The notes under the pieces: model-generated
Seen by the model: the letters and a program-made list of their open reading frames with translations, nothing else
Database searches by the model: none
Told to the model about the DNA's origin: nothing
In this document: positions 1-64,000 of the stretch, piece by piece
Numbering within the stretch: the first letter of the stretch is position 1
Layout of the letters: each line of letters begins with the position of its first letter
Made by a program: the position numbers and the translations under genes
DNA from: a virus
Taxonomy: Duplodnaviria > Caudoviricetes
Length of the DNA: 64,000 bases
Reading direction: 5' to 3' (one strand)
IMG/VR virus record: IMGVR_UViG_3300025416_000002
Coordinates: 16,552-80,551 of that record

Positions 1-13
1 TGACAAAGTTCTA

Positions 14-862
14 ATGCCACTCGTAACTACATTCGCAGACGATGCTATCCAAGCACTCGGCATGTTCTCATCTTCATTGACATCCCAAGTTGACTTTCTT
101 ATAGCAGGTGGAGGTGGTGCAGCAGGAGGTGGTACGGCACGTCGTGGTGGTGGCGGTGGTGCTGGCGACCTACGTTCGTCGGTGACCCTTTCCACCGCAG
201 GAGGCAGTTCCACGCCAACCCTTGATTCAGCACTAACGGGCATTGGCGTTGGCTCTACGCTCACTATTAGCGTCGGTGTTGCTGGCACATACGGCAACTC
301 AAGCGGCGGTAGTACCAATGGTGGAAACTCGGTATTGACTTTTGGGGCAACGACCATCACCTCTCTCGGCGGTGGTTACGGTGGTTACGGCACAACATCC
401 CCGACCGCAGGCAACAAGGGTGGTTCGGGTGGTGGTGGTGGTGGAAACTCCTCATCTGGCGGTGCTGCCTCTGGTGTGAACACCTTTGCCGGTGGTGCCG
501 CCAACGTGGCAGGAACCTCTGTAAATGGCGGTGGAGGTGGTGGCGCAGGCGGCGCAGGTGCTACGTCTCTAGCAGGCGGTTCAGGTGGTTTCGGTCTAAG
601 TAGTTCCATTACCGGAACTGCCACAACTTATTGCGTTGGTGGCGTTGGAACAGGAACAGCACAATCGGGGCGAACCTACGGATGGGGTGGCGACAGTGAG
701 GTTTCCAATGCAAACAACGGCGTGGTGATTATCCGTTGGCTAACTTCTGCCTATTCGGGAACCCCGACGTTTAGCGGTTTGACGCACGGCTCTATCAGCA
801 CAACTGGTTTGTATAGTTATGTTGTTATTACTGCCGGAACAAATGGAACAATGGTGTTCTAA
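14..862 (+). CDS. Glycine-rich virion/tail-associated protein
   Basis: Repeated GGGGGG/GGSGGGG tracts and a C-terminal GVVIIRW motif, typical of phage glycine-rich domain proteins; lies at the head of the structural module. Confidence 0.6.
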   Translation: MPLVTTFADDAIQALGMFSSSLTSQVDFLIAGGGGAAGGGTARRGGGGGAGDLRSSVTLSTAGGSSTPTLDSALTGIGVGSTLTISVGVAGTYGNSSGGSTNGGNSVLTFGATTITSLGGGYGGYGTTSPTAGNKGGSGGGGGGNSSSGGAASGVNTFAGGAANVAGTSVNGGGGGGAGGAGATSLAGGSGGFGLSSSITGTATTYCVGGVGTGTAQSGRTYGWGGDSEVSNANNGVVIIRWLTSAYSGTPTFSGLTHGSISTTGLYSYVVITAGTNGTMVF

Positions 863-1191
863 TGCTTGGCAATCGAGGATATTACAGCGCAAACGCCAAA
901 GTGTATGAAGGCTACCGTGGTATACGTAAGCTGCAATCTTATATATTAAACATCTTGTTGGTTGAATTTGGTAAAGTACAACCACTTATCAATGTTAATA
1001 ATTATGCATTAGATAACGATCAAAATCTTGATAATGCTGGCAACTTCACTGCGAATAATGACCAGCCAGGTCTTAATTGGATAGAACCAATAATTCCTGC
1101 TAGCGAAGGGTACACCGCAGAAGAAGTCCTGCAACCCAATGACTTTACAGAACCTGACTATCCATCAGGCGAAGATGTAGTACCCTCTTGA
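862..1191 (+). CDS. Hypothetical protein (acidic C-terminus)
   Basis: TAATG overlap with upstream gene; 109 aa ORF. Confidence 0.5.
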   Translation: MLGNRGYYSANAKVYEGYRGIRKLQSYILNILLVEFGKVQPLINVNNYALDNDQNLDNAGNFTANNDQPGLNWIEPIIPASEGYTAEEVLQPNDFTEPDYPSGEDVVPS

Positions 1192-1224
1192 TTTTGCTGT
1201 AGATAATAGACCAAAGGAGATATT

Positions 1225-1773
1225 ATGAACGACACACGTAATGCACAAGTAGCTTGGGCCGAATGGGGCGTAGCTAATCACCAGCACTTTAATTACTCAG
1301 AAGGTGCTGACCGCATGAACGCCATTGGTGTTTGGCCTCCCAAGTTTCCCATCAATACCGACTGCTCGGGTTCTTGCACCCTGTGGGCATTCCTTGCCAA
1401 TGGCGATGACCCAAACGGCCTTAACTTTGACCACGAAGGCTACACCGGCACATTCCTTAGCCACGAAGAGCACCTTGCTCTTTGGGTTAAGAATGCCAAG
1501 GGTGTTAACGTAGAAGACGTTCTCCCTGGTGATTATGTAGTTTATGGACCCGGAACGGGCACCCACGTAGCAATCATCGTGGAAGTCCACGGCAATGATA
1601 TCTTGACCGTTTCGCACGGCCAGCAAGGCGGCCCTGGCTATTGTTGGGTTAACGAGCCTAAGACAGTACCTTCGCGTGGCTACCCATTTGATGGCCGTAC
1701 GCCTCAGACATTCCTCCGCAACGTCACAGACACAACAAAGCCTGTTCGCACACCTGCAGATCTCCCGAAGTAG
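1225..1773 (+). CDS. NlpC/P60-family peptidoglycan endopeptidase (candidate endolysin)
   Basis: DCSG catalytic Cys motif, PGDYVVYG and THVAI catalytic His motif; GGAG RBS upstream. Confidence 0.8.
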   Translation: MNDTRNAQVAWAEWGVANHQHFNYSEGADRMNAIGVWPPKFPINTDCSGSCTLWAFLANGDDPNGLNFDHEGYTGTFLSHEEHLALWVKNAKGVNVEDVLPGDYVVYGPGTGTHVAIIVEVHGNDILTVSHGQQGGPGYCWVNEPKTVPSRGYPFDGRTPQTFLRNVTDTTKPVRTPADLPK

Positions 1774-1779
1774 GACTAA

Positions 1780-3270
1780 ATGGCACGTTATCGCCAAGAC
1801 TTTTTATCTGGTGTAGCAACCGTAACAACGACAACTGGACTAGTTCTTACTGGAACAGGATTCCCCAATGGGACGATTCCTGTTGGTAGTTACATGGCTA
1901 TCACCTTGAACCCAGGGTATTACGGTTCTACGAGCTCCCCTGAGATCCTTTACATTGGCAATGGGACTACATCAACTTCTGCAGTTGTTGCTGCCAGAGG
2001 TGTAGAGGGTACCACGGCCATTACTGGCACCAACATCCCATGGGTCGCTGGTCCAACCGTGTTTGACTTCGACATGACTAACCTCACCTCAACGGGTACT
2101 GTCACGGTTAACAATGGTTTGTCGGTAACTGGAGCGATCAATGCTACCGGTGGGATTAACTCGTCTTCATTGTCGAATGTATCAGCAGCTGGTACATCCC
2201 AGGGTACTGCAACTGCGATCACCACTCAGTACACGGTTGTTAGCGGTGGCACGAACTCACTTGGTAATGGATCCTCTGGTGCTGGTGTAGTTCTCCCATC
2301 GATCTCAACAACTGGCCAGAAAGCCACTATCGATAACTCAACCAACAACTGGCTTCTTATCTACCCAGCTACCGGTCAAAGCATTGATGCTGCGGGGACA
2401 AACGCTGCTGTATGGGTTACTCCGTCTGGTTACTGGCAGGGCTACGCTGAGACTTCTACGTCTTGGGCAACAGTTATCCCATCGCTTAACGCTGACTCAA
2501 CAGGCACAGTAAACGTTTCCTACGGCAATGGCCAGGTATCATTTGGTATTCCAACGTCTCTAAAAATTCCCGGCAATCTAACAGTAAGTGGTGGTACAAC
2601 AGTACTAGGATCTTTGGGTGTTGCAGGAAACTTCAATGCCAATGGTACTTCAGTCGTATTTCCCAGTGGATCACTGCAAGTTGCTGGAAGTATAACCACA
2701 AGTGGTACATTACAAGCCACCACAATTACGGGTACAACTGTAAATGTTGGTGGTAACTTAACAGTAAGTGGCGTGAGCATCACCGGTGTTCCTAGAGCTC
2801 GCATGAGTTCTACTGCTCAGACCACTATTGCCCCAAGCGGTTCATACACACAAGTTGCGAACATGCTCGCAAGTGCTTCGGGTGGTGTTACCTATGGTTT
2901 CTTAAGTGGTGGTTTTACTTTCTCTAGCAATGCTTTGGTTGTTCCTCTCACTGGTTACTACCAAATCAATGCTTCCGTTGGTTTTAGCAACGGTACTGGT
3001 GACCCAACCATTGCTGGTGTTTACGGCATCCAAGTAGACTATGCTGCATCGCCCAGCTATGTCGGAGCTTCTGCTTACCTGGTTAACGCATCTACTGCAG
3101 GAGCTTATGGTCAGGTACCAGAAACCATTGTTTGCTCTGACATTGTTTACTGTGTCGCTGGAACTACACTTACTCTGTTCGCATATTCCCCATCAACATT
3201 TAACCAGGGTGTTGGTGCCGTTGCTGGTCCACAGACTACATACTTATCAGTTTATTACATCGGTAGCTAA
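1780..3270 (+). CDS. Tail fibre-like protein with C-terminal beta-sandwich (C1q/TNF-like) tip
   Basis: Thr/Gly/Ser-rich shaft repeats (LTVSG, GNLTV); C-terminal ALVVPLTGYYQINASV...TYLSVYYIG resembles C1q-like fibre tips. Confidence 0.6.
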   Translation: MARYRQDFLSGVATVTTTTGLVLTGTGFPNGTIPVGSYMAITLNPGYYGSTSSPEILYIGNGTTSTSAVVAARGVEGTTAITGTNIPWVAGPTVFDFDMTNLTSTGTVTVNNGLSVTGAINATGGINSSSLSNVSAAGTSQGTATAITTQYTVVSGGTNSLGNGSSGAGVVLPSISTTGQKATIDNSTNNWLLIYPATGQSIDAAGTNAAVWVTPSGYWQGYAETSTSWATVIPSLNADSTGTVNVSYGNGQVSFGIPTSLKIPGNLTVSGGTTVLGSLGVAGNFNANGTSVVFPSGSLQVAGSITTSGTLQATTITGTTVNVGGNLTVSGVSITGVPRARMSSTAQTTIAPSGSYTQVANMLASASGGVTYGFLSGGFTFSSNALVVPLTGYYQINASVGFSNGTGDPTIAGVYGIQVDYAASPSYVGASAYLVNASTAGAYGQVPETIVCSDIVYCVAGTTLTLFAYSPSTFNQGVGAVAGPQTTYLSVYYIGS

Positions 3271-4133
3271 TGAGACAGCGCCCTATCCCACAATACGCTG
3301 CTGAGCCATTGGGTATCACCACGTACATTAGCGGTACTCAGTCAGATCCAGACAACCAATATGTGTGGTTGAACATTACAAATTCTGACAATGGTGCAGT
3401 AGTATTGGCATCAGGTCAAGCAACGTATGAAGGTACTGGTACATACCAGTACACAACCAATTCTAGCCAGACTGCAGTTCAAGGCAACTACGCAACTACT
3501 TGGAATTACACAATCAATGGCAGTCCAAGGACATACGTAGATAACTTCGTTGTAACTGACCAAATGCCTTATTGGAGCAATCTTAATACTGATCAGCGCC
3601 AATTGGTTACCGGCATTGTGCACCGACTTGACAAGAGTTTTGATTCCACTGCTGGTGGACCATACCTGCAAGAACTCAACCAGAGCGGATTCCTCATGTA
3701 CGAAGAAGTCGCAATGGTTATGCAGGATGAAACCATGGACTACATTAATTTTGAGTTCCAGCCAATCTTTAGCCCGGCTTATCAAGTTGGTTTGAACGCA
3801 ACAGTGCCATTCCCAACTACCTACTACGGTGTATTAGCTACTCAGACGTACGCGCACTTTCTGAAGCATATCGCTCGCAACTACATTGAACAACCCACGC
3901 CAAATGGTATGAGTGCTGCTTGGATGGACCGCAGAGACTATTACAACAGATGGTGGCAGCTATATCTATTCGACAAAGAGATTGCCGACAAGCAACTCCG
4001 TCAGATGAAACGTCAATACATGGTTGGTTCCAAGAGATCCCTTTTGGTTGCTGGTGGTCTTATTCCGCGTATGTTCACCAACCCTGCACGTCCTCACTTC
4101 CAGTACGCTGCCGTAAACATGGGTGGAGTCTAG
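3270..4133 (+). CDS. Putative head-to-tail adaptor (Ig-like N-terminus)
   Basis: Position upstream of neck/sheath genes; N-terminal beta-rich GTYQY..YATTWNY segment followed by a helical domain. Confidence 0.5.
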   Translation: MRQRPIPQYAAEPLGITTYISGTQSDPDNQYVWLNITNSDNGAVVLASGQATYEGTGTYQYTTNSSQTAVQGNYATTWNYTINGSPRTYVDNFVVTDQMPYWSNLNTDQRQLVTGIVHRLDKSFDSTAGGPYLQELNQSGFLMYEEVAMVMQDETMDYINFEFQPIFSPAYQVGLNATVPFPTTYYGVLATQTYAHFLKHIARNYIEQPTPNGMSAAWMDRRDYYNRWWQLYLFDKEIADKQLRQMKRQYMVGSKRSLLVAGGLIPRMFTNPARPHFQYAAVNMGGV

Positions 4134-4821
4134 TGTGTCAGGAATTAATCCACAGCCAGGCCCGGTAATCCCTGGGGCTAACGGACTATCGACTCAACTT
4201 GAAAGTCCTTTGCTTGTTGTTAAGCAAAAAGAAATCTGGGCACAGACAGATCAGCAAAGATTCCACGATGAAACCCTCCAGTGGTATGGTGAAGAGTGCA
4301 TTGTGCGTCAGCTTTGGCGTGCAGAAGACCAGGTAAATGGCCTTGTCAGCTATTGCATAACATGCCAGGACAGCCCTAACCCATCTAGCCCAGACTCTGC
4401 TATCCAGAATCGTGTTAGCCAGGTATACCGTCAGACTGGCAACAGCTACTGCCCAGACTGCTACGGAACTACATTCAGTGGTGGCTTCAAGACTACATGC
4501 TACCACCTTTACATGCTGGCAGCGGATACACCTCAGGTGCGTTCTAACTTATCTACAGGTCAATTCTGGAAGAACAACCCCCAGGTTCAGTTCAGCTGGT
4601 ATCCCGAGATCCGCGTAGGTGACCTCGTTATACGTGTCAATCAATGGAACAATGGGGTGCCGACTTCTTTGGGTGAACGCTTTACGGTCAGCACAGTACA
4701 ACCACAATCGATTCGTACTGGCCCTGGAGTTAGCTACAACACCACAATCTACGTTAATCAGACCACAACTCTTGAGAACGTACCGCCAAGTCACCCCTAC
4801 TACAACGTGCCGGTAATATGA
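4123..4821 (+). CDS. Putative head closure/neck protein with two CxxC pairs
   Basis: CITC and CPDCYGT motifs, GDLVIRV...GERFTV; neck position in the myophage gene order. Confidence 0.5.
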   Translation: MESSVSGINPQPGPVIPGANGLSTQLESPLLVVKQKEIWAQTDQQRFHDETLQWYGEECIVRQLWRAEDQVNGLVSYCITCQDSPNPSSPDSAIQNRVSQVYRQTGNSYCPDCYGTTFSGGFKTTCYHLYMLAADTPQVRSNLSTGQFWKNNPQVQFSWYPEIRVGDLVIRVNQWNNGVPTSLGERFTVSTVQPQSIRTGPGVSYNTTIYVNQTTTLENVPPSHPYYNVPVI

Positions 4822-5345
4822 GCGAAGACGAGATGATACCTGTACCAGAGGTGCTTACTCAGCAGATCTCTAGAAGAGCCGTAGAAATCGCCAGAATTAT
4901 TGGTCCTCGCAAATCTGGTAAGGGTCTTATTTCTCTTGAACCCATGTGGGATGAAGGCGTCATTGGTATTAAGACCTCTGACGACACAGAGTACATGCTT
5001 GACTTGGATAAGGGTATTGAAGAGCACCCAATGACAGGTCTTGCAAACCGGACAATTCCTGTACGTAGCCCCGGTGGTTCGCTGTATTTCCGTAACGCTA
5101 GTAGCAAAAACATTGGCCAAGTCCCCATTGTGATCAGGTCAGCAAAGAGTGGCAAGATCTATACGGGTAAGCCAGAGTGGATGTACCCAGCAAGACCAGG
5201 TCTTAACTACTTACAACGTTCATTGCAAATGAGCGTAGACGAATGGTGCCGTACAGCAAAAACAAAGAATGTAGTGGATATGATGCTTCAAACCAAATTA
5301 AGAAGCGATGTCAGCATGTTCATCTACGGTAGAGAGATGCCATAA
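4818..5345 (+). CDS. Putative neck/tail completion protein
   Basis: Synteny; basic HK97-gp10-like character (MYPARPGLNYLQRSL). Confidence 0.4.
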   Translation: MSEDEMIPVPEVLTQQISRRAVEIARIIGPRKSGKGLISLEPMWDEGVIGIKTSDDTEYMLDLDKGIEEHPMTGLANRTIPVRSPGGSLYFRNASSKNIGQVPIVIRSAKSGKIYTGKPEWMYPARPGLNYLQRSLQMSVDEWCRTAKTKNVVDMMLQTKLRSDVSMFIYGREMP

Positions 5346-6022
5346 TGTTTACAACAGCCGTAAAAACTGCCATAGTTGAAGCACTTAACGCGGGGTTTAG
5401 CACGCTCGCTAGCGCACCATCTGACAATAGCTTAGACTTAACTCCGAATAGTATAACTATCGAGTATCCGCTAGAGTTAGTAGCTTGGCCAACAATCCTT
5501 GTGCATTTTAGACCAAGCAAGGTCCAATGGTCGGGTCTTTTCCCTGATACTCACACAGTTTCTAACGGTGGGATCACGATCAGTGGGACTACATACTCTG
5601 GCTCGGTAATCTCCAGGAATGGCTATTTCGAAGGTAGCATTGACCTCCAAATCATGGCAATGCATTCAGAAGAACGTGACCGTCTTTACGATAGCGTAGC
5701 CAACCTCATCCTTATGGGACAAGGAAGCGAAGCTAGTGCTGCCTTCTACAGCAGCATCTTCAATAACTCCCTGGTCGGAATGACCCTACTTCCTAGCACC
5801 TACACTAATTTGGGTGATAGCATTAGCTCAGGGACACCTTGGAGCCCAGAAGAACTAACTTATGAAGCCAGCATCCGCATCCAGTGCATTGGTGACTTCT
5901 ACGAGACCAAGTACAACTACGTTACGCCGAGCATTACGACAATCCGTGCAAGTGGAACGCCGTACTACCCAGCCGTTTCATTGCTTTACCAACCAGGCAG
6001 CCCTTGGTATCCGTTGCCTTAA
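5345..6022 (+). CDS. Putative tail terminator/completion protein
   Basis: Immediately precedes the sheath; WPTILV and IDLQIMAMHSEERDRLYD pattern. Confidence 0.5.
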   Translation: MFTTAVKTAIVEALNAGFSTLASAPSDNSLDLTPNSITIEYPLELVAWPTILVHFRPSKVQWSGLFPDTHTVSNGGITISGTTYSGSVISRNGYFEGSIDLQIMAMHSEERDRLYDSVANLILMGQGSEASAAFYSSIFNNSLVGMTLLPSTYTNLGDSISSGTPWSPEELTYEASIRIQCIGDFYETKYNYVTPSITTIRASGTPYYPAVSLLYQPGSPWYPLP

Positions 6023-6087
6023 GAAATCTATCAAAAGAAGTATTGTAAAACTACGCAGATTCTGCACAAGACCGTGAAGGAGATTGT

Positions 6088-7896
6088 ATGCCTATTTCCA
6101 ATTATATTACGCCGGGTGTATATGTAACCCAGTCGGGTACATCGCTAACAACCATTAATAACAACACGATCAACATCGCCATTGTTGCCGACCAGGTAAC
6201 TCCTGGCTCTACAACCGATGTGTTCTCTAGCGTAGTTGCAGCCTCTGGTATCACCATTGGTCAGCTCACTACGCCGATGGTTAACAACAGCTACACAGGC
6301 GCTTACACCAGCTATTCTGGCTACACCGTAACTTGGACCAACAGCCTTGGTGCCACCGTTACCGGTACTTACGGAACCAACTTCACGATCACAAACCCCA
6401 GCGGTTCACCATTCAGCTTCCTTACAACTAGCGGTACTTCTGCTGCTATTAACCAGGTAACTGCAACTGGTAATGGTACAACTTGGTCATTCACCACACC
6501 AACAACCAACGGCATTGTTGCTGGTTCCTTGGTAACTCTTACGAACTTTACGGGTACGGTAAGTGGTTTCAACGGTACGTATACCGTTGCCAGCTCGACC
6601 TGCACCAACGCCCTTGTACCTTCTGGCAACACGTTCACAATCATTAACTCGACTTTGGCTGGTATTGGTTCAACTACTGTTACCGGTACTGCTACTCAAA
6701 ACGTAGTTCCTTCAGGAACCGTCGGCATTACCTACGGTCACAACTGGGGTGCTTACGGCACTTACTCAAGCTACACACAGCTTTCTAACCAAATTGGTGT
6801 TGGTGTAAGCGGTACAAGCATTATCAACCCTGCTTCACTCGCTGCTCAGCTTGCTTTCCAGAATGGTGCAAGCACAGTTACTGTTGTTCCTGTAGCACGC
6901 GTCTCGAGCTCAGGTAACTCTCCTGCTGTCGCATCCGACTGGATCCGCACCTTCACTGCTTCCAGCGGTACGCCAAGTGACCCAACCTACTTGATGAACG
7001 CTTACGGTGTTGACGTTGTAGTCCCACTGTACGGCTTTGTTAACGTGGGTGGTGCCAGCAATGGTCAGATCATCACTTACGGTGCAGTTACCGTTGCAAG
7101 CGGAGTTAACTCGTACTTGAACAACCAGAACACCTACGGAAACCTGCAAAGAGCTTTCCTCGGTGTAGACGGAACTGCTAACCAAGTAACAGCTGTTCAG
7201 ATGCAGACATTCGCTACTGCTCTCAACAGCACGCGCATTACGTTGAACTACCCAACGGTTGTTAACTACAACCCTGGTTTCAACCCAACAACTGGTCTTA
7301 GCACTGCTAGCTTCAATATCCCTGGTTACTACGTAGCCGCAGCCTTGGCTGGTCTGTACGCAGGTCAACCTACTGTAGCTACTCCAATCACCAACAAGAT
7401 CCTGAATGGTTTCAACAGCATTCCTAACCAGATCAGTGATGTTGACGCTGCTACGAACTACCTGCCATACGGTATTACAACCGTTCGACAGAAGCGTGAT
7501 GGTAACTTCTGGGTCTACCAGGGCTTGACCACCAACACTACTTCTTGGGTAACCCAGGAAATTTCGATCAACGCAATTGGTGACCAGCTCGCAAAGAACG
7601 TTAAGACCGACCTGGTTAACAGCCAGCTCGTCGGTGGTCCTTTAACCAACGTAACTTCAGCTGCTGTGCTCGGTACTGTACAAGCTACGCTAACCAACGC
7701 TCTGTCAAAGGGTCTCATCCAGTCATACCAGAACTTGGCGTTGTCGCTGAACCCTGCAACGCCAACAACTGTTAATGTCACATTCCAATACGCTCCGACG
7801 TATCCGATCAACTACATCCAAGCTAGCTTGAGCCTCAACACTCAAACTGGTGTTGTGGTTACTCAGAATACTCAGAGCAACTTCGTAGTCTACTAG
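6088..7896 (+). CDS. Contractile tail sheath protein
   Basis: N-terminal YITPGVYV motif; C-terminal sheath core (VAAALAG, TVNVTFQYAPTYPINYI); 602 aa. Confidence 0.9.
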   Translation: MPISNYITPGVYVTQSGTSLTTINNNTINIAIVADQVTPGSTTDVFSSVVAASGITIGQLTTPMVNNSYTGAYTSYSGYTVTWTNSLGATVTGTYGTNFTITNPSGSPFSFLTTSGTSAAINQVTATGNGTTWSFTTPTTNGIVAGSLVTLTNFTGTVSGFNGTYTVASSTCTNALVPSGNTFTIINSTLAGIGSTTVTGTATQNVVPSGTVGITYGHNWGAYGTYSSYTQLSNQIGVGVSGTSIINPASLAAQLAFQNGASTVTVVPVARVSSSGNSPAVASDWIRTFTASSGTPSDPTYLMNAYGVDVVVPLYGFVNVGGASNGQIITYGAVTVASGVNSYLNNQNTYGNLQRAFLGVDGTANQVTAVQMQTFATALNSTRITLNYPTVVNYNPGFNPTTGLSTASFNIPGYYVAAALAGLYAGQPTVATPITNKILNGFNSIPNQISDVDAATNYLPYGITTVRQKRDGNFWVYQGLTTNTTSWVTQEISINAIGDQLAKNVKTDLVNSQLVGGPLTNVTSAAVLGTVQATLTNALSKGLIQSYQNLALSLNPATPTTVNVTFQYAPTYPINYIQASLSLNTQTGVVVTQNTQSNFVVY

Positions 7897-7904
7897 GAGA
7901 TATA

Positions 7905-8378
7905 ATGGCACAGTCCACATTCCGTGTAGGTGGAGGATATACAGCGTTCGTATACAACGGTCAGCCGTTGATTTACGCTCAGGTAATTAACGAGCGCGCT
8001 CCTCAACCTGTCAACACACCACAGCCTATTCAACCGCTAGACTCTCCATACCCGATCGAGATCGCATTGCCCATTGCTCTGAATGCTGGAGCCTTGGAAC
8101 TTACCTTCCTTGAACAGTGGAATGCAGAAGTCTGGGCACAGTTGGGAAGCAACTTCGCTACTGCGAGTGACCTCCTCGACGTTTTCAAGGCCCAGCTGGC
8201 ACAAGGTGCAGTAACCTGCGTGAAGGTTATTAACAAGCCAGACGGTACTCAACGTAAGATTGTGTACCAGGGATGCGTTGTCACCAACGTTACGATTGAC
8301 GAAATGATCGCAATCGGATCGATGACTATTCCAAAGATTATCACAATCACGTATCTGTCAAGAAAAGAACTGCTGTAA
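7905..8378 (+). CDS. Tail tube protein
   Basis: 157 aa directly after the sheath; RKIVYQGCVVTNVTIDE beta-rich tube-like pattern. Confidence 0.75.
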   Translation: MAQSTFRVGGGYTAFVYNGQPLIYAQVINERAPQPVNTPQPIQPLDSPYPIEIALPIALNAGALELTFLEQWNAEVWAQLGSNFATASDLLDVFKAQLAQGAVTCVKVINKPDGTQRKIVYQGCVVTNVTIDEMIAIGSMTIPKIITITYLSRKELL

Positions 8379-8394
8379 GAAAGGTATACTTAAA

Positions 8395-9393
8395 ATGTCT
8401 GCACGTTCATTTGTTATTCAACTCCAGCCAGGAATTGGCCAAGGTCTTCTCCCTGACCACCGCAAGATGCTTCCTGGTGTCCAATACGTAGTCGACGCTG
8501 AGACGTTCTCGCGCATCTCTTTGGGTGCTCGTCAGAACGTTATCACCGTTGTAAGCGTTAACCTCGACACGCCAAGCTCGACATCACTGGCTTCTGCAAG
8601 CGGAACCTACGTTCCTGCTCAGGCTTCCTCTGGTATCAATGCTCAGGCATTCGGTGCTGGCAACTCGCCTCTTAACCTGCTTACTCAGGTTAGCCCAACC
8701 GCATCCTCGTTCAGCCTTGCTGGATTTGCTGCTCAGGGTTGGAGCGCCGGTGGTGAAACTGGTACCAACACTGGTATCGGTCAGCCACAGAATGCTCTTA
8801 GCGGTTCAGCTGTTAACGTATCGTTGACTGGCCCCGAGGGTAACCGTTACGTACTTGCATACAACGGTACTTCTTCGACCATTTCCGGTGGTTGGGCTAC
8901 CGTATGGTACGACTACAACAACCGTTACATCTCAACTGCTTCTGGTGTTAACCTCCTGGTTAAGACGGACGCATTGGGCACTTCTTACGCTGTTGGCGCG
9001 AACACAACAATTAGCGGTGTAACCACTATTGGTACTAAGCAGGGTGAGTTCGCTGGTGTTACATTGACGAACATCCCCGCCGGTAACTTCGGTTTCGTTC
9101 AGATCGAAGGTACTTGCCCATTCGTTGCTGTCGCTGCCGGTACTGCAGTTGGTGCTGTGGTCGCCGTTAGTGGTTCAAGCAACGCCGGTTACTTGGCTCC
9201 TCCTGCCTCCACCTCTGCTTCCGTAACAAGCCTTGGTGTTGTAACTGGTACAGCTCTTGCCAATAACACTGTGGGTACGGTTCTTACCGCTCCTGCATCA
9301 GGTACTACGACCAACAACCAGTACTTCTCTGTAGTTGAGCTTCGTAGCCGTCGTTCCAAGAAGCCATACAACCGCTTCCTGAACAAGAACTAG
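8395..9393 (+). CDS. Virion structural protein with C-terminal cement/decoration-like domain
   Basis: Between tube and chaperone; AGVTLTNIPAGNFGFVQIEG...GAVVAVSG resembles beta-tulip cement proteins. Confidence 0.45.
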   Translation: MSARSFVIQLQPGIGQGLLPDHRKMLPGVQYVVDAETFSRISLGARQNVITVVSVNLDTPSSTSLASASGTYVPAQASSGINAQAFGAGNSPLNLLTQVSPTASSFSLAGFAAQGWSAGGETGTNTGIGQPQNALSGSAVNVSLTGPEGNRYVLAYNGTSSTISGGWATVWYDYNNRYISTASGVNLLVKTDALGTSYAVGANTTISGVTTIGTKQGEFAGVTLTNIPAGNFGFVQIEGTCPFVAVAAGTAVGAVVAVSGSSNAGYLAPPASTSASVTSLGVVTGTALANNTVGTVLTAPASGTTTNNQYFSVVELRSRRSKKPYNRFLNKN

Positions 9394-9437
9394 TTAAATT
9401 AACTGGTAGGCCGTAAGGCCCTAGACCCAAAGGTAAC

Positions 9438-9962
9438 ATGACAACAGACAACAAGAACGGATGGGGGATTGAAGACCTCTCCCAGACCGTAAGTAAGGGG
9501 ATCGATTCATTCCCGAACGAATGGAAAGACGAGTTCGAAGGCTTGCTGTTCCTTGGCAAGTTGGAGAATGAAGTCACAAGAATTCCTTACCACAAGTTCG
9601 TGGTAAGGACATTAACAATCAATGAGAAGTTGGAAGTCAGTCTGCTGGCTAAGCCATTCATTGAAACGATCGGTTACGGTCGTGCTTACAAGGCATCTAT
9701 CGTAGCAGCCGGTCTTGTAAGCGTGGATGGTCGAGACATGGTCCCACTGAGTAAGGGACTGAATGTCATTCGGCAGAAGTATGAGTACATCGTTAACAAC
9801 TGGTATGACACAGTGATCGATATTCTTTACGAAGAGATCGATAAGCTGGAAAACAGAGTTATCTTTGTGCTCCAAGAGTTGGGTATTATTGAGCCTCTCC
9901 TTCCTCAAGGAATCTTTGAGCAGACAGAAGAGGAAAAGGATACCCCAAAAGATGGAAAGTAG
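9438..9962 (+). CDS. Tail assembly chaperone (short form)
   Basis: Upstream of the tape measure; ends just after an in-frame C-CCA-AAA slippery heptamer. Confidence 0.8.
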   Translation: MTTDNKNGWGIEDLSQTVSKGIDSFPNEWKDEFEGLLFLGKLENEVTRIPYHKFVVRTLTINEKLEVSLLAKPFIETIGYGRAYKASIVAAGLVSVDGRDMVPLSKGLNVIRQKYEYIVNNWYDTVIDILYEEIDKLENRVIFVLQELGIIEPLLPQGIFEQTEEEKDTPKDGK

Positions 9963-10375
9963 ATCCGTACGTCATTGAGCAAAGCGAACTAGCTTATCTC
10001 AGAGGCTTACTGACTCAAAAAGACATCAACTCAGTTCAAGAGGCGATGCTTTCCATCGTAATGCTTCGCAAGCGAGAGGAAGAGTTCGAGCTTGAGAACA
10101 TTAAGTTCGAGCAGGACTTGTTCATCAACAACACTCCTTTGTATCGTGAGTACATCAAGAACAAAGAAGAGCAAGTTGAAAGCGGCAATGAAGGCATTAC
10201 TTGGATGGCTCCTGAAAGCGTCGAAGAAGCTCGAGAGTTGATGAACATCTTTAGTGATATCGATAAGCAGCTCAAGGAGATGGAAGAAGATCCCACCACA
10301 CCAGAGCAGCCAGCAATGAGCTTCTTGGATGTACTGGGTAGCATTAACGTGGATGAGATCGGAGGTGATGACTAA
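9438..10375 (+). CDS. Tail assembly chaperone, -1 frameshifted long form
   Basis: The -1 frame is open from 9950 (AGA TGG AAA GTA GAT CCG = RWKVDP...) and continuous with ORF 10046..10375. Confidence 0.8.
9944..9950 (+). other. Programmed -1 ribosomal frameshift site CCCAAAA
   Basis: X XXY YYZ heptamer in the correct frame (ACC CCA AAA GAT), three codons before the TAG. Confidence 0.85.
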
Positions 10376-12708
10376 TGGCAGAGCCGATTCAATTAGAATT
10401 TGAATTTCCTGACAATACAGCTAACTTAAATAATAGCTGGAGCGGTCTCGCTGGTATTAGTAAAGACATCCGCGACTCATGGGCAGCTGTTGATGATTCG
10501 ATGAAAGGCACGCTCGAACGAGCTGACGGAATCAGAGAAAAGCTAGACGACTACAAGGATCTTCTTATCGGCCTAAAGTCATTGGGCGAAGAGATCAAGA
10601 AGGTTTTCACCGATAACGACAACATTCTTAAAGGTGATATCCAGTTTATCAACCAGATCCTTCAGAATGCCAACAACGTTGGCAGTGTTATGTCGAGCGC
10701 AGAAGGCCGTATGCCCGGCTCACCGGCGCAAGGGCTTAATAACCCTTTGGCCAATCCAATGGCGTACCAAGCATATGCCAACCAAATGCGTCAGATCCAA
10801 ACAGACCCATTCTATGGTGCTTCTGGACGTGGTCTGAACTCTCAGTTTGCTACATCGGGCAACAATTCATGGTTTGACAATAGAGGACCTATTGCCAACG
10901 TGCAATCACGCGGTGGTGGATTCCGTGGCGGTAATACTACTGGAGGCAATAACTTAGGTGGTATCTGGGGCGGTGGCGATGAAGCATGGGAAGACAATGG
11001 TCCAGCTAATCCAGGCAATGCTCCAACAACTGGAGCCAGTGGTCGTGCCACAACCAACGTGTCACAACCGAAAACAAACAGTCTTGGCGGCGTAATAACT
11101 AGATCAACCATTCCTTTTAACTTGGCCGAGGCTTACCCTAATCTTAGCGATGCATTCTTTAATGCTAAGGGTGAATACGCTATTAATGCTGGTAATTACC
11201 AGAACGTTCCTTATTACGCTATTAACGCCATGGCTCAACAAATGGGCGAACTGCCATTCATGAACACCACACCTGGTCAAATTTTTACCAGTGGTGCTCA
11301 GAACATGCTGTCTGGTTATGCAAAGTACATTTCTACTGCTGCGCCTTCTAACTATGGTCAAACAGTTGATGCGAGTGGCAACCCCATAACCAATGGATCT
11401 AACCTTTACAACAACCAGCAGCTTCAACTCATGAACGTGCTGAACAAGATCAGTGGATTTTTGGGCGGCACAAACGCAAATGGCACTCCAAACCCAGGAT
11501 CATTTGGTTCAAAGGCTATCAATGCCGCTGGTATTTACCAGGTCATGTCAGGGTTTACCGGTTTAGTCAACAATACCGGTGCATACTTGAGAGATAAGGT
11601 GGGTTATCCATCTCAGGAATACGCAGACGTTCTCGGTTATGCCAACGGTGGCATGGGTCTGCCCCAATATGCTCAGCTTACAGCTAGTGCAGGTACATTC
11701 GCTGTTTCACATGACCTTGCTGCCTATAGTTACAGAGACGCACTCAATGCTGCTATGGCAGCCACAGAGCTTGGTCTTAAGGGTGGAGATGTAAGCAATT
11801 ATCGCAATATTGACTACACCCTTCAGACCCAATACGGTATGAACCAACAAGAGGTTCAGACCATGATGGGCACAAGCCTTGCTTATGGTGTCAACATGAA
11901 CCAGTTCGCATCTGGTCTAGAGCAAGCTCGACAGCTTGGTTCACGCACCAACACAAGCACTGCATACGTTAACCAGAACTTCCAGTCTGGCGTTACTACT
12001 GCAGCAAGCATTGGCCTTACCGGCAACAATGCTGTTGCTTTTGGTAATTCTGCTGTCCAATTCGGTGCAGGAAACCAGATCGCCCAGCAAGCAGGTATGA
12101 CTGGTCAGGAACTCCTTGGTACTAACCTTGGTAATGCCTTGCTTGCTCAGCAACTTGGTGTACCCTTTATGGACGTTTACGCGGCACTGCAATCTCCTTC
12201 TATGACTGCCGCCAAGGCACTTGGTGCTGAAGACAAGGCATGGTTGGGTCTTCTCCAGAACATCGGTATCCCAGTAAACTCCATCAAGAAACTCTCAGAT
12301 CTTAACCCATACGCTATAAAATTGGGAATCATCCTTCCGCAGCTTGGTGTTAGTTCTGTAACAACTCCGCAACAGGCAACGGTCTGGGCATTCCAGACCA
12401 TCCTCGCTGCAAGAGGAGTGACTGCTGCCAACACCTCAAAGACTGGTTCTTCCGGAACTTCAGGTGGACAAGGAACACCATCAGCTGCGAATAGCATGAT
12501 ACAAACTGGAGGGTTGGGAACTGACACCAGCAACCTAAACTATGTCAACAATGCACTCGGTCTTGCAAACACGTCATCATCTGTTACAACTTCTAACGGA
12601 GTAACTGTACAAATTAACCTATCACCTTCTGCAGCGCAAGCTATTAGTGCTACAGTATCTAATACGGCTTCTACTGCCGCAGGTTATGTTCCTAATGCAG
12701 GCAATTAA
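10375..12708 (+). CDS. Tape measure protein
   Basis: Follows the frameshifted chaperones; long helical Ala/Gly/Gln-rich protein, 777 aa. Confidence 0.8.
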   Translation: MAEPIQLEFEFPDNTANLNNSWSGLAGISKDIRDSWAAVDDSMKGTLERADGIREKLDDYKDLLIGLKSLGEEIKKVFTDNDNILKGDIQFINQILQNANNVGSVMSSAEGRMPGSPAQGLNNPLANPMAYQAYANQMRQIQTDPFYGASGRGLNSQFATSGNNSWFDNRGPIANVQSRGGGFRGGNTTGGNNLGGIWGGGDEAWEDNGPANPGNAPTTGASGRATTNVSQPKTNSLGGVITRSTIPFNLAEAYPNLSDAFFNAKGEYAINAGNYQNVPYYAINAMAQQMGELPFMNTTPGQIFTSGAQNMLSGYAKYISTAAPSNYGQTVDASGNPITNGSNLYNNQQLQLMNVLNKISGFLGGTNANGTPNPGSFGSKAINAAGIYQVMSGFTGLVNNTGAYLRDKVGYPSQEYADVLGYANGGMGLPQYAQLTASAGTFAVSHDLAAYSYRDALNAAMAATELGLKGGDVSNYRNIDYTLQTQYGMNQQEVQTMMGTSLAYGVNMNQFASGLEQARQLGSRTNTSTAYVNQNFQSGVTTAASIGLTGNNAVAFGNSAVQFGAGNQIAQQAGMTGQELLGTNLGNALLAQQLGVPFMDVYAALQSPSMTAAKALGAEDKAWLGLLQNIGIPVNSIKKLSDLNPYAIKLGIILPQLGVSSVTTPQQATVWAFQTILAARGVTAANTSKTGSSGTSGGQGTPSAANSMIQTGGLGTDTSNLNYVNNALGLANTSSSVTTSNGVTVQINLSPSAAQAISATVSNTASTAAGYVPNAGN

Positions 12709-12713
12709 ACAAT

Positions 12714-13256
12714 ATGGCAACACAGTTTGATAACAAGAATTCTTATACAGTAGCTACATTGACAGACGGCACTACGGGAAAGGTGTATAGCTTCCCGTAC
12801 AATATCAATACCGCTCAATGGACGTACCAGTTAAATACAAACAGTATTAGTACAATCGGTGGACGCGTTACTCAGCTTCTATCCACCAGAACAAACACCT
12901 TGATGATTCAGGGTGAAGCGGGTAGTAGACAGAAACTTTTGGATCTTTATACCGCCTTCAAGACTATGCAAGATAACCAGAATGTATTCAAGACTGCGAG
13001 TGCAACCTTGAACGTTCCTAGCCAGGGCTTAATCCTGAACGTATGGCTGGAGCAAATGCAAATGGGTTGGGGCGTAGAAACAGTAACTTACCAGTACAGT
13101 ATGGCATTTGAGATCGAGAATGATCTCAGCAGTAGCACGCAGCTTTCAACTGCAATAACCAACGACGCACTTAATCGAATTAGCAGTGGCGTTGGGTTTA
13201 ATTCAGACTACCTTGGCTTCACAACGCAGAGTGTGAACCTTACTCTCGGAAGATAA
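12714..13256 (+). CDS. Tail tube initiator/baseplate-proximal protein
   Basis: Post-tape-measure position; YSFPYNINT...LMIQGEAG pattern. Confidence 0.45.
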   Translation: MATQFDNKNSYTVATLTDGTTGKVYSFPYNINTAQWTYQLNTNSISTIGGRVTQLLSTRTNTLMIQGEAGSRQKLLDLYTAFKTMQDNQNVFKTASATLNVPSQGLILNVWLEQMQMGWGVETVTYQYSMAFEIENDLSSSTQLSTAITNDALNRISSGVGFNSDYLGFTTQSVNLTLGR

Positions 13257-13404
13257 TCATGCAAGATTACAGATACTCTAACTGCAAGATCTCTGGGCCA
13301 ATTCTTCAGCCAGGAAAGCAAACCGTCTCTTTCAATGGCATGGCTTGGAGCAGCACAGGGATGATGCACCAGGTTAACAACGTCAACGATGAAACCTGGG
13401 AATC

Positions 13405-14079
13405 ATGGCTGGCAACGCAACAATAACGCTATACGACGGGAACGAAAGTACTACTTTCGAAGTATGGATGCAGACTTTCTCAACGGGGTCTACTACCCAG
13501 TTTGACACACAGCAAATCCGTAACGGTATCAACTGGATCCCTATTCGTCGTCTGGAGATGTCAGTGGTCTTTTCGCTGACATGGCCATTGGTTGGCGTGC
13601 TAAATAAGAACGCAAAACCAGATCTTGGATTTGAAAAATTCGATCCAGCAGATGGTTTTGGTAAAATGCAATATTTCCAGGACACCATCCGGAAACATCA
13701 ACAGGCATTAGTAAATGGTGGCACGAATGTTCCAATGGTGCTAAACTATTACAACAACAGCACTAAAGCATCGCCAATCTTTAACACTCTGGTCAGTGAA
13801 CAACCTCTACCAGCTTTAAGCTACACAGGATGGATCCAGCAATCTGAGAAGAATTACATTCGATTCCAGAACGTTTACCAGACGAACTACACGATGTTAA
13901 TTATTACTCCGAATCTTTCCAATCCCAATGTTGCTTCGTACAACAATTCAACTACGGTTGTCAACAAATCCAAGACGTTCGCCCCAACAGCAGCTACCCA
14001 AAATAGCTATGGATCAAGTTGGATCAACCTGAACGTATTGGCATCTGGAACTAACTTAATTCAAGGACTTCCGAACTAA
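13405..14079 (+). CDS. Minor tail/baseplate protein
   Basis: Synteny; TAATG coupling to the hub gene. Confidence 0.45.
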   Translation: MAGNATITLYDGNESTTFEVWMQTFSTGSTTQFDTQQIRNGINWIPIRRLEMSVVFSLTWPLVGVLNKNAKPDLGFEKFDPADGFGKMQYFQDTIRKHQQALVNGGTNVPMVLNYYNNSTKASPIFNTLVSEQPLPALSYTGWIQQSEKNYIRFQNVYQTNYTMLIITPNLSNPNVASYNNSTTVVNKSKTFAPTAATQNSYGSSWINLNVLASGTNLIQGLPN

Positions 14080-16823
14080 TGAGTTACAACAAGTCAGGTA
14101 CTTTTACATACACACCAGACATCAGCTGTGTGATTAACACGATGAACAACGGTGTTATTGACGTATCCAATGACATTATTAACTTCTCAGTTACTCGCAA
14201 CATGAACGCAGTAAGTACTTTTACTGCTACCTTGGCGAACTCAAATCGTAAGTACAACCGCGTAATTAATACAATGGATCGAGTCACTGTGTTCCTTAAG
14301 CGTACACAGTATGTACAGGTATTTACTGGGTATATCACATACGCTCCAATTGAGACGTTGGTGCCTACGCCCATTATGATCAACGCATCTTGCACGCTAT
14401 ACCAGCTGCAATCAATCTATTGGGACGACACACTGCTTCAGTACCAGCAGCTGTTGCTCAACTACATGGACAGCACCGCTTCAAGTAGTGACCAGACATT
14501 GAACGATGGTGGTATTTCTCAGGTGATCGTCAACCTATTGACCACTGTAGCTGGTTGGGATGTCAGCCGACTTCATGTCGCTCCTGTTCCGCAGAAGTTC
14601 TTGGAGCTTGCTGCAACCGTAGCTCAGAACCAAGATCTTTACGCGAGTACGCTTAACCAAGCTGCCGTTGACAACATCGCAGCCATTGTTGGTATTGACA
14701 ACATCACTAGTGGTCAAAGCATTTCTTCGCGCAAGTACAAGTACGGAAGCACCCAGACCGTAAACGACTCATCAGCACCAGATGGTGGTGTGGGCACTGC
14801 TTTCTCCGTATCGAGAGCCGTTGCGCTAACCACAGCACCTATCAATGGCCAGAACAAGAAGTATTTCCCTGGTCCTAATACTCTCAATCCAGTAGATAAC
14901 AACAAGATCGACCAAGACATTTACTACTGCTCTTTGCCATTCTCGTTTATCACTAACACAGATCCTAACATTGTTACCGATGCAAAGGATTGGATTGCTA
15001 GCAACCCGTACAATCCCAATGGAAGCAAGTCAAATGGTCGCCTACTTATTCTGACCAACGATAAGACGAGCCGTGTTGTAGTCCTACGGGCAACCAGCAT
15101 CACCCAAAAGGTTGACAAGCAAGGCAACTTAGTCTATCAGAATGGCTATGCAGTACCTGACCCATCAGTCAACTACGCACAATGCCACCCAGGTGTAGTC
15201 GCCTATCTGAATGGTGATGTCAGCGATCCTACTCAATGGACGGGCAAAGGCTCTTCCAATATGTCTTTCATTAAGATCGCATGGGTAGACCAGACTCAAG
15301 TCTCTTCTCCTGGTCCTCAGAATGTGATCGAGAATTCCACGAAAACCAATGCTGACTCTTACTTGGGTATTAACCAGCAGAGCAATGCGAACTCCAACGT
15401 ACTTACAAGCGTGGCCTCTCAGCTTGTCAGCATCCTGGAAAGCCAGGAAGGTGCAATGTACTGGGATGGTGCACCGGGTTATGGTAAAGGATTCTCTAGA
15501 GAAACTCCGAACAACATCTATACCCATACCGGTGGTTGGTTCGACTGCTCTAGTTTAATGCAATGGGCTTATCGACAGATCGGTATCCCAATTGGGTCAA
15601 CCACCTATACACAGTATGGCCTTGGTCCCGACTACCCACCAAACGGCAACTCTGTATGCGGTGCATGGATCCCAACCAACCAGATGCCCATCGTCGGTGA
15701 CCTATTGTTCTGGGACGTACCATCTGACACTGGTGGACAGCCAGGTCACGTCATGTGCCTCGTAGAGCCATTTGATCCAGTTACTGGCTGGGGAACGATT
15801 ATCCAATCGTCAGCTCCAGGAAATCCAGTTGCTCTTGCTCAAATGAACTGGAAAGAAATGGTCAATGGTGGTAGCCCTAATGGCTGGTATATGACCTACA
15901 TGGGTGCCCGTAGACCTCTCACGCTTCACCCAGGTTGGGGTCAGACAACACAACAGAACGTTACCGTACCTAGCACGTCATCCACTGCTGACTACAGCAC
16001 AACTGAGACTTCTACGGTTCTTACGGATACCCAGGGTTGGAACACAATCTGGACTTCTCCGAACTACAACATTACGGCGTCTACCATCCAGGGTACTCCA
16101 CAGGCTTTTGCTCTTGATAACCCATTGATGCAAGACCTCGACCAAGTTATCCAGGCTGGTTTGAGATCGTACATGAGCGCACCCAATGGCGACTTTGTTG
16201 CTTGGTTCCCAGACTGGTACGGCGTCTATGGCATGGACCCAGTAATGGAAATCTGTGACATCGAGATTATTGACTTCCAGATCTATCACGATGACACTGC
16301 ACTAGTAACTCACGTAGCCATTATTGGTGACACGTCTGGTATTGGTACGTCGGTTAACCTAGTTGACTACATCACAACGCAAGGTATCGTTAGTATCCAG
16401 GACACGAGTACTATGCAGCTGCTGTTTGGTACTCTGAACAACTACGCCACGACTGACCAGCAGAATGCACAGATTGCACTGAACTTCTTGAAGCGATACG
16501 GCGTACGACCCATGATGCAGGAGACTTCGGTGCTCCACAGCCACGCACTCGAGTACTTCTTTGCTCTCCAGCAGTTCATGCAGCAATGGGCCAACCAGTT
16601 TGTTAGCACCGTATACCTTACGTTTATGCCTGAGCTTTACCCAGGAATGAGAATCGTTATCAATATCGACAACGAAACTGGTGGTCAGGATCAGTACCAA
16701 TTCTACTGCACGTCCGTGACACACAACGGTGACCGTAGTGGAGGATTTACAACGCAGGCAACGTTGACTGCACCCATTAAGAATGGAATGGTCATGCACT
16801 ACGGATTGGACTTTGTATCATGA
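14079..16823 (+). CDS. Baseplate hub protein with internal NlpC/P60 hydrolase
   Basis: Hub-like termini (IINFSVTRNMNAVSTFTATL; FMPELYPGMRIVI); internal FDCSSLMQWAY, GDLLFW, GHVMC catalytic motifs. Confidence 0.8.
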   Translation: MSYNKSGTFTYTPDISCVINTMNNGVIDVSNDIINFSVTRNMNAVSTFTATLANSNRKYNRVINTMDRVTVFLKRTQYVQVFTGYITYAPIETLVPTPIMINASCTLYQLQSIYWDDTLLQYQQLLLNYMDSTASSSDQTLNDGGISQVIVNLLTTVAGWDVSRLHVAPVPQKFLELAATVAQNQDLYASTLNQAAVDNIAAIVGIDNITSGQSISSRKYKYGSTQTVNDSSAPDGGVGTAFSVSRAVALTTAPINGQNKKYFPGPNTLNPVDNNKIDQDIYYCSLPFSFITNTDPNIVTDAKDWIASNPYNPNGSKSNGRLLILTNDKTSRVVVLRATSITQKVDKQGNLVYQNGYAVPDPSVNYAQCHPGVVAYLNGDVSDPTQWTGKGSSNMSFIKIAWVDQTQVSSPGPQNVIENSTKTNADSYLGINQQSNANSNVLTSVASQLVSILESQEGAMYWDGAPGYGKGFSRETPNNIYTHTGGWFDCSSLMQWAYRQIGIPIGSTTYTQYGLGPDYPPNGNSVCGAWIPTNQMPIVGDLLFWDVPSDTGGQPGHVMCLVEPFDPVTGWGTIIQSSAPGNPVALAQMNWKEMVNGGSPNGWYMTYMGARRPLTLHPGWGQTTQQNVTVPSTSSTADYSTTETSTVLTDTQGWNTIWTSPNYNITASTIQGTPQAFALDNPLMQDLDQVIQAGLRSYMSAPNGDFVAWFPDWYGVYGMDPVMEICDIEIIDFQIYHDDTALVTHVAIIGDTSGIGTSVNLVDYITTQGIVSIQDTSTMQLLFGTLNNYATTDQQNAQIALNFLKRYGVRPMMQETSVLHSHALEYFFALQQFMQQWANQFVSTVYLTFMPELYPGMRIVINIDNETGGQDQYQFYCTSVTHNGDRSGGFTTQATLTAPIKNGMVMHYGLDFVS

Positions 16824-17986
16824 CAATCCACAAGAAGGGTAGAACCCCTGCCACAAGAGTAGACAACAAGAACGGTGTTCGTAGGGTCGTACTTACCAGT
16901 GGCCCACAGCTGCACCCATTGAGCCTGGCTCAGAATGCCTCGAAGAACTATTACTGCAATAGCTTCGACATGAACGGATTCCAGATCCAGATCGATCTTC
17001 AGGCACTGCCAGCGAATGTTACGATCGATCAGATTCAACCCAACCAGGTCTGGTGGGTAGAGAAGCGCACATCGTTGTACCGTCTGTATCTATACGGTGG
17101 CGTAATGGATCCAGTGACTCGAAAGATCAACAGTACAGAGCCTTTGGTTCCTTCGATAAGTACTTCCTTAAACAACGTAACGATCAGCGGCAACCTGACT
17201 ATTAGTGGATCTATTAGCGGCGGAAGCACCGATGCATCATCACTCCGTGGCATCAACATTTCTACGTTAAGCCCAGGGAACGGCCAGGTTCTTCAGTACA
17301 ACGCTGCTCAGAATCAATACATTCCGGCCACAGTTAGTGGGGGCGGTTCTTCCACCACAATACTGGACTCTGCACGTGGAACATTGCCTCCACAATACTG
17401 GGGGCCTTCAGGGACAAATGGTCCTTCGTACCAGACTTTTGACCCAATCATGGCTGTCTCGCTTTATAACGTAGGCCAAGGTTCAACTGGCCAGACACCT
17501 TCTTTGTTGGTTTCTCCCAACATTTGGTGGAATGCTATCTACTTGCCATCAGGCATATCGCCAAGCATGATCTACTATGCGATCACCGCTACTGGAACTT
17601 CTACGGCCAAACTTTATATGGCGCTTTACAACTCTGTTTCACAAATAGGCTACACCCCAGCACTTTCTGCAGGGCCGGTTGGCATGGCATCAGGCACTAT
17701 GACCGCAACAAGTGCAGGCAGCTTGACCAGTATCTCTGGTGGCACTTACTGGGTGGCTGTGGTGGCATCAGGAACAGGAACATTCCCTCAGTTGTTCGGC
17801 AACGCCGAGTATTCTTTCCCAAGCAACATAATGGGGCCAGCTCTTTCAACCAGTAGCAAGCTGACAGTGCCTGCTGAATATATCACCGCGACAACATTGT
17901 CCGGTAAATTACCAACTTCGATGACATCAGTCACAACTGGTTTGTCATCTTCTACTGGTTCTTACTTTTGGTTTGGGGTCTCGTAA
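16820..17986 (+). CDS. Baseplate spike/fibre-like protein
   Basis: After the hub; GQVLQYNAAQNQYIP fibre-type motif; Ser/Thr/Gly-rich C-terminal domain. Confidence 0.5.
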   Translation: MTIHKKGRTPATRVDNKNGVRRVVLTSGPQLHPLSLAQNASKNYYCNSFDMNGFQIQIDLQALPANVTIDQIQPNQVWWVEKRTSLYRLYLYGGVMDPVTRKINSTEPLVPSISTSLNNVTISGNLTISGSISGGSTDASSLRGINISTLSPGNGQVLQYNAAQNQYIPATVSGGGSSTTILDSARGTLPPQYWGPSGTNGPSYQTFDPIMAVSLYNVGQGSTGQTPSLLVSPNIWWNAIYLPSGISPSMIYYAITATGTSTAKLYMALYNSVSQIGYTPALSAGPVGMASGTMTATSAGSLTSISGGTYWVAVVASGTGTFPQLFGNAEYSFPSNIMGPALSTSSKLTVPAEYITATTLSGKLPTSMTSVTTGLSSSTGSYFWFGVS

Positions 17987-18018
17987 TGTACTACAACCCT
18001 TATTTTGCTTAAGATATC

Positions 18019-18480
18019 ATGAAGACTCTTACAGTTAGCAACGGCGATCTTAATTTGAATGGCGGGAAACTTCAGTTCTCCTATGGTTCAAATAAACTAG
18101 CTCAAGACATTGCTCTGTGGCTTCAGGAGCCTCTTGGCACGGGATTTACAACTCCAGCTTTTGGCAGTTTGCTACCAGGGATGGTCGGTACGTCTCAGGC
18201 CACCAACAGCGCTAGCAGTGTTGAAAACGAAATATTAAGAGTGTTACAGTTGTACCAGGGTCAGCAGATCATCAACTTGCAGCAGGCCCAGAACTCTGCC
18301 CAGCTTTCCATCTGGAACAAGAATGAAATCATTCAAAGCATCGTGTCTGTCCAAGCCAACGTAGACAGCACAAATGGTACCCAAATAAACGCGAACATCG
18401 TCATTCAGACGCTTACTGGGAACCTTGTTAACTTAATCGCATCGATCAACAATAACGGAGTTAGTGTCCAAAATGGCTGA
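18019..18480 (+). CDS. Baseplate wedge protein (T4 gp25/gpW-like)
   Basis: GDLNLNGG...KLAQDIALWLQEPLG...PAFGSLL pattern; precedes baseplate J. Confidence 0.75.
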   Translation: MKTLTVSNGDLNLNGGKLQFSYGSNKLAQDIALWLQEPLGTGFTTPAFGSLLPGMVGTSQATNSASSVENEILRVLQLYQGQQIINLQQAQNSAQLSIWNKNEIIQSIVSVQANVDSTNGTQINANIVIQTLTGNLVNLIASINNNGVSVQNG

Positions 18481-21262
18481 TACATCAGGAGTACTCTCAA
18501 GACTGCAGGCTGCCTTATCGACTTTCGACCCTTCATGGGACGTTAGCGTAGGTAGTGCTACATACAAGATCCTTGAGTCAGTTGCTCAGGAAATTGCCAA
18601 TTCCAACAATAACTCTACGCTACAGACTTATAGCTATGACATCAATACGAAGTCTGGCAGTGACCTTGATACGTTCTGTAACCTGTTCGGTGTATACCGC
18701 CAGCTTGGTAAGCGGGCCGTGGGCACCGTTACCTTTTACTGCAACACGGCAACAGCAAACATTGTCAACATCCCTCTTGGTACCCAGGTAGCTGTTCCGG
18801 TTGGTGGCAACTACACAGCACCAGTCTATTTCGCCACGACTGCCCCAGCCATTATCCCAATCGGTGCAACCCAGGTTAACGTGCCTGTTATTGCATCTCT
18901 GCCAGGTATCTACGGCAATGTATATGCCAACACCGTTACAGCTTTGGTCTCTACGCTCAATGGCGTTACCAGTGTTTCCAACCTGAACAACATGACTGGT
19001 GGAACTGACCCAGAGAGTGACGCTCAGCTTCGTAGCAGATGGCAGAACTCTGCTTTCAACAACACGACTGGTACCAACGGTAAGTACATCCTCACCGCTC
19101 TGCAGAATCCTAACGTTAGTATTGCCAATGCCATTGGTCTTCAACAGTTCTACACGGAACAACTCCCTGTTCAGGCAACCATTAGTGGTGGTACGACTAA
19201 CTACGTAACGTTCCAGATGATCGCATATAGCGGTATGACCAACGTCATCAGCGGTACCACCTATAGCGGTACCAACGTAGTTACATTCAGCGGATTCCCC
19301 GCAAGCACCACAGGTACCACACTGGCAGCTGGTCTTCAGGCAATGATCAGCGGTGTTGCGCCTCAAAGCTACATTACTGTAACTGCAACCCCTACGGGCA
19401 ACACCATCTCTGGTGGCCTTAACATCACGCTTGGTGCACCTAGCCCATATCGTTTAACAATCGGTAGTGGTTCTGCTATTAACGGAGCTGGTGTAACTTC
19501 GAACGGAGCGGTTACCATCAGCGGTACCACATACACCGAATACATGCGAAGTCTTAATCAGGACATCGGTGCTTCAGGTACACCTACCTACAATGGTACA
19601 TATAGTGGTTTTGTTTTCCCACAAGGCAATGAGCTTGTCGGTAGCAACATCAACACCGCTAGCCAAACTGTTTACACACCGAACTCTGACTACTTCTACA
19701 ACAGTGGTGGTACGATTACCGTTACCGGGACGTTCTCTCCACAGATCTATTTGCAGATTGCTAACCCATCGTTCTACCCAAGCTTGTTCATCGGTAACAC
19801 CGTTCAGTTGATTTCCGAATACAACCCAGCGTCTAGCCGAGCAGCCACCATTACCAGTGGTAACTACGTTGACATCTTTATCAATGGCACCACTGCTGCC
19901 GTAGCCACTGAACAATCAGCATTCAACACGGCATTTACGCTCTCCTCAGGCAACACAAGCAACCGTTTCCAGAACACTCTGAACTACGTTCTCGGTAGTG
20001 GCTCTGTGGCTGCTTCAAACACGAACACATCTGGTGACTACTACGTACCATTCGATCGTCAGCCGATGATCAACTTCCCTGCGCAGGTTAGCACTGCATC
20101 TAGCGGTGTAGCAGACACAGTATTCCTGTATAACGCCGTCTCTAACAGTGGGTACACATACCCAATTGCCTTGAATAAGTACGGTTACATTAGTGTTACG
20201 GGCACTGTAAGTCCGACATCGTTTATGTACTCCTACTCTGCACCGATTGTTACTGGTGGCACAGTCAGTGGTGGATACAGCTCACCGTACATTGTGTTCA
20301 GCGGTACATCTGCGTTTATTTCTGGCAATGCTTTCCCAGGCACTGTCGTTGTTGTCACTGGTGCATCAAACAACAGTTATAACGGTACTTTCACGGTGGT
20401 TAGCGCGACCAACACGACCTTCTCGGTACAGGTTTTGGCAAACCCAGGAACTCTTACGGGGAATGCTACAGCATCGCTGGATAACAGCAATGGTGTCACC
20501 CTTAGCGGTAGCACCATCTCTGGTGTCAACTTCGTTGCAATCAACAATGCTAGTTCGTTCCTATACCCAGGACTTGCTTTGTCAAACAGCAACACTGCGA
20601 CTGGCATCCTGTCGCCTGGACAGAACTACTGGATCCAGAGTGTTTCTACCAGTGGTGTCTACCTTAACGCCAATGTCAACAACAGTGGAACCCTGACCAC
20701 GAGCGGTAAAGCTCTCGTTTACCCACTCTATGACATCACCAACACTAGTGCTAACAGTGTTTTGTCTATGAACGGCCTTGCTTTTGATGCCACTACGCCA
20801 CCCTCTGGTTGGCCAACTCTCCCCGCTTCAGGTAGCTCATGGGTACAATACACCCACAACTTCAACAATGATGTTGTAGATGTCGAGTCGTTGATCCAGC
20901 AGAGTAGACCAATCGGTGTGAACACCTTGACCCACCAAGCTAGCTACCAGCCATTGTCGATCGCTTTGAGAATCGTGTTGGCACCTGGATATAGCCTTAC
21001 AACCGTTCAATCGAACATTACCAACCAGCTCAACCAGTACTTCTCTGGATTTAATTTCCTTGCGATCCTGTCCTTTGCTAGCTTGCAATCACAGATCCTC
21101 GGCGTATCTGGTGTTGCCAATGCCAAGGTTACTGGCGTAAGCATCGTTGCGCTTGATGGCACAACGATAAGCACATACACGAACGACTTCGTGCTGGGTA
21201 GCAACCAGCTGCCAGTTCTTAGCAACATCAAGTACACAGTCGTAGGAACGAGTACGTTCTAA
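18473..21262 (+). CDS. Baseplate J-like wedge protein (enlarged)
   Basis: GSDLDTFCNLFGVYR, AVGTVTF, GGTDPESDAQLRSR motifs; start moved to ATG 18473. Confidence 0.85.
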   Translation: MADTSGVLSRLQAALSTFDPSWDVSVGSATYKILESVAQEIANSNNNSTLQTYSYDINTKSGSDLDTFCNLFGVYRQLGKRAVGTVTFYCNTATANIVNIPLGTQVAVPVGGNYTAPVYFATTAPAIIPIGATQVNVPVIASLPGIYGNVYANTVTALVSTLNGVTSVSNLNNMTGGTDPESDAQLRSRWQNSAFNNTTGTNGKYILTALQNPNVSIANAIGLQQFYTEQLPVQATISGGTTNYVTFQMIAYSGMTNVISGTTYSGTNVVTFSGFPASTTGTTLAAGLQAMISGVAPQSYITVTATPTGNTISGGLNITLGAPSPYRLTIGSGSAINGAGVTSNGAVTISGTTYTEYMRSLNQDIGASGTPTYNGTYSGFVFPQGNELVGSNINTASQTVYTPNSDYFYNSGGTITVTGTFSPQIYLQIANPSFYPSLFIGNTVQLISEYNPASSRAATITSGNYVDIFINGTTAAVATEQSAFNTAFTLSSGNTSNRFQNTLNYVLGSGSVAASNTNTSGDYYVPFDRQPMINFPAQVSTASSGVADTVFLYNAVSNSGYTYPIALNKYGYISVTGTVSPTSFMYSYSAPIVTGGTVSGGYSSPYIVFSGTSAFISGNAFPGTVVVVTGASNNSYNGTFTVVSATNTTFSVQVLANPGTLTGNATASLDNSNGVTLSGSTISGVNFVAINNASSFLYPGLALSNSNTATGILSPGQNYWIQSVSTSGVYLNANVNNSGTLTTSGKALVYPLYDITNTSANSVLSMNGLAFDATTPPSGWPTLPASGSSWVQYTHNFNNDVVDVESLIQQSRPIGVNTLTHQASYQPLSIALRIVLAPGYSLTTVQSNITNQLNQYFSGFNFLAILSFASLQSQILGVSGVANAKVTGVSIVALDGTTISTYTNDFVLGSNQLPVLSNIKYTVVGTSTF

Positions 21263-22224
21263 TGTCAGGCAATATGTTCTCGATCTCGCCCAACTCTACG
21301 CTGGCGAGCAAGGTTGCTAACTTCCCAGAGGATGTTTATAACTTTAACGAGGGCGACAACCTTACTAACTTGATGACCATCCTGCTGGGTAACAGCGGTA
21401 CTGGCCAGCTCAAGAACATTCAGACCGTTGCACGTCTTGGGCAAGAGATCATTGAGTACAGCAACCTAGACAACATCCTGGGTCAGATCTTCAACATCCA
21501 GCGTACATCATCTGAGATTTACAGTTTTTCTACGAACCCCTTCATTGATCAGCTTCAGCAAACTCAGTGGCAAGAGATCGTTCGCAAAGACGCTAGCTAC
21601 CGAGAGCGTCTCCTTGGTGCTGCCGAAGCTTTCCAGAATGGTGCTACCCTTTGGGCAATTGTCACTCTATGCGAAGCACTGTCTGGTCTTAAGTTCTATG
21701 TAACTGAAAGCTGGAGAACACCTAACTTAGGTAGACAAGCGATCAATCCTGGCCAAGAGGTTGTGCTCATTCCCATTAGCGACGGTATATACTTCAATTG
21801 GGATCAGAGCAAGGCACAGCAAATCCTCAACGTTATCAACAACGTCGTAGCTTCGAATTTTGTAATCAGTTTTAGTGCAGTAAGAAACACTTTGACGCCA
21901 GTTCCTTTGAGCGCAGCAACAGTATCCGGATCTGAACCTGCAGGATACTCGGAGTATTTCTACCTTCAGCCCACTGTTACTGCCAATGGTATCTACACGC
22001 CAGCCAACATCCCACCAGGTGCAGGAACTCGTTACTGGCTAGTCAACAACCAGAAGACACCGGCACCTTATTTCTCTCACCTCCAAACACAGGAAGCGGT
22101 TATCGACTTGACTGGGAATATTTCTAGCGTTACCTGTACAGATACTAACGGCGATGGAGCACCTAGCAATAGCGTTGCCCAGCCCACACTACAAGTTACT
22201 GCGACTCTTTACGGTGCACAATAA
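21262..22224 (+). CDS. Baseplate wedge protein (gpI-like)
   Basis: Follows J; LDNILGQIFNIQR...DASYRERL motif. Confidence 0.6.
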   Translation: MSGNMFSISPNSTLASKVANFPEDVYNFNEGDNLTNLMTILLGNSGTGQLKNIQTVARLGQEIIEYSNLDNILGQIFNIQRTSSEIYSFSTNPFIDQLQQTQWQEIVRKDASYRERLLGAAEAFQNGATLWAIVTLCEALSGLKFYVTESWRTPNLGRQAINPGQEVVLIPISDGIYFNWDQSKAQQILNVINNVVASNFVISFSAVRNTLTPVPLSAATVSGSEPAGYSEYFYLQPTVTANGIYTPANIPPGAGTRYWLVNNQKTPAPYFSHLQTQEAVIDLTGNISSVTCTDTNGDGAPSNSVAQPTLQVTATLYGAQ

Positions 22225-25200
22225 TGTCTATCATTCCTAACAACATCGACCCATTACAGGAATATGTTTCTGGTGGCATTTACCCACCACTAACTGTAGA
22301 TGGCCTTGTCTACAACAAGGTGTATGCACAGACCGGTGTTATCGACGTACTGTCTAATACTCAGAAGACTGGTTACACAGACCCAAGCACCAATGTAATT
22401 AACGGCAACAACAACAGCATCGTGTTCGGACAGAACCAGGAAACGTCTTGGATCTCGAGTGCTCAATTCGGTGGCCCTGGAAGCATCTCTGTTGTGCTTA
22501 CCTACAACTTCAACACCACTTCTTACTATAACTACGTTAGCCTTGACGTCCTTAACGTTCCATGCTTCGTAGAGCTGGGCTACATTATCAACGGTAATTG
22601 GAATGCCCTCCCAGGTGCATCTACGTTTGTGATCAATGGTGGCAACAACATCTACACACAATCTGACTTCTTGCTTCTGCAGTATCAAGCACCATCAACG
22701 CAGGGAAGCCCCAATCTATCTGTTCGCATTACGAGAAACCAAAACGTTCAATCGATCAGCAATGGCATCCCAACCAACATCGCTTATTCAGTCGGTGTAC
22801 AGAACGTGACTGTACGACTGCAAGTTCTGCAATCCTCCGATGTCCCATCAGGCGTTTTAAAAAATGCGAGTGGCATCATTACCCAGAATCGACTGGGATT
22901 TATTGAGAACTACTCTTACCAGAATTACCCTGTAAGCAATGCTTTCAATACGGGCACCAATTACTGGAAGAGTGCGCCACAACCGACTGCCGACTCTGTT
23001 GTTTACTTCTATGCAAAGATCAACGACACTACGGCGACATCGATCAACCGCCTCTACATTGATCCGCTTTACAGTACAAGCCGTTTCAATATTTACTTTA
23101 CAACCAACACAACTTCTGGTGGCCTTATTGATCCAGATACGTTTACCTGGACGCCAATCCAAAGAGACTTCATACTTAGGAAGGGTCTCTACGATCTACC
23201 AACTGTAAGCGCCACATATCTTAAGTTCGAGTTCGTACAACTTGTGCCAGAAGCGTACGACTTGCCAATTGATTCCGTAACGAGAACCATCAACGTGTTC
23301 CCAGCTGACGTGGAAGACTACTACTACCAGCTAGAGAGCATGATCCTAGACGGGGATTCTACGCAATATTCTTACATTGGCAACAACATCAACCCTCAGA
23401 CAGCAACGACAACCAGCCTTAACGCTTCCACGCTGTTCGGTCTTTCGTCCAACACAGTTGCCAATGCTAACACCTGGCCGAGCCTTTCAGCTTTGAATGC
23501 TTCTCAGTATGGCAACTCAACAACAGTCGCTCTCAATACGAACTCATATATCATTGACCCAACAATGAGCTACAAGACCATTGACAACAATGGTAATTAC
23601 AACGGTGTCGCTTACAATCAGTTCCTTCAGCGTCGATTCCCCAACGCAAGAACGCACGCATACACGCAGATCACACTCGAGCAGAACTGGCATGAAGCTT
23701 ACTTCACCGGTATTCAGTATCTGACTGCCTTCTACGAGCAACAATACGACGACATTCGCAGTACGCCAACGAACCTTTACGCTACGAATGGCACTACGTC
23801 TGGATTCAATTCTCAAAATGTCAACTACGTAGGTCTTCAACCAGACGATATCGCAACTACGAGCTGGTACCCAACCATCGATTCATTCAAGAGCTTCAAC
23901 ATTGGCGCTATAACAAGCGACTGGAACAGTTTCTTGAGCGATAGCCAGGTCTTGATGAATAGCTCATCTGTCCTGCAGAATACTTACAACTGTACAGCGA
24001 GCGCGGTAGGTAATTTCGGCAATAGCACTATCGTGTCAGTACAACAACTTACACATGGTACGCCTTACAACATTAGATCTGGCAGCTACCAGACCTCAAC
24101 CAATGAGATTTCTTACACCGACGCCAACTTCCTTACCCTAACAAGCTGGTCAGGTCTTGGTGGCACAACCATCACTGGAACACTTGTCTCATGGGCATCT
24201 GGCACCAACAATGGCACGGCAAGTGGACTAAGCGTAAGCGGTGGTACGTACTCTGCTGCCTATAACTTCACAATCCCTGGTGTAGTCGCTAGCGGTACAA
24301 CTCCATGGGAAGTCCAGCTTGCTGTTCCTGCTTATGGTGTAGTGGGTCTTGGTTCTTACGTGCCATCTATCTCCGGTAACTCCGGAGCAATCAACTACTA
24401 CTTCTACACTGGTGTACAGGTATCCGGTACTGCTGCTGGAATTTCAAATGTTAATGGTTCCATTAGCGGTAGCACGAGATTTGTTAACCCAACTACTGGT
24501 GCAGCAATCTCTGGGACCACGGTAACAGGAACAACTGCAAACTTCGTAAGTGGAACTAGCAGCAACCTAGGCTATGTAACCAGCACAAACTACACGACTA
24601 GTGGGTATCCATCTAACACAATCCAGTTCGTCGTTAGCGGTAGTGGTACTGGAGCATATGACCTTTACCAACTCGGTGTTTTCCCAACTCCAACGACTCA
24701 ATGGGTGTCTCCGCAGGACCGTAAGTACATGCGTGTATCGGGTGTTGCGAGAATCTTCCTGCCATTTACTGACCTGGGTACATACAGAATTAGCTTATTT
24801 GCTACTAGCAGTACTGGTGTTCTCACTGAGCTGGTATACAAGCAATTTAACCCAGGGTACATTCCCCTCAACACATGGTTCGATGTAGAGCTCGAGACGT
24901 TTACCGGAGACAACTACACGCAGTTCTACGTAGAAGTCCAGCAGGTTAACGGAACTATCAACGAGGTGTTCTACGTAGCAATGCTTTCGCCGTTCTACCA
25001 CCCAGTACGTTTTGAGTACACGACGATAAGTGGATCTACGTACCCGAATAACTACCAGTTCATCACTGGTCCTATCGGTAACTCAGATTACTTTGTAAGT
25101 ACCATCTCTGGTTTACCAGCAAGTGGTATCCAGCTGAGAATGACTTCGCTTGATCCGAATATCTTCATATCAGGAGTCAGTGTCGTACCTTACTACAAGC

Positions 25201-25379
25201 AGTCTCCATACTATGCCGAACTGAATATTGACTACATCGGTGTAAGTAAAACCAACGAGGTTAGTGTACGCAGAGCAGTAGAGAATAAGCCGTACTTCCA
25301 GAACAACACAGGTATTTACCCATCACGTTTTGGTATTCCTACTGTAGTTGGACCAAACGTTGGGTACGTCGTCGGTTGA
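22224..25379 (+). CDS. Large baseplate/tail protein
   Basis: 1051 aa, beta-rich, with discoidin-like segments (NAFNTGTNYWKS; TYLKFEFVQL); last gene of the structural block. Confidence 0.6.
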   Translation: MSIIPNNIDPLQEYVSGGIYPPLTVDGLVYNKVYAQTGVIDVLSNTQKTGYTDPSTNVINGNNNSIVFGQNQETSWISSAQFGGPGSISVVLTYNFNTTSYYNYVSLDVLNVPCFVELGYIINGNWNALPGASTFVINGGNNIYTQSDFLLLQYQAPSTQGSPNLSVRITRNQNVQSISNGIPTNIAYSVGVQNVTVRLQVLQSSDVPSGVLKNASGIITQNRLGFIENYSYQNYPVSNAFNTGTNYWKSAPQPTADSVVYFYAKINDTTATSINRLYIDPLYSTSRFNIYFTTNTTSGGLIDPDTFTWTPIQRDFILRKGLYDLPTVSATYLKFEFVQLVPEAYDLPIDSVTRTINVFPADVEDYYYQLESMILDGDSTQYSYIGNNINPQTATTTSLNASTLFGLSSNTVANANTWPSLSALNASQYGNSTTVALNTNSYIIDPTMSYKTIDNNGNYNGVAYNQFLQRRFPNARTHAYTQITLEQNWHEAYFTGIQYLTAFYEQQYDDIRSTPTNLYATNGTTSGFNSQNVNYVGLQPDDIATTSWYPTIDSFKSFNIGAITSDWNSFLSDSQVLMNSSSVLQNTYNCTASAVGNFGNSTIVSVQQLTHGTPYNIRSGSYQTSTNEISYTDANFLTLTSWSGLGGTTITGTLVSWASGTNNGTASGLSVSGGTYSAAYNFTIPGVVASGTTPWEVQLAVPAYGVVGLGSYVPSISGNSGAINYYFYTGVQVSGTAAGISNVNGSISGSTRFVNPTTGAAISGTTVTGTTANFVSGTSSNLGYVTSTNYTTSGYPSNTIQFVVSGSGTGAYDLYQLGVFPTPTTQWVSPQDRKYMRVSGVARIFLPFTDLGTYRISLFATSSTGVLTELVYKQFNPGYIPLNTWFDVELETFTGDNYTQFYVEVQQVNGTINEVFYVAMLSPFYHPVRFEYTTISGSTYPNNYQFITGPIGNSDYFVSTISGLPASGIQLRMTSLDPNIFISGVSVVPYYKQSPYYAELNIDYIGVSKTNEVSVRRAVENKPYFQNNTGIYPSRFGIPTVVGPNVGYVVG

Positions 25380-25404
25380 ACTTTTCTATCAGTCATGATA
25401 TGAT
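25376..25404 (+). promoter_or_regulatory. SigA/sigma70-type promoter, likely leaderless, for the helicase
   Basis: TTGAAC-17 nt-TATGAT; the ATG at 25411 lies 7 nt after the -10 box and has no SD. Confidence 0.6.
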
Positions 25405-25410
25405 TGGTGC

Positions 25411-27270
25411 ATGAGTTCAGAAAAAGTTATATATGTACAGAGAAGTGAAGTTCTCAATGGAGTACTAAGATATAGCAGTTTGGACCCAGAAGTCAAGAAA
25501 TTATTTTCACTAGATTCCTACGGTACTCTTCGGGATCGTGACAAGATCAGCTTTTTTGATGACTTGATCAGGTATAACGGTTACGAACTTGAGTTTGAAA
25601 ACGACGAAGCCAAAGAACGGTACTACTCCCTCTTGGCATGCAGTAAGGAACCTTTTGAAGTAAACAGTCCTTTCTTGGATGACCACAAACTCTTTCCCTT
25701 CCAGCATGTTGGTTTGAACTACGTCTGGGAACAGATTCATTCAGATAAGCCACGAGTCCTTGTCCAGTGGGACACAGGTGCTGGCAAGACCCTCCTCAGC
25801 TGCTTGACCAGTCAGAAGCTTTTCGACAACGGTGACATTGACATGGTCCTTGTCTTCTGTAAGAAGATCAAGCAGTACGACTGGGAGCAAGAGTACAAGC
25901 GGATGACTCACCTGACCGTCGATCGTGTCGGTGAGAAGATGACCCGTGCCAAGAGGCACGCCTTCTATGAGCAGAACAAGTCGCAGGTGCTCGTATTGAA
26001 CTACGAGAAGGTCCGCGATGGGTCAATGAAGAAAGTCAAGGGTCAGCGTCGTCGTGTCAAGTCATATGACCGCACCGATCTAGAGCAGATCCTGGAGATG
26101 GTCAAGGATAAGCGTGTTCTTATCGTCATCGACGAATCTCAGAAGATCAACACTGGTACCAGCCTGCTGAGCGATGGTTTCTATAAGCTCATCAACGAGT
26201 CAGCGACCCACTCACGAGTGCTGGCATTGACCGCTACACCATACACCACCAGCCCATTGAACATCCGCAACATCATGGCCGTGGTTGCCCCTGGTATCCC
26301 TGACGTAAGCGACATGAACCGTGACAAGTTCAAGGCAATGTACGGCAAAGACTTCGGTTACTTCAACAACGGCTTTGTCCAGGAAGTATACGTGAAGGAA
26401 TGGGATCGTACGAAGCTCCCCATCCTTGGTAAGAAGCACGAGGACTGGACGCACATCGCTATGAAGAGCGACCCCAGCATCGCTGCTCAGTTCCCTGAGA
26501 GTATGCCCAAGCGTCTGGTGTACGAGCTCTCTGACATCGACCGTGAAATCTACGATTGGGCTGAGGAACGTGCTCGTGAGAAGTACAACCCAGACAACCC
26601 TGTAGCCAACTGGTCTTACATCGACATGCTTCGGATGATCTGTAACTCTACCGAAGGGCTCAAGAACAGTGACAGCCGCTTCGCCAAGGAGATTGTCGCA
26701 GAGTTTGGCTCAGACATCAGTATTGCCAACAGCTCGAAGTACCAGCTGATCGAAGGCAACCTCGAATCGTACATCGAAAACGGTGACAAGTCTGTACTGT
26801 TTACCTTCTGGACGCACGGCACCCTGTTCCCCTACCTAGAAGCCTTGCGTGCGAAGTTCTCAGATGTACCAATCCTGCCTATCTGGGGTGTTGGCATGAG
26901 CAGTGATGAAGTAACCAAGAACATCAAGACATTCAACGAAACCAAGGGGCCAGCCATCCTGATTACCAGTGACGTTGGCCAGGAAGGATTGAACCTGTAT
27001 GCGCCATACCTCTGGAATATTGAAATTCCAAGGACTTATGCGGAATATAAACAAAGAGCTAACCGAATTAACCGAGCTGACTCGAAATCAAAGGGGATTA
27101 ATCACACTTGGATCTACCGCCCAGTTGCGAGCAATACAATCGAAGAGCGAGTTGATAGTAAAGTTCTGCGAAGAAGAGCTGAGGCAGAATCTATCCGTGG
27201 AGTAGTGGACGAGCTTGGCGACATGGAAGACACAATCGATCTAACCCCTAAGGGTTTCCTGTTTAAATAA
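25411..27270 (+). CDS. SNF2-family (SF2) helicase/ATPase
   Basis: Walker A DTGAGKT, DEXX-type VIDESQKI, LALTATP, GQEGLNL and QRANRINR motifs. Confidence 0.85.
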   Translation: MSSEKVIYVQRSEVLNGVLRYSSLDPEVKKLFSLDSYGTLRDRDKISFFDDLIRYNGYELEFENDEAKERYYSLLACSKEPFEVNSPFLDDHKLFPFQHVGLNYVWEQIHSDKPRVLVQWDTGAGKTLLSCLTSQKLFDNGDIDMVLVFCKKIKQYDWEQEYKRMTHLTVDRVGEKMTRAKRHAFYEQNKSQVLVLNYEKVRDGSMKKVKGQRRRVKSYDRTDLEQILEMVKDKRVLIVIDESQKINTGTSLLSDGFYKLINESATHSRVLALTATPYTTSPLNIRNIMAVVAPGIPDVSDMNRDKFKAMYGKDFGYFNNGFVQEVYVKEWDRTKLPILGKKHEDWTHIAMKSDPSIAAQFPESMPKRLVYELSDIDREIYDWAEERAREKYNPDNPVANWSYIDMLRMICNSTEGLKNSDSRFAKEIVAEFGSDISIANSSKYQLIEGNLESYIENGDKSVLFTFWTHGTLFPYLEALRAKFSDVPILPIWGVGMSSDEVTKNIKTFNETKGPAILITSDVGQEGLNLYAPYLWNIEIPRTYAEYKQRANRINRADSKSKGINHTWIYRPVASNTIEERVDSKVLRRRAEAESIRGVVDELGDMEDTIDLTPKGFLFK

Positions 27271-27312
27271 ACGAAAGGATTTAAAAAGGGTTAGAACTTG
27301 GTCCTAGGTATT

Positions 27313-27407
27313 GAAGAGATTCATTCTCAGAATCCTTCCCGTAGGGCCTGGTCTTCCTCGGGGGTTGCAGTCGACGTTCTGTTACGACTCCCCCCGAGGC
27401 CCTTCGG
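27313..27407 (+). other. Structured intergenic/leader element (two hairpins) upstream of whiB
   Basis: GAAG-A-GATTC/GAATC-CTTC hairpin 27313-27338; long hairpin 27339-27407 (AGGGCCT/AGGCCCT, CGGGGG/CCCCCG, AGTCG/CGACT). Confidence 0.5.
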
Positions 27408-27415
27408 TAAATATT

Positions 27416-27814
27416 ATGGAAAAAACAACCATTGACTATACGTGGCAAAGGCATTCACTCTGTGCCACAATGGATTTAAAGCTCTTCTACCCTCCACAAG
27501 GTAAAAGATATTCCACGGAAGCAGCAGCAGCCTGCGCATCGTGCCCAGTCAAGCAAGAGTGCATTGATCATGCGCTGAAGTATGAAGAGTATGGCTACTG
27601 GTCTGGCACCACACCCAAAGAACGGGAAGCAATGCGCAAGGAGCTGGGTGTTGAACTGGTCGATATCTCCTACGAGTCTAGCTTAGTTCTTGCAGAAGAG
27701 GTCCGCAAGCACGAAGAATTTACCAACAGCCTAAAAATTAAAGGCCGTGGAAGAAAGCCAAAAAGCTTGCTTTTGCAAGACACCAATGATACGATCATCT
27801 CGGAGAACGAATAA
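27416..27814 (+). CDS. whiB: WhiB-family Fe-S transcription factor
   Basis: Four Cys in WhiB spacing (LCATMD..LFYP..AAACASCPVKQECIDHAL) and G-x-W-x-G-T-T-x-x-ER turn; ATG 27416 preferred to TTG 27311. Confidence 0.85.
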   Translation: MEKTTIDYTWQRHSLCATMDLKLFYPPQGKRYSTEAAAACASCPVKQECIDHALKYEEYGYWSGTTPKEREAMRKELGVELVDISYESSLVLAEEVRKHEEFTNSLKIKGRGRKPKSLLLQDTNDTIISENE

Positions 27815-28368
27815 TGTATTCTGAGATCACAGTGTTAACTGCCACAATTCCAGAGCGTATCGACATGCTCAAGGAATGCATCGAGTCAGTAGCCAACCAG
27901 ACACTTAAGCCTGTGACGCACAACATCATCGTTGATGTTAACAAGCGGGGCAATCACTTTACATACAATGACTTGCTAAGCACCGTCAAGACTAAATGGT
28001 TGTGCTTCCTAGATGACGATGATGTGTTCTACCCGGACCACCTTGAGAAGCTAGTAAAGAATTCTGAAGGCTACGACATCGTATTTGCTAACGCAGATGT
28101 CAATGACCCACTCAATATCATCCGCTACAACGACAACAACTTCGATCCCAAGCAGCTTGCTGTTGAATCAGTTGTTCCGATTACAGCGTTAGTAAAGACT
28201 GCTGCAGTACTAGACGTTGGTGGGTTTGAGCCAGTGCAGAGCTGTGACTATAAGCTATGGCGCAGCCTCTATTTTGCTGGATACAAGTTCAACAAGATCA
28301 ATGATGTCACGTGGCGCTACCGTTTTCACGACACAAATTTTTCGCGTAAAGGTATTACGTGGAACTAA
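27814..28368 (+). CDS. Glycosyltransferase family 2 (GT-A)
   Basis: ITVLTATIPER, SVANQT, WLCFLDDDD DxD motif, DYKLW. Confidence 0.85.
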   Translation: MYSEITVLTATIPERIDMLKECIESVANQTLKPVTHNIIVDVNKRGNHFTYNDLLSTVKTKWLCFLDDDDVFYPDHLEKLVKNSEGYDIVFANADVNDPLNIIRYNDNNFDPKQLAVESVVPITALVKTAAVLDVGGFEPVQSCDYKLWRSLYFAGYKFNKINDVTWRYRFHDTNFSRKGITWN

Positions 28369-28406
28369 CTTATAGTGTATAATCTTAGAAAGAACAAAGG
28401 ATAAAA

Positions 28407-29696
28407 ATGGCAACGCAAAAGCTTAGAGTTTTAGCATGGGGTGACTACGCATGTAGCACCGGTTTTGGTACAGTCATGCGCAACATCATGAGCGAGCTCA
28501 ACAGTACTAACAAGTATGAGATCGACGTTATTGGTGTTAACTACGATGGTGGCCCCTACGACACTAAGAAGTGGCCAGGTACTCTCTGGCCTGCTATCAG
28601 TGCTCTTCGCACGCAAGGCCCATACGGTGATGTGTTCGGTCGTCAGGTTTTCCTTGACATGCTCTCGCAGCGTGACTACGACATCGTGTTCATCATCCAG
28701 GACACCTTCATCGTTTTGCCTATTGCTCAGCAGATCCTGGAGATCCAGCGCACAAAGCCTAAGACGTTCTCTACCATCTACTACTACCCGTTTGACTGTG
28801 GTCCCCGTGAAGAGTGGGTAACCCAGTGCGTAGCAGCCATGGACTTCCCCGTTGCTTACACTGAGTATGCCAAGGAAGAGTCTCGCAAGTTTGTTGGCCG
28901 CTTTGCTGACAAGATTGACGTTGTGTATCACGGTACGAACACCAAGGACTTCTATCCACTCACACCTACGCAGAAGATCGAAGCACGCAATACGATCTTC
29001 CCAGAGGTAATTCGTGACAAGTTCATCGTCACCAACGTGAACCGTAACCAGGGCCGTAAGGACATCTCTCGTAGCCTCATGATCATGAAGGAACTGGTTA
29101 ACCGTGGCGTAGATGATGTCTTCCTTTACATGCACATGCAGGAAACAGACTTCGGTGGCAGCATCATCCAGATGGCTACCGCCATGGGACTTGACCCTAA
29201 CCGTCACTTCACCATTCCAGACCCACGCCAGTTCGGTGCACACAGTGGATTCCCCATTGAATTCCTCAACGGTATCTACAACGCTAGTGACGCCTACCTC
29301 ACCACTACACACGGTGAAGGCTGGGGCTTGAGCATCACCGAAGCAATGGCTACCAAGCTTCCTGTTATCGGACCACGTAACACGAGTCTCCCTGAGATCC
29401 TTGGCGAGAACAGCGAGCGTGGTTGGTTGGTCAACAGTGGCCACACTCCATCGCACTGGATCATCAAGGACAACGACAACGAGCGTATGCGTCCCTTGAT
29501 GAGCGTTGAGGAAGCAGCAGATGCTATCCTTTACGTGAAGAACAATCCAGCAGAAGCGCAGGAGAAGGTCGAGCTTGCGTACGACTGGATTCAGGAGCAC
29601 ACATGGAAGCATGTCTGCAAGCAATGGCTTGGCATTTTTGATAAAGCTGTTGCCAAGACAAAGGCAGCCAACTTATCGTGGAAGGAAACAAAGTGA
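28407..29696 (+). CDS. Glycosyltransferase family 4 (GT-B)
   Basis: STGFG, NRNQGRKD and EGWGLSITEAMA (Ex7E) motifs. Confidence 0.85.
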   Translation: MATQKLRVLAWGDYACSTGFGTVMRNIMSELNSTNKYEIDVIGVNYDGGPYDTKKWPGTLWPAISALRTQGPYGDVFGRQVFLDMLSQRDYDIVFIIQDTFIVLPIAQQILEIQRTKPKTFSTIYYYPFDCGPREEWVTQCVAAMDFPVAYTEYAKEESRKFVGRFADKIDVVYHGTNTKDFYPLTPTQKIEARNTIFPEVIRDKFIVTNVNRNQGRKDISRSLMIMKELVNRGVDDVFLYMHMQETDFGGSIIQMATAMGLDPNRHFTIPDPRQFGAHSGFPIEFLNGIYNASDAYLTTTHGEGWGLSITEAMATKLPVIGPRNTSLPEILGENSERGWLVNSGHTPSHWIIKDNDNERMRPLMSVEEAADAILYVKNNPAEAQEKVELAYDWIQEHTWKHVCKQWLGIFDKAVAKTKAANLSWKETK

Positions 29697-30349
29697 GATC
29701 ACAAGTACTTCTAATTGTTCCCACTCGCAGTCGACCAGAAAAGTCACTGGAGTTTTACGAAGCGTTCCGTGAGAACTCGAGCATCACAGACTTACTGTTT
29801 GCACTGGATGATGACGATGTTGAGTACCCGCAGATCGAGGGTGCTCAGTATGAAATCAATCCACGCATGGGTATGAATGGTACTCTAAACTATGTAGCGA
29901 ACAAGTACGCTGAAGAATATGACTACCTCGCATTCATGGGGGATGACCACCGCATCCGCACAAAGGATTGGGATAAGGATCTCGTAGCATCAATCACCGG
30001 TTTTGAGAATGGTGTTGCGTATGGCAACGACCTTCTTCAGGGTAGCAACTTGCCCACTGCAGTTCTTATGGACGCTCACATTGTTCGTAAGTTAGGGTAC
30101 ATGGCACCACCTAAGCAACGCCACCTTTACCTGGATGACTTTTGGAAGGAACTTGGCAACGCTCTAGGCACCTTGAGATACAGTCCTGGCGTAATCATTG
30201 AGCACCTGCACTTCACCAACGGTAAGGCAGACAGCGACGCTCTGTACCAAGAGGTTAATGCACCAGAACTTTATAACAAAGATCGTGAAGCATACAACGA
30301 ATATCTTGCCAATGATTTCAATTCTGATTTAGAAAAGTTAAAGAGCTAA
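29678..30349 (+). CDS. Glycosyltransferase, GT-A fold (GT2-like)
   Basis: LLIVPTRSRP, FALDDDD, FMGDDH..RTKDWD, IIEHLH; true start may be GTG 29693. Confidence 0.75.
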   Translation: MEGNKVRSQVLLIVPTRSRPEKSLEFYEAFRENSSITDLLFALDDDDVEYPQIEGAQYEINPRMGMNGTLNYVANKYAEEYDYLAFMGDDHRIRTKDWDKDLVASITGFENGVAYGNDLLQGSNLPTAVLMDAHIVRKLGYMAPPKQRHLYLDDFWKELGNALGTLRYSPGVIIEHLHFTNGKADSDALYQEVNAPELYNKDREAYNEYLANDFNSDLEKLKS

Positions 30350-30350
30350 C

Positions 30351-30902
30351 ATGATTAAAAGATTGCGTGAAAAATACTCTGATGAAGAACTATCGCGTAT
30401 TTATAGTACGCCACATCAGTCGTGGAAAGACACAGATCACAACATACGCGTAGAAAGAACGATCGAATTCATTGACAAGAACTTTGATAGCATTAAAAAT
30501 GCAGCAGACTTATCAGCAGGTGATGCTCGTATTATCAACTCTATCAAGATCGAAGGCGATAAATATATTGGTGATTTCGCACCAGGCTATGATCTGACAG
30601 GGCCGATTGAAAAAACTTTATTGGAGATACCAAAAGTAGATCTGTTCATCAATTCAGAAACCCTAGAACACATGGATGATCCTCAGGATGTTCTCAATAG
30701 AATTAGAGAGAAAACCGATCACCTTGTTCTTTCCACTCCTGTCGGCAAGTTCAACGATACGAACCCTGAACACTACTGGGCATGGGATTATGAGGGCATT
30801 GAAGAACTGCTTAACAAGGCTGGTTTCACTGTATTCGATAGCGACGTAGTTTATCTCGCTGATCAATTCGTTTATGACTTTCAACTAGTGGCTTGCAGAT
30901 AG
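30351..30902 (+). CDS. Class I SAM-dependent methyltransferase
   Basis: Motif I-like ADLSAGDA; SETLEHMDDPQDVL...LVLSTP. Confidence 0.7.
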   Translation: MIKRLREKYSDEELSRIYSTPHQSWKDTDHNIRVERTIEFIDKNFDSIKNAADLSAGDARIINSIKIEGDKYIGDFAPGYDLTGPIEKTLLEIPKVDLFINSETLEHMDDPQDVLNRIREKTDHLVLSTPVGKFNDTNPEHYWAWDYEGIEELLNKAGFTVFDSDVVYLADQFVYDFQLVACR

Positions 30903-30903
30903 C

Positions 30904-31716
30904 ATGACAGTGCGCATGGTTGATAAGTACCCAGGATCAAAAGCCTGGCAGTACAATTTCGATGCCCCAGAAGGATACTGGCCAGCAAACTGCAACGTAT
31001 ATGTTGGAGATGGTAAGCCAGCTATCGTAGTTACCTGTAGGAACCTATCTATTGGCGACGACTATCAGCCAGTATGGGGAGAGCAAGGTGTTATTAGAAC
31101 TAGAAGTTACTTTGCTTTTGTCGATGATGAGTTCAACCCAATCAGTGAATGGAAAGAGCTGGATCAGCCAAACGTAGATGTTCACTTCCCAGCTGTTCGT
31201 GGAGCTGAAGACCCACGTCTTTACTACCGTGATGGCAAGTGGATGTGGGCTGGAACAATCCGTGAACACCACCCCAGTGGAGATCCAAGAGTCTGTGTCG
31301 GCACCGTTGATGATGGTATGCTATACATTGTTGATGGTAATGGATGGGTGAAGAACCAGATGCCGACCACGGTTGACAATCCTGAGTTCATTGATTCAGA
31401 TACACCACGTACACCTCACTTGCATGGTGGTGGCGTGTTCCCATATGGTGATGGATACATTGGCATTTGTAAGGGCCACATGAATGCAACGTGGCCACAT
31501 CGCACATACTTGAGCCAGTTTGCATTGTTCGATGCTGCAGGGAACATCACACACTTAACAGAGAAGTTCACAATGACTGAGTGCCCGATTGAAGTCGCAA
31601 CCGGTTTGACATTGTATAAGGATGAATTGATTATTGGCTTTGGGTTAATGGACCGAGAAGCCTGGCTGGCAAAGGTTCCTCTGGGACCTGTATTGGATAG
31701 TATGGTAGAACTATGA
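30904..31716 (+). CDS. Five-bladed beta-propeller glycoside hydrolase/phosphorylase-like protein (GH43/GH130-like)
   Basis: EDPRL, KNQMP, HGGG and IEVATGL motifs; inside the glycosylation island. Confidence 0.6.
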   Translation: MTVRMVDKYPGSKAWQYNFDAPEGYWPANCNVYVGDGKPAIVVTCRNLSIGDDYQPVWGEQGVIRTRSYFAFVDDEFNPISEWKELDQPNVDVHFPAVRGAEDPRLYYRDGKWMWAGTIREHHPSGDPRVCVGTVDDGMLYIVDGNGWVKNQMPTTVDNPEFIDSDTPRTPHLHGGGVFPYGDGYIGICKGHMNATWPHRTYLSQFALFDAAGNITHLTEKFTMTECPIEVATGLTLYKDELIIGFGLMDREAWLAKVPLGPVLDSMVEL

Positions 31717-32582
31717 ACATTTTGATAACTGGACACAAGGGATTCGTCGGTAGATACTTCTGCAAGAAGTACGGAAGCGACCACGACATCACTGGCATTG
31801 ACATCGTTGATGGTAACGATGCTAGAGAATTCTTCAGGATTAACAATCAACACTACGATTTGGTAATCCACTTGGCAGCTGTTGTTGGCGGACGCATGAC
31901 TATCGAAGGCGCACCGTTGTCAGTAGCTGTAGACCTTGCTATCGATGCTGAAATGTTTCAGTGGGCATTGCGTACAAAGCCAGGGCGCATCGTGTACTTC
32001 TCTAGCTCCGCTGCGTATCCCATTGAGTTGCAGACAAGAGACTCGGGCATCAAGCTTCGTGAAGATGCTATTGACATCAACAACTTGAAGATGCCTGATC
32101 TTACGTACGGTTGGAGCAAACTGACTGGCGAATACCAGGCTCAGTTCGTGCAAGCAGAAGGTATTAAGATCAACGTCTTTAGGCCGTTCAGTGGTTATGG
32201 TGCTGATCAAGATCTTGCTTACCCTTTCCCATCGTTCATCAAGCGTGGGAAAGAGCTGCAAAACCCGTTTGAGATCTGGGGTGATGGCACACAGGTTAGA
32301 GATTTTATCCACATCACAGACATTGTAGACGCGGTAGATGAAGCGATTAGACAAGACGTGCAAGGCCCAGTAAACTTGGGCTGGGGTAGGTCAACTTCAT
32401 TCAACGAGCTGGCTACAATGGTTGCTGATGCTGCAGGATATTCTCCAGAGATCAAGCACCTGGAAGCTGCTCCAACTGGCGTGATGTATAGAGTGTGTGA
32501 TCCCGCTAAGATGTTGTCGTTTTATCAACCCAAGATCACACTCGAACAAGGGATTGAGGAGGCGTTACAGTATGACATTTGA
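31713..32582 (+). CDS. NAD-dependent nucleotide-sugar epimerase/dehydratase (extended SDR)
   Basis: ITGHKGFVG Rossmann motif, HLAA, SSSAAY, YGWSK (YxxxK), VRDFIHITDIV. Confidence 0.9.
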   Translation: MNILITGHKGFVGRYFCKKYGSDHDITGIDIVDGNDAREFFRINNQHYDLVIHLAAVVGGRMTIEGAPLSVAVDLAIDAEMFQWALRTKPGRIVYFSSSAAYPIELQTRDSGIKLREDAIDINNLKMPDLTYGWSKLTGEYQAQFVQAEGIKINVFRPFSGYGADQDLAYPFPSFIKRGKELQNPFEIWGDGTQVRDFIHITDIVDAVDEAIRQDVQGPVNLGWGRSTSFNELATMVADAAGYSPEIKHLEAAPTGVMYRVCDPAKMLSFYQPKITLEQGIEEALQYDI

Positions 32583-32760
32583 AGAATGGCTTGATTATGG
32601 AGTGAAGCATGGGTACTGCACCGAGCAGTTCTGCGACACTCACGATGGCCCACCGATGCACGAAACCGAAGAAGACGCTTGGGACCGTGGTGGCGATCCC
32701 TGCATGCACATGGTGAGACTCGGGTCTTACGATGACTGGAACACAGGAGAAGAAGAATGA
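32572..32760 (+). CDS. Small Cys/His-containing phage protein
   Basis: GAGGAGG RBS; MTFEEWL...CDTHDG...GGDPCMH. Confidence 0.6.
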   Translation: MTFEEWLDYGVKHGYCTEQFCDTHDGPPMHETEEDAWDRGGDPCMHMVRLGSYDDWNTGEEE

Positions 32761-32888
32761 CAATTCTATGTGTGCTGGTATTCCCAGCAATCGCAATCGC
32801 AACGGTAGGATACTTTGTCTACCGTTGGAACAAAGGCGTGAGGGCAGGGATCTTCCAGAAGGTCAAGTTCCCTAAGCGCAAGAAATAA
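32757..32888 (+). CDS. Small membrane protein (43 aa)
   Basis: ATGA overlap; hydrophobic N-terminus and basic tail (MTILCVLVFPAIAIATVGYFVYRWNK...KRKK); not in the supplied ORF track. Confidence 0.5.
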   Translation: MTILCVLVFPAIAIATVGYFVYRWNKGVRAGIFQKVKFPKRKK

Positions 32889-32920
32889 TCCGAACGAAGC
32901 AAATACCGTAGATGCAGCAA

Positions 32921-32952
32921 GGGGCCTGGGTATGCCCCCTAACAACTACCCA
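32921..32952 (+). ncRNA. H-type pseudoknot motif, copy 1
   Basis: S1 GGGGC/GCCCC, L1 C, S2 TGGGTA/TACCCA, L3 CTAACAAC; second copy at 44154-44180. Confidence 0.6.
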
Positions 32953-32955
32953 CAA

Positions 32956-33029
32956 CTGGTAGTGGCTCAACTTGGTAGAGCGGTTGGTTTGGGTCCAACA
33001 GGTTGGGGGTTCAAATCCCTCCTACCAGA
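32956..33029 (+). tRNA. tRNA-Pro(UGG)
   Basis: Acceptor CTGGTAG/CTACCAG, anticodon arm GTTGG-TT TGG GT-CCAAC, TTCAAAT T-loop. Confidence 0.92.
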
Positions 33030-33036
33030 CGCATTA

Positions 33037-33108
33037 GCCCTTGTAGCTCAGAGGAAGAGCATCTGTTTTGTAATCAGAGGGTCGGGGGTTCAAATCCCTC
33101 CGGGGGCA
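33037..33108 (+). tRNA. tRNA-Thr(UGU)
   Basis: Acceptor GCCCTTG/CGGGGGC, TAGCTCAG D-arm, loop TT TGT AA, TTCAAAT T-loop. Confidence 0.88.
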
Positions 33109-33110
33109 CT

Positions 33111-33338
33111 ATGACATTAAATCAAGCAGCGAAGATTATGCTGGAGTTGTGCAACATCCCAGCTACACCAAAGTTGATTGCAGCGTTTAGCAATTACTCG
33201 TCTAACAGTATGTACATCAAAGGCGTATTGAAGCAGGCAGCGCCACAGGCGAGCAGTATGAGTAACCCTGCGTATCAGCAGGCGATGGAAGTTTTGCGTT
33301 CCAACGGAATTGATGTTAATATCTTTGATACCAACTAA
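33111..33338 (+). CDS. Hypothetical protein
   Basis: ATG immediately after tRNA-Thr; 75 aa (the track ORF start at 33003 overlaps tRNAs). Confidence 0.5.
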   Translation: MTLNQAAKIMLELCNIPATPKLIAAFSNYSSNSMYIKGVLKQAAPQASSMSNPAYQQAMEVLRSNGIDVNIFDTN

Positions 33339-33350
33339 GTAGGAGTAAGT

Positions 33351-33527
33351 ATGCATCACGAAACCTGGTGGAGTATCCTCACCGATCCCAACCACCTCAT
33401 TGCTGAAAGCATTGTGGGGTTAGTAGAAGAGCTCATCGTCTTTGGACTGGGTTATTACTTCGGTCGCAACAAGATCTGGAAGAAGATCCACAAGCAGTTC
33501 GATGAGGAACACAACATCGAGCACTAA
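33351..33527 (+). CDS. Small membrane protein (58 aa)
   Basis: AGGAG RBS; MHHETWWSILTDPNHLIAESIVGLVEELIVFGLGYYFGR...; not in the supplied track. Confidence 0.6.
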   Translation: MHHETWWSILTDPNHLIAESIVGLVEELIVFGLGYYFGRNKIWKKIHKQFDEEHNIEH

Positions 33528-33532
33528 GATTG

Positions 33533-33608
33533 GCCCCAGTAGCTCAGTGGACAGAGCTGAACGTTTCTACCGTTTAGGCCGGGGGTTCGAATCCCTCCTG
33601 GGGTACCA
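33533..33608 (+). tRNA. tRNA-Arg(UCU)
   Basis: Acceptor GCCCCAG/CTGGGGT, anticodon arm GAACG-TT TCT AC-CGTTT, TTCGAAT T-loop, encoded CCA. Confidence 0.9.
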
Positions 33609-33609
33609 A

Positions 33610-33682
33610 GGATGATTAGCTCAATTGGCAGAGCAGGACCTTTACACGGTCAAGGTTGGGGGTTCGAGTCCATCATCATCCA
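33610..33682 (+). tRNA. tRNA-Val(UAC)
   Basis: Acceptor GGATGAT/ATCATCC, loop TT TAC AC, TTCGAGT T-loop; one mismatch in each of the anticodon and T stems. Confidence 0.85.
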
Positions 33683-33708
33683 CTGCAGTACACTAGTAAG
33701 GAGAAACC

Positions 33709-34032
33709 ATGGGTTATTACTCAAAAGAATTTGCAAAGAATAGTTTGAAGATCGCATCAGGGTTTGCCATGATGAGCATGGCTAAGACAATGAAGGAGCA
33801 TAATAGAGAAATGCTAGAGAACCCACAGCCAAGACCAACAGCAGGATCAGTACGTAGCTATGACTTTGGTATCTATGAAGGTACTGTTGTACGAGTCATC
33901 GGTGTGCTATCATCTCTGATGGAAGTCATTCTAAAGAATGACATTGAAGTAGACCCATACACAATGAAAGAAGCTCAGGAGATCGTTAGCGGTTTCCAGG
34001 AGCTGATGGACATGAAGAAAGTAGACAAATAA
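33709..34032 (+). CDS. Hypothetical protein
   Basis: AAGGAG RBS; 107 aa. Confidence 0.6.
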   Translation: MGYYSKEFAKNSLKIASGFAMMSMAKTMKEHNREMLENPQPRPTAGSVRSYDFGIYEGTVVRVIGVLSSLMEVILKNDIEVDPYTMKEAQEIVSGFQELMDMKKVDK

Positions 34033-34382
34033 TGGAAATCAAGTTAAGCGTAAGCATCGGAGCAACTCTCCAAGTCAAGAACGACAAGGGTGAGTGGGAC
34101 TGGATCAAGCCAGAGGTCGGCTGTGAAGTTAAGCTAGTCGACGGTGAGATCAAGGCAGAGACTCTGCCAGTTCAGTTCGCTGCCATGTGGGATGACGTAG
34201 TAGGACCACAGTTCGCCAACGTAGTAACGGAGCTGATCGAAGGATCGGTGCCAAAGCCTGAAGTTGAAGCTGAAGTTGCCGAAGAAGTCGTTGACGAAGC
34301 AGAAACCAGCGAAGAGTTCATTGAAAAGCTCACGTCTATCATGGACGAGAAGCCCAACACTGATGAGGATGACTACTACTGA
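34032..34382 (+). CDS. Hypothetical protein (acidic C-terminus)
   Basis: TAATG coupling; 116 aa. Confidence 0.6.
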   Translation: MEIKLSVSIGATLQVKNDKGEWDWIKPEVGCEVKLVDGEIKAETLPVQFAAMWDDVVGPQFANVVTELIEGSVPKPEVEAEVAEEVVDEAETSEEFIEKLTSIMDEKPNTDEDDYY

Positions 34383-34513
34383 TGAGTGCATTCAATGACT
34401 TCGATGTATTTGTAGAGGAGCACATGATTGCCCCAGAAGAGTTGGGTGAGGCTTTCGCTGCATGGTTGAACTTGCAGACAGGCTGGGATGGAAAGTCTGA
34501 GAAAGTAGAGTAA
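34382..34513 (+). CDS. Small hypothetical protein (43 aa)
   Basis: TGATG/TAATG overlaps on both sides; MSAFNDFDVFVEEH...WLNLQTGWDG. Confidence 0.55.
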   Translation: MSAFNDFDVFVEEHMIAPEELGEAFAAWLNLQTGWDGKSEKVE

Positions 34514-35067
34514 TGACGGTTATTGCTGCAGCATTGACGATGAGTCATGGCATTGTAATCGTCGGTGACTCTGAATTGTCTACACCATTTACACGTGACA
34601 ACGACGGATACAGCAAGGTGTGGGTCGATGAGGAAAACGAAGGCTACATTTTCGGTGGAGCTGGCAACCTCAGAGAGCTGCAGATCATCAAGTACCACGT
34701 TGCTTGGCCCTACTACCGTGACATCTATCCTGTAGAAGAGTTCGTTGTCAAAGAAGTGGTTCCCAGGATGCGCGAAGCATTGGTCGATAACGGGATTAAG
34801 TTAGAAGAATATGAGAGCTCATTCATCATGGCATGGGATGAAAACCTAGTGGTTATCGATGAAGACTTTGGCGTTACTATTCCATTCAGTGTGCGTTACG
34901 CCATTGGCTCTGGTCAAAGCGAAGCTCTTGGTGCTCTTGGCAATGAGGGTGGATGGACTAGAGAAGGTGTCATCGAAGCAGCGCATCGTGCCACTGTTAC
35001 AGCAATCGGTGTCGGCGGTCCTTTGTACGCAGTTGACACCAGAGACTTGCAAGTAGTGCAAGTATGA
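34513..35067 (+). CDS. HslV/proteasome-beta-like Ntn threonine protease
   Basis: Thr after the initiator Met, GDS, SK, GGAG and AIGSG..EALGAL motifs. Confidence 0.8.
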   Translation: MTVIAAALTMSHGIVIVGDSELSTPFTRDNDGYSKVWVDEENEGYIFGGAGNLRELQIIKYHVAWPYYRDIYPVEEFVVKEVVPRMREALVDNGIKLEEYESSFIMAWDENLVVIDEDFGVTIPFSVRYAIGSGQSEALGALGNEGGWTREGVIEAAHRATVTAIGVGGPLYAVDTRDLQVVQV

Positions 35068-35075
35068 ATTTGTAT

Positions 35076-35104
35076 TTGACATTCCCCTCGGGGACTGCTA
35101 ACTT
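35076..35104 (+). promoter_or_regulatory. SigA-type promoter with a dyad in the spacer
   Basis: TTGACA-17 nt-TAACTT with TGn extension; TCCCC-TC-GGGGA between the boxes. Confidence 0.7.
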
Positions 35105-35133
35105 TTATATAACAACCAGTAAGGAGACAAACA

Positions 35134-35823
35134 ATGAAGCAGAATTACATTATGCCCCCCAAGAAAGTACCCGTTACTACTCCACTCCAGGAAGTAACGG
35201 AACCTACGTTTGGGGAAACTACTAAGGCTCCAACACGAGCTGACATTCGTCGTACCTCTTCCAACGAAGAAGGCATGATCATTGCAGTGGAAGCGTTCGG
35301 TGCACTCAACGAAGTGCTGTACGCAACTGACATCAGCAATGTAGTGCCTCTCGCTCCTGAGGAGATCGACGTTCTTGCTACCGAATTGGTAGCTGTACGT
35401 AACGCCAAGGACATCGTCGAAGGTCGTGAGGCTGCTCTCAAGAAGTATGCCACCGACCTCATCAACCTGAAGATCGAGATGAACGGCGAAGACCCAATCT
35501 CAAGCAGTGGCTACCTTGTTAGCCCCGAGAATGGCGTTAAGCTTTCCAAGGAAGTCTCTGGTGGTAAGCTCACCGTTGATGTCGATGTACTCGAGACCAT
35601 TCTGGACGAGGAACAGTTCCACTCTGTTACCAACCTTATCCACAACTACCGCACCATCACCTACCCTGATGGCAAGACTGTAGAAGAGACTACCGTTACA
35701 CGTGAGCTGAACGAGGAAGCACTAGAGAAGCAGCTCAAGCTCGGTAACATTGGCATGGAGCAGATCGTCAAGGCAACTACTCCAGGTAAGGTACGTTCAG
35801 CCTTCTATGTCAGAAGCCTCTAG
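35134..35823 (+). CDS. Hypothetical protein
   Basis: AAGGAG RBS; 229 aa; strongly biased codon usage. Confidence 0.7.
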   Translation: MKQNYIMPPKKVPVTTPLQEVTEPTFGETTKAPTRADIRRTSSNEEGMIIAVEAFGALNEVLYATDISNVVPLAPEEIDVLATELVAVRNAKDIVEGREAALKKYATDLINLKIEMNGEDPISSSGYLVSPENGVKLSKEVSGGKLTVDVDVLETILDEEQFHSVTNLIHNYRTITYPDGKTVEETTVTRELNEEALEKQLKLGNIGMEQIVKATTPGKVRSAFYVRSL

Positions 35824-36157
35824 CAAGAGACCTGTAATACGTGATGACCTTGCTATATACACGCAAGGTATGGCTGCAGCGTTCTTTGACCTTACACCTG
35901 AAGCGTTCCGGTTCAAGGAGCGTTATTACAAGCATGTGTTTGAGCCTCAAAGAACTGCTGCAGGCACACGTATATATAGCTTAAATGACATTCTAAAGAT
36001 TGCCCACACTCTGAGAAAAGACAACAAGATGACTGACCGCCAGCTGCGGTTAATAGTCTTGAGGGTGGATGCCTTTAAGGAACCTGTTAAGAAACACCGC
36101 AAGAAATATCGTAAAGGCAACATACCTGATGAAAAAAAGCACACTCCTTTTAATTGA
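35807..36157 (+). CDS. MerR-type HTH DNA-binding protein
   Basis: YTQGMAAAFFDLTPEAFRF..RTAAGTRIYSLNDI winged-HTH pattern; start ATG 35807. Confidence 0.65.
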   Translation: MSEASSKRPVIRDDLAIYTQGMAAAFFDLTPEAFRFKERYYKHVFEPQRTAAGTRIYSLNDILKIAHTLRKDNKMTDRQLRLIVLRVDAFKEPVKKHRKKYRKGNIPDEKKHTPFN

Positions 36158-37082
36158 CGGTCACAACATCTTCATCCGTAGCTTTAGTGGTCTTATGCGC
36201 CACGGTCTTAGCGCACCCAATGGAGAAGGTACCTGGGGAGCATACGGTGCGTACAACGTACTAACCAGTATGATCCGCAAGTATGACCCAAGCCACGTAC
36301 TCATCGCATTCGATAAGGGCCGGAGCACCAAGCGTCTAGCCATTGATCCAGAGTACAAGGCCAACCGTCACAAGCCAAGCGACAAGCCACGCAACCCGAC
36401 AGACGAGGCGTTCTCTACGGAGTTCAAGCCACAGCTCGGTACGTTTATGAACCTCTGTCTTAAGAGTGGAGTACCGTTCATGAGTCTGGACGGTGTGGAG
36501 GCCGATGACATCATCGCCACTGCTGCACTTAAGCACCAGACTGTATTCGATAAGATCGTTATCGTCAGTGCTGACCACGACCTTCACCAGTTGATCCGTC
36601 CTAACATCATCGTTGTCAAGCCAAGCATCAGCTACCGTGACATCGAAGCTGAAATCTATGACATGGAGTCAGTCAAGAATGAGTGGGGTGTAGAGCCATC
36701 TAGGCTATCTGAGATCTGGGCACTCATGGGTGACAAGGGTGACAACATCAAGGGCATCCAGGGTGTTGGCCCTAAGAAGGCCACCAAGCTTATTGCAGAC
36801 CATGGAGATCTCGAGTCGGTGCTTAACCTGGATGACGAGAAGATCAAGAACAACATTGATGTAGTTCGTAAGGCCAAGTCATTGATCGAGCTGGGCATCG
36901 ATGAGACGCTACCATTCCCACCACTCGGTGACCTGCAGTTCCACCCAGTTGAACATGGTTCAGCCAACGCAGGAGCTCTCGAAGAGTTGTTCGTGAACCT
37001 GGGCTTTACTCAGATCCGAAGCAAGTGGTTCCACCGTAACCTGTGGGCTGAGACGAGAGGGTTTGGCAGAAGCCTACTGTAA
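36129..37082 (+). CDS. 5'-3' exonuclease/flap endonuclease (Pol I N-terminal domain)
   Basis: LLIDGHN, IAFD, YKANR, EADDIIAT, SADHDLHQL, LMGDKGDNIKGIQGVGPKKA. Confidence 0.92.
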   Translation: MKKSTLLLIDGHNIFIRSFSGLMRHGLSAPNGEGTWGAYGAYNVLTSMIRKYDPSHVLIAFDKGRSTKRLAIDPEYKANRHKPSDKPRNPTDEAFSTEFKPQLGTFMNLCLKSGVPFMSLDGVEADDIIATAALKHQTVFDKIVIVSADHDLHQLIRPNIIVVKPSISYRDIEAEIYDMESVKNEWGVEPSRLSEIWALMGDKGDNIKGIQGVGPKKATKLIADHGDLESVLNLDDEKIKNNIDVVRKAKSLIELGIDETLPFPPLGDLQFHPVEHGSANAGALEELFVNLGFTQIRSKWFHRNLWAETRGFGRSLL

Positions 37083-38131
37083 TGGCAAGCTGGATCGTTA
37101 ACCCATCACTGGATATGCCAGAAGTGCTCGAGCAATACGGACGCTTCCTGGAAAATGACTACCGCATGGTCATTGAATCGATGCGTGTGCCTAACTCTTT
37201 TGATGAATACTCCGAGCAAACAGGCAGAAGGTTTATCATCGTTGGTGGCAAGGAACGTCCAGGGCTCATCGCTAAGAGCGTTTTCCTTTGCCTTAAGCTA
37301 GCTGGGCCGGAGAGCATTGCTGTCTACACACCGTATCTGGATGAGATGTTCCTTGTACAGAACGTGCTCGAGAACTATGGTGAAGGCGTGCGCTCTAAGC
37401 AGTTCGCTAGCCATCATGACTTCCTAAGCATCAGCCCAGAATGGCGTGATGAGATTGACAATGCCACCGACATCATTGTGTATGGTGATGACAATGCCAT
37501 CAGCCTCTGGAGAGACTACGAGACTGTAGATCGACACGTGTGGGAGCATGGCTATACCTTTAGCTTTGGCATCGTAGACGCCAAGACGTTGACTCGGTCT
37601 ATGGTTAACGAGGTGTGCTTCGACTTCTTCTGTTTCTACGGTGAGGGAAGGCTGGCACCTAAGTTCTACTTCGTGATCGGCAACTACTCAGAGAAGCTCG
37701 TCGAGATGTTCGCCATGAATATGATTGTCAACTTCGGTTTCATCATCAACGAATACAGAGCGAAGCTGCCATTGACGCGCAGGAGCGACCTTACTCGTGA
37801 GATGTTGAACGCACCGTACTCTGCAAAATATGTACGCGTAGACGATTTGAATTCTGACACTATGTTTGATAGTCTGTACGGAGACGTTCGTTTGGTTTTC
37901 GTTGACAACGTCAGTGAGATTGAAGAGTTCGTAGAGAAGTGGGCCGACAACATCGGAACAGTCGCAATTGACTGGGATGATGACGAGGACATTATCAACG
38001 TGCTTGAAGAGTATATGGTGCCTCGCATCTGTCACATTGGTGACATGCAGTTCCCAGATTTCTTCGAGCAGTACGATGGTCTTGACGATTTCAGCGTATA
38101 TGTCAGCGATGGCTTCGAAGGTCTTAACTAG
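37082..38131 (+). CDS. LuxC-like acyl-CoA reductase (ALDH fold) homologue, catalytic Cys apparently replaced
   Basis: DIIVYGDD, EHGYTFSFGIV, DFFCFYGEGRLAP, RICHIGDMQFPDFFEQYDGLD match LuxC blocks by eye. Confidence 0.6.
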   Translation: MASWIVNPSLDMPEVLEQYGRFLENDYRMVIESMRVPNSFDEYSEQTGRRFIIVGGKERPGLIAKSVFLCLKLAGPESIAVYTPYLDEMFLVQNVLENYGEGVRSKQFASHHDFLSISPEWRDEIDNATDIIVYGDDNAISLWRDYETVDRHVWEHGYTFSFGIVDAKTLTRSMVNEVCFDFFCFYGEGRLAPKFYFVIGNYSEKLVEMFAMNMIVNFGFIINEYRAKLPLTRRSDLTREMLNAPYSAKYVRVDDLNSDTMFDSLYGDVRLVFVDNVSEIEEFVEKWADNIGTVAIDWDDDEDIINVLEEYMVPRICHIGDMQFPDFFEQYDGLDDFSVYVSDGFEGLN

Positions 38132-38149
38132 ATAAGTAAGGAGAAAGAA

Positions 38150-38377
38150 ATGAAAGAATTGCAAGAGCTCCGTAAGAAGCTTTACGATCAATGGGAAATG
38201 GTCCGAGAACTTGGTGGTGAATGGAACGCTGGCTATGAGCAAGCACTCCGCTTTGCCATCTCTGCTGTCTACGATCAGATCCGCTTGCTCGAGCGAGCTC
38301 AGCAGAAGCCTCAGCACCACGATCAGCCAAGGAAGAAAGACTACGGCAACTGGGAAATCCGGAAGGACTACAAGTAA
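38150..38377 (+). CDS. Hypothetical protein
   Basis: AAGGAG RBS; 75 aa. Confidence 0.55.
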   Translation: MKELQELRKKLYDQWEMVRELGGEWNAGYEQALRFAISAVYDQIRLLERAQQKPQHHDQPRKKDYGNWEIRKDYK

Positions 38378-38685
38378 TGTCATCTCTTGATTTCTCATCT
38401 AAGATCGAAAGACGTAAGAAGATCGAAGATCGTATGAATAGCCTATCTGAGTCGAGACTCATGGCAGTGTCACTGTTCATCGTCCTCGTGCTGGCATTCG
38501 TCGTGATCGTTCCGGTATCAATCGTGGCTTTGCCATTCATGCTTGCATGGGATACCACAAAGGCTCTGTTGGAAGTGCTCAAGAAGAAGAAGGCAAAAGA
38601 GGAGAACCCTTTCCTCGTTGACTTCAACAGTCTTGACAACGTAACAATGGATTTAAAAAACTGGTTTAACATAGGGAATGATTAA
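38377..38685 (+). CDS. Putative single-pass membrane protein
   Basis: Hydrophobic stretch LMAVSLFIVLVLAFVVIVPVSIVALPFMLAW. Confidence 0.6.
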   Translation: MSSLDFSSKIERRKKIEDRMNSLSESRLMAVSLFIVLVLAFVVIVPVSIVALPFMLAWDTTKALLEVLKKKKAKEENPFLVDFNSLDNVTMDLKNWFNIGND

Positions 38686-39062
38686 TGGAAAAGAAGTTGG
38701 CACAATCAGGTGATATGGTCTTCGAAAGAAACCTTGCTATCATCGCAGGCAGACGCCAGGAAGTACAGATCTTCAGTGATGGATTCGTTTACAAGGGCTA
38801 CATGTGTGGCCTGGACGAACAGTGGATCCAGCTGTACGGTCACGAAGAGAACGATCAGAATGACTACGATGCTCAATGGAGATTCCTGTTGATTAACAGG
38901 ATCAACATCTCGGCTATTGGTCCTAACGGTAAGAACCTGACCGACCTTGACGACGAGACTCGTGAGTGGGTGAGCAAGAAGATTCAGATCTTCTCAGATG
39001 TTTGTGATAAGTTTGGTTCAGTAAGAGGAGTAAAGAACCATGACGGAAAAGAAAAGTTTTGA
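38685..39062 (+). CDS. Sm/LSm/Hfq-like fold protein (putative)
   Basis: Sm1-like EVQIFSDGFVYKGYMCGLDEQWIQL and Sm2-like LLINRINISAIG. Confidence 0.5.
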   Translation: MEKKLAQSGDMVFERNLAIIAGRRQEVQIFSDGFVYKGYMCGLDEQWIQLYGHEENDQNDYDAQWRFLLINRINISAIGPNGKNLTDLDDETREWVSKKIQIFSDVCDKFGSVRGVKNHDGKEKF

Positions 39063-39504
39063 TGGTAATCCAGCGAACTATGATGACGATAGCTACGATG
39101 AAGTCGTTGAGGTCAAAGTCATTGAGAGCAAGGAAGAACTGGTAGCAAGCATCGATCTGGTTAACGCCAGTCCTCGCGACCTACTGCTGTACTTCTCTGA
39201 TCGTTTCAAAGAGAAGCACGGCTATACCTACAATATTGAGTGGGTGAAAGAAACATCCATCTTCAAGAGCTTCAAAGAACGTTACGGTGTTGACGCTGGT
39301 CCGATGATCGCCTTGCTGTTTGACAAGCACGGTGGTAAGCTGAACGACCTGGTGATGACCGCAACAGCATTCAGTAAGGGTAGCAAGTGGATACAAGACA
39401 CTTTGTACATTGAGCTACAGCAACAAAAACTCAAAGAACAAAACCGCAATAGTACGGAAGGATTGATGAATACAGATGACTTCATTGAACGATTCGCTTT
39501 TTGA
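39040..39504 (+). CDS. Hypothetical protein, possible replication initiator
   Basis: Directly upstream of the loader and helicase (initiator-loader-helicase order); function is inference. Confidence 0.4.
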   Translation: MTEKKSFDGNPANYDDDSYDEVVEVKVIESKEELVASIDLVNASPRDLLLYFSDRFKEKHGYTYNIEWVKETSIFKSFKERYGVDAGPMIALLFDKHGGKLNDLVMTATAFSKGSKWIQDTLYIELQQQKLKEQNRNSTEGLMNTDDFIERFAF

Positions 39505-40276
39505 TTGGGAGAAGGATTACGTAAACCTCAAGTACGAGTTCCTTGAAGACGAGGAGGTTGACTACCTTGAGCAGAAGTATCCCCAGTTCGAGAAGTTCGC
39601 TAAGCAAGGTTGCCCTACGTGTCTCGACAACACGTGCGGTGACTGCAAGTATCAGCTTCAGTTGTACAAGCACTACTCACGTGCAGGCATTGGCCTGAAC
39701 TACCAGCGTCTCAGCTGGGAAGATTTCCAGGGTGACGAGAAGGCTTTGGCGTTGGCTAGGATCTACCTTGGCCAGCACAAGGAGTTCGTCAAGGGTGGTA
39801 TGGGTATCCTCTACCATGGCACCTGGGGTACTGGTAAGACACTGCTCACTAGCCTTATCGCTAAGGAGCTTGTCAAGCTGGGCTACAGTGTCTACTTTGC
39901 TACGTTCACCCAGATGGTTGACGAGTTCACCCGTGGTTGGGGTAGCAACGATGACAAGGCACGCTTCGAGAGCAAGGTCGTTAAGAGCGACGTGTTCTTC
40001 CTGGACGACATTGGTAAGGAGTTCCGCACCAAGAACAACCTGAGTGAAGCAACGTTTGACCACGTCATGCGTCAGCGTGCACTGGACAACCGTCCAACGT
40101 TCATCACTACCAACATGGGCATTGATGAGTTGATGGAAGGCTACGGTGGTGCTATATTCTCTCTCCTGAAGGAGCGGGTGATCGAGCACAACATGACTGG
40201 CATCGACTATCGTGAGTACGCACGCAACCGTACGCTTGACGAAATTAAGTATGGAACAGTAAGGAAGATCCTGTAA
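39476..40276 (+). CDS. DnaC/IstB-like AAA+ helicase loader
   Basis: Walker A GTWGTGKT, Walker B FFLDDIGKE, FITTN; N-terminal CxxC..CxxC. Confidence 0.88.
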   Translation: MTSLNDSLFDWEKDYVNLKYEFLEDEEVDYLEQKYPQFEKFAKQGCPTCLDNTCGDCKYQLQLYKHYSRAGIGLNYQRLSWEDFQGDEKALALARIYLGQHKEFVKGGMGILYHGTWGTGKTLLTSLIAKELVKLGYSVYFATFTQMVDEFTRGWGSNDDKARFESKVVKSDVFFLDDIGKEFRTKNNLSEATFDHVMRQRALDNRPTFITTNMGIDELMEGYGGAIFSLLKERVIEHNMTGIDYREYARNRTLDEIKYGTVRKIL

Positions 40277-41556
40277 TGGACATTGAAAAGAGTTTGGTTC
40301 GGCACTTTGCCAACCTCGATAGCTTTAACGAAATTTGGAACAAGGGGATCCGCAGCGAGCACTTCTTCGATGATGGTGTGCGTGAGCTGTTTGACTACAG
40401 CCTTGACTACTACATCCGTAGCGAGTTCAAGAGCACGGTAGACCAAGACTTCCTGGAGACCAAGTTCGCTGACTACTTCGTACGTAACGAGTGGCCAGAG
40501 GAAGAGTACCTGGTAGGCGTTCTCATTGAAGAAATGATGACTAAGTACCGCAAGGCTACAACTCAAAGCGTCCTATTGAAGGCAGCAACAGCGTTGGAGT
40601 CAGACCCTGAGTCTGGCATTGCACTGGCATTGAATAGCTTGTCCAAGATCCAAAACGACACTAGTACTCGTGAGCGTCTTGAGGTCTACGGTGAGGGCTA
40701 TGACCGCCGTGTCAACAACTACCTTGAGGAAGTCGCCAACCCTACCCGTGACAAGAAGGGTATCTACCTGGGCTGGGATGAACTGAACGATCACATGTAC
40801 GGGATCCAGAAGGGTGAGCTTGCGGTTGTCGTGGGTATCCCAAACGTAGGTAAGTCGTGGGTGGGCTCAGTCATCGCTCTTGAGGCAGCACGTCGCAAGA
40901 ACAAGGTCTACTTTGCATCGCTGGAGCTCCGTAAGGAACTGACACTGATGCGTCTGGACTGCTTGGCTAGTGGTGTACCCTACAGCCGTTACGAGCGTGG
41001 GCAGCTTACTCCCAATGAGCTTCGTCGTCTCAAGGAAGCACGTGAAGAGATCATGGAGTTTGGTGAGTACCTGATGATCGACTCGCCAGCACGTAAGAAC
41101 GAGCGTAGCGTCTTGGAGCTGTACTCCAAGGCTAAGCACTGGGGTGCTGACATGGTCGTGGGTGACCAGTTGTCATGGGTTACCACCGAGAAGTCGTACG
41201 GTAGCTCGAGCAACGTGCAGTCCCTGCAGATGGCAGAAGTCATCACCGACATTGCCAGTACCAACCGTGAGATGGGTATGGCATCCGTGTGGCTCGCACA
41301 GTTTAACCGTGAAGCTATGAAGAACAAGAAGGGTCGAGGTGGCCTAGGCAACATTGGTCTCTCCTCACAGATCGAACAGATCGTGGACATGGCCATTGGT
41401 ATCGGTGCTACCCGAGAGATGAAGCAGCAGGAAGCTCTCGTCATGGACATCATGAAGTCTCGTCGTAGTGACCTTAAGTCCTGGATGATGGGCTTCGAGC
41501 TCAAGGACCGCACTAGCTTAAAGGTTGTCCGTGAGTACGAGGATGCTACAGAGTGA
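40276..41556 (+). CDS. dnaB: DnaB-like replicative helicase
   Basis: GELAVVVGIPNVGKS, SLEL, VVGDQLS, LAQFNRE, SSQIEQIVD. Confidence 0.9.
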   Translation: MDIEKSLVRHFANLDSFNEIWNKGIRSEHFFDDGVRELFDYSLDYYIRSEFKSTVDQDFLETKFADYFVRNEWPEEEYLVGVLIEEMMTKYRKATTQSVLLKAATALESDPESGIALALNSLSKIQNDTSTRERLEVYGEGYDRRVNNYLEEVANPTRDKKGIYLGWDELNDHMYGIQKGELAVVVGIPNVGKSWVGSVIALEAARRKNKVYFASLELRKELTLMRLDCLASGVPYSRYERGQLTPNELRRLKEAREEIMEFGEYLMIDSPARKNERSVLELYSKAKHWGADMVVGDQLSWVTTEKSYGSSSNVQSLQMAEVITDIASTNREMGMASVWLAQFNREAMKNKKGRGGLGNIGLSSQIEQIVDMAIGIGATREMKQQEALVMDIMKSRRSDLKSWMMGFELKDRTSLKVVREYEDATE

Positions 41557-41705
41557 CACGTAAGCAGTTGTACGAGAAGCATCAGCCTATCTTCCAGAAT
41601 CAAGGGCGTAAGGGCAACGTTAACTACTGTGTAGGTTGCAAGGGCCCAAACAACACCCTGATCCAGAAGTGGCCGTGCGATGTCATTAGGGCATTAGATG
41701 CGTAA
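41553..41705 (+). CDS. Small Cys protein (CxxC...WPC)
   Basis: GTGA overlap; YCVGC...KWPCDVIRAL; not in the supplied track. Confidence 0.5.
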   Translation: MTRKQLYEKHQPIFQNQGRKGNVNYCVGCKGPNNTLIQKWPCDVIRALDA

Positions 41706-41859
41706 GAATGAAAGAGGTTTCTGGGAGTGCAGACTACCCATCAACCCAATGAAACACCCAAGTAAGCTACATGAACAGGCATTAAACGACCTCAGCCCAA
41801 GGGATCGTGAGCTCATAGAGAACATTAAGGACGATTTGAAATGGCTAAAGGACAACTAA
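41698..41859 (+). CDS. Small hypothetical protein (53 aa)
   Basis: Fills the gap before primase; MRKNERGFWEC... Confidence 0.4.
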   Translation: MRKNERGFWECRLPINPMKHPSKLHEQALNDLSPRDRELIENIKDDLKWLKDN

Positions 41860-42860
41860 AAGAGATCTTCGCAGGTCTCGATGCCAGAGTGGTTCTACAG
41901 GACATCCTGGGTGTAGGCGAGATCATGGAGAATGGCGACGAGTACATTCACTCATGCCCACTACCGTTTGGTGTTCACCGCAATGGTGACCGTAACCCCA
42001 GCGCAAGCTTGAACAAAGAAACCCTTCTGTTCAACTGCTTCGGTTGCGGGGGTGGCAGTGTTATCTGGCTGGTGCAGAACGTACTCAACGTCGATCGTGA
42101 CGAGGCCATAGCCATCCTGAAGAATGAGGTGGTGGAGCTCAAGGTCGTAGCGATCGAGGACTTCATCAAGCGTCTGGAGGGTGTCTTCGCTGCCAACCCT
42201 TGCGACCGTAATGAGATCCCCCACTACAGTGACAACATCATCAAGCGTTGGGAAGGTCCTTGCGACTATTTAACTACCAGAGGCGTCTCAGTTGACGTAC
42301 AACGGGAGATGCGCACGGGGATAGAGATGGGTAGGCTAGAGATGGCTAAGACCCTCACAGGCGAACGTAGCGTCGCTGTTGACCGTGTAGTTATACCCCA
42401 CTTCATGAACGGTAGGCTAGTTGGATGGGTAGCTCGCAAGGTCGAGGATGTCCAGGGAGTACCCAAGTACCGCAACTCTAAGGGATTCCCACGGGGAGCC
42501 TGGTTATTTAACCTAGATAACGCCCGTCAATACGATGAGGTCTACGTAGTCGAGAGCCCCATGAGCGTCCTGGTCATGAAGTCCAGGGGCATCAAGAACG
42601 TGGTGGCTACCTTCGGTGCTAAGGTCGATAAGCAGCAGCTCAACCTTCTGCGTAGGTTCAACAAGGTCAACGTGTTCATGGACGGGGATGCCCCTGGTCG
42701 TATGGCCACAGACCACATCCTTGAGGAGTTACAAAACTATACCAAAATTGGTATAATTTTGACACCTGACGATGAAGATCCTGCTACTATGGAGATCATC
42801 CCCACACCAACAAGTTCGTTTGAGTACCAGTTAAAACACCGTTTGACTTGTGTTAGTTAA
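41841..42860 (+). CDS. dnaG: DNA primase (CHC2 zinc finger + TOPRIM)
   Basis: HSCPLPFGVH..NPS..FNCFGC; VVES; FMDGDAPG; EDPA. Confidence 0.9.
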   Translation: MAKGQLKEIFAGLDARVVLQDILGVGEIMENGDEYIHSCPLPFGVHRNGDRNPSASLNKETLLFNCFGCGGGSVIWLVQNVLNVDRDEAIAILKNEVVELKVVAIEDFIKRLEGVFAANPCDRNEIPHYSDNIIKRWEGPCDYLTTRGVSVDVQREMRTGIEMGRLEMAKTLTGERSVAVDRVVIPHFMNGRLVGWVARKVEDVQGVPKYRNSKGFPRGAWLFNLDNARQYDEVYVVESPMSVLVMKSRGIKNVVATFGAKVDKQQLNLLRRFNKVNVFMDGDAPGRMATDHILEELQNYTKIGIILTPDDEDPATMEIIPTPTSSFEYQLKHRLTCVS

Positions 42861-42871
42861 GCTGGTACTCT
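42843..42871 (+). promoter_or_regulatory. SigA-type promoter for the ssb-groES-dnaE region
   Basis: TTGACT-17 nt-TACTCT with TGn extension. Confidence 0.65.
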
Positions 42872-42929
42872 TATGAGTGCAGTAAACAAAAACCAACAGC
42901 CCTAGGGCTTCTAAAAGAAAGATACCAAA

Positions 42930-43748
42930 ATGGCATTGCAAAAAGGCATGGCTGCCGTAAAGGCCAGCATTGAACGGTCACAGAAGGGCTCAGGCCCCAA
43001 GACCTACACCGAAACCAACTGGTTCTATTGGACCGCAGGAGAGACGAAGGCTCTACGCTTCCTCACGGACAGCAACGACATCTTCGTAGTTCCAGTCCAC
43101 GAGAACGTACCCACCCACGATGGCAAGAAGAAGACCTTCGTCTGCCGCAGTGTGTTCGACGCCTCATGCGAGCTGTGCGCTCGTGCCAAGGGCGAGCCAG
43201 GTGCGTACCGTCGTGACGTTGGTTACGGTGTCGCCGTACTTCGTGAAGAAGTGCGTGAAGACGGTAAGCTCACCGGCTACCGCGACGTTACTACCACGTA
43301 CGAAGACACTGTCGACGGCAAGGTAGTTACCAAGAAGAAGCCATACGTGGGCATTGTCTCGCAGGGTATGCGCAACTTCTGGAACCAGATCGCTGTCATC
43401 AGCGAGAAGTACGGTAGCCTCCGTGATCGAGAGATCGAAATCCTGCGCAACGGTCAGGGAACTGACACCACGTACATGGCATTTCCTCTCGACAAGAAGG
43501 AGATCGAGAACATCGACACCCGCTACGCAAAGTTCCTTCCAGATATCGAGGCTTTCCTCAACCGTATCGGCAGCCAGGAGTACTACGATGCTCAGCTGCA
43601 CGGAATCGTCAAGGAGAAGGAAGTGAAGTCACCCTCCTCCTCTGCTTCCTTCGCTGAAGACGATGACGAGTACGGCGAGGAAGAGTTCGTCGGTATCTCG
43701 GAAGAGACTACTGCTGACCGTCTACGCCGGAAGATGGCTGGGCAGTAG
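42930..43748 (+). CDS. Single-stranded DNA-binding protein (T4 gp32-like)
   Basis: LRFL, VHE, FVC..SCELC, EILRNGQGTDTTY; acidic C-terminal tail. Confidence 0.75.
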   Translation: MALQKGMAAVKASIERSQKGSGPKTYTETNWFYWTAGETKALRFLTDSNDIFVVPVHENVPTHDGKKKTFVCRSVFDASCELCARAKGEPGAYRRDVGYGVAVLREEVREDGKLTGYRDVTTTYEDTVDGKVVTKKKPYVGIVSQGMRNFWNQIAVISEKYGSLRDREIEILRNGQGTDTTYMAFPLDKKEIENIDTRYAKFLPDIEAFLNRIGSQEYYDAQLHGIVKEKEVKSPSSSASFAEDDDEYGEEEFVGISEETTADRLRRKMAGQ

Positions 43749-43754
43749 TCCCCT

Positions 43755-43832
43755 GTAGAGTGAGCCAGTGGAGTTGGTTGGTAATGTTTCCCTTCCTTTC
43801 TGTTACCGAATCAGCTCCACTGGTCACTCTAC
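43755..43832 (+). ncRNA. Long RNA hairpin with a CU-rich anti-SD-like loop
   Basis: 29 bp with two 1-nt bulges and G.U pairs valid only on the + strand; loop TTTCCCTTCCTTTC. Confidence 0.65.
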
Positions 43833-43854
43833 CTAACCAACAAGAAAGAACACA

Positions 43855-44145
43855 ATGACATTGAATGCACTAGAAGACAAGGTAATCATTAAGGTTGCCA
43901 AGGTCGAGGAGACCACCGAGAGTGGTTTCTATCTTCCAGAAACTGCAACAGCTATGCCAGACCAAGGCACTGTTGTAGCAGTGGGACCAGGCTGGACTGC
44001 TAGCAATGGAACCGTAATCCCAACTGGAATTAGTGTTGGCGATGTGGTATTGTTCAACCGCAGGGCTGCTCAGAAGATCACGGTAGACGACGAAGAGTAT
44101 CTCGTCTTCCTGTCTGAACACATCCTCGGCATCTTTACCGAGTAG
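43855..44145 (+). CDS. groES: GroES/Cpn10 co-chaperonin
   Basis: LEDKVII, TESGFYLP, GTVVAVGPG, VGDVVLF, EEYLV...ILGI. Confidence 0.92.
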   Translation: MTLNALEDKVIIKVAKVEETTESGFYLPETATAMPDQGTVVAVGPGWTASNGTVIPTGISVGDVVLFNRRAAQKITVDDEEYLVFLSEHILGIFTE

Positions 44146-44153
44146 CGTTGCAA

Positions 44154-44180
44154 GACCTGGGTACGTCATTAAACTACCCA
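44154..44180 (+). ncRNA. H-type pseudoknot motif, copy 2
   Basis: S1 GAC/GTC, L1 C, S2 TGGGTA/TACCCA, L3 ATTAAAC; same core as 32921-32952. Confidence 0.6.
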
Positions 44181-44200
44181 ACTAACAAGTAAGGATTACC

Positions 44201-47200
44201 ATGACAGATAAACTTGTCCACCTCCACGTTCACACCGAACACTCATTCCTGGATGGACTTCAGACAGTAGACCAGCTCGTAGATCGAGTGGTATCTCTCG
44301 ACCAAGAAGCTGTAGCTATCACTGACCACGGTGAGTGCAGCGGTCACCTTCGCCTTCAGCATGCAGCTGACAAGGCTGGCATCAAGCCTATCTTCGGTAT
44401 GGAAGGATACTTCACCGACAACCGGTTCGATAAGACTGGTAAGAAGGGTGAGAACTACGACCACATGACCATCGTGGCTATGAATGCCAAAGGTCTGGAG
44501 AACCTGTGGTCTCTGTCGAGTCTAGCTTATATCGAGGGTAGCTACTACGGCAACCCACGCTTTGACTGGGAACTCCTGGAGCGTTACAACGAGGGCCTGA
44601 TCGTTACTGGTGGCTGCATGGGTGGCTGCATTGGTAAGCACCTCAAGGATGATGGTATCTACCAGCGTGCTGTAGAACGTATCAGCCGTTACCAAGCCAT
44701 CTTCGGTGATCGTTTCCACCTTGAGCTGCACACTTACCTTGACCCTGAGAGCAACGAGTGGAACATGCGAGTGGCCGAAGCAGCCATTGACTACAGCGTT
44801 CCTCTGCTTGCTGTCAGCGACGCACACTACGCTGAGCCTGACCACTGGTTTGCTCACGAGCTCATGACTGCTGTGCAGATGGGCAAGACTGTTGACGACC
44901 CCACACGATTCAGCTACGGTCCTAACCAGCTGTGCATCTTCTCAGAGGAGGAGACACGTAGTCGTCTAAGTTATTTGCCTGAGTCACTCGTTGACCAGGC
45001 GATCAATCGCACCAACGAGATTGCACAGATGTGTGATGCCCGTGTACCTGGTGCACGCAAGATGCCTGTGTTCTACAACACTGCAGCGATGGACGAGCGC
45101 AAGCTCCGTGAAACTGTAGAAGAAGGCTTCAAGCGAAAGATCGAAGGCCACGTAACTGAAGAGATGCTCCCTGTCTACCGTGAGCGTATCGAATATGAAA
45201 TGGATGTCATTGTAACCCGTGGGTTCCCGGGGTACTTTCTAACCGTACAAGACATTATTAACTGGAGTAAAAATGAAAACTTTTTGGTTGGTCCTAGCCG
45301 TGGTTCAGTCGGCGGAAGCCTTCTTGCTTATGTTATGGACATCACGGAAGTCGATCCGATCCCTTCTGGCCTTATCTTTGAGCGCTTTCTTAACCCTGAG
45401 CGCGTCTCTATGCCTGATATTGACATTGACATGCCAAAACTTGAGCGTGGAATGGTGCGCGACTATCTGGAGCGTAAGTATGGCCGCAACAATATTGCTT
45501 CTATCGGCACTCTCAACACGTTAGGCGCACGCCAGGCTATCCGAGACCTATGTCGTGGCATGGGCATCAGCAAAGACGATGCAGCAACCATGTCTGACAT
45601 CATCGATGACGACTGGAACATCAAGAACCGTGGTGCAGACTGGGCTACCGTCTACAAGCAGTACCGTTCTGAGTACGCTCCATGGGTTACCAAGTACCCA
45701 CAGCTCTTCGAGACACTGCCTGAGGTAGTCAACCACATCCGCCACGCCAGTGCACACGCTGCAGGCATTGTGATCAGCAAGGAACCACTCGTTGGTGCTA
45801 TGCCATTGCGCTACAGCCAGGTGAACGATGATATCCGTACGCAGTTTGACATGGGCGACATCGATGAGCTGGGCTTTGTCAAGATCGACTTGCTCGGTCT
45901 ACGTACGTTGAGTACACTCATGGCTGCATTGGATCTAATCAAGGAGAACAACGGTGGCACCCTACCTTTTGACCATTTCTATGAATGGAACAACAACTGG
46001 TCAAAGTATTACGACGACGCTGGTGTCTGGGACTCAATTGGCACCGGTCACAATATTGGATGCTTCCAGATCGAGACAGGTTCCCTTAGAAGTTTGGTTA
46101 AGCGATTCCTCCCTCGTAACATCGAAGACCTCTGCACAATGATCGCTATCTATCGTCCGGGTATTACCCGAGCGGTGGATGCAGAAACTGGCTTGAACCT
46201 CCTCGAGATGTACATGCAGAAGCGAGAAGGCAAGCGCAGGGTAACCTACAAGCACCCTAAGCTAGAAAAGATGCTGGGTGTCTCGTACGGTAGTTTCGTG
46301 TACCAGGAGCAGATCATGGAGACCTGCGTCGAGCTCGCTGGGTATACCATCGTAGAGACTGACCGTGTGCGTAAGGCAGTGGCCAAGTCTAACTACGAAG
46401 ACATGGTGGAAGAAGCTGAGATCTTCGTGCGCAAGTGCGTGGAGAACGGCGTAGACAAGGAAGTCGCCAAGTCGATCTTCGATGACATGCGTGCCTTTGG
46501 TATGTATGGATTCAACAAGTCTCACGGTTATGGCTACTCCATGCTGACCTACTGGACTGCCTGGACCAAGCACCACTACCCGCGTGAGTACATGACTGCG
46601 CTGTTCCGTACCAACCCCAAGGACAATGTGGTCTACACCCGTGAGGCTCGTCGCATGGGCATCGAGGTGCTGGGACCTGACATCAACGAGAGCGGTGGCA
46701 ACTTCACCCTTACCAAGTCAGGCAGCATCCGCTATGGCTTGAATAGTGTCAAGTACATCTCTGGCTCTGCCCAGGAGCTACAGAAGCTGGGTCCATTCTC
46801 AAGCATGGAAGACTTCGCAACGCGTGTCCCATCGAAGAAGGTGAACAAGCGTGCTGTCATTGCCATGATCAAGTGCGGTGTGTTCGACAGCATCTGTGGA
46901 GACGCTCGGACAGCTCTGCGCCAGTACCTCGAATACCGTAAGGAGAAGAACCTTGATAATCCTTGTAGCCCTGATTGCCCTCATTGCATTGGACATCTCA
47001 CTACATTTGATTGCTACGCAGATCTGCAAGAGAATGTCATGGCTCGCGGACAAAACGAGCATGAGCTACTGGGGACTATGGTTAGTGTCGATCCTCTTGC
47101 TGATTATCTGGGCATCATAGAAGAAGAGCACAATTTCCCTGGAGAGAAGAAGATGTTCCAGGGAGAGAAGGCTATGATCGGTGGGATGATCTCCCAAGTC

Positions 47201-47482
47201 AAGGAGCTGGTCACCAAGAAGGGCAAGAACCCTGGGGCGGAGATGTGCCAGGTGTGGATCGAGCTGCCCATTGACAACCTTGACGATGAGCTCATGCTTG
47301 ACGAAGATGTAGAATCAACCAAGGATGACAACGTCCAGGTGGTAGCATTCCCTGATACGTATAAGCGTATCAAGGAAGATATCCAGGTGGGTACCCCCGT
47401 CCTGGTAGAGGTGCAGAAGCTCCGTGATGGATTAAGTCTTCGCAGCATCTTCCGTCTTGACAAAATCAAAGAAGCCTGCTAG
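44201..47482 (+). CDS. dnaE: DNA polymerase III alpha subunit (family C)
   Basis: PHP HLHVH..SFLDG, RGSVGGSL, PDIDID, HAAGIV, KIDLLGL, GFNKSH, PDINES. Confidence 0.96.
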   Translation: MTDKLVHLHVHTEHSFLDGLQTVDQLVDRVVSLDQEAVAITDHGECSGHLRLQHAADKAGIKPIFGMEGYFTDNRFDKTGKKGENYDHMTIVAMNAKGLENLWSLSSLAYIEGSYYGNPRFDWELLERYNEGLIVTGGCMGGCIGKHLKDDGIYQRAVERISRYQAIFGDRFHLELHTYLDPESNEWNMRVAEAAIDYSVPLLAVSDAHYAEPDHWFAHELMTAVQMGKTVDDPTRFSYGPNQLCIFSEEETRSRLSYLPESLVDQAINRTNEIAQMCDARVPGARKMPVFYNTAAMDERKLRETVEEGFKRKIEGHVTEEMLPVYRERIEYEMDVIVTRGFPGYFLTVQDIINWSKNENFLVGPSRGSVGGSLLAYVMDITEVDPIPSGLIFERFLNPERVSMPDIDIDMPKLERGMVRDYLERKYGRNNIASIGTLNTLGARQAIRDLCRGMGISKDDAATMSDIIDDDWNIKNRGADWATVYKQYRSEYAPWVTKYPQLFETLPEVVNHIRHASAHAAGIVISKEPLVGAMPLRYSQVNDDIRTQFDMGDIDELGFVKIDLLGLRTLSTLMAALDLIKENNGGTLPFDHFYEWNNNWSKYYDDAGVWDSIGTGHNIGCFQIETGSLRSLVKRFLPRNIEDLCTMIAIYRPGITRAVDAETGLNLLEMYMQKREGKRRVTYKHPKLEKMLGVSYGSFVYQEQIMETCVELAGYTIVETDRVRKAVAKSNYEDMVEEAEIFVRKCVENGVDKEVAKSIFDDMRAFGMYGFNKSHGYGYSMLTYWTAWTKHHYPREYMTALFRTNPKDNVVYTREARRMGIEVLGPDINESGGNFTLTKSGSIRYGLNSVKYISGSAQELQKLGPFSSMEDFATRVPSKKVNKRAVIAMIKCGVFDSICGDARTALRQYLEYRKEKNLDNPCSPDCPHCIGHLTTFDCYADLQENVMARGQNEHELLGTMVSVDPLADYLGIIEEEHNFPGEKKMFQGEKAMIGGMISQVKELVTKKGKNPGAEMCQVWIELPIDNLDDELMLDEDVESTKDDNVQVVAFPDTYKRIKEDIQVGTPVLVEVQKLRDGLSLRSIFRLDKIKEAC

Positions 47483-47510
47483 TGTCGTCATCAGTAGGAA
47501 AGGAGTGCGA

Positions 47511-47654
47511 ATGGCTCGTAATAAAAATATGAAAAAGTGGCAGTGCCCAAAGTGCAAGGGAGAAGTAGAAGCTCTTGCTAGCGCAGTGACACACCGTTGT
47601 CCGAGCAATAAGAATGCATTCACAGCATACGAACTCATCGAGGAGGGTGAGTAA
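47511..47654 (+). CDS. Small zinc-ribbon protein
   Basis: AAAGGAG RBS; WQCPKC...HRCP. Confidence 0.55.
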   Translation: MARNKNMKKWQCPKCKGEVEALASAVTHRCPSNKNAFTAYELIEEGE

Positions 47655-47968
47655 TGGAAAAAGAATTTGAATACCAGCAGCTAGAAAACACCAGTGCGAT
47701 GTTGTATGCGCACGCCGATGGAAAGTGCATGGGAGAAGTCTGCACTTTTCACAAGCGTACGGACCACAGTATGCGACGCTTCCCACAGCTCTGGAGAGGT
47801 GATCGCAAGATCATGGAGCGCATCTGCCCTCACAACATCGGTCACCCAGACCCAGATGAGTATAAGATCGTCGAAGGGATTGACGACGGCACCCACGCAT
47901 GTGATGGTTGCTGCATCCCATTCTCAGATGTCGAGCCCGAGTACTACAAGGATAAGACGGAAGAGTAG
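47654..47968 (+). CDS. Cys/His-rich metal-binding phage protein
   Basis: CMGEVCTFH, ERICPHNIGHPDPD, HACDGCC. Confidence 0.65.
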   Translation: MEKEFEYQQLENTSAMLYAHADGKCMGEVCTFHKRTDHSMRRFPQLWRGDRKIMERICPHNIGHPDPDEYKIVEGIDDGTHACDGCCIPFSDVEPEYYKDKTEE

Positions 47969-47970
47969 TC

Positions 47971-48093
47971 GTGCAAATCACTATTGATATTGATCCAAGA
48001 ACGTATGCGAACATGATGCGAGAGGCTCAATACTACAGAATTTCTGATGTAGAAGAATTTATCGAGTACAAACTAGAGGAGCTGTATGGCTAG
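47971..48093 (+). CDS. Small hypothetical protein (ribbon-helix-helix-like)
   Basis: GTG start; MQITIDID..MREAQYY..VEEFIEYKLEE; fills a gap. Confidence 0.35.
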   Translation: MQITIDIDPRTYANMMREAQYYRISDVEEFIEYKLEELYG

Positions 48094-49198
48094 AGCCGAT
48101 GCAATTGATAAGCTAATCGCTGATCTAAACAAGTTCACCCCTGAGGGATCAACCAAGCCACTGGTACTACGTGGTAACAACATCGAGAAGGTGAATGCCA
48201 TCCCATGCTTCACACCCGCACTAGCTTATTTGCTAGGCATTGGTGGTTGGCCTGAGGGTAAGCTCATCGAGTTCTTCGGTAAGGAGCACTCGGGTAAGAC
48301 TTCGTTCGCCATCATGGCACTGAAGGACTGCTACGACTACTACAAGGGCGAGAAGATGGTGGCCATCATCGACCTCGAGCACCGCTTTAACCCTGAGTGG
48401 GCAGAGAAGCTTGGCCTGAAGATCGATGAGAACCTTATCGTTGTACAGCCACCAGACGCTGAGACTGGCACTGACATGATGGTTGCACTCATCAAGAGCA
48501 AGGAGATCGGTGCGATCGTCTGGGACTCAGTTGGTGCAGCAGCTACCAAGCACAGCATGCAGCAGCTCACAGACAAGAACGACAAGATGGGTGGCAACGC
48601 TGCAGTGATGAAGCGTAACGTCCAGACCGTTGCTCCGTTGGCCAACCTCTATGGTGTTACTTGCTTCTACCTGAACCAGCTCCGTGCTGACATGGATGGA
48701 TACAACCGTCCTATGACCCCAGGTGGCCACGCAGTTAAGCACGCTATGAGTGTGCGTATCTACCTACGCCCAGGAAGTGACAAGTACTTTGACAAGATCA
48801 ATGGCGAGAACACTCAGGTTGGCAATCCTATCGTTGTTAAGACGGTAAAGAATTCCTATGGCCCTCCCTTCCGTGAGGGTTGGACTGACTTCTACAGTCA
48901 GCCATGTGCATTCCTGGATCACCCAGGCATTGACACACGTAGAGACCTCGCACGTATGGGTATCCTTTTGGGGGTAGCTAATCGTGCAGGAGCTTGGTTC
49001 ACCTGGCGTGACATCAAGGCACAAGGCCGTGACTCGTTCTTTGAGCAGATCTGGAACAGCGGCAAGGCAGAAGAGTTCGAGGCAGAGATTATCGATGCCA
49101 TTAAGAAGGGATCAGGAATTACAGAGGTCGAAGGCGATGAGTTCTTTGGCCGACCACTAACAGCAGACACAGACGATCTGCACGATCCAGAAGTTTAG
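48086..49198 (+). CDS. recA: RecA-like recombinase
   Basis: IEFFGKEHSGKT, IDLEH, IVWDSVGA, NQLR, TPGGHAVKH, VKNSYGPP. Confidence 0.93.
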   Translation: MARADAIDKLIADLNKFTPEGSTKPLVLRGNNIEKVNAIPCFTPALAYLLGIGGWPEGKLIEFFGKEHSGKTSFAIMALKDCYDYYKGEKMVAIIDLEHRFNPEWAEKLGLKIDENLIVVQPPDAETGTDMMVALIKSKEIGAIVWDSVGAAATKHSMQQLTDKNDKMGGNAAVMKRNVQTVAPLANLYGVTCFYLNQLRADMDGYNRPMTPGGHAVKHAMSVRIYLRPGSDKYFDKINGENTQVGNPIVVKTVKNSYGPPFREGWTDFYSQPCAFLDHPGIDTRRDLARMGILLGVANRAGAWFTWRDIKAQGRDSFFEQIWNSGKAEEFEAEIIDAIKKGSGITEVEGDEFFGRPLTADTDDLHDPEV

Positions 49199-49280
49199 TT
49201 ATGACAATCGCATACCCGTATGAAAACAACCAAAGCTATGAAAACGACATAGCTGAAGAATATAGAAACAAGGAGCAATA

Positions 49281-49472
49281 ATGCAAGTTGGAGACACAGT
49301 AGTATCCGTAACGTCAGTTGGCACTATCGTTGGTGTTGCAAGTTCAGGCAACCCAGTCGTTGAATGGGCTGGAACCTACACAGAATTTGAAGAATTGGCA
49401 CCAGAAGATCTCATTATTGTAGAGCTTCCTAAGCCTACTGATGAGCTCGACCCATCGAAGGACACCGAATGA
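49281..49472 (+). CDS. Hypothetical protein (SH3-like)
   Basis: AAGGAG RBS; MQVGDTVV..GTIVGV..VVEW..EELAPEDL. Confidence 0.55.
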   Translation: MQVGDTVVSVTSVGTIVGVASSGNPVVEWAGTYTEFEELAPEDLIIVELPKPTDELDPSKDTE

Positions 49473-49630
49473 GTGAAGAAGAATACGAAGGCGTAACGCT
49501 CTACGTTGATGCTGAAGGCTGGCCAGATAACCTAGCCGGTCTCGTCATCAGCGAGCAGAAGGTTTACATGGAGAACGGAAAGGTTAAGATCATCGGTGAC
49601 CCAATCTGGAAGCTGGGATCTGATGGCTGA
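49469..49630 (+). CDS. Small hypothetical protein (53 aa)
   Basis: ATGA overlap; not in the supplied track. Confidence 0.45.
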   Translation: MSEEEYEGVTLYVDAEGWPDNLAGLVISEQKVYMENGKVKIIGDPIWKLGSDG

Positions 49631-49802
49631 TTACGTACCAAAGAAAGCCAAGTGCAAGAACTGTCTGAGAAAATTTGGTAACGACAGGGATATTCTCCTC
49701 GGTGCTGATGGTACCTGGGTGCACACTTTCAATGATGGATTGCATTACCCTGAGCGTTGTAACCTCTGGGAGAGCTGGAAAGCAGAACCAATAGATGAGT
49801 GA
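49623..49802 (+). CDS. Small Cys/His protein
   Basis: CKNC...WVH...C...AEP pattern. Confidence 0.5.
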   Translation: MADYVPKKAKCKNCLRKFGNDRDILLGADGTWVHTFNDGLHYPERCNLWESWKAEPIDE

Positions 49803-50103
49803 GTTTGAAAAGGTGATCGCTGAGATTACAGCCCTGCACGATAAGAAGCAGTCAGACTATGGTAGACCAGAAGAGGGTGACCCCTTTGCCAACGTTCGTG
49901 CCAGCGAAGACTTCGGTATTCCTGGCTGGCTTGGTGCTGTCATCCGTGCCAACGACAAGGTACGACGCATTCAGAAGTTCGCACGTGGTGGCACCATGGT
50001 CAATGAGTCAGTAGAAGATTCACTAATGGACGCTGCAGTGTATTTTATTATTGCACTGTGCTTGTTTAGGGAGAATGATGGCAGAGCAACTCCGACTGTT
50101 TGA
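49795..50103 (+). CDS. Nucleotide-modification-associated domain 1 (DUF1599-like) protein
   Basis: KKQSDYG, DPFANV, IRANDKVRRI, ESVEDSLMDAAVY. Confidence 0.75.
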   Translation: MSEFEKVIAEITALHDKKQSDYGRPEEGDPFANVRASEDFGIPGWLGAVIRANDKVRRIQKFARGGTMVNESVEDSLMDAAVYFIIALCLFRENDGRATPTV

Positions 50104-50338
50104 TCCAGCTGATTACCTTGACATGGATGGTCAATGGTGTATCGAGTTAGATCTTGACGATGAAGAATTGGAACTTCTACAAAACTCTGCTACCATTGAA
50201 GGTGTTGATTTAAATACTTACATCATCGATGCCATCAAGGCATCTATTAAGTCAGAAGAGAGTAAGAATGCAAACGTTTCTGCCGTACGCGAATTTCAGC
50301 CAGACAGCGAAGGTTCTAGACCGTCAACGCTTGGGTAA
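50078..50338 (+). CDS. Hypothetical protein
   Basis: GGGAG RBS; IELDLDDEELELLQNSATIEGVDLNTYI resembles small DNA-binding proteins. Confidence 0.45.
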   Translation: MAEQLRLFDPADYLDMDGQWCIELDLDDEELELLQNSATIEGVDLNTYIIDAIKASIKSEESKNANVSAVREFQPDSEGSRPSTLG

Positions 50339-50696
50339 GCAACGGGTTGAGACCCTACAGATTATGAAGGCTCTCAACGACCCTACATATGGTTGGCAGA
50401 ACCACCCAGCTGTACAGATGTGGCGTGGTCACCGTGGTGCCTTGATGATGTACCAGCGTGCAATCTGCCAAGAGTGGGTATCACGTGGCTACAAGGACAC
50501 ATGCCTCGACAAGACCGAAGTAATGGTTGAGAACGTACCGCAGCAAGAATGGCAGAGCCCAGCATGGCTCGGTAGCTATGCACTGCACGAAAGTCACCGC
50601 AGCAATTTGATCCGCAAGTTCCCAGAATACTACAATCAATACTGGGACACAGATGATGACCTGCCATATGTTTGGCCAACGGAGGAGCTGGTATGA
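50268..50696 (+). CDS. Pyrimidine-dimer DNA glycosylase-like protein (DenV/MSMEG_6728 family)
   Basis: MQTFLPY, LDRQRLGKQRVETLQI, WQNHPAVQMWRG, SHRSNLIRK, LPYVWP. Confidence 0.85.
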   Translation: MQTFLPYANFSQTAKVLDRQRLGKQRVETLQIMKALNDPTYGWQNHPAVQMWRGHRGALMMYQRAICQEWVSRGYKDTCLDKTEVMVENVPQQEWQSPAWLGSYALHESHRSNLIRKFPEYYNQYWDTDDDLPYVWPTEELV

Positions 50697-51091
50697 GCAA
50701 GAGATGCAGAGACTGTAACCAGCTGATCGAACTGAACGACAACAGCGATTACTTCCACTTGCCACCTATGGTTGAGGAATGTGATGCCATGTTCCCATTC
50801 CCTCTGGAAGATGCAGAGACCACAGAAGACATCGTGAAGTTCTATGAGAACATTACGCTCGAGCAACTGAACGATCAAGCCAACCAGACTCGCTATGGTG
50901 TCAAGGCGGTAGAGCGTGAGTATGCTTTGAAGTCTCAGCAGTTTCGTTCGGAAGAATTACTGCTCGAAAAGATCTACGAGAGTCTGTGCAGGGCGAAGCC
51001 AGAAGATGGTGAATGGAACGAATGTCTTGACGCTCTGTGGGACATCATAGAAGAGCACAACGAAAACAACCAGTGGAGATTGCGTAAGTGA
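50693..51091 (+). CDS. Hypothetical protein with N-terminal CxxC
   Basis: GGAGG RBS before ATG 50693. Confidence 0.5.
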   Translation: MSKRCRDCNQLIELNDNSDYFHLPPMVEECDAMFPFPLEDAETTEDIVKFYENITLEQLNDQANQTRYGVKAVEREYALKSQQFRSEELLLEKIYESLCRAKPEDGEWNECLDALWDIIEEHNENNQWRLRK

Positions 51092-51354
51092 ACAGTCCAT
51101 ATAACATCTGGGCTATAAAGTATGATGGCAGACGTATGCATGTGGAGTATGCTACACGATTGCCACGTAAGTTAAAGAAGATTGCTAAAATAATTTTTGA
51201 AGCAACAGGAGATGAACATGACAATTTTGTTGTTGTTAGTCCTAATTTTCATACTATTACGGAAGGAATAACATGGGGCTTTTCCAACAAAAGTTCAGCC
51301 AGCGACAAGAGCGAGAGCTTGAAGAACAGTGGCCTCTTGCCAAGCGAACAGTAG
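51088..51354 (+). CDS. Hypothetical protein
   Basis: GTGA overlap; AT-rich; 3' end overlaps the next gene. Confidence 0.35.
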   Translation: MNSPYNIWAIKYDGRRMHVEYATRLPRKLKKIAKIIFEATGDEHDNFVVVSPNFHTITEGITWGFSNKSSASDKSESLKNSGLLPSEQ

Positions 51355-51695
51355 GCTCCGGCAACAAGTGGGAGAAGGGTGACCTCTCCACACAAGAGCA
51401 GCACATGATCGAGTTCGTCATCGAAGCGAAGTCTACGCAGGCTGCATCGTTTAGCATCACCAAGAAGATCTGGGATACCATCAAGGGTCACGCTCAGGAT
51501 CGTAGCTGGCTAGCTAGACCTATCCTAGCAATCAGACTGTACGGTGCAACTGAGCAGCCATCCACATGGGGTGGTACGACCTCCCATACACCAGATACTC
51601 TGCCAGTTGAACTTGATCTAATCTGTATGGACAAGGATGACTTCCTTGAGCTATACTACGACTACATACGTTTAAAGGAAAAAGAAAATGAGTAG
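51273..51695 (+). CDS. PD-(D/E)xK Holliday-junction-resolvase-like nuclease
   Basis: GSGNKWEKGDL...VIEAKST...FSIT. Confidence 0.7.
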   Translation: MGLFQQKFSQRQERELEEQWPLAKRTVGSGNKWEKGDLSTQEQHMIEFVIEAKSTQAASFSITKKIWDTIKGHAQDRSWLARPILAIRLYGATEQPSTWGGTTSHTPDTLPVELDLICMDKDDFLELYYDYIRLKEKENE

Positions 51696-52443
51696 CTTTC
51701 TCGAGCGTACGCTAGCTGCGTACCAGAATGACGAACCGATCACGCGTTACATCGAAGAAGCTTTGATGATGGGTGACGTGTTCCCTGAGGAGTACCCTGT
51801 CAAGGTATTCAACAAGGAACGTAAATTTGATAACATGTATCACCCTTCTTCAGACGTAACGGCAGGGGAATTGCGCCTTTATTATAAATTCCACCCTGAA
51901 GAAAGGCTAAAATGTCAAGAAGAAAGAATCACTCCAACCCTCGCTATGACTTTCCAAGTTGGTTCGGTTTTTCACTCGGTGCTTCAGAATCTGCTTATAC
52001 ACCTGGGATTTACCACGTTGGACAAGGTAGAGGTGAAGTTCCGCAACGAGGAACGGATGATTGCTGGGGCCGTAGATGTGCTGGAGCTTGTAACGCCTGA
52101 TGGAGATAAGTTTCTTGTAGACATCAAGAGCACCAACCAGCTTCCCAAAGAAGCGAGTGAGCAATATGCCATGCAACTCAGAGTGTACCAGGACAACTGC
52201 CCTGATGCACCTGACCGCATGGCTTTGCTATTTATCCAGAAGGCTTACCCGCACAAGATCAAAACGATTGAAGTAAAGAAAGATCAAGATGCGTTGGATA
52301 AACTATACGACAAGTGGGACCGTGTTCGAGTGGCCATCAGAAAGTCTGATCCATCTGGACTACAGTCCTGTTGCAACGGCCCTACAGATGAAATTTTTCT
52401 TAGCTGCCCTGCACGGAAAATCTGTCACCTTTGGAATGCATGA
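51688..52443 (+). CDS. Cas4/RecB-like PD-(D/E)xK exonuclease
   Basis: GSVFH, GAVD, LVDIKST, QLRVY; C-terminal CC..C..C cluster. Confidence 0.8.
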   Translation: MSSFLERTLAAYQNDEPITRYIEEALMMGDVFPEEYPVKVFNKERKFDNMYHPSSDVTAGELRLYYKFHPEERLKCQEERITPTLAMTFQVGSVFHSVLQNLLIHLGFTTLDKVEVKFRNEERMIAGAVDVLELVTPDGDKFLVDIKSTNQLPKEASEQYAMQLRVYQDNCPDAPDRMALLFIQKAYPHKIKTIEVKKDQDALDKLYDKWDRVRVAIRKSDPSGLQSCCNGPTDEIFLSCPARKICHLWNA

Positions 52444-52649
52444 TCATGGGGAAGAAACTAGACAGAGTGACCAGTCACCTCAGGATCTTGATGATCGAGG
52501 CGATGCAGAAGAGCTACAATAGAGGCAGTGATTACGATCACGGCTACGCTCAGGGTATGTTTGAAGCCATGCGCATCATGGACGACGAACGCATGGGGCG
52601 TGGTAAAGTCTGGAAGCTTCCAACAAGAAAGAATGAGGAACTAAGATGA
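52440..52649 (+). CDS. Hypothetical protein
   Basis: ATGA overlap; YDHGYAQG pattern. Confidence 0.45.
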   Translation: MIMGKKLDRVTSHLRILMIEAMQKSYNRGSDYDHGYAQGMFEAMRIMDDERMGRGKVWKLPTRKNEELR

Positions 52650-52804
52650 AAAGCAACTTGTGGCCACCAGTCTTGTGCATGCTATCAATCATTTCAGTGC
52701 TGTTAGTGATTAATGCTACATACCCTTGGGAACTGGCGTTTGTATTTGTTCCTATCATTTGTCTGATTGCATTCTATAAATGGCTGGATGACCATAACCT
52801 CTAG
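52646..52804 (+). CDS. Small membrane protein (52 aa, two hydrophobic segments)
   Basis: ATGA overlap; PVLCMLSIISVLLVINA and LAFVFVPIICLIAFY; not in the supplied track. Confidence 0.4.
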   Translation: MKSNLWPPVLCMLSIISVLLVINATYPWELAFVFVPIICLIAFYKWLDDHNL

Positions 52805-52888
52805 CTTGAAAGTATGGTTGTAAATGTTAGTTGCAATTCTATCGACGTTGCTTTTTATTGTGTCGATTTCTAATCTTAGGCGGGGTCG

Positions 52889-53236
52889 ATGACCAACCCT
52901 AACAAGGCCAAGGGTAGCAAATGGGAGCTTGACGTTGCTAAGTACTTCAACGAGCGTGGCTTTGCAGAAGTGGAACGTCGCTACGGTGCAGGAGCTACTC
53001 TGGACAAGGGTGACATCAACGGTGTCAAGGATACTGTTGTAGAGGCTAAGAACTGGAAGAAGATCGAGCTGTCCACTATCATGGATGAGGCCCTGGTCGA
53101 GCAAAAGAATGCCAAGAAGAAGTTCGGTATCAGTGTGATCAAGCGTCGTAACCGCAACGTGAAAGAAGCATACGTAGTAATGACTCTGGAGCAATGGGTT
53201 GATCTCTATTCTGCCTATGTGCAGAATAATTCGTAG
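52889..53236 (+). CDS. Holliday junction resolvase (Hjc-type)
   Basis: NKAKGSKWE, DKGDI, VVEAKN, VIKRR..AYVVMTLEQW. Confidence 0.85.
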   Translation: MTNPNKAKGSKWELDVAKYFNERGFAEVERRYGAGATLDKGDINGVKDTVVEAKNWKKIELSTIMDEALVEQKNAKKKFGISVIKRRNRNVKEAYVVMTLEQWVDLYSAYVQNNS

Positions 53237-53296
53237 TAAACCATGTATTCTCTATTTAACCGATAGATTATATCATATTTAAGGAACAGGAAAGAA

Positions 53297-53851
53297 ATGA
53301 GCTTTAGTAAGGGAATCAACCGTGGACTCGAGGGCTTGACTGAGCCAGAACTTGGTGTAGGCCACGACGATAAGTTCGGTGAGCTGCATGAGTTCGCTGT
53401 ACGAGCCTTCACATGGAAGACTAAGCCAGAAGATCTGGCTATGCTCGATACAATCGAACGTGTTGTCGATGAATTCATGAGAGAATATATTGACCCTGCT
53501 GAAGTAATTATCGCACGGTTCAATACAGATAAGAGTATGAACGACGATGAGGCAGATAGGTTATTCCTGAACCTCCAGAGTGCTATCACCGCTATTGAGG
53601 AAGAAGTAACGCGCAGATACTTGAAAGCGCAATATTCTTATTATATGCTAGATGACAAGTACTGGAACGCTTGGCGCAAACCAACCGGGGGTACCCAAAA
53701 AGACCTGGAAGCAGTTGCCAAGATGGAAACTCGCGAAGACAGGCAGTTTTATTTTGTACAATACGCCGCCTGGAGAATGATCAATGACAAGGTGCAGAGC
53801 CTAAAAGCTACGCAACGATACATTCAACAGCAGATATATCGAAGAAGTTAA
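53297..53851 (+). CDS. Hypothetical helical protein
   Basis: 184 aa with a strong RBS; coiled C-terminal half. Confidence 0.6.
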   Translation: MSFSKGINRGLEGLTEPELGVGHDDKFGELHEFAVRAFTWKTKPEDLAMLDTIERVVDEFMREYIDPAEVIIARFNTDKSMNDDEADRLFLNLQSAITAIEEEVTRRYLKAQYSYYMLDDKYWNAWRKPTGGTQKDLEAVAKMETREDRQFYFVQYAAWRMINDKVQSLKATQRYIQQQIYRRS

Positions 53852-53854
53852 CAA

Positions 53855-54223
53855 ATGACCGAACCGGCCCCAAAGCGCAAGAGCCGTAAGCAAGAAGTAA
53901 TCCAGGGGAAGATCACCTGGCAAGTGCTCGAGCGACTCTTGAATCACTATTGGGAATGGTACGAGATCTATTTAACTAGCGGTAACCCAGATCTGAAGCT
54001 AAACAACGGCGTTACTGTCAACATCTACGATATCCTGAAAGGAATAGACCGCCTTCCTCCTCGTCAGAAACAAGCGGTGGTACTGTCATGTCTAGAGAAC
54101 CGCAAGGAAGTGGAAGTAGCGAGGATCATGGGCTTCACGAAGTGGTCATCTCAGGTCGGGATGTACAAGCGCAAGGCGCTGAAGACCTTGTGCGAGACCG
54201 TGTGGAAGTCGGAGAACGACTAA
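53855..54223 (+). CDS. Sigma-70 region-4-like HTH protein
   Basis: IDRLPPRQKQAVVL..EVEVARIMG..VGMYKRKALKTL. Confidence 0.75.
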   Translation: MTEPAPKRKSRKQEVIQGKITWQVLERLLNHYWEWYEIYLTSGNPDLKLNNGVTVNIYDILKGIDRLPPRQKQAVVLSCLENRKEVEVARIMGFTKWSSQVGMYKRKALKTLCETVWKSEND

Positions 54224-54570
54224 GCCCACAGGAAGTATTCGACAATCTTGAGGCCGAATACTCCGATAAGTTACCCAAGAACTGGGACGAACTCAACTAC
54301 AGTCAGAAGCTTGAGTGGTTTGCCCACCGTATGTTGCTGGATCACCGCGATACTATCCGTATTGAACAAGGCAACGAAGCAGCTAGAGACACGGGATTCC
54401 TCAGTGACTACCAGCTGGAGAGAAGACGACGTAGAGAAGTGCACTCTAAGCTAGATAGCTGGGATGAAGTGCCACCCCGACAGGGTATCTTCAGTAGAAC
54501 CTACGTCGATAAGAATACCCTATTGACAGGAAGAAAGGCCGAAGATGGACCGCCGAACCCGGGAGTTTAA
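54202..54570 (+). CDS. Hypothetical protein
   Basis: GTG start chosen to limit overlap; start uncertain. Confidence 0.45.
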   Translation: MEVGERLSPQEVFDNLEAEYSDKLPKNWDELNYSQKLEWFAHRMLLDHRDTIRIEQGNEAARDTGFLSDYQLERRRRREVHSKLDSWDEVPPRQGIFSRTYVDKNTLLTGRKAEDGPPNPGV

Positions 54571-55261
54571 AGACCTAGCTAAACTAACTCCTACCACACA
54601 GGAGTTGCTCAGTGAAGAGATCGACGGTGAGCTGTACCTCTATAGCTCATCACCCAATTGCAAGATCTGTTCCACCAGCGATGAGCTGAAGAACATCATC
54701 GACTCATTGCTTCTGTTCCCCAAGACATACCGTGAAGTCCTCCAGGCGATTGAGCCCATCCAGGATAAGCTAGGTATCGAGGGCAAGGAACGCATCAACT
54801 ACGAGAATATCCGCAACCACCAGAAGAAGCACTTGCCGTTTGAGAAGCGTCTGGTCCGTGAGATTGTAGAGAAGCGAGCTAGAGAAAAGAACCGCAGCAT
54901 CCTAGACGCTGGTGATCGACTGCTTACTGCCGAAGCTTTCTATGAAATCATTGTGGCCAAGGGCTTTGAAGGCATTGCCTTGGGCTATGACAAGCCTACC
55001 CTTACCCAGACCATGCACGCTATGGACATGCTTAGCAAGCTGGAGAAGGAAGGACAGGATGATTACCGTCCGGAAGAGTTGGTTAACCAGCTTGACATGA
55101 TCCTTATGGCTATCCGCGAGGTGCTACCCGACAGCATGAAGGAAGCATTGTTTAATCGTATCGAAGAATACCAGAATGGTACGAGCAAGAAGGCTAAAAA
55201 GCCTAGGGCTATCGAGCTGGAAGCTGAATACATCGACGAAGACCTCGAAGACGACCTATAA
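54545..55261 (+). CDS. Hypothetical protein, possible terminase small subunit
   Basis: CKIC...NIRNHQKKH N-terminal motif and a helical body; function is a guess. Confidence 0.35.
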   Translation: MDRRTREFKDLAKLTPTTQELLSEEIDGELYLYSSSPNCKICSTSDELKNIIDSLLLFPKTYREVLQAIEPIQDKLGIEGKERINYENIRNHQKKHLPFEKRLVREIVEKRAREKNRSILDAGDRLLTAEAFYEIIVAKGFEGIALGYDKPTLTQTMHAMDMLSKLEKEGQDDYRPEELVNQLDMILMAIREVLPDSMKEALFNRIEEYQNGTSKKAKKPRAIELEAEYIDEDLEDDL

Positions 55262-55282
55262 ATTCCCTTAGTTTTATGTAAA

Positions 55283-55314
55283 AGCTACAGTAAATCGCAA
55301 TAGTTACTGTAGCT
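55283..55314. repeat. Perfect 11-bp inverted repeat
   Basis: AGCTACAGTAA-N10-TTACTGTAGCT in the gap before the orphan cluster. Confidence 0.8.
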
Positions 55315-55327
55315 AGCAGAGGTATAT

Positions 55328-55837
55328 ATGAGCAGAAAACCACAGCCTTGGCGTAGAGAAGAGTTAACAGAGACCGCTCAACCCCAGGAACATTTCAAGG
55401 TTAAGTCATATCCAGACGCCATTGGTTGGAACGGTGACCCAGCCCACCCAGATCCACGTATCCGTGAGCGCATGATTGCTATTGACCCTCTTGTAGAAGC
55501 CGTGAAGAAGATGCTCGGTGCGTGGGACAGACAAGGTAGCCCCAGTGCTGCCAACATTCCTGTTAGTGATGAAGATTACCACGGTAACCCAATGATTCTG
55601 GGAACCCGAAACTTTGTATTGAAGTGGCGTGGTAGAGGTAGCAAGGCTGGTAGTAGCCACTCGCTGGAATGCCAGAAGTGTGGCAATCTTATGGATGTCA
55701 GACAAGCAGAGATTGTTGATGACCCCATGTCACCCACCGGAACCAACTACCAGCACAAGCAGTTCGCCCTCGGCGGTTGCGTAGAGAACCTGGACAGAAC
55801 ACCATACGGTCCTTCGAGAAGAGCACTTGACCAATGA
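55328..55837 (+). CDS. Hypothetical protein (CxxC..H..C)
   Basis: GAGGT RBS; 169 aa. Confidence 0.6.
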   Translation: MSRKPQPWRREELTETAQPQEHFKVKSYPDAIGWNGDPAHPDPRIRERMIAIDPLVEAVKKMLGAWDRQGSPSAANIPVSDEDYHGNPMILGTRNFVLKWRGRGSKAGSSHSLECQKCGNLMDVRQAEIVDDPMSPTGTNYQHKQFALGGCVENLDRTPYGPSRRALDQ

Positions 55838-56718
55838 TCGAAGACCAGGAAGAAATCCTCAAGTCTGGGGAAGATTATCGAAAGAAGCGCGAGGATCTAA
55901 CCAATAGCTTGGCTCAGGTGAAGAACATCACCGATCAAGCTTCAGAACCAGAGCGTAAGGCAGACCTTGCTGCACGTCTTCGTAGACTATCTAGCTCCAG
56001 CCTTTTCGGTTTGTACGACAACCTTGCTAAGAACGCCCGTTCCGTTGTCAAGCTCGGTACGGAAGCCTTCCCTAAGCTAACCATGACACGGAATGCTCAG
56101 AACAGAACAGTTCAGATTAGCAACTCTCCTAATTTTTCATCTGCTTTGAACGAACACCTTCAAGCGTTGATCAACATCGCCCAGACCCATGACAAGCAAA
56201 TCCTCCCTGGCGGTGGAACAATTACCCCTTGCTTCTCCACACGAGCAAGCGGTGAAACGATTACGAACTTCCTTAAGAAGAAGAAGCCGAACCAGACTAT
56301 GGAAGACACTGACATCCCGGACTTTGGTGACCCAGATGTTAAGATCAACCACTGTGATGGTAAGGAGTGCTCCGACTGCACTGACTGTTCTAGCCACCAG
56401 CATGAACTGGCCAATGCTATCAAGGGTATTTTCAATGGAACCGATGGCATGCGTCAGCTCCACATGAAGAACCTCATCACCGTACTTGGTAGCTGGGCTG
56501 CCCACCAGGACAGCAAGGGTGGCGACGTCGCTACACAGGATGACCCCAAGTTCAACAAATGCCGCCTGGACCACGACATTTTTGGTACAACGTTAAGAGT
56601 GATTGGCAATAAGCTACGCAAAAGCTACGAGAAAGACTACAAGGATTCGTTCAAGCTCGGCGGCGGTAGACACAGGGACTTCTTCCCTGGCGTAGGCAAC
56701 GATACGAGGCAATACTAA
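55834..56718 (+). CDS. Hypothetical Cys/His-rich protein
   Basis: ATGA overlap; HCDGKECSDCTDCSSH. Confidence 0.6.
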   Translation: MIEDQEEILKSGEDYRKKREDLTNSLAQVKNITDQASEPERKADLAARLRRLSSSSLFGLYDNLAKNARSVVKLGTEAFPKLTMTRNAQNRTVQISNSPNFSSALNEHLQALINIAQTHDKQILPGGGTITPCFSTRASGETITNFLKKKKPNQTMEDTDIPDFGDPDVKINHCDGKECSDCTDCSSHQHELANAIKGIFNGTDGMRQLHMKNLITVLGSWAAHQDSKGGDVATQDDPKFNKCRLDHDIFGTTLRVIGNKLRKSYEKDYKDSFKLGGGRHRDFFPGVGNDTRQY

Positions 56719-59036
56719 TGGAACTGCTTAAGCTATTTAAACGAGAAGCATCTACATTCGCAGCTGAACCTATCGATGCATCAATGATCCCTGATCACAA
56801 GGATTGCAACTGCTTTGACGTACTGCTTGGTCCAGAAGGCCAGGAAGTCAAGTCAAGCATGGAGCGTGGTGGCATCCAAGAGCGTCGTAAGGGTCACCGC
56901 AAGGTTATGAAGGCAATCCTTGGTCTCATGAGCAGAGGCGAGAATGGTGATAACGATGCCATCAACCTGCTTGGTCAGATGAAGCGCACCACCCCTGTCA
57001 CTGGTAACCCTGGCCAAGAGGTGGAGCGTCACATCCTTTCACACGTTGACGGTGCTGGCCTTACGCACAGAGACTTTGGCATTGAGGACAGAGAGCTCGG
57101 CCAAGATTACATCCGTGGTCGTGAGACTGCCATGGGTGCAATGAACGACATTGTTGGCAATCCAGCTGACTACCGTCCAACTGAGAATTACCCAGAAAGC
57201 CACTGCGGCACATGCCAGCAGTACCTCACCTCGCTTAAGGGTCAGGCGCACAAGTTCTATTCTGAAATGACGAATAAGAACCAATCAATCCCTGAGGCAG
57301 ACAGAGAGTTTGCTAACCTAGGTGTTAGAGGCATCTTCTCCCGCATGATGGACTCATGGACTAGAAAGAAGCCAGTAGTTCTTCCTGTTGCACCTGAGCA
57401 CTTTGAAGAAGGAAACAAGATTCTTTCTGCTTGGAACAAGCACAGCGAAAGAGATCACGGCACTGGACTCGATCCATACGCATACCTAAAGAATACGCCA
57501 GTCATTTCTGACGAGACCGCTACACGTTTTGATAACCTGTATCGTGGCTTCGAAGGGTTGACTCCAGGTTGGGAATCTACCAGACGCCCCGATGTTCCAC
57601 CAAAGCAGATGGGCGGAGAAATTCGACAGAAGCTAGAGACTGAATTCCCATTTGAGGAACTTGCAGATCGTTATGTACGCGAGCCTGTTACTCCACAAGA
57701 AAGACAAAAGGCCGAGGGCATTGCTAGCCAGATGAAGGAGCAGGGTCTGCTTGAAGACTACGTCCTTCCAAATACGACAGATAATACTAGCCTACCTCAG
57801 CGTATCGTTGAGTCTCCTAATGTTACTGGTTTTGGCAAGGGCCACAACTACACGCTTGAGCGCAAGACTGTAGATAACCAACTTACCTATAACCCTGATA
57901 GATGGAATGCAGATTACGAGGGCACACTCACACGTCCACGCTATAACTGGATGTCGCTGCCAAAGGAATATGACACCGATCGACCAGAGATTATTGCTCA
58001 GTGGGAGAACCACCTGCAACTCGGACCAGGGCCTATCAACTGTGTCCACGAGAGCCACGGCGATGATGACGATGCTAGAGGCACCTGTGACGGTTGGCAC
58101 AAGCAAGATATCAGCGACTTGATGCACATCAACCGTGAGGATGCTTACCTGTTCCAGAAGGCTGGCATGATGCCTGACCTTGGAGCACACAAGGAATACG
58201 TAAAGGCTCAGCGCGCCTATGAAGTACAGCCAACGCATGACAACGAAGGCAACCGTATCCCAGAAGAAAATAGGGTTGCTGCTCCTGACGAAGGCATGCG
58301 CACTAGAGGTCTAGTCAACTATAACGCTTCGTACGCTAAAGCACTTGAGAAAGCCTACCCTGGTATGCCCAGAGACCAAGCATTGGATGCTTTGTACGAT
58401 GAACACCAGGGTGTCGTAAAGAAACTCGAGTCCGCAAGGGGCGAGAAGTTTAGAACATCATCAAAGGAAAACAATATGCCACAATTTAATTCACGTTACG
58501 AAAAGGAAGCTCACGTAGACCACAGCTTATTGCAGCAGGGTTTCGATGCGATTACGCACGCAGTGCAACACGGTGGAGACTGGGCTATCCAAAGAGGGCA
58601 GCAGCTCGTTAAGGATATGGTTAATCCCATTAGCGACAAGTTCGATGGTAAGCGCAAGGTCCTGGAACAACTGCAGGACCACGTTAAGCTAGAGCAAGAA
58701 ATGAACTACCCTTATGGTGAAAGCCTTGCTGATACGCAGTTGCAAGACTACATTGTGAACAACACTGGTTCACACATCAACCTCACAGGTCTGGGTGCTG
58801 ATGCTGCCGCAACTGTTGGCTTGGTGAAGAACAGAGAAAAGATCAAGAACTGGGCGAGAGGCCAGTTCGGTATTGGTGGCAAGCACACAGCTAGCTTCTC
58901 GGAGCGTTACGCTGCTGACAGCTCGAAGCTTCCTTGCACAAAGTGTGGCAAAAAGTGCAAAGATGAAGTAGAATGCAAGTCTAACCAGGATGACCGTCGA
59001 CGCCAGCAAGCTGCTGACAACGCGTTCAACGACTAA
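56718..59036 (+). CDS. Large hypothetical protein (candidate internal head protein; internal start at 58476)
   Basis: 772 aa, several Cys/His clusters, KREAS/RYEKEA/RYAA motifs. Confidence 0.6.
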   Translation: MELLKLFKREASTFAAEPIDASMIPDHKDCNCFDVLLGPEGQEVKSSMERGGIQERRKGHRKVMKAILGLMSRGENGDNDAINLLGQMKRTTPVTGNPGQEVERHILSHVDGAGLTHRDFGIEDRELGQDYIRGRETAMGAMNDIVGNPADYRPTENYPESHCGTCQQYLTSLKGQAHKFYSEMTNKNQSIPEADREFANLGVRGIFSRMMDSWTRKKPVVLPVAPEHFEEGNKILSAWNKHSERDHGTGLDPYAYLKNTPVISDETATRFDNLYRGFEGLTPGWESTRRPDVPPKQMGGEIRQKLETEFPFEELADRYVREPVTPQERQKAEGIASQMKEQGLLEDYVLPNTTDNTSLPQRIVESPNVTGFGKGHNYTLERKTVDNQLTYNPDRWNADYEGTLTRPRYNWMSLPKEYDTDRPEIIAQWENHLQLGPGPINCVHESHGDDDDARGTCDGWHKQDISDLMHINREDAYLFQKAGMMPDLGAHKEYVKAQRAYEVQPTHDNEGNRIPEENRVAAPDEGMRTRGLVNYNASYAKALEKAYPGMPRDQALDALYDEHQGVVKKLESARGEKFRTSSKENNMPQFNSRYEKEAHVDHSLLQQGFDAITHAVQHGGDWAIQRGQQLVKDMVNPISDKFDGKRKVLEQLQDHVKLEQEMNYPYGESLADTQLQDYIVNNTGSHINLTGLGADAAATVGLVKNREKIKNWARGQFGIGGKHTASFSERYAADSSKLPCTKCGKKCKDEVECKSNQDDRRRQQAADNAFND

Positions 59037-59047
59037 GAAAGATTAGC

Positions 59048-59551
59048 ATGGCTATTACAGATCCGAATCAAATTGGTGGTATCCGACCAGAAGATGTGAA
59101 GCAGACGCCTGAGCAGATTGCACAGGTCAACGCTTACCTTGCCCAACAGAAGGCTGAGGAAGAAGCACTCGGTAAGGAACAGCCTATTGAGCTGATGGAA
59201 TCAGAACTCATGGGTGTATGGAAGCTCCTCCAGGAACTCCAGTACAAGTACGGCAACCGTAAGGGTAGCTTCGAGAACCTCACGTCTCTTCGCAATGAAG
59301 CAGATGAGAAGTTCGCTGCTCTCGGTTTTCAGGTCATCGTTGACTGGGTTATGCCTGGTCTGATGCAGGCTAATGGCCAGAACCGCCCAGAGCCACCTAC
59401 CATTACCATCGTTGGTCGTCTTGATGGATCTGAATACAACCCCGAGCAGAACCGTTACGAAACTGGTATGGGTGTAGCCGACGATTACTACAACGCTAAG
59501 CGCAAGGCACTTGGCATGAGCAATAAGAAGCTCATTCTCCCTGGTCAGTAG
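59048..59551 (+). CDS. Hypothetical protein
   Basis: 167 aa; strongly biased codon usage. Confidence 0.65.
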   Translation: MAITDPNQIGGIRPEDVKQTPEQIAQVNAYLAQQKAEEEALGKEQPIELMESELMGVWKLLQELQYKYGNRKGSFENLTSLRNEADEKFAALGFQVIVDWVMPGLMQANGQNRPEPPTITIVGRLDGSEYNPEQNRYETGMGVADDYYNAKRKALGMSNKKLILPGQ

Positions 59552-59557
59552 GTTATT

Positions 59558-61174
59558 ATGCGTTTTCGTTGGTCGGGCAGAACATTCAAAAAAGCAGAAC
59601 AGCAGGCAGAAGATGCTGAAGCACGGCTCAACAGAATACGAGAAGAACGCGAACAGTTTGATCATGCCATTAAGAATAAACATGACCTAGATGTTCTTGT
59701 TACCGACTTAGATGCATTAGAGCGAACCAATGACTATCCAAGTAGCGTCAAGCAAATCACTATTACACCTCGTGCTTTGATGGAAGACACTGGTGATAAC
59801 GCAATTAATATAGATGGTCTTGGCGATCAGTGGTTGAGAGCATACCATGAAGGTCAATGGAAAAACTTCACCAATGGAACCAACAGTCAGAGAAGAAATG
59901 CTGTACATATCCGTGGTGTAGTCGGGTCTCGTCCTAGCGAAGTAGAGCCACCCGCTGATTCACTTGATGCTACTAGAACGCCACCATCTTCCTCACCGAG
60001 TAGATCGCTTGCGCCAACTAACTTACCTCCAGCATGGCAAGCACCAACTGAAGGTGAGGGATCTCAGTTCCACCCACTCATTCAAAAGGCAATCGAAGAC
60101 AAGCACCAGATTCGTGTGGTGTATCAGAAGCCTACGAAGAAGGGTCAACCACCTGAGACGGCACTCGAGCGTACGTTAGCACCTGTACAGCTTGGCCCAG
60201 GAGATGCACCTGGCACAACATTAGTTAGAGCATTCGACGTCGATAAGCAAGACGCTATCAAGTCATTCCGCACTGACAGAATCATGAAGTGGCTGGGCAC
60301 AGAGCCTGTGACTGTAACCGTTCCACAGGATACAACGCCACTATCAACGATGCAAAAGCCTACGCTGCAACAACCAGCTTATGGCCTTGGCTATATCGTT
60401 GAGACGCCTGAGGACCTTAAGATATATCGTCGCACAGAGAGGCGCGGTGATATCGATCCTACTCCAGAAGAGTACGAAGAACTCCGCAATCTGGACATTG
60501 ACCCAGAGACTCACGACAAGGCCACCATTCGACGCTTGCGAAATAAGGGCATCACACATCAACAGCTTAAGCAAGTGGCCGAAGAGCACCAGCTGCCATA
60601 CGAAGACTACGAAGTAGGTTTGAACGCTGAAAATGGTAGCCACACCCGTGCTATTGAGCATGCTAAGTTAGCTAGACAGCGTGACCACGAAACCATACAG
60701 GCAAACCGTCAAAGAAACCTGGACTATCCAGATCTCATGACAGGTAAGCAGCTTACGCCTAATCAATACGAACAAGCAATTGGTCAGCTCTTTCTACACC
60801 ACGTGGTGTTAAGGAACTCAACTCACTTTAAGCCACCATACCGTTCACAGCCTAACCGTCAGCGTGCCAATGAATGGATTATGAGTGAGCTTGCCAAGGT
60901 TGAACCACGTCTTAAGAAAAACATGGGTATGACGCTTCACGATCCAGCAGCTTTGCTTCATGGTGACAGCACTCCACGTAGTAATGGCGAACGTAATTTG
61001 AACTACTACGACAATATTGAAGCATTGCAAAGACACCATCGCTCGATCTTCGCAACGACCACTGATCTAAGGGAGTTTACCAGCCAACGGCGTAAGCTAA
61101 ATGCTTTGATGCATGCGGGCAGTGCACGGTTCTTCCCAAGTGGCTATGATCCTGATATGTATGAGGAAGACTAA
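59558..61174 (+). CDS. WYL-domain-containing protein
   Basis: IRVVYQKP...ERTLAPVQL...VRAFD...KSFRTDRI at about 60080-60295. Confidence 0.65.
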   Translation: MRFRWSGRTFKKAEQQAEDAEARLNRIREEREQFDHAIKNKHDLDVLVTDLDALERTNDYPSSVKQITITPRALMEDTGDNAINIDGLGDQWLRAYHEGQWKNFTNGTNSQRRNAVHIRGVVGSRPSEVEPPADSLDATRTPPSSSPSRSLAPTNLPPAWQAPTEGEGSQFHPLIQKAIEDKHQIRVVYQKPTKKGQPPETALERTLAPVQLGPGDAPGTTLVRAFDVDKQDAIKSFRTDRIMKWLGTEPVTVTVPQDTTPLSTMQKPTLQQPAYGLGYIVETPEDLKIYRRTERRGDIDPTPEEYEELRNLDIDPETHDKATIRRLRNKGITHQQLKQVAEEHQLPYEDYEVGLNAENGSHTRAIEHAKLARQRDHETIQANRQRNLDYPDLMTGKQLTPNQYEQAIGQLFLHHVVLRNSTHFKPPYRSQPNRQRANEWIMSELAKVEPRLKKNMGMTLHDPAALLHGDSTPRSNGERNLNYYDNIEALQRHHRSIFATTTDLREFTSQRRKLNALMHAGSARFFPSGYDPDMYEED

Positions 61175-62190
61175 TGTTTAATAGTAGACTAGCCTCAACC
61201 GATCACGGTGTATTCACTTCTATTCCAGAGCATATCGTAGGATTCGACACCGAAACAACTGGTTTGTTCGCACCACCGAAGAGATGCGAATGCCCAGACC
61301 ACCAGTTTGAGCAGACAGATGAAGAAGGCAATAAGACCACCGCTGGTATGCCTGTTCGTCTTTGCCCACGTTCAGCAGAGGAATACAACAGCAGAGACTG
61401 GATCTTCCCAGACCTTGACGCAGTATACCGTAAAGAAACCAAGGGTCTGCCGAGAGACTATAAGGATATGAGCATCCACGAGCCAATTAGCTTTGGTATC
61501 GTGCCTTACTATGGTGGCCACCTTGATGAGAGTGGTATCCAAAGCTATCTCGCTATGCCCAGTGAGCGTACGTTGCGTGTCATGGAGTCAGACCCAGACC
61601 AGTTCGCTATCAAGACGCACGGCTTCACTCGTGATAAGCTAGAAAAATCTTATGACGGTGAGCACCTGCTCTCCGCCACTAAGCTTCCAAGAACTGCCGA
61701 TACTCCAGCGGGTAAGACAGGCATGAGCTTCACAACCTACCAGCCAGCAACAGATATGAGAACTGCGATCGCTCGTACAGCACGTGCACTGGGAGAAGCG
61801 GTACGCAACGGTGCAGTGATTGCTGGCGCAAACGTAAGAGGCTTTGACATCGCCATGCTGAAACACCACTACGAACGATTGACGGGTGAACCAATCGAAA
61901 CTAGTGGGTTTGACCCAAGAAAAGCTAGATACCTTGACGTTATCCGTCACCGGCAGCTTCTATCAGGTGAAACATTCCGTAGACCATTGAGTGACGCAAC
62001 GCCTGCTGTACAAGCTATTAGTGCGCGCAGAGGCGGCAGAAAATACAAAGACACCCAATCGGATCTGTACCGAGTGCAACAGGGTGACCACAGTGCAGTC
62101 GCTGACGCTAGAACATCGGTTGACGTTGCCATCAACCAAATCCTGCAAGCACAGGGTAGATTTACACCGAACACACCGAGAATAGGTTAA
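61174..62190 (+). CDS. DEDDh (DnaQ-like) 3'-5' exonuclease
   Basis: ExoI VGFDTETTG, ExoII GANVRGFD, ExoIII HSAVADA. Confidence 0.85.
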   Translation: MFNSRLASTDHGVFTSIPEHIVGFDTETTGLFAPPKRCECPDHQFEQTDEEGNKTTAGMPVRLCPRSAEEYNSRDWIFPDLDAVYRKETKGLPRDYKDMSIHEPISFGIVPYYGGHLDESGIQSYLAMPSERTLRVMESDPDQFAIKTHGFTRDKLEKSYDGEHLLSATKLPRTADTPAGKTGMSFTTYQPATDMRTAIARTARALGEAVRNGAVIAGANVRGFDIAMLKHHYERLTGEPIETSGFDPRKARYLDVIRHRQLLSGETFRRPLSDATPAVQAISARRGGRKYKDTQSDLYRVQQGDHSAVADARTSVDVAINQILQAQGRFTPNTPRIG

Positions 62191-62191
62191 T

Positions 62192-62455
62192 ATGAGCTGG
62201 GATCTGCAGTATATTATAGATAGAATAACTTCGAAAACCGCATCTGTTGGTCCAAGCGGTATAGATTATAGCCAATTGACGCCATGTTCTCAGAGTCCAG
62301 ACTGCGCCGCCTGCAAGCACATCCAAGCGGTCATGAGTGCTAACAGGGACGAAGAGACCGGCGAAGTGCTCGACAAAGACGCTGATGGTATCCACCAGAT
62401 GCAGCTTACGAGACACAACAAGACAATACCCGATATGACAAAGGAACAAAAATGA
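62192..62455 (+). CDS. Small hypothetical protein (C..C..C.H)
   Basis: 87 aa; SKTAS motif. Confidence 0.5.
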   Translation: MSWDLQYIIDRITSKTASVGPSGIDYSQLTPCSQSPDCAACKHIQAVMSANRDEETGEVLDKDADGIHQMQLTRHNKTIPDMTKEQK

Positions 62456-63750
62456 GAAAGATCTCGAGAGCAGAAGAGCAGTTAACACCAATTAACTTCC
62501 GCACAGCATCTTCAATCCTTGACGATGTAGCAAACGGCGTTGACGTTGTAGCAAACGGCGTTGCTAATGCTGCTGGCAGCGTCAACAATGACATCGCTAA
62601 AGGTGTTAAAGCCGTTGGTGATGACATCGCTAAAGGTATTAACGCCGTTGGTAAGGGTGTTGCTGATGTTGTGGGCGGTGGAGGCAATGCAGCCAAGTCT
62701 GACCTCAAGAAGCACCCAGTCGCTCCAAAGCCTGAGCCGACAAAGCCTAAGGCACAGCCAACATATCCTGACACAGACCGTGCAAAAGATATTGCTGAAG
62801 GAATCGGCCCAGACCCACACGACCCAACAGAGAATGACCCAACAAAGGGTGACCGCAAGCCTTCTAAGCCCAAGCCTGCTGGTGAAGACGATGACAAGTA
62901 TGACAAGCAGCTCGACGCTGCTAAGGGTAACAAGGCCGACTCGCCTCAGCTCATTACCTTCATGAAGGAAGAGGACAACGCTGAGGATGCTAGAAATGGC
63001 GAGAAGCCGGAGTACAAAGGTCTCGGCCAGGCACCAATTCCTACGGGTAACAATAGCAATGCTCAGGGATCTGAAACGTACTGGGGTAATGGAAAGCTAT
63101 CTAGCTTTAATGAACGCTATGCTAGCGAGAAGGGCGAGAGCGGTAAGTTCAAGCCACCAGCAGGTGTTATCTCTGCTGCGAAGCACGCACTCGAACTAAT
63201 TGAACAAGGTAAGGCTGGTGATGGTTTCACCAGCGTTGGTCGTCACCGTGCACACCAGCTTGCTGCAGGTGAGATGGTTCCACTCAGCGACATCAAGCGT
63301 ATGCACTCATACTTCTCACGCCACGGCGTTGACAAAAAGGGTAAGGACTGGGACAATGACAGCCCCGGTAAGGTAGCTTGGCTTGCATGGGGTGGAGACG
63401 CCGGTAAGTCATGGGCCGCTAGCATCGTGAAGAAGCACGGTGGCGGGGATAACAAGAAGGAAGCATCTGGGGATGCAATACCACTTGGACCTTCAAGCAT
63501 GGACTTTAGTCAGTCACAAATTGATGCTCCATGCAATATTTATCACTTTAGCCACGTAGATCATCGCAACCCAAACATGCATTGGTGTACCTGCGGAAAT
63601 CTTAAAACAGATCATAGCGAAGAAAGCCGATATAATGGTTATATATTGTATGGGGATCAAAGGTTCTTAAGTGGAGAGAAGGAAGCCAACGTATCTATGG
63701 ACCCCAACGACTGGCGCAACGAGTACTTCAATCTAGATTCAGATTGGTAA
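62452..63750 (+). CDS. Modular protein with amphipathic repeats and a conserved phage head-associated domain
   Basis: FKPPAGV..AAKHAL..GRHRAHQL..IKRMHSYFSRH..SPGKVAWLAWGGDAG..WA is a recurrent phage domain of unknown function. Confidence 0.6.
   Translation: MRKISRAEEQLTPINFRTASSILDDVANGVDVVANGVANAAGSVNNDIAKGVKAVGDDIAKGINAVGKGVADVVGGGGNAAKSDLKKHPVAPKPEPTKPKAQPTYPDTDRAKDIAEGIGPDPHDPTENDPTKGDRKPSKPKPAGEDDDKYDKQLDAAKGNKADSPQLITFMKEEDNAEDARNGEKPEYKGLGQAPIPTGNNSNAQGSETYWGNGKLSSFNERYASEKGESGKFKPPAGVISAAKHALELIEQGKAGDGFTSVGRHRAHQLAAGEMVPLSDIKRMHSYFSRHGVDKKGKDWDNDSPGKVAWLAWGGDAGKSWAASIVKKHGGGDNKKEASGDAIPLGPSSMDFSQSQIDAPCNIYHFSHVDHRNPNMHWCTCGNLKTDHSEESRYNGYILYGDQRFLSGEKEANVSMDPNDWRNEYFNLDSDW
62521..62655 (+). 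repeat. Coding tandem repeats (2 x 21 nt, 2 x 33 nt)
   Basis: GACGA/TTGTAGCAAACGGCGTT twice; GACATCGCTAAAGGT(G/A)TTAA(A/C)GCCGTTGGT twice. Confidence 0.8.
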
Positions 63751-63753
63751 ACC

Positions 63754-64000
63754 ATGGATTGGCAACGCCGTTACGCAATGAATGAAGATGAGTTCACTAA
63801 AGCCATGGGCTATTATTGCAACGTCGGCAACCACTATGTCAATAAAGAACCTGTATGTGATACAGAGGGATGTGAGTGGATAGGTTATCCAGAAGCAGAA
63901 TTGCTTCTTGGTGATGTAGGCGGTAACATAGAAGGCATTGGGAATAACGATCACTCTCCACTATGTCAGTTCGCTTGTAATGATCACAGATACATTAAGT
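63754..64000 (+). CDS. Cys/His-rich hypothetical protein, truncated by the window end
   Basis: Open from ATG 63754 to the end: MDWQRRYAMNEDEF...YCNVGNH...CDTEGC...LCQFACNDH. Confidence 0.55.
   Translation, partial: MDWQRRYAMNEDEFTKAMGYYCNVGNHYVNKEPVCDTEGCEWIGYPEAELLLGDVGGNIEGIGNNDHSPLCQFACNDHRYIK

Follow-up and report, generated by a model that had tools for sequence, protein, structure and literature searches.

What is the 36-base motif that ends just short of a tRNA cluster in this viral DNA, and what could it do there? The 64-kb window, by which we mean the whole stretch analysed, is part of an 80.5-kb IMG/VR record that is judged about half complete. The first-pass annotation had described positions 32917–32952 as an H-type pseudoknot preceded by GCAA and followed after 3 nt by tRNA-Pro. 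Re-reading of the sequence confirmed its letters, and the tRNA start at 32956, called by both ARAGORN and Rfam, confirmed the spacing. The locus is composed as follows, with the parts of the knot assigned from the sequence.

32889–32920, plus strand: 32-nt leader ahead of copy 1, kept in G011, G019–G021 and G024
32921–32952, plus strand: knot copy 1, whole element (covariance model, 34.3 bits, E = 4e-8)
32921–32925, plus strand: 5' arm of stem 1, pairing with 32934–32938 (5 bp)
32926, plus strand: L1, a single C that is constant across the family
32927–32932, plus strand: 5' arm of stem 2, within the hairpin loop, pairing with 32947–32952 (6 bp)
32933, plus strand: junction (L2), U
32934–32938, plus strand: 3' arm of stem 1
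32939–32946, plus strand: L3, 8 nt, A-rich, with AAC at its 3' end
32947–32952, plus strand: 3' arm of stem 2
32956–33030, plus strand: tRNA-Pro(UGG) (ARAGORN, Rfam)
33037–33109, plus strand: tRNA-Thr(UGU), next in the cluster (ARAGORN, Rfam)

The 32-nt leader is kept whether the upstream neighbour is tRNA-Lys or an ORF, indicating that leader, knot and tRNA cluster move together. Near this cluster, at 37082–38131 and 31713–32582, the window also holds genes for a LuxC-like acyl-CoA reductase domain protein and an NAD-dependent epimerase/dehydratase. A covariance model run over the 64-kb window with filters off found two copies of the knot and no more. The second lies between two genes.

43855–44145, plus strand: GroES-like (Cpn10) gene, stop 8 nt upstream of copy 2
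44154–44180, plus strand: knot copy 2, whole element (covariance model, 46.7 bits, E = 1e-11)
44154–44156 with 44165–44167, plus strand: stem 1, 3 bp
44157, plus strand: L1
44158–44163 with 44175–44180, plus strand: stem 2, identical in letters to that of copy 1
44164, plus strand: L2
44168–44174, plus strand: L3, 7 nt
44201–47482, plus strand: dnaE (Pol III alpha), ATG 20 nt downstream of copy 2, SD at 44190–44195

As the annotation had stated, this intergenic copy ahead of dnaE has the same loop and tail as copy 1 and a stem 1 with other letters. This stem has 3 rather than 5 bp. In copy 1, L3 exceeds the family norm by 1–2 nt and a C replaces the first A of its AAAC. The 5' GCAA did not hold up as a family feature, as these columns vary across the covariance-model alignment.

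The two window copies alone could not show covariation in stem 2; the wider family does. Our first covariance model encoded stem 1 only, leaving stem 2 unknown to it. In the resulting alignment of related phages, stem 1 was 97% paired, with changes on both sides in all four inner pairs, and stem 2, to which the model was blind, was 92–98% paired. None of 500 shuffles and no slid register matched the observed covariation. The stem 2 variants UGAGCA/UGCUCA, UGGCCA/UGGCCA, UGGGAA/UUCCCA, UGGUGA/UCACCA and UGAUGA/UCAUCA each come with the matching partner, and a tally gave about a dozen distinct versions, all complementary. Consistently, single changes in the loop are compensated in the tail (L080, L060), and one-base insertions in the loop are answered by an insertion in the tail (L073, L062, L079). 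Among the rows from cultured or named phages, both partners have changed in three of the six stem 2 pairs. U–G pairs are frequent in the knot stems and would be A–C on the opposite strand, which indicates that the plus-strand RNA is the one that folds. One genome (G020) contains copies that differ in their stem 2 letters; the match must thus lie within the molecule and does not reflect co-evolution of half-sites with a protein. It is therefore near certain that the motif forms a genuine pseudoknot in RNA, supported by compensatory changes in both stems.

The family shares a compact architecture. Stem 1 has 3–5 bp, and its loop-closing pair is C–G in 32 of 33 distinct rows and in all 15 isolate rows. 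The 8-nt loop consists of a C, which forms the one-base L1, the six stem 2 bases and one variable base, and its second base is U. Stem 2 is G/C-rich with 5–7 bp, the one-nucleotide junction L2 may be U, C, A or G, and the consensus after stem 1 is AAAC-U-R-C.

This linker, together with the first base of stem 2, spells TAAACT, which fits the −10 pattern TANNNT, so the motif might instead act in DNA as a sigma-70-type promoter, with starts at or just before the tRNA or ~25 nt before dnaE. Copy 2 and its orthologues do have TTGCAA 16–17 nt ahead of TAAACT, knot-free relatives of the dnaE locus have TTGACT-N17-TATAAT or TATAGT in this position, and by hand count the first base of the tRNA is the 8th to 11th base past the T of TAAACT. 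However, covariation between loop and tail, compensated insertions and G–U pairs require a folded single strand. A conserved −35 element or TG extension is absent, T occupies the first position in only about half of the copies, and a scan tool calls no promoter at either window copy. Moreover, the same linker is present in coremin, an element of RNA viruses (PMC6546385), and the gap between the knot and real downstream promoters ranges from 4 to 20 nt. We regard the promoter reading as very improbable.

Does the knot belong to a catalogued RNA class? The first-pass annotation could match it to no riboswitch or ribozyme. No Rfam family fits it: the whole window at gathering score, the 251 nt around copy 1 at E values up to 10, and 29 related loci all returned tRNAs only. 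A 30–35-nt H-type knot with an A-rich tail and a very wide distribution has the size and shape of the preQ1-I riboswitch, and these traits would fit a small-molecule sensor of this kind. Yet no Rfam riboswitch, preQ1-I (RF00522) included, matched even at E = 10; the junction base L2 varies among all four nucleotides, no expression platform is seen, with the SD 6–25 nt beyond the knot, and the neighbouring genes are unrelated, some of the neighbours being tRNAs. The prospect of a riboswitch is accordingly slim.

Several other candidates were rejected. No intrinsic terminator was called at either window copy, and a U run follows the microvirus copy only. Pistol and HDV-like (theta) ribozymes gave no Rfam ribozyme match around copy 1; presumably they can also be set aside on layout and on a comparison of the tRNA side. 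A CRISPR repeat or ToxI-like decoy does not fit, as the knot does not generally form tandem units and its tail is base-paired to its loop, and a tRNA-like RNase P substrate does not fit either, as the RCCA tail is absent.

To define the family, we used the 28 records formed with the 27 related viral records that a DnaE search returned. A loop-plus-tail pattern occurred at 12 places in eight of them and at none when read backwards; the stem 1 arms differ among the 12 matches yet always pair. The covariance model found ~45 places (E < 0.02) in 26 of the 28 records, 1–6 per record, with best matches at E = 1e-13. Given the absence of backward matches and E values down to this level, the copies are far beyond chance. 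The covariance-model search suggested in the first-pass annotation yielded further copies and covariation in related phages.

The distribution extends well beyond these relatives. A strict-pattern scan of viral contigs, which gives a lower bound, located the knot on at least 120 unrelated contigs, each with its own pairing stem 1, and the model applied to these loci revealed further copies with new, fully compensated stem 2 variants. In bacteria, sampled at one genome per species, the strict pattern occurred at 59 places, about 40 of which also pass the model; the passing bins belong to Bacillota, Patescibacteria, Omnitrophota, Planctomycetota, Chloroflexota, Cyanobacteria and others. Short BLAST queries led to copies in cultured or named phages, in gaps left without annotation, and the model confirmed the copies in 12 of these phages. 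These carriers are Microbacterium phage Count, Gordonia phage OneUp and Corynebacterium phage phi673; Moorella phage MTATph1, Geobacillus phage D6E and Staphylococcus phage StB12; Nostoc phage NMeng1, Cylindrospermopsis phage CrV and Synechococcus phages S-B05 and S-SCSM1; and the crAss-like phage cr7_1 and a 6-kb microvirus. Phage phi674, Cellulosimicrobium phage DS1 and a few others are candidates from BLAST only. Cultured phages with true copies thus have hosts in Actinomycetota, Bacillota or Cyanobacteria, or are crAss-like. Matches in phages of E. coli, Salmonella and Vibrio were short and inside genes and were discarded. So were matches on bacterial contigs that had a 10–12-nt spacer and no stem 1, which are chance or coding matches (for example, Pseudomonas, Rheinheimera, Pseudoalteromonas and Nitrosomonas loci).

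The carriers, among them a T7-like phage and a microvirus, have no obvious protein in common, and such a spread fits a self-sufficient RNA device. In every cultured phage the annotation at the true copy is "none". We found no publication on the knot family, and the main texts of the Minerva preprint and of a survey of 10,006 viral structured-RNA candidates, searched by term, do not describe the element. That the family is very widespread and uncatalogued, in phages of many bacterial phyla, is near certain.

Where does the knot sit? It is always intergenic and on the sense strand, and both neighbours are co-directional in 47 of 71 contexts. An upstream ORF stops within 60 nt in 95 of 131 distinct contexts; in 55 of these 95 the knot starts 3–11 nt past the stop codon, including 33 in which it starts 3–5 nt past it. 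A distance of 3–11 nt is the spacing of recoding knots, and in vitro coremin acts as a stimulator of −1 frameshifting (PMC10321173), so the knot might promote −1 frameshifting or stop read-through in the upstream gene. However, a suitably placed slippery X XXY YYZ heptamer was present in 1 of 131 contexts, compared with 2–4 in control windows. At the loci read on by hand (L040, L042, L100), in-frame stops come immediately, and many copies lie in untranslated RNA. The recoding reading is close to refuted, and we give it hardly any weight.

On the downstream side, the knot lies 1–4 nt ahead of a tRNA in 10 of 131 contexts, in unrelated phages, and its distance from an upstream tRNA is 19–80 nt. 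Elsewhere it is followed by an unstructured leader with an SD 6–25 nt beyond the knot, or, at some copies, by a TGnTATAAT promoter with a leaderless start, by an intrinsic terminator or by another knot. Where a promoter or terminator follows it, the knot lies outside the leader of the next gene's own transcript. Upstream genes include those for Hsp20, the major head protein, GroES and a DNA-binding protein. The knot follows Hsp20 within 8–28 nt in at least six gene orders (many loci, L083–L159), and Hsp20 retains it while six different genes follow; a small Cys-peptide ORF likewise retains it while the downstream gene changes. Five cultured phages with hsp20 (S-PM2, Melnitz, HTVC115P, PWH3a-P1 and C48C1) showed no knot after hsp20 (0/5), and a nucleotide search of the phage collection with the Hsp20-plus-knot region gave no match. 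As the copy at Hsp20 stays constant with changing downstream genes and the copy at the tRNAs with changing upstream neighbours, the knot behaves as a boundary module that is the property of neither side.

The place ahead of dnaE is a hot spot for the exchange of regulatory modules. Among dnaE relatives without the knot, L003–L005, L014 and L024 carry a near-consensus TTGACT-N17-TATAAT or TATAGT there (~2890–3000), and L006 and L026 carry a long inverted repeat.

Proximity to the upstream stop raises another explanation, that the knot belongs to the upstream message and protects its 3' end as a retroregulator, so that messages for abundant proteins outlive their neighbours. Cleavage just downstream, by RNase P at the tRNA 5' end or by an endonuclease in the unstructured linker, would leave 1–4 free bases, a tail too short for PNPase, RNase II or RNase R to load on. 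The 33 of 95 contexts with a start 3–5 nt past the stop codon, the upstream genes, which encode abundant proteins, and the constancy of the knot after Hsp20 all suit this role, as do promoters or terminators that may come after the knot. The same is true of its position flush with the downstream tRNA (1–4 nt) and 19–80 nt away from an upstream one; 3' exonucleases are moreover universal, in line with carrier genomes that show no RNase J (see below). However, an ordinary hairpin would suffice for such protection, which leaves the coremin-like conserved loop and linker unexplained. A knot between tRNA-Lys and tRNA-Pro (G019, G024) would also hinder trimming of the upstream tRNA, and in D6E and StB12 the knot precedes the scaffold gene and does not follow an abundant one. 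Overall, we consider a 3'-end protector unlikely.

What known RNA does the knot resemble? Its closest known relative is coremin (xrRNA-C) together with its Watson–Crick variant. Coremin is a 20-nt element in the RNAs of beny- and cucumoviruses and many other eukaryotic RNA viruses (PMC6546385, PMC10520033). It consists of a GUC/GAC hairpin with a CGAA loop, the spacer GUUAAACUAC and a second hairpin, and its C–G closing pair, the pyrimidine at the first loop position and spacer bases A16–A20 are essential for stalling Xrn1 (PMC6546385). Scanning ribosomes are blocked by it as well (PMC10520033). The phage knot shares the short stem 1 of the GUC/GAC kind with its C–G closing pair, the pyrimidine at L1 and the linker UUAAACUAC, which contains the same essential A-A-C-U-A core; it is likewise small and protein-free and often lies just 3' of an ORF. 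All nine letters of UUAAACUAC follow stem 1 in copy 2. In consensus members such as L114:4738–4775, both stem 1 arms and the spacer equal those of coremin, whereas loop and tail differ.

The differences lie in the loop and in what follows the linker. Coremin has a 4-nt (YGAD) or 6-nt (YGNNAD) loop with a non-canonical contact between loop and linker, whereas the 8-nt phage loop makes 5–7 Watson–Crick pairs with the tail; relative to the coremin loop consensus, its first base is Y as expected and its second is U instead of G. Coremin also needs a second hairpin (hp2) directly after the linker, and the phage knot has none: the 28 nt 3' of the knot have a mean MFE of −1.76 kcal/mol, compared with −1.73 kcal/mol for shuffles, and 5% reach −5 or lower. 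Finally, coremin acts against Xrn1, whereas the hosts of the phage knot are bacteria and lack this enzyme.

The loop pairing is shared with the Watson–Crick coremin (xrRNA-WCC), which includes variants from a screen; these form a canonical stem 2 of 3 bp and retain the ability to stall Xrn1 (PMC10321173). There, too, stem 2 is antiparallel and canonical and joins the loop to the bases after AAAC, L1 is a single base that cannot be changed, and an A-minor contact of the linker with stem 1 has been proposed (PMC10321173). It differs from the phage knot in its 3-bp stem 2 (5–7 bp in phages), its G at L1 (C in phages) and its need for hp2 in Xrn1 resistance. xrRNA-WCC is known from the laboratory screen and from two RNA viruses only, including Sanxia picorna-like virus 5 (PMC10321173). 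The three coremin papers (PMC6546385, PMC10520033, PMC10321173) make no mention of phages or bacteria, and none of the papers searched connects coremin with phages.

Other known knots are more distant. The frameshift knots of the luteovirus type (BWYV, PLRV) resemble the phage knot in size, and they too have C as L1, a junction of one base and an L3 rich in A. They need a slippery heptamer 5–9 nt upstream, which is absent at the phage knot. A knot of this type has been likened to coremin, and that of BWYV fails to stall Xrn1 (PMC10321173). In Tombusviridae and Solemoviridae, class 3 xrRNAs also form a small stem-loop with an apical loop that pairs with the 3' flank, giving a knot that resists exonucleases, but they differ in sequence and have stacked P1 and P2 helices and a 9-bp pseudoknot that rings the 5' end (PMC11702639).

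The geometry of the T-even gene 32 operator, invoked in the first-pass annotation, is that of a one-base L1 over a 6–7-bp stem 2. The likeness in shape stands: the T2/T4/RB69 gene 32 leader is also a knot in a phage mRNA, its two stems are coaxial and the leader after them is unstructured, and it nucleates gp32 binding in the leader of the SSB gene (PMC3014915). The tie to a single gene does not carry over. The gene 32 knot is unrelated in sequence and serves one gene and its own product, gp32, whereas the phage family occurs at many boundaries and at tRNAs; the window copies precede tRNA-Pro and dnaE, and other members precede many unrelated genes.

The knot might still be recognised by a conserved protein, as in the operator that the first-pass annotation considered, or by RNA polymerase. 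It would then be either a gene 32-like operator or a nut/put-like element by which transcription is modified along untranslated regions, tRNA arrays for instance. In addition to the gene 32-like shape and the ensuing unstructured leader (PMC3014915), the 1–6 copies per genome at operon junctions and at the heads of tRNA clusters, and the strong conservation of loop and linker letters, agree with such a site. However, no obvious phage protein is common to carriers as diverse as Caudoviricetes and a 6-kb microvirus, the letters of stem 2 are free to vary as long as they pair, unlike those of a sequence-specific site, and a terminator can come directly after the knot. A protein or polymerase site is in our view improbable.

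The knot resembles coremin, appears self-sufficient in phages that are unrelated to one another, and lies at boundaries. On these grounds, the best reading is that it may act as a protein-independent mechanical barrier at cistron boundaries, with emphasis on the 5'-to-3' direction. We put its probability at about 0.4. The knot would be transcribed and would fold without protein into a compact H-type pseudoknot, with the A-rich L3, ending in AAAC, probably lying in the minor groove of stem 1. Machines that track 5' to 3' would then stop at its 5' edge: an exonuclease of the RNase J type in hosts that possess one, and possibly post-termination ribosomes or RNase E acting inwards from the 5' end. 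The RNA downstream, here the tRNA-Pro/Thr cluster or the dnaE message, would thereby be uncoupled from upstream decay and translation. Whereas the fold of the knot, its conservation, its spread and its positions are observed, its triple-helix details and its role as a barrier, with the direction of that role, are inferred.

The first-pass annotation had proposed a processing or stability element, such as a block to RNase J. By analogy this guess points in the right direction, as experiments have shown the nearest known relative of the knot to block Xrn1 and scanning ribosomes (PMC6546385, PMC10520033, PMC10321173). As the whole story, RNase J does not suffice. RNase J (TIGR00649) was found in 21 of 37 knot-bearing genome bins, which are incomplete; no RNase J gene was detected in the other 16 of these 37 cellular genomes, including all five Omnitrophota bins, and RNase J is thus not the sole target. 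In favour of a 5'-to-3' block, we take the host phyla of all cultured carriers to possess RNase J, and control genomes of Bacillus, Corynebacterium and Synechococcus agree.

Further observations count against a barrier. The hp2 that coremin requires for Xrn1 resistance is missing. Copies with a promoter or a terminator after them lie outside the next gene's own leader. A knot that stays with its upstream gene fits a role at the 3' end equally well or better. And a knot 3–5 nt past a stop codon must be opened by every terminating ribosome. We suggest more tentatively, by analogy, that the family could be the first natural class of exoribonuclease- and ribosome-resistant RNAs in DNA phages and bacteria, built on the same knot as coremin, the linker UUAAACUAC included; this we hold to be possible rather than probable.

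If the barrier reading is right, the knot would be a general and so far unnoticed means by which phages set the ratios of neighbouring gene products, and tRNA clusters would be protected by the same means. Exoribonuclease-resistant RNAs would then extend from eukaryotic RNA viruses to bacteria, the physics of the knot could be tested with RNase J, RNase E and the 70S ribosome, and a portable part of ~30 nt would be at hand for stabilising or insulating cistrons in engineered operons. If the family is indeed such a resistant class, one protein-free RNA device would face unrelated 5'-to-3' machines in two domains of life, as a portable "bulkhead" that divides long phage transcripts into units with separate lifetimes. 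Whatever its function, a widespread family supported by covariation, which annotators leave blank, merits an entry in RNA catalogues.

Some loci show further peculiarities. Two tandem knots lie ~3 nt apart on one viral contig (L127:7247–7327), and a 2.1-kb Saccharibacteria contig (L233) carries three copies. In the microvirus OM869566 (L211:2995–3040), a run of six U directly follows the knot, so in this ssDNA phage of 6 kb the knot could also form a 3' end much like a terminator. At L074:776–960 (G006), the knot is followed by a tRNA-like gene on which ARAGORN makes no call; its acceptor and T arms are well formed, and its middle holds an insert of ~80 nt. At L076, ARAGORN calls a 90-nt "tRNA-???" with a four-base anticodon. 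Both may represent phage tRNAs that contain an intron or are unusual in some other way.

Arrays in which the knot alternates with gene-free units of 130–220 nt occur at L074:1–780, L053, L069 and L079 (G006, G004, G020 and G024). The units, which have no Rfam match, share a conserved block and a repeated hairpin with GGAG in its loop, followed by ATG-TAG (start-stop). In bacterial bins (L244, L245, L255, L262, L267, L269, L224, L234 and others) from Omnitrophota, Planctomycetota, Desulfobacterota and other phyla, a strong SD and an ORF of 18–27 codons precede the knot. The ORF encodes a conserved H-C-x-x-G-C peptide, its stop lies in or just ahead of the knot, and a gene for an Rrf2-type regulator is often next; this arrangement may be a leader-peptide device.

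Follow-up and report, generated by a model that had tools for sequence, protein, structure and literature searches.

A conserved hairpin downstream of the ssb gene in a family of uncultured freshwater actinophages carries a loop that resembles the 3' end of 16S rRNA

Directly after the single-strand DNA-binding protein (SSB) gene of an uncultured phage lies a long inverted repeat whose loop resembles the 3' end of 16S rRNA, and the gene that follows it encodes the co-chaperonin GroES. The question raised by this locus is what such a structure might do there: whether it controls groES, whether it serves the ssb message whose end it may form, and whether its loop, an apparent copy of the anti-Shine-Dalgarno (anti-SD) sequence, has a role of its own. 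The window, meaning the whole stretch of 64,000 nt that was analyzed, comes from an IMG/VR virus record of 80.5 kb with an estimated completeness of ~54%.

The hairpin and its genomic setting

All genes of the 80.5-kb record are on the plus strand, and the order around the hairpin is DnaB-like helicase, primase, SSB, hairpin, GroES, and DnaE (Table 1). The SSB gene shows ~30% identity to annotated SSB genes in Gordonia, Mycobacterium, and Rhodococcus phages. Because the record carries a WhiB-domain gene and because the closest homologues of both its SSB and its DnaE are found in phages of these same three genera, the host is almost certainly a freshwater-lake actinobacterium. The gene for an Hfq-like protein that lies ~5 kb upstream of the hairpin is present in five of five related records, and its product is a possible RNA-chaperone partner of the hairpin. 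The window also contains a cluster of four tRNA genes (Pro-TGG, Thr-TGT, Arg-TCT, and Val-TAC; 32956-33683). The leader of the SSB gene (42861-42929) is conserved in relatives and consists of a CA-rich unstructured run, the dyad AGCCCTAGGGCT, and then an AGAAAG or AAAGGA Shine-Dalgarno (SD) sequence, a layout reminiscent of autoregulated phage SSB leaders. In the cultured relatives Stormageddon, Skog, Pupper, Myrna, and E3 (L238, L241, L242, L243, and L244) the order is DnaJ-like chaperone, SSB, DnaE, so that having a chaperone gene beside ssb is a trait of the family; the adjoining chaperone differs in kind and position, with GroES placed after ssb in the window.

Table 1. Positions of the hairpin, its loop and the genes discussed, numbered from the first nucleotide of the window
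Feature	Position	Strand	Remarks
WhiB-domain gene	27443-27634 (ORF 27311-27814)		PF02467, E 2e-19; marker of actinobacterial phages
Hfq-like protein gene	38685-39062	+	Pfam PF23874, E 2e-8
DnaB-like helicase	40276-41556	+	
Primase	41841-42860	+	
SSB gene	42930-43748	+	PHROG SSB families, E 2e-12
Long RNA hairpin	43755-43832	+	Starts 7 nt past the SSB stop codon; 3' UTR of the SSB gene
Open 16-nt loop	43786-43801	+	Reads GUUUCCCUUCCUUUCU; all pyrimidine after the first G
AGAAAG, SD of groES	43843-43848	+	10 nt past the stem; unpaired in the predicted fold
groES (Cpn10)	43855-44145	+	Pfam PF00166, E 1e-25; PHROG co-chaperonin GroES
DnaE	44201-47482	+	

The stem is formed by pairing of 43755-43785 with 43802-43832. 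The earlier note on this DNA had described a long hairpin of 29 bp with two single bulges and without a U-tract; that outline stands, and only the length needs adjusting, as folding gives 30 bp (~49% G+C) with 1-nt bulges at G43764 and G43808 and three G.U pairs (43785.43802, 43777.43811, and 43774.43814). The minimum free energy of the plus strand is -45.3 kcal/mol (z -5.08), a stability equaled by none of 200 shuffled sequences, and the hairpin is the most stable per nucleotide among the 27 intergenic gaps of the 80.5-kb record. The minus strand folds with -39.7 (z -2.2), but this asymmetry is non-specific, since coding controls are equally biased (52 of 52), and it was dropped as evidence for an RNA because it reflects base composition. 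From 10 to 45 °C the stem is predicted to be at least 99% paired and the loop at least 96% unpaired at most positions. No U-tract follows the stem, the tail being CCUAACCAAC, and the AGAAAG of groES sits 6 nt before the ATG. The same AGAAAG(A) ribosome-binding site (RBS) is found on SSB and on several other phage genes, and it is present on groES in all relatives, whatever the type of loop.

Two small open reading frames at the hairpin were considered and rejected. The one on the plus strand (43784-43858, 24 codons from ATG to TGA) spans the loop and the 3' arm, overlaps the groES start in an ATGA, and is not conserved: it stops after 11 codons in L162 and has no ATG in L002. The other, on the minus strand, would use the loop complement AGAAAGGAAGGG as its SD; it has no conserved start codon and lies opposite to all of the genes. 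A second local hairpin (43613-43655, plus strand), in which GGAGAAGGAAGTGAAG pairs with CTCTGCTTCCTTCGCT around the anti-SD-like loop TCACCCTCCTC, falls within the SSB coding region and is probably a by-product of KEKEVK and Ser-rich codons.

Conservation of the stem and the loop

The 10 nt CTTCCTTTCT (43792-43801) in the loop had been reported as identical at nine positions to the 3' end of actinobacterial 16S rRNA, CCTCCTTTCT, and this was borne out when the end was checked in actinobacterial 16S genes: three actinobacteria were found to have the 16-mer GGATCACCTCCTTTCT at the 3' end of their 16S genes, and it is not restricted to this phylum. The phage's own RBSs (AAGGAG, AGAAAGG) fit the verified 16S tail. 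Within the 80.5-kb record CTTCCTTTCT is the sole match to CCTCCTTTCT with at most one mismatch on both strands, where ~1.4 per strand would be expected by chance. The match is therefore not significant within this one genome, and it is the position in a loop and the conservation in relatives that make it so.

Using the SSB protein as the query, we recovered 30 loci from viral and 77 from metagenomic sequences (103 related loci), with 52 distinct spacers downstream of SSB. In every related lineage the SSB stop codon is directly followed by at least one long hairpin, irrespective of the identity of the next gene (groES, dnaE, or another). Hairpins homologous to that of the window (WIN) were found in 12 lineages: WIN, L158, L162, L002, L003/4/6, L160, L168/189, L167, L183, L211, L202, and L210. 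In their alignment (13 sequences), 18 of the 24 outer-stem pairs have changed on both sides, so that the comparison of relatives proposed earlier as a check finds a stem kept by compensatory changes. Moreover, 87% of the alignment cells are paired, compared with 28-45% when the partner column is slid, and the observed covariation score was reached by none of 500 shuffles. Folding of the plus-strand RNA is favored because G.U cells outnumber A.C cells by 33 to 11. Even in the near-identical strain L158 the hairpin has four base differences, two of which turn G.U pairs into G-C and U-A. These comparisons support the view that the hairpin is a real, selected structure of the plus-strand RNA.

With respect to the loop, the earlier note had named an unconserved sequence as the outcome that would speak against a function. 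Instead, the core CCTTTC is invariant over the 12 lineages, even though their stems have been rewritten and the 5' part of the loop shows free variation. The consensus of the 12 loops is CCTCCTTTCT, the exact 16S terminus, which is present without mismatch in L167, L202, and L210; the family consensus can be given as CCUCCUUUCU, where the loop of the window has CUUCCUUUCU. WIN and L162 share CTTCCTTTCT at all 10 positions on upper stems that differ completely. With up to one mismatch allowed, the spacer after SSB has 0.96 matches per kb, a ~70-fold enrichment over the 0.014 per kb of the other 217 kb of these loci. A looser anti-SD motif falls within the loop of a predicted hairpin in 18 of the 51 spacers, compared with two of 204 control windows. 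Ten further spacers have a small hairpin with the loop ACCCTCCTCAGG. According to a covariance model each genome has a single copy, always after SSB, and there is no second copy in the window or in the records of five relatives. As judged from these alignments, the idea that the loop is a conserved anti-SD mimic is supported.

About half of the related lineages have other types of loop, CTTGATGACAC or AACCCGACAC, at the same position, and the anti-SD loop is therefore not indispensable. Specifically, CTTGATGACAC is found in L007, L011, L012, L022, and L026 and AACCCGACAC in L008, L013, and L022, in each case just after the SSB stop and on unrelated stems, and the two look like alternative conserved loop modules; the UGAUGA in these other loop types resembles a C-box or half of a kink-turn. 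The motif GGGGCCTGGGTA(T/C)GCCCCCTAACAACT(A/G)CCCAC, which occurs in the window at ~32917-32952 and at 44150-44200, lies just after a small hairpin downstream of SSB in L181, L190, and L200. In some relatives this motif stands in for the long hairpin at the SSB junction, a swap that fits an RNA-decay boundary at this place. A megablast search of the hairpin region against 50,697 phage records gave no match, and Rfam searches with the window and seven relatives gave only noise at permissive thresholds (E up to 10). A scan of viral contigs with a stem-motif pattern was too unspecific to be used, as among ~120 matches the only relevant ones were two already-known contigs.

Candidate roles of the stem and the loop

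The position of the hairpin ahead of groES in the window had led to the suggestion that it gates the co-chaperonin gene in cis, as a pseudoknot or a thermosensor. The complementarity on which this was based is present, with the 6 nt CTTTCT (43796-43801) matching the AGAAAG of groES, and since groES of the window lineage has no promoter of its own, the hairpin does lie in its leader. Nevertheless, a groES-specific switch in which the loop CUUUCU pairs with this AGAAAG is scarcely credible in light of the relatives, where groES is the next gene after the hairpin in some lineages only. The same hairpin and loop are found without groES, with dnaE directly next, in L002, L003-6, L160, L167, L168, L183, L202, L210, and L211, and a groES match is absent in the parts covered by records G001 and G006, both of which bear the hairpin. 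The converse also holds, in that groES of L012, L013, and L022 retains the AGAAAGA RBS although the loops are of quite another kind, and strict anti-SD loops occur in four of 17 spacers before groES compared with 14 of 31 before dnaE. The 6-bp duplex between loop and SD is predicted to contribute -5.7 kcal/mol, which is weaker than the mean of -6.3 for 97 phage start regions, and an H-type pseudoknot would require the 10-nt linker 43833-43842 to span a 30-bp helix, a distance of ~84 Å against a reach of at most ~65 Å as judged from A-form geometry. A thermosensor, including an RNA thermometer of the ROSE or fourU type, is at odds with an SD that lies outside of the stem and with a stem that is predicted to stay closed over the entire range from 10 to 45 °C. 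Based on the independence of the loop from groES, the weak duplex, the steric strain, and the stability of the stem, we therefore reject the gating of groES, which we regard as largely refuted.

We now put forward a mechanism, with a probability of about 0.5, in which the hairpin belongs to the gene that it follows: it would make up the 3' UTR of the phage's ssb message, acting as a transcript end or decay barrier that carries an anti-SD seed in its loop. The stem would mark or protect the 3' end of an abundant ssb transcript. It might terminate transcription in spite of the missing U-tract, but it is more likely to block 3' exonucleases, and it may also be a site for RNase III; in this way the levels of ssb RNA could be set apart from those of the downstream groES and dnaE. 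The 16-nt loop would be a second, separately selected module that presents, in copied form, the ten terminal nucleotides of the 16S rRNA of the host and would most likely serve as an anti-SD seed for pairing with purine-rich RBSs, on the same RNA or on other RNAs, thereby lowering translation or triggering decay. RNase III may also release a small RNA that masks RBSs of host mRNAs, as the earlier note had suggested.

For the stem, the relatives that have no groES are informative. In eight of eight such type-1 lineages (L002, L003, L160, L167, L168, L183, L202, and L211) the 3' arm and tail of the hairpin contain TTGAC(T)-N17-TATAGT or TATAAT. This sigma-70-type promoter (TTGACT-N17-TATAGT or TATAAT; 3897-3925 in L002) ends 8-9 nt before the dnaE ATG in seven of them, which would therefore produce a near-leaderless dnaE mRNA, and ~30 nt before it in L202. 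Given the location of the promoter in the 3' arm and tail, the dnaE transcripts of these relatives would start downstream, and the hairpin would be on the ssb message only. The promoter is absent in WIN, L158, and L162, where groES is inserted, and groES of the window lineage appears to depend on read-through. RNA contigs from four lake metatranscriptomes cover 43546-43832 (and also 43326-43476 in one run). One L158-type contig ends exactly at the last base of the stem, 43832, which is a weak hint of an RNA end, given that assembled contigs cannot prove the 3' end of an RNA; none of the four metatranscriptomes has contig cover beyond this base, and absent cover is not evidence of termination. 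A canonical intrinsic (Rho-independent) terminator was rejected, since a consensus scan finds none at the hairpin, no U-tract follows the stem, the loop has 16 nt rather than a short 3-8 nt, and the 30-bp stem has ~49% G+C rather than being G+C-rich. With 30 bp interrupted by two 1-nt bulges, the stem exceeds the near-continuous dsRNA of at least about 20 bp associated with RNase III. As read from the sequences and contigs, the most likely role of the stem is to set or shield the end of the ssb RNA on its 3' side.

The role of the loop is where the alternatives have to be weighed. The predicted pairing of the loop with the nearest RBSs is weak (-5.6 kcal/mol for SSB and -5.7 kcal/mol for groES), both genes fall in the weaker half when the loop is ranked against 97 start regions of the phage, and shuffled CU loops pair equally well with these regions. 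The loop variants among relatives (ending in CTTTCT, CTTTCG, CTTTCC, or CTTTCA) show no covariation with the SSB SD; complementarity of 5-6 bp between loop and SSB SD is always present, as it is for any SD, and we saw no sign of compensatory change. Within the SSB coding region (near +680), seven lineages share a recurrent partner, AAGGAGAAGG; it was rejected, as conserved VKEK codons explain it. The equally good pairing of shuffled loops agrees with a rather unlikely alternative, in which the hairpin is a plain terminator or mRNA-stabilizing structure and the pyrimidine loop has no pairing role, being kept only because it can neither fold on itself nor attract ribosomes. The occurrence of SSB followed by a hairpin in every relative whatever the loop, including the cultured actinophages, also agrees with it, as does a 10-mer match at chance level within one genome. 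However, a plain hairpin does not account for the order-specific core CCUCCUUUC, which is kept despite free variation in the stems and in the 5' half of the loop, nor for the perfect 10-mer in three lineages; loops of 13-17 nt are energetically costly and atypical for terminators, and the U-tract is missing. Furthermore, anti-SD-like sequences are normally selected against in mRNAs: even hundreds of nucleotides downstream they pair with the RBS and destabilize the mRNA, and they are depleted from genes (PMC12697547). That an exposed anti-SD copy is conserved despite this depletion argues for a function, and we consider that the hairpin may be a variant of the anti-SD-loop regulatory RNAs, located in a phage 3' UTR.

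A conserved loop need not pair with RNA, since it could mimic the 16S tail as a decoy for a protein that recognizes this tail. Candidates are the KH domain of Era, bS21 or S1, a maturation RNase, and an anti-SD-cleaving toxin such as MazF-mt3. The family consensus is the exact 16S terminus, and not merely the complement of the phage's own SDs, and the loop contains UCCUU, both of which are as this reading would have it; we nonetheless consider it very unlikely, because the upstream GAUCA context that Era needs is absent in the window hairpin and L158, L003, and L160 have no UCCUU. Quite unlikely is another kind of decoy, in which a stable hairpin made with the most abundant early message would act as a copy of the 16S tail that sequesters strong RBSs of the GGAGG type or a tail-recognizing host factor or toxin, while the phage's own replication genes would escape by means of the weak terminal-tail SD AGAAAG (loop pairing of about -5.6 kcal/mol) or, for dnaE of the relatives, by near-leaderless starts. 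Such a decoy would be a translation-reprogramming device, possibly aided by the phage Hfq-like protein. Finally, the location between ssb and dnaE, together with the promoter-like sequence in the 3' arm and tail of all eight type-1 lineages without groES, could point to a DNA element of the replication module, such as a cruciform, an upstream element of a promoter, or an origin-associated site. This is highly improbable: the excess of G.U over A.C favors one folded strand, RNA libraries include the region, the promoterless WIN, L158, and L162 retain the loop motif, and more than 100 nt separate the anti-SD hairpin from the promoter in L202 and L210. The last two points also led us to reject a role of the loop in the dnaE promoter, whether as an UP element or as an activator site.

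Relation to known hairpins and 3'-UTR regulators

Intercistronic hairpins that serve as RNase III sites or stabilizers are known from phage operons such as T7. The ssb hairpin resembles them in having a long, near-perfect stem between cistrons, in the absence of a U-tract, and in its location at the end of a highly expressed gene. To our knowledge, no conserved loop sequence is known for hairpins of the T7 type.

For the loop, the nearest counterparts are the CcsR or cuckoo RNAs (alpha-r14) of the Alphaproteobacteria, hairpins with CCUCCUCCC loops that are cut from a 3' UTR (PMC8034643, PMC4615179). They share with the phage hairpin an anti-SD sequence in the loops and a pattern in which the loop is conserved while the stems vary (PMC8034643, PMC4615179), and the location of the phage hairpin directly after the ssb stop fits an origin from a UTR as in these RNAs. 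They differ in the loop, which is CCUCCUCCC there and of the CCUCCUUUCU type in the phage hairpin (CUUCCUUUCU in the window), and in architecture, in that CcsR and cuckoo form arrays of short two-hairpin units whereas the phage element is a single, very long hairpin of 30 bp per genome. Unlike CcsR and cuckoo, the phage hairpin has no DUF1127 neighbor and no Rfam match, and its carrier is an actinobacterial phage. The 6C sRNA is closer with regard to the host, coming from the same phylum, and the two are alike in that pyrimidine- or C-rich hairpin loops would be seeds for purine-rich RBSs; actinobacterial 6C uses its C-rich loops to bind G-rich RBSs and needs no chaperone to do so (PMC6486639). 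However, 6C is encoded by a gene of its own and has two C-rich loops, whereas the phage element has one CU-rich loop that copies the 16S tail, and the phage hairpin has no match to the 6C covariance model of Rfam.

Pairing within the same message has precedents as well. The anti-SD in the 3' UTR of icaR of S. aureus pairs with the SD of its own mRNA (PMC3868564), and together with the long-range folding of anti-SD and RBS in B. subtilis (PMC12697547) it offers the likeness of a downstream anti-SD-like tract that is able to pair with the SD of the same mRNA and to promote its decay. The phage loop differs from these cases, since its predicted pairing with the SSB SD amounts to 5-6 bp and -5.6 kcal/mol and no covariation with the SD was found.

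Regulatory RNAs with anti-SD loops are already known in bacteria (cuckoo/CcsR, 6C, and RsaE), and in the literature searched we found no description of such RNAs in phages. What the comparison of relatives adds is a family of uncultured freshwater actinophages that keeps an exposed copy of the 16S tail at what would be the end of the ssb message, contrary to the usual purging of such sequences (PMC12697547). If the loop does pair with RBSs, it would be a simple and portable means by which a phage could tune or hijack translation, and it would add a riboregulator derived from a 3' UTR in the Actinobacteria, where few are known. C-rich loops also lie directly after ssb in distant cultured relatives, the Gordonia phages Stormageddon (CACUCCCCCCAG), Pupper (ACCCUUCCCAC), and Skog (UCACCCCUCCCCAC). 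The genomes of these phages are high in GC and we treat their loops as a lead; as they occupy the same spot as the hairpin of the window, the idea is directly testable in culture.
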